From: Candidatus Bathyarchaeum sp.
Lineage (GTDB): Archaea > Thermoproteota > Bathyarchaeia > Bathyarchaeales > Bathyarchaeaceae
DNA: 18,563 nucleotides
Direction: 5' to 3'
Assembly: GCA_026014495.1 (NCBI GenBank)
Contig: JAOZIF010000172.1
Location: 1-18,563, forward strand
Shown here: positions 1 to 18,563 of the stretch, one piece after another
How positions within the stretch are numbered: position 1 is the stretch's first letter
How the letters are laid out: each line of letters opens with the position of its first letter
Program-made: the position numbers and the translations under genes
The notes under the pieces: generated by a model
Database searches by the model: none
What the model was told of the DNA's origin: nothing
The model's input: the letters and a program-made list of their open reading frames with translations, nothing else

Positions 1-1
1 T

Positions 2-409
2 ATAGACGCAAAGATTCTCGAAGAATTGGAGATGCTTTATGGAGACAAAGACTGCTTTTCCTCCCTGCATGATTGGTTTGGAACCGCAGAAACCTACTGG
101 ACTAACATAGAACGCCTTTTGTTAATCACGGAGCATACAAAAAAACACTACCCCTCAACAATTAAAGAAATTACTGCTTATAATAAACGAATTATTGACT
201 TATTTCACCAAACGAAGAATTATGTGGGTGAATGGGATTCTAAGGAAAGGGAAAAAACCAATTGTTCCACAAAAGATTATTCCGAGGCTACAGCCAAAAA
301 TTGGGATGCACTCAATCAATGGACTGCTTCTCAAGAAAAACTTCGAAATGCAATCTTGGACCTCGTGGATTTTTTTTACTCTATCAGCTCAGAACCATAC
401 TCCAAATAA
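2..409 (+). CDS. Hypothetical protein, 5'-truncated at the window edge
   Basis: The frame is open from position 2 (IDAKILEELEMLYGDKD...) to TAA at 407-409. Composition looks helical; no motif recognised. Confidence 0.6.
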   Translation: MDAKILEELEMLYGDKDCFSSLHDWFGTAETYWTNIERLLLITEHTKKHYPSTIKEITAYNKRIIDLFHQTKNYVGEWDSKEREKTNCSTKDYSEATAKNWDALNQWTASQEKLRNAILDLVDFFYSISSEPYSK

Positions 410-591
410 AAATGGAAGAAATAATTTGCAACAAAACTTGCAGGAAATGATGGCGCGTAAAAATTGACAAAAAATCAGTTAGTCATTTTCATCCGAACAG
501 TCATGTAGTAGCTGTTTTCTGAGAGAAAATTCCCCATTAGACAAACAGTAAATATGTCTCTTTCATATAGTCTATTGTGAGTTGAAAATAG

Positions 592-681
592 GTGTTGCAA
601 AAATGTCCTTACTGTGGTAAACTGATTTTCTATCGCGAAAAAGGTCACGCAAAAGAGGATAGATGCGACCTTAGAAAGTAG
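592..681 (+). CDS. Putative 29-aa CPxCG zinc-finger microprotein
   Basis: Manual translation from GTG592 gives MLQKCPYCGKLIFYREKGHAKEDRCDLRK*, with CPYCG plus distal His and Cys. Very short, with no well-spaced RBS. Confidence 0.35.
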   Translation: MLQKCPYCGKLIFYREKGHAKEDRCDLRK

Positions 682-906
682 GTTCTATCAAAAAGAGAAA
701 CATGAATAGTTATCAAGGCAAACCACGGGCTAACACATTAGACTTGGTTATGGAGTAAATCACTAGATATGCATTTTTCCATTTCATAATACGTTGGATT
801 AAAGATTAACTGAACTTTAGAAAAATCTAAAGAATGTTTTCTTGTTTTCGTTTGTTGGATATTAGCATTTTAATGAAAATTAGCTCTGGCTAACTTTTTT
901 GTTAGC

Positions 907-1104
907 TTATGCGCCTTTTTTAAGCCAAGAATGGTAATTGGGTTTCGATTCATCGTGGAAATATTCTTTGATTTTTCCCTCTTTTTTCTTTATTACTTTG
1001 TTACACCACGGGCAGTCTCTAGGCAGTTCCGCGCCCACGGCCCACTGGAATTGGTTCAAGCTGATGTTCCGTTTACATACTGGACATTGTTTAATTGTTA
1101 ATAT
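907..1104 (-). CDS. 65-aa zinc-ribbon protein (CPVC...CPWC) with a probable non-canonical ATA start
   Basis: Manual translation: (I/M)LTIKQCPVCKRNISLNQFQWAVGAELPRDCPWCNKVIKKKEGKIKEYFHDESKPNYHSWLKKGA*. AGGAGGG lies 7 nt upstream of ATA1104, an in-frame stop lies just upstream of the RBS, and there is no ATG/GTG/TTG before the first CxxC. Confidence 0.6.
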   Translation of the reverse strand: MLTIKQCPVCKRNISLNQFQWAVGAELPRDCPWCNKVIKKKEGKIKEYFHDESKPNYHSWLKKGA

Positions 1105-1220
1105 TTTATTTCCCTCCTTTTAGTTTTTAATTATTAGCCTAGCTAAGCTATCGTGAAACATATTTTGGGTTGCTAAGCGTTTATTCAAGTTGATTAGCAC
1201 ACGCTTAAGCTCGGAGATTA

Positions 1221-1822
1221 TTAGTGGTATATCAACTCGTTTTTTTCCAATTGTTGACGAAGATTTTCAACTGCTTCGTAGACTTCTGCTTCTTTTGTGG
1301 CTCCTGTGGTTCATCCATTCGAAGGATAAGACCTGGAAACTGTTCTGGTTCATACATAGTTTTTTTGAGAGCATATGCAACATCTTCCAACTCTATTTTC
1401 CCAAAAAGATTAGCTGAAGCAACTATGTTGACTATTTTCTTTTCAGGTTTGCCAGGGATGACTATGCCGCTTGTCTTAAGATCCCTTACAACATTCTTTA
1501 TTGCTCTCAAGGCTTCTTTCTCAGACCTAGCTCCGGTGCAAACCATCTTTCCAGTTCTGAAAATCAGGATGGTGGTCTTGGGTTTTTTTAGTCTGAAAAC
1601 TAATCCCGGAAACGTTTCAGGGTGATAATCGACTAAGGGGTTCCCCTTCACAATTGCATTAAGGTCAAACTTCTGATTCAAAGTAGCACATGCCACAACA
1701 TTTTGGATTTTAATTGACGCGTCAAAAACAGGTACCGCTTCCACTTTTAGTTGGGCACCTTTTTCCTCGACTTTAATCCAAGACTGGCTTGGTCTACGTA
1801 ATTGTGTATTACTTAATTCCAT
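1221..1822 (-). pseudogene. tbp: TATA-box-binding protein with an internal deletion and frameshift in the second repeat
   Basis: TBP motifs present: QNVVACA, YHPETFPGLVFRL, LIFRTGKMVCTG, NIVASA, YEPEQFPGLILRMDEP. The frame shifts at 1307/1308; the normal C-terminus (TGATKEAEVYEAVENLRQQLEKNELIYH*) continues in another frame to the stop at 1221. ATG1822 is preceded by AGGTGA. Confidence 0.9.
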
Positions 1823-2031
1823 AATTTTCACCTAATATTTTTTAGTAGAATGGTCAAAGAAAAAGGCAAAAAGTAATTTTCCACCAGTACTCCGGACAAA
1901 AGTCTACATGTTAATGTAATAGACGCGCACCCTATTAAGCTACTGCTAACCGCAAGCCCTCAGCATTATTATACTGGTTAGTCTCGTATGTTCATGAATG
2001 GGTTTGGGACTAACATTAATTTCTAGCTTTC

Positions 2032-2053
2032 AAAAAAGAGGGGGCGATGTGGG
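2032..2053 (-). terminator. Probable pyrimidine-rich oligo-T terminator
   Basis: The minus strand reads CCCACATCGCCCCCTCTTTTTT downstream of the 2084-2362 gene. A similar CCCACTCCCCCCTTTTTT follows the 13139-13267 ORF. Confidence 0.4.
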
Positions 2054-2083
2054 AAAACATGATTCGTTAAATGAGAGTTAATT

Positions 2084-2362
2084 CTAATCTGTAGATATTT
2101 CAGGGAACAGAATTTTTTTGGTGTTTGCTTTACAATTTGGGCATTCATTTGTATTAGCTGTATAAATCGTTCTACAATATGGGCACTCTATTCTAATCAT
2201 AGAGTTGAAATGTTTGTCTATTATATCCATCTTTTTTTCCTGTAACTCTTTTTTATGTTTTTGTTTGGAAGTTGAATAAGCAAACCAAAATGCTGCAATC
2301 GCTATGATAGTGAACATTACTGAAAAAATTAGGATTATTTCTCCAGCGATTGATGATGTCAC
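2084..2362 (-). CDS. Small membrane-anchored zinc-ribbon protein
   Basis: N-terminal hydrophobic helix (IILIFSVMFTIIAIAAFWFAY), a charged linker, then CPYC...CPNC. GTG start with an upstream GGAG. Confidence 0.8.
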   Translation of the reverse strand: MTSSIAGEIILIFSVMFTIIAIAAFWFAYSTSKQKHKKELQEKKMDIIDKHFNSMIRIECPYCRTIYTANTNECPNCKANTKKILFPEISTD

Positions 2363-2475
2363 TTTATTTATTCTCCATTTGTTAATTGATTAGTCGCCAT
2401 TTTTATTTTATTTTCAATGTGGATTTAACTTATCTTTTATGAAGCTAAAATTAATAGGAAGTGAAGAGTAAAAAA

Positions 2476-2551
2476 GGGAGTTTGCTGGAATTTATCGGTT
2501 GATGTCAACAGCTGTTCCCTGTGCAAATCCTCGTGACTCCACTACGTGGGG
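2476..2551. repeat. Copy 1 of an intergenic two-hairpin repeat
   Basis: TGCAAATCCTCGTGACTCCACTA (2522-2544) matches 3331-3353 at 22/23 nt. It has an upstream partner arm GGGAGTTTGC (2476-2485) and ends in TGGGG. Confidence 0.7.
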
Positions 2552-2614
2552 AAGAGGACAGTTACTTTGGTTTTAGAAGACCATCTGTTAAACGTGCAAG
2601 AACTGGCTTGCCTG

Positions 2615-3181
2615 TTATTGTGTGCTTTTCATTTCTAATCCAAGTAAGACAAAGCATGCGAATAAAGCAAGTATTCCAACAAGTGTGAATGTGTAAACAA
2701 ATCCAAACAATTCTGCTATTGTAGCTCCTATCACGGCTGCTATGGCTGTTCCTATACCCGTAACAGTTGAGTAAATGCTCCAATCGTAGCTTTTGTGTAT
2801 TACTGCCGAGTTTTTACTCCAAATTCCCATCCATGATGGATATGCCAAACCGCTTCCTAGGCCGTAAATTATCTGTGCGAAATAAATGTAAACTACGTTG
2901 TTTGAGAAAATGTATATAATAGGAACTATGGAGACAACAAAAGTTCCAATAATCATGATTTTTATTCTGAACTTTCGATTGCGCTTATCCACTATCTTTG
3001 AGAGTGGCAATTGTACTATACTTTTTGTTAAGATGAACAACATTACTGCTATTCCAGCAGCAAATACTGTTCCTCCAACAAGATTTTCTTTAATAAAAAT
3101 CGACAAGATTGGTTGCATTAATCCAAATCCAGTTAAAAGGAAAGCATCTGAAATTATTAGTAACACAATCGTTTTGTTCAT
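2615..3181 (-). CDS. Half-size (about 6-TM, 188 aa) MFS-type membrane protein
   Basis: About six hydrophobic segments and a motif-A-like loop (LPLSKIVDKRNRK). The likely start is ATG3181 (MNKTIVLLII); the ORF track extends it to 3211. Confidence 0.8.
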   Translation of the reverse strand: MNKTIVLLIISDAFLLTGFGLMQPILSIFIKENLVGGTVFAAGIAVMLFILTKSIVQLPLSKIVDKRNRKFRIKIMIIGTFVVSIVPIIYIFSNNVVYIYFAQIIYGLGSGLAYPSWMGIWSKNSAVIHKSYDWSIYSTVTGIGTAIAAVIGATIAELFGFVYTFTLVGILALFACFVLLGLEMKSTQ

Positions 3182-3283
3182 ATAAGAATTCCAAGAATTG
3201 TTCAACAACAAAAAGCTATCTGTTCCTATGGTTTACCTGTGTGGGCAATTATTTTGTACAAAAACACTGGAGTCAAATAACAA

Positions 3284-3363
3284 GGGGTTTTGCGGGATGA
3301 AAACTGGGTGGTGTCTCCATTGGTCTCCTTTGCAAATCCCCGTGACTCCACTAATTGTTGGGG
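3284..3363. repeat. Copy 2 of the intergenic two-hairpin repeat
   Basis: GGGGTTTTGC (3284-3293) can pair with GCAAATCCCC (3332-3341), followed by GTGA-CTCCA...TGGGG, as in copy 1. Confidence 0.7.
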
Positions 3364-3368
3364 TGTAT

Positions 3369-3662
3369 CTAAACTTCGCTGGTTTGTTTATTTTTTTGGT
3401 GACAGAATTTGAGGTAAAGTTTTTGGTCGCCGAATGTTTCTGGGCTTATTATGTGTACCCAGCCGCAGTTTGTGCATGTTAACATGATTTGTTGAGGAGA
3501 ATTTTGTTCGGCCTTAAAATTATTTGATTCACAGACTTCGCATTTGATTTCGTTCCTTAGGTGGTGTCTTAGGAATTTTTTTCGTTCTGAGTCGTTGTCA
3601 AAATTAATTGTGTGTTCTGGCGTTATCTGTTCACTCCAATTGGTTTGACTATCACTGGGCAT
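3369..3662 (-). CDS. Small zinc-ribbon protein
   Basis: 97-aa ORF with CEVC...CTNC and an ATG start. Confidence 0.75.
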   Translation of the reverse strand: MPSDSQTNWSEQITPEHTINFDNDSERKKFLRHHLRNEIKCEVCESNNFKAEQNSPQQIMLTCTNCGWVHIISPETFGDQKLYLKFCHQKNKQTSEV

Positions 3663-3861
3663 ACATTCATCTAATTATATTTTCAATGGTTATTTATATA
3701 ATTAACTATTTTTATATTGAATAAAAAACCATTTGTATTAAATAATGTTGAATGTTTTTTCCATTGTTGTTGTGCTAACTTTCTGTGGTTGATTCTTTGT
3801 TCAGAATTGTGTGCTTTTTACTGGTTTGATTTCATTGATTGCCTTTTTTCTGGATGATATT

Positions 3862-3945
3862 TGAATAAACATTCAACATTACCCTATTTATTGAATATTC
3901 ATTCATTTGATGGGAAAAGCTTATATCTAAATGAACAACTATTCA
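3862..3945 (+). promoter_or_regulatory. amt promoter (BRE/TATA about 3914-3928) with three TGAA-N6-TTCA palindromes
   Basis: GAAAAGC-TTATATCT is BRE plus TATA-like. Palindromes lie at 3862-3875, 3892-3905 and 3932-3945; a hybrid TGAA-N6-TTCC lies at 3749-3762. Confidence 0.7.
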
Positions 3946-4041
3946 TTGAAACATTGAATAAAAATTGGAGAAGTTCAAAATCATGAAAACCAAAAACATC
4001 AACCAAACCCCAAAAACATTAACAACTAAAAGGTGCATCAA

Positions 4042-5286
4042 ATGGCAGTAGGCGACATAGCGTGGATATCAACCGCAACCGCACTCGTCATGCTAATGAC
4101 GCCCGCATTAGGATTCTTCTACGCTGGCCTTGTACGAAAGAAAAACCTTGTTTCAACACTAGTTCAATGCCTGATAATCTTTGCAGTATCAAGTCTAGTT
4201 TGGACCCTCTGGGGATACAGTCTCACATTTGGAACCAGTATTGGCGGCTTCATAGGTGACTTTTCACTAGTAGGCCTAAACAACATTGGAATAAACACCA
4301 TAAGCTCGTATGCACCACAAATTCCAGAACTCCTCTTTTTTGCGTTCCAACTAAAATTCGCCGCAATCACTCCTGCATTGATTATCGGAGCTTTTGCAGA
4401 ACGAATCAAATTCCGTTCACTTTTAATCTTCACCGTAGCATGGTCAACGTTCATCTATTCGCCGGTAGCCCATTGGGTATGGAACGCCAACGGCTGGTTG
4501 CACTTTTTGGGTGCAGTTGACTTTGCAGGTGGCATTGTAATTCATGTTACAGCAGGATTTTCTGCATTGGCTGCCGCGCTAGTTATAGGTAGACGAAAAA
4601 TACTTGACAAATCAACCAACAACTGCAATGGAGTTGAACACAAGGCCTGTAACATACCATACGTAATACTTGGTGCATCGTTACTGTGGTTTGGCTGGTT
4701 TGGGTTTAACGCAGGCAGCGCATTAGAAGCAAACGCGTTATCGGTTTCAGCACTTGTAGCAACTAACCTTGCTGCTGCAGCAGCCGCAACAAGCTGGATG
4801 ATTGCTGATTGGGTAACAAAAGGAAAACCCTCTGCAGTCGGTATTTCTGTTGGCGCAGTTTGTGGATTGGTGGCAGTAACGCCAGCATCAGGATATGTTA
4901 GCGTCACTTCTGCAATTATAATTGGTTTATCTGCAGGGCTCATATCAAACCTCGTAGCTAACTGGCGTTCAGCAAAAACAAGAATTGACGATTCTTTGGA
5001 CGTTTTTGCATGCCACGGAATAAGTGGTGTTTGGGGCTCCATAGCAACTGGATTGTTTGCCACAACAATGGTAAACAATGTAAACGGGCTGTTCTTTGGC
5101 AATTCTGATTTATTGATTGCTCAGGTGCTGTCTGTTGTAATTGTTGCCGGTTACTCGTTCTTTGGTTCATTGCTTTTGTTGAAAATAATCAACATTTTCT
5201 CTCCACTACGAGTAAGCTCCGAAGAAGAAACAAAAGGTCTAGACCTTAGCCAACACGGAGAAGAAGCATACGACTTAGGATTCTAA
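4042..5286 (+). CDS. amtB: Ammonium transporter (Amt family)
   Basis: Motifs FFYAG, FQLKFAAIT, HWVW, DFAGGIVIH, WFGWFGFNAGS, DDSLDVFACHG and EETKGLDLSQHGEEAY; the twin His residues are intact. ATG4042 follows AGGTG. Confidence 0.97.
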   Translation: MAVGDIAWISTATALVMLMTPALGFFYAGLVRKKNLVSTLVQCLIIFAVSSLVWTLWGYSLTFGTSIGGFIGDFSLVGLNNIGINTISSYAPQIPELLFFAFQLKFAAITPALIIGAFAERIKFRSLLIFTVAWSTFIYSPVAHWVWNANGWLHFLGAVDFAGGIVIHVTAGFSALAAALVIGRRKILDKSTNNCNGVEHKACNIPYVILGASLLWFGWFGFNAGSALEANALSVSALVATNLAAAAAATSWMIADWVTKGKPSAVGISVGAVCGLVAVTPASGYVSVTSAIIIGLSAGLISNLVANWRSAKTRIDDSLDVFACHGISGVWGSIATGLFATTMVNNVNGLFFGNSDLLIAQVLSVVIVAGYSFFGSLLLLKIINIFSPLRVSSEEETKGLDLSQHGEEAYDLGF

Positions 5287-5425
5287 ACAAGCTCAGAACA
5301 GCAATTCTAAGTCAAATCTTTTTTTCTCTTTCTTTTTCAACAAACATGAAGCTCATTTGTTCCACAACAAACAATATTACACTTTGAAAATGCTACCTAA
5401 AACCTTTTGAAAAAAGGAGTAGAGT

Positions 5426-5497
5426 GCAGGAAATTAATGGGTGATGTCTTTTCTTATCTTATGCTTAACTTCCTGCGAGCCTCCCGCATGGGGCAGG
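5426..5497. other. Intergenic stem-loop structure between the convergent amt and Lrp-domain genes
   Basis: GCAGGAAATTAA (5426-5437) and TTAACTTCCTGC (5465-5476) pair at 11/12 positions. A second hairpin CTCC-CGCAT-GGGG follows (5481-5493). Confidence 0.5.
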
Positions 5498-5527
5498 GAA
5501 AATTTACTTGAATTTTGTTTTTTCTTA

Positions 5528-5764
5528 TCAGATAGATTGTTTGGGCATTGCGACTGCTGTCTGAGTTTTTTGAACACCTTTTAGTGCTTGAACTTTTTGA
5601 ATTATATTTGTAAGTTCATCAATGTTGGAAAATTCTGCGTATGCAATAACGTCATAATTTCCAGTTACCACCTGCGCCATTTTAACTCCCTTAATTTTGA
5701 GTATGGTGTCTGCAACTTTCCAAACCATTCCGGAGCTACATTCAAGTAACAAATAGCTTTCCAT
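5528..5764 (-). CDS. Stand-alone Lrp/AsnC ligand-binding (RAM) domain protein
   Basis: VTGNYDVIA and IQKVQALKGVQKTQT patterns; 78 aa with no HTH. GGAGG precedes ATG5764. Confidence 0.85.
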   Translation of the reverse strand: MESYLLLECSSGMVWKVADTILKIKGVKMAQVVTGNYDVIAYAEFSNIDELTNIIQKVQALKGVQKTQTAVAMPKQSI

Positions 5765-6065
5765 CTGTACATCCTCCACATATCTCTTTGTTACTTTGCT
5801 TAATTACAGTTTACCCATATCCACGAGAGATTAGTTTGAAAAAAGAAATTAATGGAGTTTAATTTGCTGTTTTACAGCCACTTCCGTTTTGGTCGCCATC
5901 ACCACACTTGGGTGCTAGTTCAGGGGCTATCGTCATTTTGTCAAATAATGCGCGGGTTAACTGGATGTTTTTTTGGATAAGTAGTGGCATATTTTGTCTC
6001 TGATTTCTTTGGGTTACGTGTTTGTGTGGGTTTGGGCTTAAACTTTTAAAGATAACTGAAGACAT

Positions 6066-7022
6066 ATGGTGATGATTTCAATGCTCTCTTTCATTGTTGC
6101 TATGTTGTCCGTGGTAATTCTTGGTTATATTGTGATTTGCCTTTTTCTATCAAGAACACTTATCTATTTAGATCGGCAGCCTGTGCCAAAAACGCCAAAA
6201 GATTATGGAATGGATTTTCAGACTGTAGACTTCAAAGCAGCAGACGGCGTTAACCTAAAGGGGTGGCTTATACCAGCTAAATCAAACAAGCTGATTGTTA
6301 TCACTCATGTTGGGGGCTTGACAAAGTACGGGTCAACTAAACTGTTCAGCAGTTTCTCTAAGCTCTACAACGAAGAAATCGAGTTCTTGAAAGTAGCCCG
6401 TCACCTACACAATGAGAACTACAGTGTTTTGCTGTTCGATTTTCGGAACCATGGTGAAAGTGGTTCCAGCCCAAATGGCGGCAAAGCGGGAATAGGTTTA
6501 GAAGAGTATCAAGATGTTGTGGCTGCAATGAACTACATTCAAAACAACAAAAACTTGACAGATAAAAACGTGGGTTTCGTCAGTTTTTGCATGGGCGCAA
6601 ACTCTACAATTATCGCTATGAGCAAGCAGCCAAAAATGTTTGAGAACGTTAAATGTTTGGTTGCTGTTCAGCCGATTTCAATGGAAGTGTTTGTACGTTC
6701 ATATCTGAAGAAGAGATTTAGTTTGTTTGGGGCTACATTGTTGTTTCCTTTGATTAAATTGTTTGTTAACTTGCAAAGCAAATACCGACTTGAAGATATG
6801 TCGCCTGCCATGTTTGTTCAAGATCTGAAAGTGCCTACCTTGTATGTTCAAACAAGAAATGACCCATGGACGGAATTAAGCGACATACGTGGTTTTTACA
6901 ATAGAACTCCAACAGAAAAGGAGCTCTTTTGGCTTGAAAAGTTGAACCATAGATTTCAAGGTTACCAATACTTTGGAGAGCATCCTGAAAAAATGCTTGA
7001 GTGGCTAAAAAAATGGATGTGA
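6066..7022 (+). CDS. Membrane-anchored alpha/beta hydrolase with a Cys nucleophile
   Basis: N-terminal TM helix; DGVNLKGW, FDFRNHGES and EYQDVVAA motifs; nucleophile elbow SFCMG; candidate acid in RNDPW and His in LNHRF. Confidence 0.88.
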   Translation: MVMISMLSFIVAMLSVVILGYIVICLFLSRTLIYLDRQPVPKTPKDYGMDFQTVDFKAADGVNLKGWLIPAKSNKLIVITHVGGLTKYGSTKLFSSFSKLYNEEIEFLKVARHLHNENYSVLLFDFRNHGESGSSPNGGKAGIGLEEYQDVVAAMNYIQNNKNLTDKNVGFVSFCMGANSTIIAMSKQPKMFENVKCLVAVQPISMEVFVRSYLKKRFSLFGATLLFPLIKLFVNLQSKYRLEDMSPAMFVQDLKVPTLYVQTRNDPWTELSDIRGFYNRTPTEKELFWLEKLNHRFQGYQYFGEHPEKMLEWLKKWM

Positions 7023-7248
7023 AACAGCCAGACTGTTAAACAATTTGGTTGTTTCATTCTAGATAAACTAATCATTTTTTGTTGTGTGAATGGTTATTGT
7101 AAACCAGAGAAAGTTTGCTGGAAAGTGATATACTGCTTTTGTTACTCTTTTTCCGATTCAGAACTAGCTATTCTATTAATCCTAATCGGGGTTACACAAT
7201 GCTTATAGTTTGACTAAAAGAATCTAGCAGTATCTCAAATATTATAAC

Positions 7249-10125
7249 GTGGGTTCGATGGATAAAACAACGATTACGCCGGATTCTATTGACAACTCTC
7301 TCCTCAAAACTGTGATTGACTCTACTCCTCAAAAGATTCAGGTCTTGCATGTTGATGATGAGGAAGGTTTCTCAGTGACTACAAAACAGATTTTGGAACT
7401 GCAAAATTTGTTTAGTGTGGAAACTGCTTCTTCTGTCAAGCAAGCTATGCAAAAATTAGAGGAAAAGCAGTTTGACGTAATTGTTTCTGATTATCAGATG
7501 CCTGAAAAGGATGGTTTAACTTTTCTGACTGAACTGCGGGAAAGTGGCAGTAATATTCCATTTATTTTGTTCACTGGGAAAGGCAGAGAAAAAGTAGCAA
7601 TCAAAGCAATGAATCTTGGTGCAGACTATTACATCAACAAAGTTGGTCACCCCGAAACTGTATACTCTCAACTTTCACATTATATTCTTCAGGCTTTACA
7701 ACGTAGACAAGCAGAAGAAACATTGCGACGTAAAGTCGAGTTTGAGTCAGTTATTGCGCGTGTGTCTTCGCGATTTGTGAATCCATCTGATTTTGATATG
7801 GCAATTAATGTCTCGCTTGCCGATATGGGGCAGATAAGTGGTGCCACTCGTGTATGCCTTTTTCTTTTCCATGAAAATGGAGTATTTATGAATAACACAC
7901 ATGAATGGTGCATTGAAGGTGTACCTTCTTGGATTCATCGTCTCCAGAACGTTCCAATTGAGAAAACACCTTGGTGGATGGAGCAACTTCGTGAGGGCAA
8001 AATAATTCAAATACCAAATACTTCGCTGTTGCCTCCCGAAGCAAAGACTGAAAAGAAAATTCTGGAACACGCCAACGTAACATCAGTTATATTGTTACCA
8101 ATAACCGTGTTTGGTGAACTTGCTGGATTTATTGGTTTTGATAATTTGGAGCAAACTGGAGTTTGGCGCTCTGAAGATGTTTCTCTTCTTCAAATAGTTT
8201 CCGAGCTTATCGGAAACACTTTGGAACATAAAAAAACTGAAGAAAAATTGAAAGCTAGCGAAAGGAAATATCGTTTGCTAACCGAAAACATTTCTGATGT
8301 TATATTTGTTGAAGATTTGGATTTAACAATCAAATATGTGAGTCCTTCTGTTGAAGCTTTATCTGGATATATTCCTGAAGAAATTATAGGCTGTAAACCA
8401 GACAAATTTATGACTCCTGAATCCTATGAGAAACTGTTACTTAGTTTCAATGAAAGCCTTTCTTTAGCTGACAAACGACCTGCTAACAAAATTCGTCTTC
8501 TACAATATGAGTACTTACGCAAAGACGGTTCTCCTTTTTGGGGTGAATTAAGAGTACATTTTATACGTGATTCTAATGGTCATGTTTCGGGGATTCAAGG
8601 TACCCTAAGAGACATCACTGAACGTAAGAAGACTGAAGAACAATTAAAGGAGAGCGAACAGAAATACCGTTTGCTGACTGAAAACATTGCTGACATTGTA
8701 TTTATCCAAAATTTGGATTTAAGCATCAAATATGTGAGCCCCAATGTCGAAGCTTTATCTGGTTACACTCCCGAAGAAATAATCAAACTTGGACCCAAAT
8801 TTTTGATGACTAAAGAATCTTTTGAACGTGGACTTGAGACATTCAAGCAAGCAATTGCTCTTGCTGAGAAAAACCCTGACCTTGAACTTCCATTATGGTG
8901 CTACGAGTACATACGTAAGGATGGTTCTAAAGCATGGGGAGAATTTAAGCCCAAGTTACTGCGAGACTCCGAGGGGCATCTTGTTGGTGTACAGGGTACC
9001 TTGCGAGACATTACGGCGCATAAACAAACAGAAGAAAAACTCAAGGAGAATGAGAAAAAATATCGTTTGATGACTGAAAATATTTCTGATGTTGTGTTCA
9101 TTCAAGATATGAATTTAAATGTAACATATGTAAGTCCCTCAGTCAAAGCCTTAGCTGGATACCTCCCTGAGGAGCTGATGAACCTTAAACCAGAATGTTT
9201 TATGACTCCCGAATCTTTTGAGCGCGGAATTGTCGATTTCAAGGAGGCACTTTTGTTAGCTGCAAAAGGACGGGATTCTGAAATTCCACTCAAACAATAC
9301 GAGTACATACGCAAAGATGGCTCCACATTTTGGGGTGAATTAAAAACAAAATTGCTGCGAGATTCAAACGGCAATATTGTTGGTCTTCAAGGAACAATAA
9401 GGGACATCACCGAACGTAAGACTGCAGAAGAATCAATGAAAAAGATTATGAACGAACTAATGATGAGTAATGAGAAGTTGGGTGTTGTCGGCAAGTTAAT
9501 CAGGCATGATACACGAAACAAATTATCAGTTATCGTAAACAACGTTTATTTAGCTAAACAGCAGCTAGCGCGCAACAATGATGTTTCAGAATATTTTGAT
9601 TCAATAGACTCGGCTGTTGACCAGATTGAGAAACTTTTTTCGTTCTCAAAAGTCTACGAAATGCTTGGTGCTGAAAGTTTATCATACATTGACTGTGAAA
9701 AATGTGTTGCCGAAGCGCTCTCGCTTTTTTCAGGAATAGATGACCTAACTTTTGTAAATAGCTGTTCTAAATTGACCTTGTTGGCTGATTCATTGCTGAG
9801 GCAGATTTTCTATAATCTTGTGGATAATTCGTTGAGGCATGGCAAAACTGTTAGCCAAATCAAAATATACTACGAAGATGGCGACAGTCAGCTTAGGTTG
9901 GTTTATGAAGATAACGGAGTTGGCATCGCTGAAGATGAAAAAGAAAAAATCTTCAAGGACGGCTATGGTAAAGGCACAGGCTACGGCCTCTATCTTATAA
10001 GAAAAATATGCATGGTGTACGGATGGACAATCAAAGAAACAGGCACACAGGACAAAGGAGCACAATTCACAATAACAATCCCAAAACTTGACAAAAATGG
10101 AAACGCAGCCTACACTATAGCCTGA
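7249..10125 (+). CDS. Cytoplasmic hybrid sensor histidine kinase, REC-GAF-PAS-PAS-PAS-HisKA-like-HATPase
   Basis: REC motifs (LHVDDE, VSDYQMP, FTGKG); GAF (NTHEWC, GFIGFD); three PAS/PAC repeats; H-box RHDTRN; N-box NLVDNSLRHG; G1 YEDNGVGI; G2 GYGKGTGYGL. No TM segment seen. The start could be GTG7249 or ATG7258. Confidence 0.93.
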   Translation: MGSMDKTTITPDSIDNSLLKTVIDSTPQKIQVLHVDDEEGFSVTTKQILELQNLFSVETASSVKQAMQKLEEKQFDVIVSDYQMPEKDGLTFLTELRESGSNIPFILFTGKGREKVAIKAMNLGADYYINKVGHPETVYSQLSHYILQALQRRQAEETLRRKVEFESVIARVSSRFVNPSDFDMAINVSLADMGQISGATRVCLFLFHENGVFMNNTHEWCIEGVPSWIHRLQNVPIEKTPWWMEQLREGKIIQIPNTSLLPPEAKTEKKILEHANVTSVILLPITVFGELAGFIGFDNLEQTGVWRSEDVSLLQIVSELIGNTLEHKKTEEKLKASERKYRLLTENISDVIFVEDLDLTIKYVSPSVEALSGYIPEEIIGCKPDKFMTPESYEKLLLSFNESLSLADKRPANKIRLLQYEYLRKDGSPFWGELRVHFIRDSNGHVSGIQGTLRDITERKKTEEQLKESEQKYRLLTENIADIVFIQNLDLSIKYVSPNVEALSGYTPEEIIKLGPKFLMTKESFERGLETFKQAIALAEKNPDLELPLWCYEYIRKDGSKAWGEFKPKLLRDSEGHLVGVQGTLRDITAHKQTEEKLKENEKKYRLMTENISDVVFIQDMNLNVTYVSPSVKALAGYLPEELMNLKPECFMTPESFERGIVDFKEALLLAAKGRDSEIPLKQYEYIRKDGSTFWGELKTKLLRDSNGNIVGLQGTIRDITERKTAEESMKKIMNELMMSNEKLGVVGKLIRHDTRNKLSVIVNNVYLAKQQLARNNDVSEYFDSIDSAVDQIEKLFSFSKVYEMLGAESLSYIDCEKCVAEALSLFSGIDDLTFVNSCSKLTLLADSLLRQIFYNLVDNSLRHGKTVSQIKIYYEDGDSQLRLVYEDNGVGIAEDEKEKIFKDGYGKGTGYGLYLIRKICMVYGWTIKETGTQDKGAQFTITIPKLDKNGNAAYTIA
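8230..9417 (+). repeat. Three tandem 396-bp intragenic repeats encoding PAS/PAC domains
   Basis: Units start at 8230, 8626 and 9022 (next boundary 9418). Each contains KYRL(L/M)TENI(S/A)D and YEY.RKDGS motifs, with visible nucleotide similarity. Confidence 0.9.
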
Positions 10126-10237
10126 ACTTACTCTTTTTTAGACATTATCCTTTTTGGACAATCTCTTACACTCTAGAAAACAGCAAAAAGATGAAAAGGG
10201 ACAATGTAGACACATTACTGAAATGGTGAATTAAGCT

Positions 10238-10423
10238 ATGAGCGAAACAAATCTAGTATCAATACAGTTGAACGGAGTAAAACAAGATTTCATTCTGAAC
10301 AAAAAAGACTTCAAAACTGGAAGCAGAGGCTACCACGCACAGGGAAAAATGCAGATTGGCGACAAAAGATACCAATGCAACATTCTATGTGTGGAAATAG
10401 GCTCAAAACCAAAAGACAAGTAA
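10238..10423 (+). CDS. Small basic hypothetical protein (61 aa)
   Basis: ATG start; beta-strand-like, Lys/Gly/aromatic-rich sequence (KDFKTGSRGYHAQGK...KRYQ...EIGSKP). Confidence 0.8.
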   Translation: MSETNLVSIQLNGVKQDFILNKKDFKTGSRGYHAQGKMQIGDKRYQCNILCVEIGSKPKDK

Positions 10424-10440
10424 CGCCTAATTTTTCCATT

Positions 10441-10463
10441 TCAGGTGACAACTTGTCGCCTGA
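10441..10463. terminator. Inverted repeat between convergent transcription units
   Basis: TCAGGTGACAA-C-TTGTCGCCTGA, 10/11 arms, 18 nt after the stop at 10423. It could instead be a protein-binding palindrome. Confidence 0.45.
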
Positions 10464-10489
10464 GTTATTAAAAACATATTTTGTAACTG

Positions 10490-10522
10490 CAAAAAAGGAA
10501 AAGCTGGAGTCATATTCCAGCT
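10490..10522 (-). terminator. Hairpin plus T-tract downstream of desulforedoxin
   Basis: AGCTGGA-N7-TCCAGCT (10502-10522), followed on the minus strand by T-rich tracts. Confidence 0.5.
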
Positions 10523-10529
10523 AACAAAA

Positions 10530-10646
10530 TTATTTAACAAGATTCATTGGTTGCCCGCAGCAAACTAAGGTGCCAGCACCAGCTTCCAGGACCTCTACTT
10601 TATTTCCGCATATTTCGCAAAGGTACACTTGTCCTTCTTCAGTCAA
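10530..10646 (-). CDS. Desulforedoxin (stand-alone Fe(Cys)4 domain of desulfoferrodoxin type), 38 aa
   Basis: Manual translation from TTG10646 gives [38 protein letters not shown], with the CxxC...CCGQPM signature. AGGAGGGG RBS; lies 24 nt after the rubrerythrin stop. Confidence 0.93.
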
Positions 10647-10669
10647 TTCAACCCCTCCTTTTTGCTTAT

Positions 10670-11242
10670 TTAGTAGTTTTCGCACCAGACTTCAAAGTAA
10701 CTTTGTGCATGGTCACACACTGGACATTTCTCAGGCGCTTCATTGCCCTCGTACACGTGACCACAGTTTCTGCATTTCCACATGATGACTTTGTCTTTCT
10801 TGAACACTTTGCCTTGTTTCACGTTTGCTAGCAGTTTTCTGTATCTTTGTTCATGTTTTGCCTCTACTTTTGCTACCATACTAAAGGTGTTCGCTATTTC
10901 TGGGAAGCCTTCTTTTTCTGCTGTTTCAGCAAAGTTTGGGTATAATGTTCCCCATTCCATTTTTTCTCCTTCTGCTGCTGCTTTTAGGTTCTCTGCTGTT
11001 GTTCCAATTACTCCTGCAGGGTAAGCGGCCGTGATTTCTACGTCTCCGCCTTTTAGATATTTGAAAAAGAGTTCAGCGTGTTCTTTTTCGTTGTCTGCTG
11101 TTTCAGTGAATATTGCTGAAATCTGCTCGTAGCCTTCCTTTTTTGCTACGCTAGCAAAAAATGTGTATCTTGTTCTTGCTTGTGACTCACCGGCAAAGGA
11201 TTTGAGTAGATTCTTTTCTGTTTTACTTCCTTTCAATTCCAT
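10670..11242 (-). CDS. rbr: Rubrerythrin
   Basis: Diiron motifs [20 protein letters not shown] and EAKHEQRY, plus a C-terminal rubredoxin-like WKCRNCG...CPVC. ATG11242 follows GAGG. Confidence 0.96.
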
Positions 11243-11453
11243 GTTCAAAACCTCTGTTTATACTTAAAAATCGTTCTTCACACTTCTTAAACATATCTAA
11301 AACTGCAGTCTGGATGTTTAATTCAGCGTGGAATCCGTAGCTAACATATTCTAGCTAGAGTGGCAGAATATTTTGTGGCACAGCGCTTATATTGCAAAAG
11401 AGATGTTTAAACTCATAAAATATTGCAAGGTTTTCGAAAGGAGAAAAAATGAA

Positions 11454-12812
11454 ATGCCCAAAACCAAGTTTATGTGCTTCGTTTTACTAACTGTGTTATC
11501 TTTAGCTGCATGCTGTCCTGTTGGTTACTCACAGGCAGTCTTAACCTTGGATGATTTGCCTAGTTCGGGTGAATCTCTAGTTGTTAGTTCTGATAGTGTA
11601 TTGACCGTAAACGAGGGAGAAACCGCTGTTATTGATGGTGCCGTTATACAGATAAATGGAACAGAGCATGCCCTAACAGAATTTAAAATCATAAACAATG
11701 GAGAATTCACTATAAAGAACACTCAAATCCGGTGTAACACTGCCAACTTTACAATACAAAATATGGGAACGCTAAATCTCAAAACAGTTCACTTCACTGT
11801 GATAGGCAATTCCACGTTAGCCTTAGACAACCAAAACAACTGCGAAATGAGTGACACTTCAATTGACGTCTATGGCGGCTACGCACACCTCTCAAACAGT
11901 GACTCATTGACTGTCAATAACGGCTACTTTAAAGACCAGTTTGATGGCACACTCATCGCAAACTCTGGTGATGCACTATTCTCTGAAACTACTTTTGTTG
12001 CAAACGGTGCTTCTGGAAAAATCGAAATCTTCACCAGTGGCGACCTTAAACTCACTCATGGAGTGTTTGATGTTAACTATGGCGGAACAGTGAACATCAA
12101 CAGCTTGACTGGAACCATGACAGTAAATAACTGCAACATGGACATCTCAGGATGGTCTCATGGGAAAAAGAGTTCCGTGAACATTCTGTGTGGAAATAGC
12201 ACTTGGGAATCGTGCTCACTGGTTAACAACGCTGGAACATTTAATTGTCTAAACACTGGAGTCGTTCATGTATCTGATTGTACAGCCTCAGTATCATCAA
12301 TTAACTCGTCAACAATTTTGTCAAACAGTGGACAAATGTTTTTCGAAAACTTTGACCTTTCTGGCTCTGGGTCTGCTAGTATAACCAACTGGGACATTAT
12401 GGATTTAACTGACAGCTCTTACGCTTCCAGTCACTCCTTAACTTTGATGAACAACGGAGAATTAACAGCAGAAAATTGGTTTGTGAAAACAACGTCCAGC
12501 ACCGCCAGAATTGTAGTTTACAATGGCAATAATGCCACATTGGCATTTGATGCTCCATTTATCGAAAACGTTGACGTTTCAACTCTGACTTCTATTGGTC
12601 CTGAAGGTCACGAATTCGTTGAATCTTCAGGCGGAATCATCACTGTAACAAACAACAATGTGATAACTCAAAAAAGTAGCACAAACGGCGATTTGGATTC
12701 TAGTCTGCTTTACATTCTGGTGATTGCCGCGGCTGTAATCTTAGTTATAATCGTCCTTGTCATGATGAAGAAAAAGAACCAAAAACCAGACGCTCCAAAT
12801 CAGGAACTTTGA
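11454..12812 (+). CDS. Secreted, C-terminally membrane-anchored surface protein (probable beta-helix/beta-solenoid)
   Basis: Signal-peptide-like N-terminus from ATG11454 (MPKTKFMCFVLLTVLSLAA), an Asn/Ser/Thr/Gly-rich repetitive body, and a TM helix LLYILVIAAAVILVIIVLVMM followed by KKK. AGGAG lies upstream. Confidence 0.8.
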   Translation: MPKTKFMCFVLLTVLSLAACCPVGYSQAVLTLDDLPSSGESLVVSSDSVLTVNEGETAVIDGAVIQINGTEHALTEFKIINNGEFTIKNTQIRCNTANFTIQNMGTLNLKTVHFTVIGNSTLALDNQNNCEMSDTSIDVYGGYAHLSNSDSLTVNNGYFKDQFDGTLIANSGDALFSETTFVANGASGKIEIFTSGDLKLTHGVFDVNYGGTVNINSLTGTMTVNNCNMDISGWSHGKKSSVNILCGNSTWESCSLVNNAGTFNCLNTGVVHVSDCTASVSSINSSTILSNSGQMFFENFDLSGSGSASITNWDIMDLTDSSYASSHSLTLMNNGELTAENWFVKTTSSTARIVVYNGNNATLAFDAPFIENVDVSTLTSIGPEGHEFVESSGGIITVTNNNVITQKSSTNGDLDSSLLYILVIAAAVILVIIVLVMMKKKNQKPDAPNQEL

Positions 12813-12822
12813 TGTGCTTGCT

Positions 12823-12987
12823 TTAACTGGTTTCTTTCAAGTCACAGGGAAGATAAAGAGTCTGCTCTGCAAGGAAGGCACCTAACAGATTACAGTAAAA
12901 ACGTCCCTCTATCTTGTCGATGTGCTTACACGATTTGCAAACGCTTTCTGTTCCAGAAAACTTTCCGAGTACCGTTTGGTTAGTCAT
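12823..12987 (-). CDS. 54-aa four-Cys metal-binding microprotein
   Basis: Manual translation: MTNQTVLGKFSGTESVCKSCKHIDKIEGRFYCNLLGAFLAEQTLYLPCDLKETS* (C-x2-C-x11-C-x15-C). ATG start with upstream AAGGG. Confidence 0.65.
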   Translation of the reverse strand: MTNQTVLGKFSGTESVCKSCKHIDKIEGRFYCNLLGAFLAEQTLYLPCDLKETS

Positions 12988-13138
12988 GCTAACCCTTTCT
13001 GTTTTTCATCTAGATTAAAATCCTTTCGGAACATAATCGAGCAAAACGTTTCTCTTTGTTTCCTTGGCGCTTTTAATGGTCTGTGCTTTTGATGAGCAAC
13101 TGTCACATGAAAAAAGGGGGGAGTGGGAATTTTTCTTG

Positions 13139-13267
13139 TTATATGAATGACTGTCTTTTTGGCGGTGGTTTTCGTGTTAGTGATGACATTTTCTTTTCGA
13201 GATTGTTGACGCGTATTTTTAGGTCGACCAATTCCTTTTGGAGCTCAGTCATTGTTGGTTTGGACAT
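13139..13267 (-). CDS. 42-aa basic coiled-coil microprotein
   Basis: MSKPTMTELQKELVDLKIRVNNLEKKMSSLTRKPPPKRQSFI*. Heptad pattern, GGGGG RBS-like element, an AT-rich TATA-like stretch upstream and a C-rich/oligo-T tract downstream. Confidence 0.65.
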   Translation of the reverse strand: MSKPTMTELQKELVDLKIRVNNLEKKMSSLTRKPPPKRQSFI

Positions 13268-13485
13268 AAATCCCCCATCCTTATGTTTGGATAAATATAT
13301 ATTGAACAGATGATATTAATAAGATTTGTGCAGTAAAAACGATAATAAATGAACAAATAAATAAAATAATGTTGTTTTATTGAACACGTATTGATTTAGA
13401 GCAAACCTGCAGGCTCTCTTATCACAACCCCAAGCATCGCCCTACAAACACAACAAAATAACCACATCTAACCCTTTTATTGTTG

Positions 13486-14907
13486 TCAACGCTGGCGCTT
13501 CTCACTAAGAGGCAACCTTATTCTAATCGTTGTTTTGTTCCCGTATATGTTATACTTGTGAAGTTTCCTGCCCTCCGGAATCCTATCTACCAAACCACAC
13601 TTTACAAGAGTCTCCAAATTCCTCCAAAGTCCCTTCTTGGCGCCCTTCTTTAAAGCCATCTTCTCAAACAACTCACTCACCGTCATTGGCTCAGAATGCT
13701 TCTTATAATGAGTCGCCAACTCAACAAGAATCTGCCTATTTCGTTTTGAACCCAGAGCATCTAATGTCTTCTCGGTCAACTCCTCTGGAACGAACAAACT
13801 CTCATGCGTTCCAAGAATCGTTTCCATGGCCTCATAATATGGCTTTATGAACTCCCAGTAACACTTCAAAAATGTTCGTTTCAACTCACGCGAAGCAGTC
13901 TCATCCTCCACATACTTTTTTGTTACCAGATCTTTCCAACAGGGCTCTTCACCCTTCTTTGTGGCTACTGGAGCAAATGGCTGAATAATGTTCCTTGCAA
14001 GATAATCAAGAAACTTTAGCGAAACTTTTTGTTGTTCGTAAATTTTGCGACTAACATCCCGATACGAGTCACTTATGAATAAGGTCTCATCTGGGTTTAG
14101 GTCTCGTGACTGCAGGTACCTCATAGGCTTTCCTGAAACTGTAACTGGGTCCGGCAAAACAATGGTTGCGGGGTATTCAATTCCATGGTCTACGCAAATC
14201 AATTTCTTGAGGATTGAGAGTCCTGCATTTGATTTGTCAAAAATGTTGTATGATGTACCTAAATAGCTAAGGGACTCTAGGCCCCAACTGACATATGGGT
14301 ATGTCTTGATTTCTGTTCCAAGCTTGTTTCTGTCAAACAGGTAAATCTCAAGGAGCTCTTTTTCGTATTCTGTGAATGTATACGTTTTTTCGGTAAGTTT
14401 AACTGCAGTTGCTTCATGAAGCCTCTCGTATGTATTTATCTGGTTGAGTATGTTCTGGAGGCTCTTTTCGAAGTCAAGAATTCTTAAGATGCTATACACA
14501 TCTCTTTGTATTTCTATTCGGTCCTCGATAATCACAGCTTTTGCGCTTGGAGCAAAAACTCCTTGAAAAAACTTGTGCGCCTCTGCAACCCGCTCTCTGA
14601 TATCCCCACGATGGTATCCTCTGCCAATATCTCGTAGAGCTCCAATATACACAACTGGGTTTATTGAATAACCGCTCTCTATGAGTTCTTCAACAAGAAA
14701 GAGCGGGAGAAAATGTTTCAGTTGTGCTACTTCTAAATCTGCGTGGAACGCCACCACTATAACAGAATTAAGTTTTCGTCTTTTCCACTCTTCGCCTATT
14801 CCATCAACAACTCGGATTTTTTCCATTTCTGGAAAGCGTTGGCTGAACCATTTTTCAGACAACAATGGTAGCGGAATGCCTTCTTCCGCATCTTTAATGT
14901 TGGTCAT
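13486..14907 (-). CDS. Putative regulator: degenerate TyrRS/TrpRS-like (class Ic) domain fused to a C-terminal winged-HTH
   Basis: The long ORF and GAGGG RBS are clear. The fold assignment was made by eye: QLKH (HIGH position), VSGKPMRY (KMSKS position), ETLFISDSYRDVSRKI, ELKRTF...FIKP, then ArsR-like LDALGSKRNRQILVEL...MTVSEL...LWRNLETLVKCGLVDR. Confidence 0.65.
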   Translation of the reverse strand: MTNIKDAEEGIPLPLLSEKWFSQRFPEMEKIRVVDGIGEEWKRRKLNSVIVVAFHADLEVAQLKHFLPLFLVEELIESGYSINPVVYIGALRDIGRGYHRGDIRERVAEAHKFFQGVFAPSAKAVIIEDRIEIQRDVYSILRILDFEKSLQNILNQINTYERLHEATAVKLTEKTYTFTEYEKELLEIYLFDRNKLGTEIKTYPYVSWGLESLSYLGTSYNIFDKSNAGLSILKKLICVDHGIEYPATIVLPDPVTVSGKPMRYLQSRDLNPDETLFISDSYRDVSRKIYEQQKVSLKFLDYLARNIIQPFAPVATKKGEEPCWKDLVTKKYVEDETASRELKRTFLKCYWEFIKPYYEAMETILGTHESLFVPEELTEKTLDALGSKRNRQILVELATHYKKHSEPMTVSELFEKMALKKGAKKGLWRNLETLVKCGLVDRIPEGRKLHKYNIYGNKTTIRIRLPLSEKRQR

Positions 14908-14960
14908 TTATTATCTCCCTCTTCCTATTTTGTTACATACGTTTCATTTAATATGGATAA

Positions 14961-15041
14961 AAGTAACATCTAATGTAACTGGCTTCTATATACCTTATTT
15001 CTCGTTTTTAGTATATAAGCTTAAGTAACAATTAATGTGAC
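14961..15041. promoter_or_regulatory. Divergent promoter region: TATA (minus strand, about 15011-15022) flanked by two 19-bp candidate operators
   Basis: AAGTAACATCTAATGTAAC (14961-14979) and AAGTAACAATTAATGTGAC (15023-15041) are 16/19 identical with core TNACA-N5-TGTNA. The minus-strand AAGCTTATAT is identical to the amt TATA region. Confidence 0.6.
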
Positions 15042-15149
15042 CAAAAATTCTAAACGCTTACTTTTTAAGCCTTAAAGAATAATCCACTCCCTCACATTAT
15101 GTTAGTTCGGTGAAAGGAAATGCAAAAACATCCTCGCAGGAGCCAAACG

Positions 15150-15269
15150 TTGGCTAAACCTGAAATAGACCTCGAACATGAAATAGAAACCGAGAAACCC
15201 AAAAGGCCTCTACCCATGTGGTGCAGAGGAATTATGGGCGGATGCGTCAACTGCGGCGGATGCGTTTAA
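15150..15269 (+). CDS. Cys-rich peptide (39 aa; 49 aa if started at ATG15120)
   Basis: MAKPEIDLEHEIETEKPKRPLPMWCRGIMGGCVNCGGCV*. AGGAG lies 8 nt before TTG15150, and a hairpin terminator follows the stop directly. Confidence 0.7.
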   Translation: MAKPEIDLEHEIETEKPKRPLPMWCRGIMGGCVNCGGCV

Positions 15270-15271
15270 AC

Positions 15272-15292
15272 GACACTCCCTGTGTCTTTTTT
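15272..15292 (+). terminator. Hairpin plus oligo-T terminator
   Basis: GACAC-TCCCT-GTGTC-TTTTTT, 3 nt after the peptide stop. Confidence 0.65.
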
Positions 15293-15410
15293 AAAACTAC
15301 CCCCACCTAACCGGATAAAATGGGGGAGACTTTCTCTATTTTTCAAACCTTAAGCTGTTCAGGAGTAAAGCTCTTACACTGCTAATACTTTAGTGATATC
15401 AGGGAAAAAA

Positions 15411-16418
15411 GTGAATAACTGGAAATCCGTTTTGAAAGCGGATCCAACAAACTGGCTGCTAGAGAAATCCAATCCTTCAGTGCAATATTTCGCCCTCACT
15501 GAACTTTTACAAAAACCTGAAACCGACCCTGATGTAATCACAGCAAAAAATGAAATAATGCACATCGGAACCGTGCCAAAAATATTGTCTAAGCAAAGTG
15601 ACCAAGGCCGCTGGGAAACCCCTGACAGATTCTATACTGCTAAATACAAAGGTACAGTGTGGCAGCTCATAGTATTGGCAGCGCTCGGAGCAAATAAAGA
15701 CAATGAACAAGTCAAAAAAGCATGTGAATTCATTTTGGAGAACTCCCAAGACCACGAGAGCGGCGGCTTTTCAATTTGGCGTAGTGCAAAAACTGGAGGC
15801 GGACGACATAGCGGAGTTATTCCATGCTTAACTGGCAACATGGTTTGGAGCCTAATTAAGCTCGGATTTTTTGAAGACCCCAGAGTTGAACGCGCAATAA
15901 ACTGGATTACCCGGTATCAAAGGTTTGACGATGGCATTGATCATGTTCCTAAAGGTTGGCCTTATGATAAAGCTACAAGCTGCTTTTCCAATCACTCCTG
16001 TCACATGGGTGCTGCTAAGGCGTTGAAAGCGTTAGCGGTAATTCCTGCTCAAAAAAGGTCTGCTGAAGTCAAAAGCACGATTGAAGTGGGGGCAGAATAT
16101 TTTTTGTTGCACCACATTCACAAGAGAAGTCATGATTTGAATCGTGTTTCTAAGCCTGGTTGGCTCAAATTCAGTTTTCCTTTAATGTACCAGACTGATG
16201 CATTAGAACTCTTGGATATCTTGACACTGCTTGGTTACCGAGATGAACGAATGCAAGAAGCCATCGATTTAGTAGTTTCTAAGCAGAACGATTCTGGGCA
16301 ATGGCTTCTAGAAGGAACTTTCAATGGACGTTTTCAAACAAACATCGAACAGAAAGGCAAACCAAGCAAATGGATTACATTGAATGCACTAAAAGTGTTA
16401 AAACGGTTCTACAGCTAA
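15411..16418 (+). CDS. Terpenoid-cyclase/protein-prenyltransferase-fold (alpha/alpha barrel) protein of unknown function
   Basis: QW-type repeats KQSDQGRW, YQRFDDG and KQNDSGQW; N-terminus DPTNWLLEKSNPSVQY; C-terminus KGKPSKWITLNAL. Likely start GTG15411. Confidence 0.75.
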   Translation: MNNWKSVLKADPTNWLLEKSNPSVQYFALTELLQKPETDPDVITAKNEIMHIGTVPKILSKQSDQGRWETPDRFYTAKYKGTVWQLIVLAALGANKDNEQVKKACEFILENSQDHESGGFSIWRSAKTGGGRHSGVIPCLTGNMVWSLIKLGFFEDPRVERAINWITRYQRFDDGIDHVPKGWPYDKATSCFSNHSCHMGAAKALKALAVIPAQKRSAEVKSTIEVGAEYFLLHHIHKRSHDLNRVSKPGWLKFSFPLMYQTDALELLDILTLLGYRDERMQEAIDLVVSKQNDSGQWLLEGTFNGRFQTNIEQKGKPSKWITLNALKVLKRFYS

Positions 16419-16494
16419 CTTGCCCTTGTTATTCCTAAACTTAGACAACTTAAAATAATCTTTTTCATATACCTGAAACTTGAGAGTAACTTGT

Positions 16495-17289
16495 ATGTCC
16501 GTCGATTTTAGTTCCCTGAAAAAAGTTGCAGAAGGCAAAACCAAGATAATCTACGAGAACCCCAAAGACCCAAAAACCGCTTACATGGTCTTCAAGGACG
16601 ATATAACCGCTGGAGACGGCGTAAAACACGATATTATCAAAGGCAAAGCCCTAGTTGACTGGAAAACAAACAGAGACATCTATGAACTGCTAAATCGCAA
16701 AGGCGCTAGAACCCACTACATTTCCAGCCCTAACGAAAAAGTTGTTCTCATCAAAAAGCTTGATCGCAAAATAAACCTTGAAGTTGTGTCCCGAAGAGTT
16801 GCCGCAGGCTCAATACTCAAATGGGGCCAAATAGCTGAGGGAACACGATTTGACCCTATAATTACACAGTTCCATTACAAGGACGACCCCCTGCATGACC
16901 CAATGCTGGACGACAAATATATCGACTATATTATTAAAGCAAAGGAAGGTGGTACAGACTACGCCAAAATGCGTGAGCTTAACGCAGAAATCTTTTTACA
17001 CCTCGAAAAAGCCTTTGCACAATTTGACATACAACTAGTTGACATGAAACTAGAGTACGGTATTATTGACGGGGACGTTTACTTGATAGATGAAATCACA
17101 GGCGGCTCCTTTAGGTTGTGGCCTTATGCACACAAAAGCCCAAATCTTAACCAATCTAACATACTAACACAACTAAACCCTAACGGAAGACTAGACAAAG
17201 ACACCTATCGTATGGGCGAAAACGTCGACAATGTTCTAGCAAAGTTTGAAGAAATAGCTAAAATAACCGCCAAATTCAAAGACCTATAA
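16495..17289 (+). CDS. purC: Phosphoribosylaminoimidazole-succinocarboxamide (SAICAR) synthase
   Basis: Motifs EGKTKIIY, FKDDITAGDG, EVVSRRVAAGS, KDDPLHDP, LVDMKLEYG, DEI...RLW and LDKDTYR. Likely start ATG16495. Confidence 0.92.
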   Translation: MSVDFSSLKKVAEGKTKIIYENPKDPKTAYMVFKDDITAGDGVKHDIIKGKALVDWKTNRDIYELLNRKGARTHYISSPNEKVVLIKKLDRKINLEVVSRRVAAGSILKWGQIAEGTRFDPIITQFHYKDDPLHDPMLDDKYIDYIIKAKEGGTDYAKMRELNAEIFLHLEKAFAQFDIQLVDMKLEYGIIDGDVYLIDEITGGSFRLWPYAHKSPNLNQSNILTQLNPNGRLDKDTYRMGENVDNVLAKFEEIAKITAKFKDL

Positions 17290-17292
17290 CTG

Positions 17293-18561
17293 CTACTCGT
17301 TGTCGTCGTTTTGGTCTAAAGTCTTGTATTCTGGTAATGTGTCGCCTCCGTAGGGCATGACATAAACTTTTGCGTTTTTGCCTGCTATCTCAAAAGCTTC
17401 TCGCATGGCGTCGTTCATGGCGCTTGCTGTTCGCATCTTGAACGTGTTTACTGCGTAGCAATCAGGCATAACAGAAACCAAAATAATTGTGACTTTTTGC
17501 AGTGCCTTGCTTATGTAGTATGCTTTGTGACCTCCAAGCACGAACCGTTTCTTGATTTCTTTTTCTAAACGTTTCAAATCAGTGAACTTTTCCATCCAAT
17601 CAGCAAAAACTTCGTTCCCATGCCCTTCTGGACACTCTGCTGCTAAAACAATGACGCCTCTTCGTTTCACGGCGTCTAAAGCATTATGAATTGCCTTAGA
17701 TGCCTGGTACAGGTTAATGTCATGAGGATGTCCACCCGCGCTAACAACAACAATGCTTGCTCTTTGCTCAATAGGAACCTTGTACATCTCATCCACAAGT
17801 TTTACTCCCTCAAGAAAAGCCTGCTCCAAGTCTCCAGCGAACGCTTTAACCAGCTCATTTTTACTGTTTGTAACAATGTTTAGGATAAAGTCGACTTTCG
17901 CAAGTTTAGCCGCTTCCATCATGTCTTCATGAACAGGATTTTCGTCAAGAACTCCTGTTGCGGCCTTAGGACTCACAAGCAATGCGTGGTTTTGTTGAAT
18001 AGTTTCAGCGCTTGAAACCGCGGGAAGTACGCCCTTTCTTCCTCCTCCATATCCTGCATAGTAATGAAGGTTTATGTCTCCCGCCAAAACTTTCACGTCA
18101 GCTTCGGCGAAGACTTTGTTTACGTTAACTTTAGTTCCGTGGGATGTTTCTCCAAGAAAAACTTGGTCTTCCGCTTCGTAGTCATGGTTTATTGTTTTCA
18201 CTCTTTCTAGAGCCTGTTTTCCTAAAAGTTTCTCTTTTTCTTGTGGGGAAACTGGACGATGAGAGCCACAACCAAAAATAACTGTAATATCTTCATCTTT
18301 TACTCCCGCTTTGTTTAGTTCATCAAGTAACGGAACAATCATAAGCTGACTTGGAGTTGCCCGAGTTGCATCATCCACAACTATGGCTACTGTGTCGCCC
18401 GCCTTTGCAATATCGTTTAATCGTTGTGTTCCAATCGGCTGACTTAGGGCTCTTTCAATCTCAGCTTTTGAATCTGTAACTCCCTCTTTCTCTTTGGGCT
18501 CTATATTCCCCAAAAAGTTTCGGGTGGGTATTCTTGCACAAACTTCAGTTTTCCCGTAAGG
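17293..18561 (-). CDS. larA: LarA-family nickel-pincer (NPN) racemase/epimerase, start codon outside the window
   Basis: The frame is open from the edge (PYGKTEVCARIPTRNFLGNIEP...). Motifs DDATRATP, GCGSHR, INHD, HYYAGYGGGRK, NH, SAGGHPHDINLYQASKA and GGHK. Substrate is not determinable from the sequence. Confidence 0.92.
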   Translation of the reverse strand, partial: PYGKTEVCARIPTRNFLGNIEPKEKEGVTDSKAEIERALSQPIGTQRLNDIAKAGDTVAIVVDDATRATPSQLMIVPLLDELNKAGVKDEDITVIFGCGSHRPVSPQEKEKLLGKQALERVKTINHDYEAEDQVFLGETSHGTKVNVNKVFAEADVKVLAGDINLHYYAGYGGGRKGVLPAVSSAETIQQNHALLVSPKAATGVLDENPVHEDMMEAAKLAKVDFILNIVTNSKNELVKAFAGDLEQAFLEGVKLVDEMYKVPIEQRASIVVVSAGGHPHDINLYQASKAIHNALDAVKRRGVIVLAAECPEGHGNEVFADWMEKFTDLKRLEKEIKKRFVLGGHKAYYISKALQKVTIILVSVMPDCYAVNTFKMRTASAMNDAMREAFEIAGKNAKVYVMPYGGDTLPEYKTLDQNDDNE

Positions 18562-18563
18562 AA

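Follow-up and report, generated by a model that had tools for sequence, protein, structure and literature searches.

A predicted autoregulated transcription factor of Bathyarchaeia combining a TyrRS/TrpRS-type fold with an ArsR-type winged helix

The window analysed here, a whole stretch of 18,563 nucleotides from Candidatus Bathyarchaeum sp. (contig JAOZIF010000172.1), carries a gene whose product, P0001, is probably an autoregulated one-component transcription factor. In this protein a sensor domain with the TyrRS/TrpRS fold, unable to activate amino acids, would be joined to an ArsR-type winged-helix output; we give this reading a probability of about 0.7. An initial annotation, made from the DNA letters, had already proposed that a synthetase scaffold was repurposed here as a DNA-binding regulator, and this proposal is now supported by conserved paired dyads and by a small conserved regulon. 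The open reading frame, the only one within its interval, has 473 codons and an ATG start with a purine-rich ribosome-binding site just ahead (Table 1). The window is archaeal, with genes for TBP, Amt, rubrerythrin, PurC, and LarA, and tRNA and Rfam scans along its length found neither a tRNA gene nor any known RNA element.

Table 1 Features of the regulator gene, its product and its promoter region in the window.
Feature	Coordinates	Strand	Description or basis
Regulator gene P0001	13486..14907	-	473-aa TyrRS-fold pseudo-synthetase plus winged helix; ORF and translation
Class Ic (TyrRS/TrpRS-type) fold, residues 12-366	13810..14874	-	Rossmann core, CP1 insertion, helical anticodon-binding domain
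ArsR/SmtB-type winged helix-turn-helix, residues 374-467	13507..13788	-	
Q62-L63-K64-H65, HIGH position	14713..14724	-	Helix start after strand beta1; secondary-structure order in the model
G259-K-P-M-R-Y264, KMSKS position	14116..14133	-	Loop after strand beta5; no KMSKS
Predicted operator site 1	15025..15041	.	GTCACATTAATTGTTAC on the gene's strand; dyad GTNACA-N5-TGTNAC; conserved sequence and position
TATA box of regulator gene	15012..15018	-	TTATATA; direct reading; same offset in orthologous loci
Predicted operator site 2	14963..14979	.	GTTACATTAGATGTTAC on the gene's strand; 62 bp from site 1
Extra half-site	14932..14937	-	TGTAAC; downstream of site 2, ahead of the ribosome-binding site
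Cys-rich small ORF 'type A'	15120..15269	+	49 aa; divergent; invariant tail WCRGIMGGCVNCGGCV

Fold, sequence and distribution of the two-domain protein

We modelled P0001 with AlphaFold2 from a family alignment of 21 sequences, which is shallow (Neff about 2.3). The model reached a mean pLDDT of 76.8 and a pTM of 0.71, with some poorly defined loops, and its elements follow one another as strand, helix, strand, helix, strand, long helical insertion, strand, helix, strand, and helical domain. This predicted structure thus contains the Rossmann catalytic fold with CP1 and the C-terminal helical anticodon-binding domain of class Ic synthetases. When it was compared with the PDB using Foldseek, the top matches were only archaeal/eukaryal TyrRS and TrpRS (E about 1e-8, probability 1.00). 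The initial annotation had assigned the N-terminal part to a class I synthetase fold and had itself proposed a combination of AlphaFold and Foldseek as a check; the region is indeed modelled as a complete class Ic synthetase. The Z scores do not separate TyrRS from TrpRS as the better likeness of the model, and the motif remnants of P0001 (YP, DS..D(I/V)..KI, and (D/E)LK...P) are nearer to the TyrRS of the same genome than to its TrpRS.

At the sequence level the class Ic family profile PF00579 gave no match to P0001 at E<=10. Scanning the whole genome with this profile retrieved only the genuine TyrRS and TrpRS, both encoded on another contig (C85) and each with an intact KMSKS-type motif, and did not detect P0001. 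Searches of Pfam, NCBIfam, and the PDB sequences, with the single protein as well as with profiles, returned nothing for the N-terminal 366 residues; when all PDB sequences were searched by phmmer and with profiles, P0001 obtained only weak winged-helix matches. Profile alignment with hhalign was not significant against the genome's own TyrRS (E 0.018–0.032, about 2% probability) or against its TrpRS. The best local match, itself non-significant, coincides with the segment that the initial annotation had compared with archaeal TyrRS, PDETLFISDSYRDVSRKI aligning with PQSSILVHDSVEDIASKI of the TyrRS immediately past KMSKS. We discarded the N-terminal third of this alignment, which conflicts with the structural order, and used the remainder as a guide only. 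A feature search of the ESM Atlas with P0001 was uninformative (scores of 0.80 or less), and the fold search in the same resource returned synthetase clusters and ArsR clusters apart, with no cluster containing both.

The C-terminal domain was modelled as three helices followed by a recognition helix and then a beta-hairpin wing, the order typical of the ArsR/SmtB type, in agreement with the ArsR-type winged helix read earlier from the letters. Its closest structures are all DNA-binding repressors. The putative recognition helix spans about residues 421–436, and R429 and N430 within it are invariant. Family profiles recognised the domain weakly: NCBIfam gave an ArsR/SmtB match at residues 380–449 that lies below the curated threshold (NF033788, 17.9 bits against a cut-off of 55), and the matches to PF01022 and PF12840 were likewise weak.

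A phmmer search against 1.84 billion representatives found only five full-length clusters at 50% identity. Both domains are present in one chain in four of them (100, 46, 46, and 35% identity), and the fifth (P0123, 385 aa, 43%) keeps the winged helix and is missing only ~90 residues at its N-terminus; the remaining matches were short fragments, 53–88% identical to parts of P0001. The relatives at 76–90% identity, 192 in number, come without exception from Bathyarchaeia, as do the 35 loci identified among 185,579 species genomes, and the fusion is kept at each of these loci. The survey of homologues called for by the initial annotation consequently bears out the fusion, in 5/5 full-length clusters and 35/35 loci. 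Within the class, 11 of 301 sampled genomes carry the regulator gene, and they belong to three genera, two families, and one order. Since it occurs in few Bathyarchaeia and is absent from a genome of the same genus that is assembled as a single contig and is 97% complete, it is an accessory rather than a core gene. Nevertheless, it is under strong purifying selection, with dN/dS values, calculated for unsaturated synonymous sites only, of 0.07–0.08 in the synthetase-like part and 0.02–0.03 in the winged helix. Its identity between genomes (79–81%) lies close to that of the genuine TyrRS from the same genomes (83%). Judged by its pattern of substitution, the 'dead' synthetase-like domain is clearly functional.

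Lost and apparently retained catalytic positions

The motif strings quoted in the initial annotation all occur in the open reading frame at the residues given there: F54-x7-Q62-L63-K64-H65, Y203-P204, P254-VTVSGKP-M262, L276-FISDSYRDVSRK-I289, E341-L-K343, and F353-IK-P356. Their equivalences with TyrRS residues derive from the order of secondary-structure elements and from the non-significant alignment, not from a residue-level structural alignment. At the position of HIGH, after strand beta1, P0001 has QLKH and its distant relatives have QLKT, QVKA, or QLKA; in the family alignment Q62, L63, and K64 are nearly invariant and H65 is unconserved, being T or A in distant members. At the position of KMSKS, after strand beta5, the loop reads SGKPMRYLQSRDLN. 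Here S258, G259, and Y264 are invariant and the lysine, K260, varies (K/V/R/I/S); the loop is modelled with low confidence, with pLDDT below 50 at residues 265–269. The substitution of HIGH and KMSKS, first noticed in this single protein, therefore extends to the whole family, in which KMSKS is found nowhere. As the genome has a genuine TyrRS and a genuine TrpRS, P0001 is dispensable for tRNA charging, and its lack of ATP-phosphate motifs argues against adenylate formation.

Other positions can be matched with TyrRS provisionally. Y203-P204 would be the YP motif, D224 the ribose-binding Asp of GxDQ, and S258-G259 the (D/Q)G ahead of KMSKS; in a low-stringency hhalign comparison, again non-significant, these last two residues pair with the Q-G before KMSKS in the genome's TyrRS. 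In the initial annotation, the Gln and Asp that follow YP in TyrRS had also appeared to be replaced. Ser and Leu do stand there in P0001, and the equivalence of the positions is provisional, based as it is on position and on the non-significant alignment.

Invariant polar and aromatic residues (H55, D57, Y203, W208, Y220, D224, N227, S258, and G259) cluster on active-site elements. This is what might be expected if the protein were a bifunctional enzyme-repressor like BirA or RbkR, carrying out a non-classical reaction, for example on an aminoacyl-tRNA or nucleoside substrate, whose substrate or product would control DNA binding. There are precedents on both sides of such a combination: cyclodipeptide synthases are enzymes of class Ic fold without HIGH or KMSKS (PMC3105412), and RbkR, an archaeal enzyme with a winged helix, keeps its activity (PMC5397151). 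We nonetheless consider a bifunctional enzyme unlikely. A conserved pocket is equally expected of a pure sensor, no catalytic signature is recognisable, both phosphate-binding motifs are gone, and the 50 best structural matches include no cyclodipeptide synthase. We also rejected the identification of P0001 as a cyclodipeptide synthase proper. These proteins (AlbC, Rv2275, YvmC) resemble P0001 in having a class Ic-like Rossmann domain without HIGH and KMSKS (PMC3105412), but they consist of a single Rossmann domain of about 230–300 aa, whereas P0001 has the full TyrRS architecture through residue 366.

Predicted operators, regulon and neighbouring genes

Upstream of the regulator gene we found two dyads that we predict to be operators. 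Site 1 lies between two divergent promoters and ends 6 bp upstream of the regulator TATA box; site 2 starts 33 bp downstream of this box and, therefore, just past the expected transcription start. The extra half-site is kept as ATATGTAACAA in most orthologous upstream regions. Perfect 17-bp dyads number seven in the 2.19-Mb genome, against 2.5 expected, and two of them fall within 80 bp at this promoter; the lone perfect dyads on other contigs (C46, C107, C146, and C166) are all intragenic and were taken as chance occurrences. Among 33 promoters (the window and 32 orthologous loci), 27 have at least one perfect site at the same offset from the TATA box. Wherever both sites are perfect their spacing is 61–62 bp, and the rest of the spacer has diverged. 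The fact that the dyads bracket the TATA box and the transcription start suggests repression by occlusion or bridging, and paired dyads at a gene's own promoter would be typical of autoregulation.

Protein and operator are connected here only through association, and winged helices in synthetase contexts can bind RNA. It might thus be that a different transcription factor binds the dyads, P0001 being merely one of its targets and using the winged helix for protein contacts or for RNA or tRNA binding. Against this quite improbable arrangement, paired dyads were seen only in genomes that bear the gene, where its own promoter always has them, and the repressor-like structure of the winged helix and the invariant Arg-Asn pair of its putative recognition helix point to DNA as the partner. 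An even less probable view would see in P0001 a protein that binds tRNA(Tyr/Trp), to handle it or to report on it, and has no action on DNA. The model does retain everything with which archaeal TyrRS binds tRNA, the anticodon-binding domain included; however, such a role would leave the conserved operator pairs unexplained, and there is no tRNA gene or known RNA element nearby. In the 35%-identical homologue the upstream region has another dyad, GTCGC-N6-GCGAC, a single observation that would fit co-divergence of protein and site.

Similar site pairs occur ahead of other genes, which would form a small regulon. On another contig of the same genome (C96), the only further perfect site outside genes, at position 6806, has a 9/10 partner 63 bp away (6743). 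Downstream of this pair lie genes for a small protein with a zinc ribbon and for an Fe-S flavoprotein of 548 aa; the latter has HdrC-like dicluster and GltD-like Pyr_redox_2 domains, with every family match below the curated cut-offs. Paired sites 60–62 bp apart also stand ahead of the orthologous zinc-ribbon/ferredoxin/flavoprotein operon in five other genomes. At this operon, too, the pairs lie around TATA box and start of transcription. The complete Bathyarchaeum genome has an additional copy of the entire cassette of promoter elements, accompanied by another small Cys-rich ORF, ahead of a gene for a NapH-like membrane polyferredoxin. Orthologues of the flavoprotein (64% identity or more) were found in 7 of the 9 regulator-bearing genomes examined and in none of five related genomes without the regulator, which have only 38–53% identical paralogues without sites; two perfect sites within 60–63 bp were likewise found in none of these five. 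The correspondence is imperfect, as the operon is missing from two of the nine regulator-bearing genomes and one operon copy has no recognisable sites, and these co-occurrence counts overstate the support because related genomes are not independent.

Closer to the regulator gene, the type A small ORF is a probable co-regulated neighbour. ORFs of this type (47–49 aa) are found in divergent orientation about 220 bp upstream in 13 of the 35 loci; their N-terminal half is variable and their tail, WCRGIM(G/S)GCVNCGGC, is invariant. The core is under coding constraint (pN 0.02–0.08 against pS 0.31–0.79). In 11 other loci the same place is occupied by an ORF of 64 aa with a CxxCxxxC motif ('type B'), and at some loci, such as L021 and L024, the small ORF is missing. 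The initial annotation had proposed that the homologues be surveyed for a conserved neighbourhood. The dyads at the promoter are conserved in most of the loci; the flanking genes vary from locus to locus.

The presence of a divergent Cys-rich ORF with a variable N-terminal half and an invariant C-terminal core in 13 loci, and of the CxxCxxxC type in 11 others, might evoke a peptide-modifying enzyme, in which the winged helix would recognise the leader of the small Cys-rich peptide and the synthetase-like domain would modify the peptide, for instance in a tRNA-dependent manner. RiPP recognition elements have a strand-first order, whereas the winged helix of P0001 has the helix-first topology of DNA-binding ArsR proteins. 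Moreover, the loci devoid of any small ORF have no peptide to modify in this place, and the conserved dyads and the distant regulon members would be left unexplained, which makes a modifying enzyme very unlikely. A complex prediction for the regulator and the 49-aa Cys-rich protein scored 0.00, a value obtained without controls that counts neither for nor against an interaction. We also weighed the gene for a 341-aa alpha/alpha-toroid protein (15393–16418) as a possible partner and set it aside, since just 11 of the 35 loci have it alongside the regulator. PurC, LarA, and this toroid protein are each syntenic in part of the loci only.

Predicted mechanism and relation to known systems

If P0001 is an autoregulated transcription factor, its winged helix would bind the GTNACA-N5-TGTNAC dyads in dimeric form. 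With both sites, which share one face of the DNA, occupied, TBP/TFB or RNA polymerase may be blocked, possibly through bridging by a synthetase-type dimer, so that repression would extend to the regulator gene, the divergent gene for the small Cys-rich protein, and the oxidoreductase operon. A TyrRS-style dimer would, nevertheless, set the two C-terminal winged helices far apart, which would be awkward for a 17-bp dyad. A small molecule or a tRNA 3' end held in the remodelled amino-acid/adenosine pocket would alter the affinity for DNA. As to the nature of this ligand, Tyr together with ATP is disfavoured, since the phosphate-binding motifs and the tyrosine-OH partners appear replaced. D224, YP, and the strand-beta5 loop appear retained and would rather suit a ligand that is aromatic or contains adenosine, or else the 3' end of a tRNA. 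A broader proposal, which we advance tentatively, is that class Ic folds have been recruited, once or repeatedly, as sensors of archaeal transcription factors. In the present case, the remodelled tyrosine/adenosine pocket or the tRNA-binding surface might sense an aromatic metabolite or nucleoside, or else the state of a tRNA 3' end, and repress an Fe-S flavoprotein electron-transfer operon.

The closest known systems are the archaeal/eukaryal-type TyrRS and TrpRS (PF00579), represented by TyrRS from A. pernix (2CYA), A. fulgidus (2CYB), and M. jannaschii (1J1U/1U7D) and by A. pernix TrpRS (3A04). P0001 differs from them in lacking a PF00579 match, HIGH, and KMSKS, in the apparent replacement of the tyrosine-OH partners, and in the added C-terminal winged helix. 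Enzyme-derived one-component regulators are well known, with BirA, RbkR, ROK, and MocR as examples. BirA, the biotin protein ligase and bio repressor, combines a synthetase-like fold with a winged helix and represses through a dyad operator. However, its fold is class II-like, its winged helix is N-terminal, and it is catalytically active, forming an adenylate that serves as corepressor, whereas P0001 has a class Ic fold and a C-terminal winged helix and has lost the ATP motifs. A nearer parallel in organisation is RbkR, an archaeal one-component regulator in which riboflavin kinase is joined to a winged helix; it is autoregulated, its ligands are CTP and FMN, and comparative genomics revealed both its small regulon and its operators, which are lineage-specific (PMC5397151). 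P0001 shares with it the combination of an enzyme-type domain and a winged helix in an archaeal protein and, as predicted here, one-component regulation, autoregulation, and a small regulon with its own operators. Unlike the P0001 family, found in three genera of Bathyarchaeia, RbkR is widespread, and its enzyme domain has an unrelated fold and is still active.

Our literature searches retrieved no description of a class I synthetase scaffold used as the sensor of a DNA-binding regulator, and a 2022 review of synthetase paralogues makes no mention of such a fusion (PMC9437257). If confirmed, P0001 would illustrate a new fate for synthetase paralogues and would provide a defined operator and regulon for an uncultured lineage that is globally abundant in sediments. 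Should the reading of the synthetase fold as a sensor be true, the protein, derived from an enzyme of translation, would be the protein analogue of a T-box or riboswitch. It would also be a natural case of a TyrRS pocket re-tuned for sensing; variants of M. jannaschii TyrRS with an engineered pocket are among the top structural matches of the P0001 model.

Copies and variants of the regulator promoter

The complete Bathyarchaeum genome contains a duplicate of the entire regulator promoter, comprising site 1, the TATA box, site 2 and the TGTAAC half-site, and a second type A small ORF has been duplicated along with it. What this copy drives is not the regulator but a NapH-like membrane polyferredoxin of 558 aa. 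The genome to which the window belongs also carries a second paired operator, located on contig C96, which precedes two genes, one for a small protein with a zinc ribbon and the other for an HdrC-like/GltD-like Fe-S flavoprotein of 548 aa; these genes, sites included, are conserved in five other genomes.

The dyad found upstream of P0125, a homologue 35% identical to the regulator, differs from the regulator dyad, which may reflect co-divergence of operator and recognition helix. A lone site, GTGACATCACATGTCAC, is identical in three genomes (G302, C5:212492; G303, C1:9216; G148, C6:7067).

Coordinates of promoter copies, variant sites, split genes and small ORFs
Feature	Location	Strand	Remarks
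Promoter duplicate	L044 2768-4960		Near 372,900 in the complete Bathyarchaeum genome
Second paired operator	G000 contig C96, sites 6743 and 6806		Region ~4979-6830 (L043, L053)
P0125 upstream dyad	L041 1060-1195		GTCGC-N6-GCGAC plus repeated GCGAC half-sites
Split regulator, G139	C42:17744-19101		Residues 3-285 and 300-473
Split regulator, G121	C2:65201-66605		Residues 5-84 and 84-472
Type A small ORF	Window 15120-15269	+	Divergent from regulator
54-aa ORF	Window 12823-12987	-	Downstream of regulator; CxxC and further Cys
42-aa ORF	Window 13139-13267	-	Coiled-coil-like; conserved in 4 loci
479-aa protein	Window 11373-12812	+	Present in only 4/35 loci

Split regulator genes

In two genomes, G139 and G121, the regulator gene lies in two frames; it may be frameshifted or decaying, or the split may stem from misassembly.

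Small Cys-motif ORFs and other neighbours

Small Cys-motif ORFs lie in the window and in the regions upstream of the regulator at loci L015, L019, L023, L025, L026, L028-L030, L034, L036 and L038. Two types, unrelated in appearance, occupy the same divergent place, separated from the regulator by ~220 bp. Type A (47-49 aa) has C-x6-C-x2-C-x2-C at its extreme C-terminus; type B (~64 aa) is helical and has the motif C-x2-C-x3-C. Pfam contained no family for either type, nor for the 54-aa ORF, which retains 81-88% identity across the 7 loci where it is conserved. The 479-aa protein, without a match in the family search, has a signal-like N-terminus and a membrane anchor at its C-terminus, and contains repeats rich in Asn/Thr/Ser. 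The 42-aa ORF overlaps an oppositely oriented ORF of 76 aa on the plus strand, and the two are alternative candidates for the real gene.
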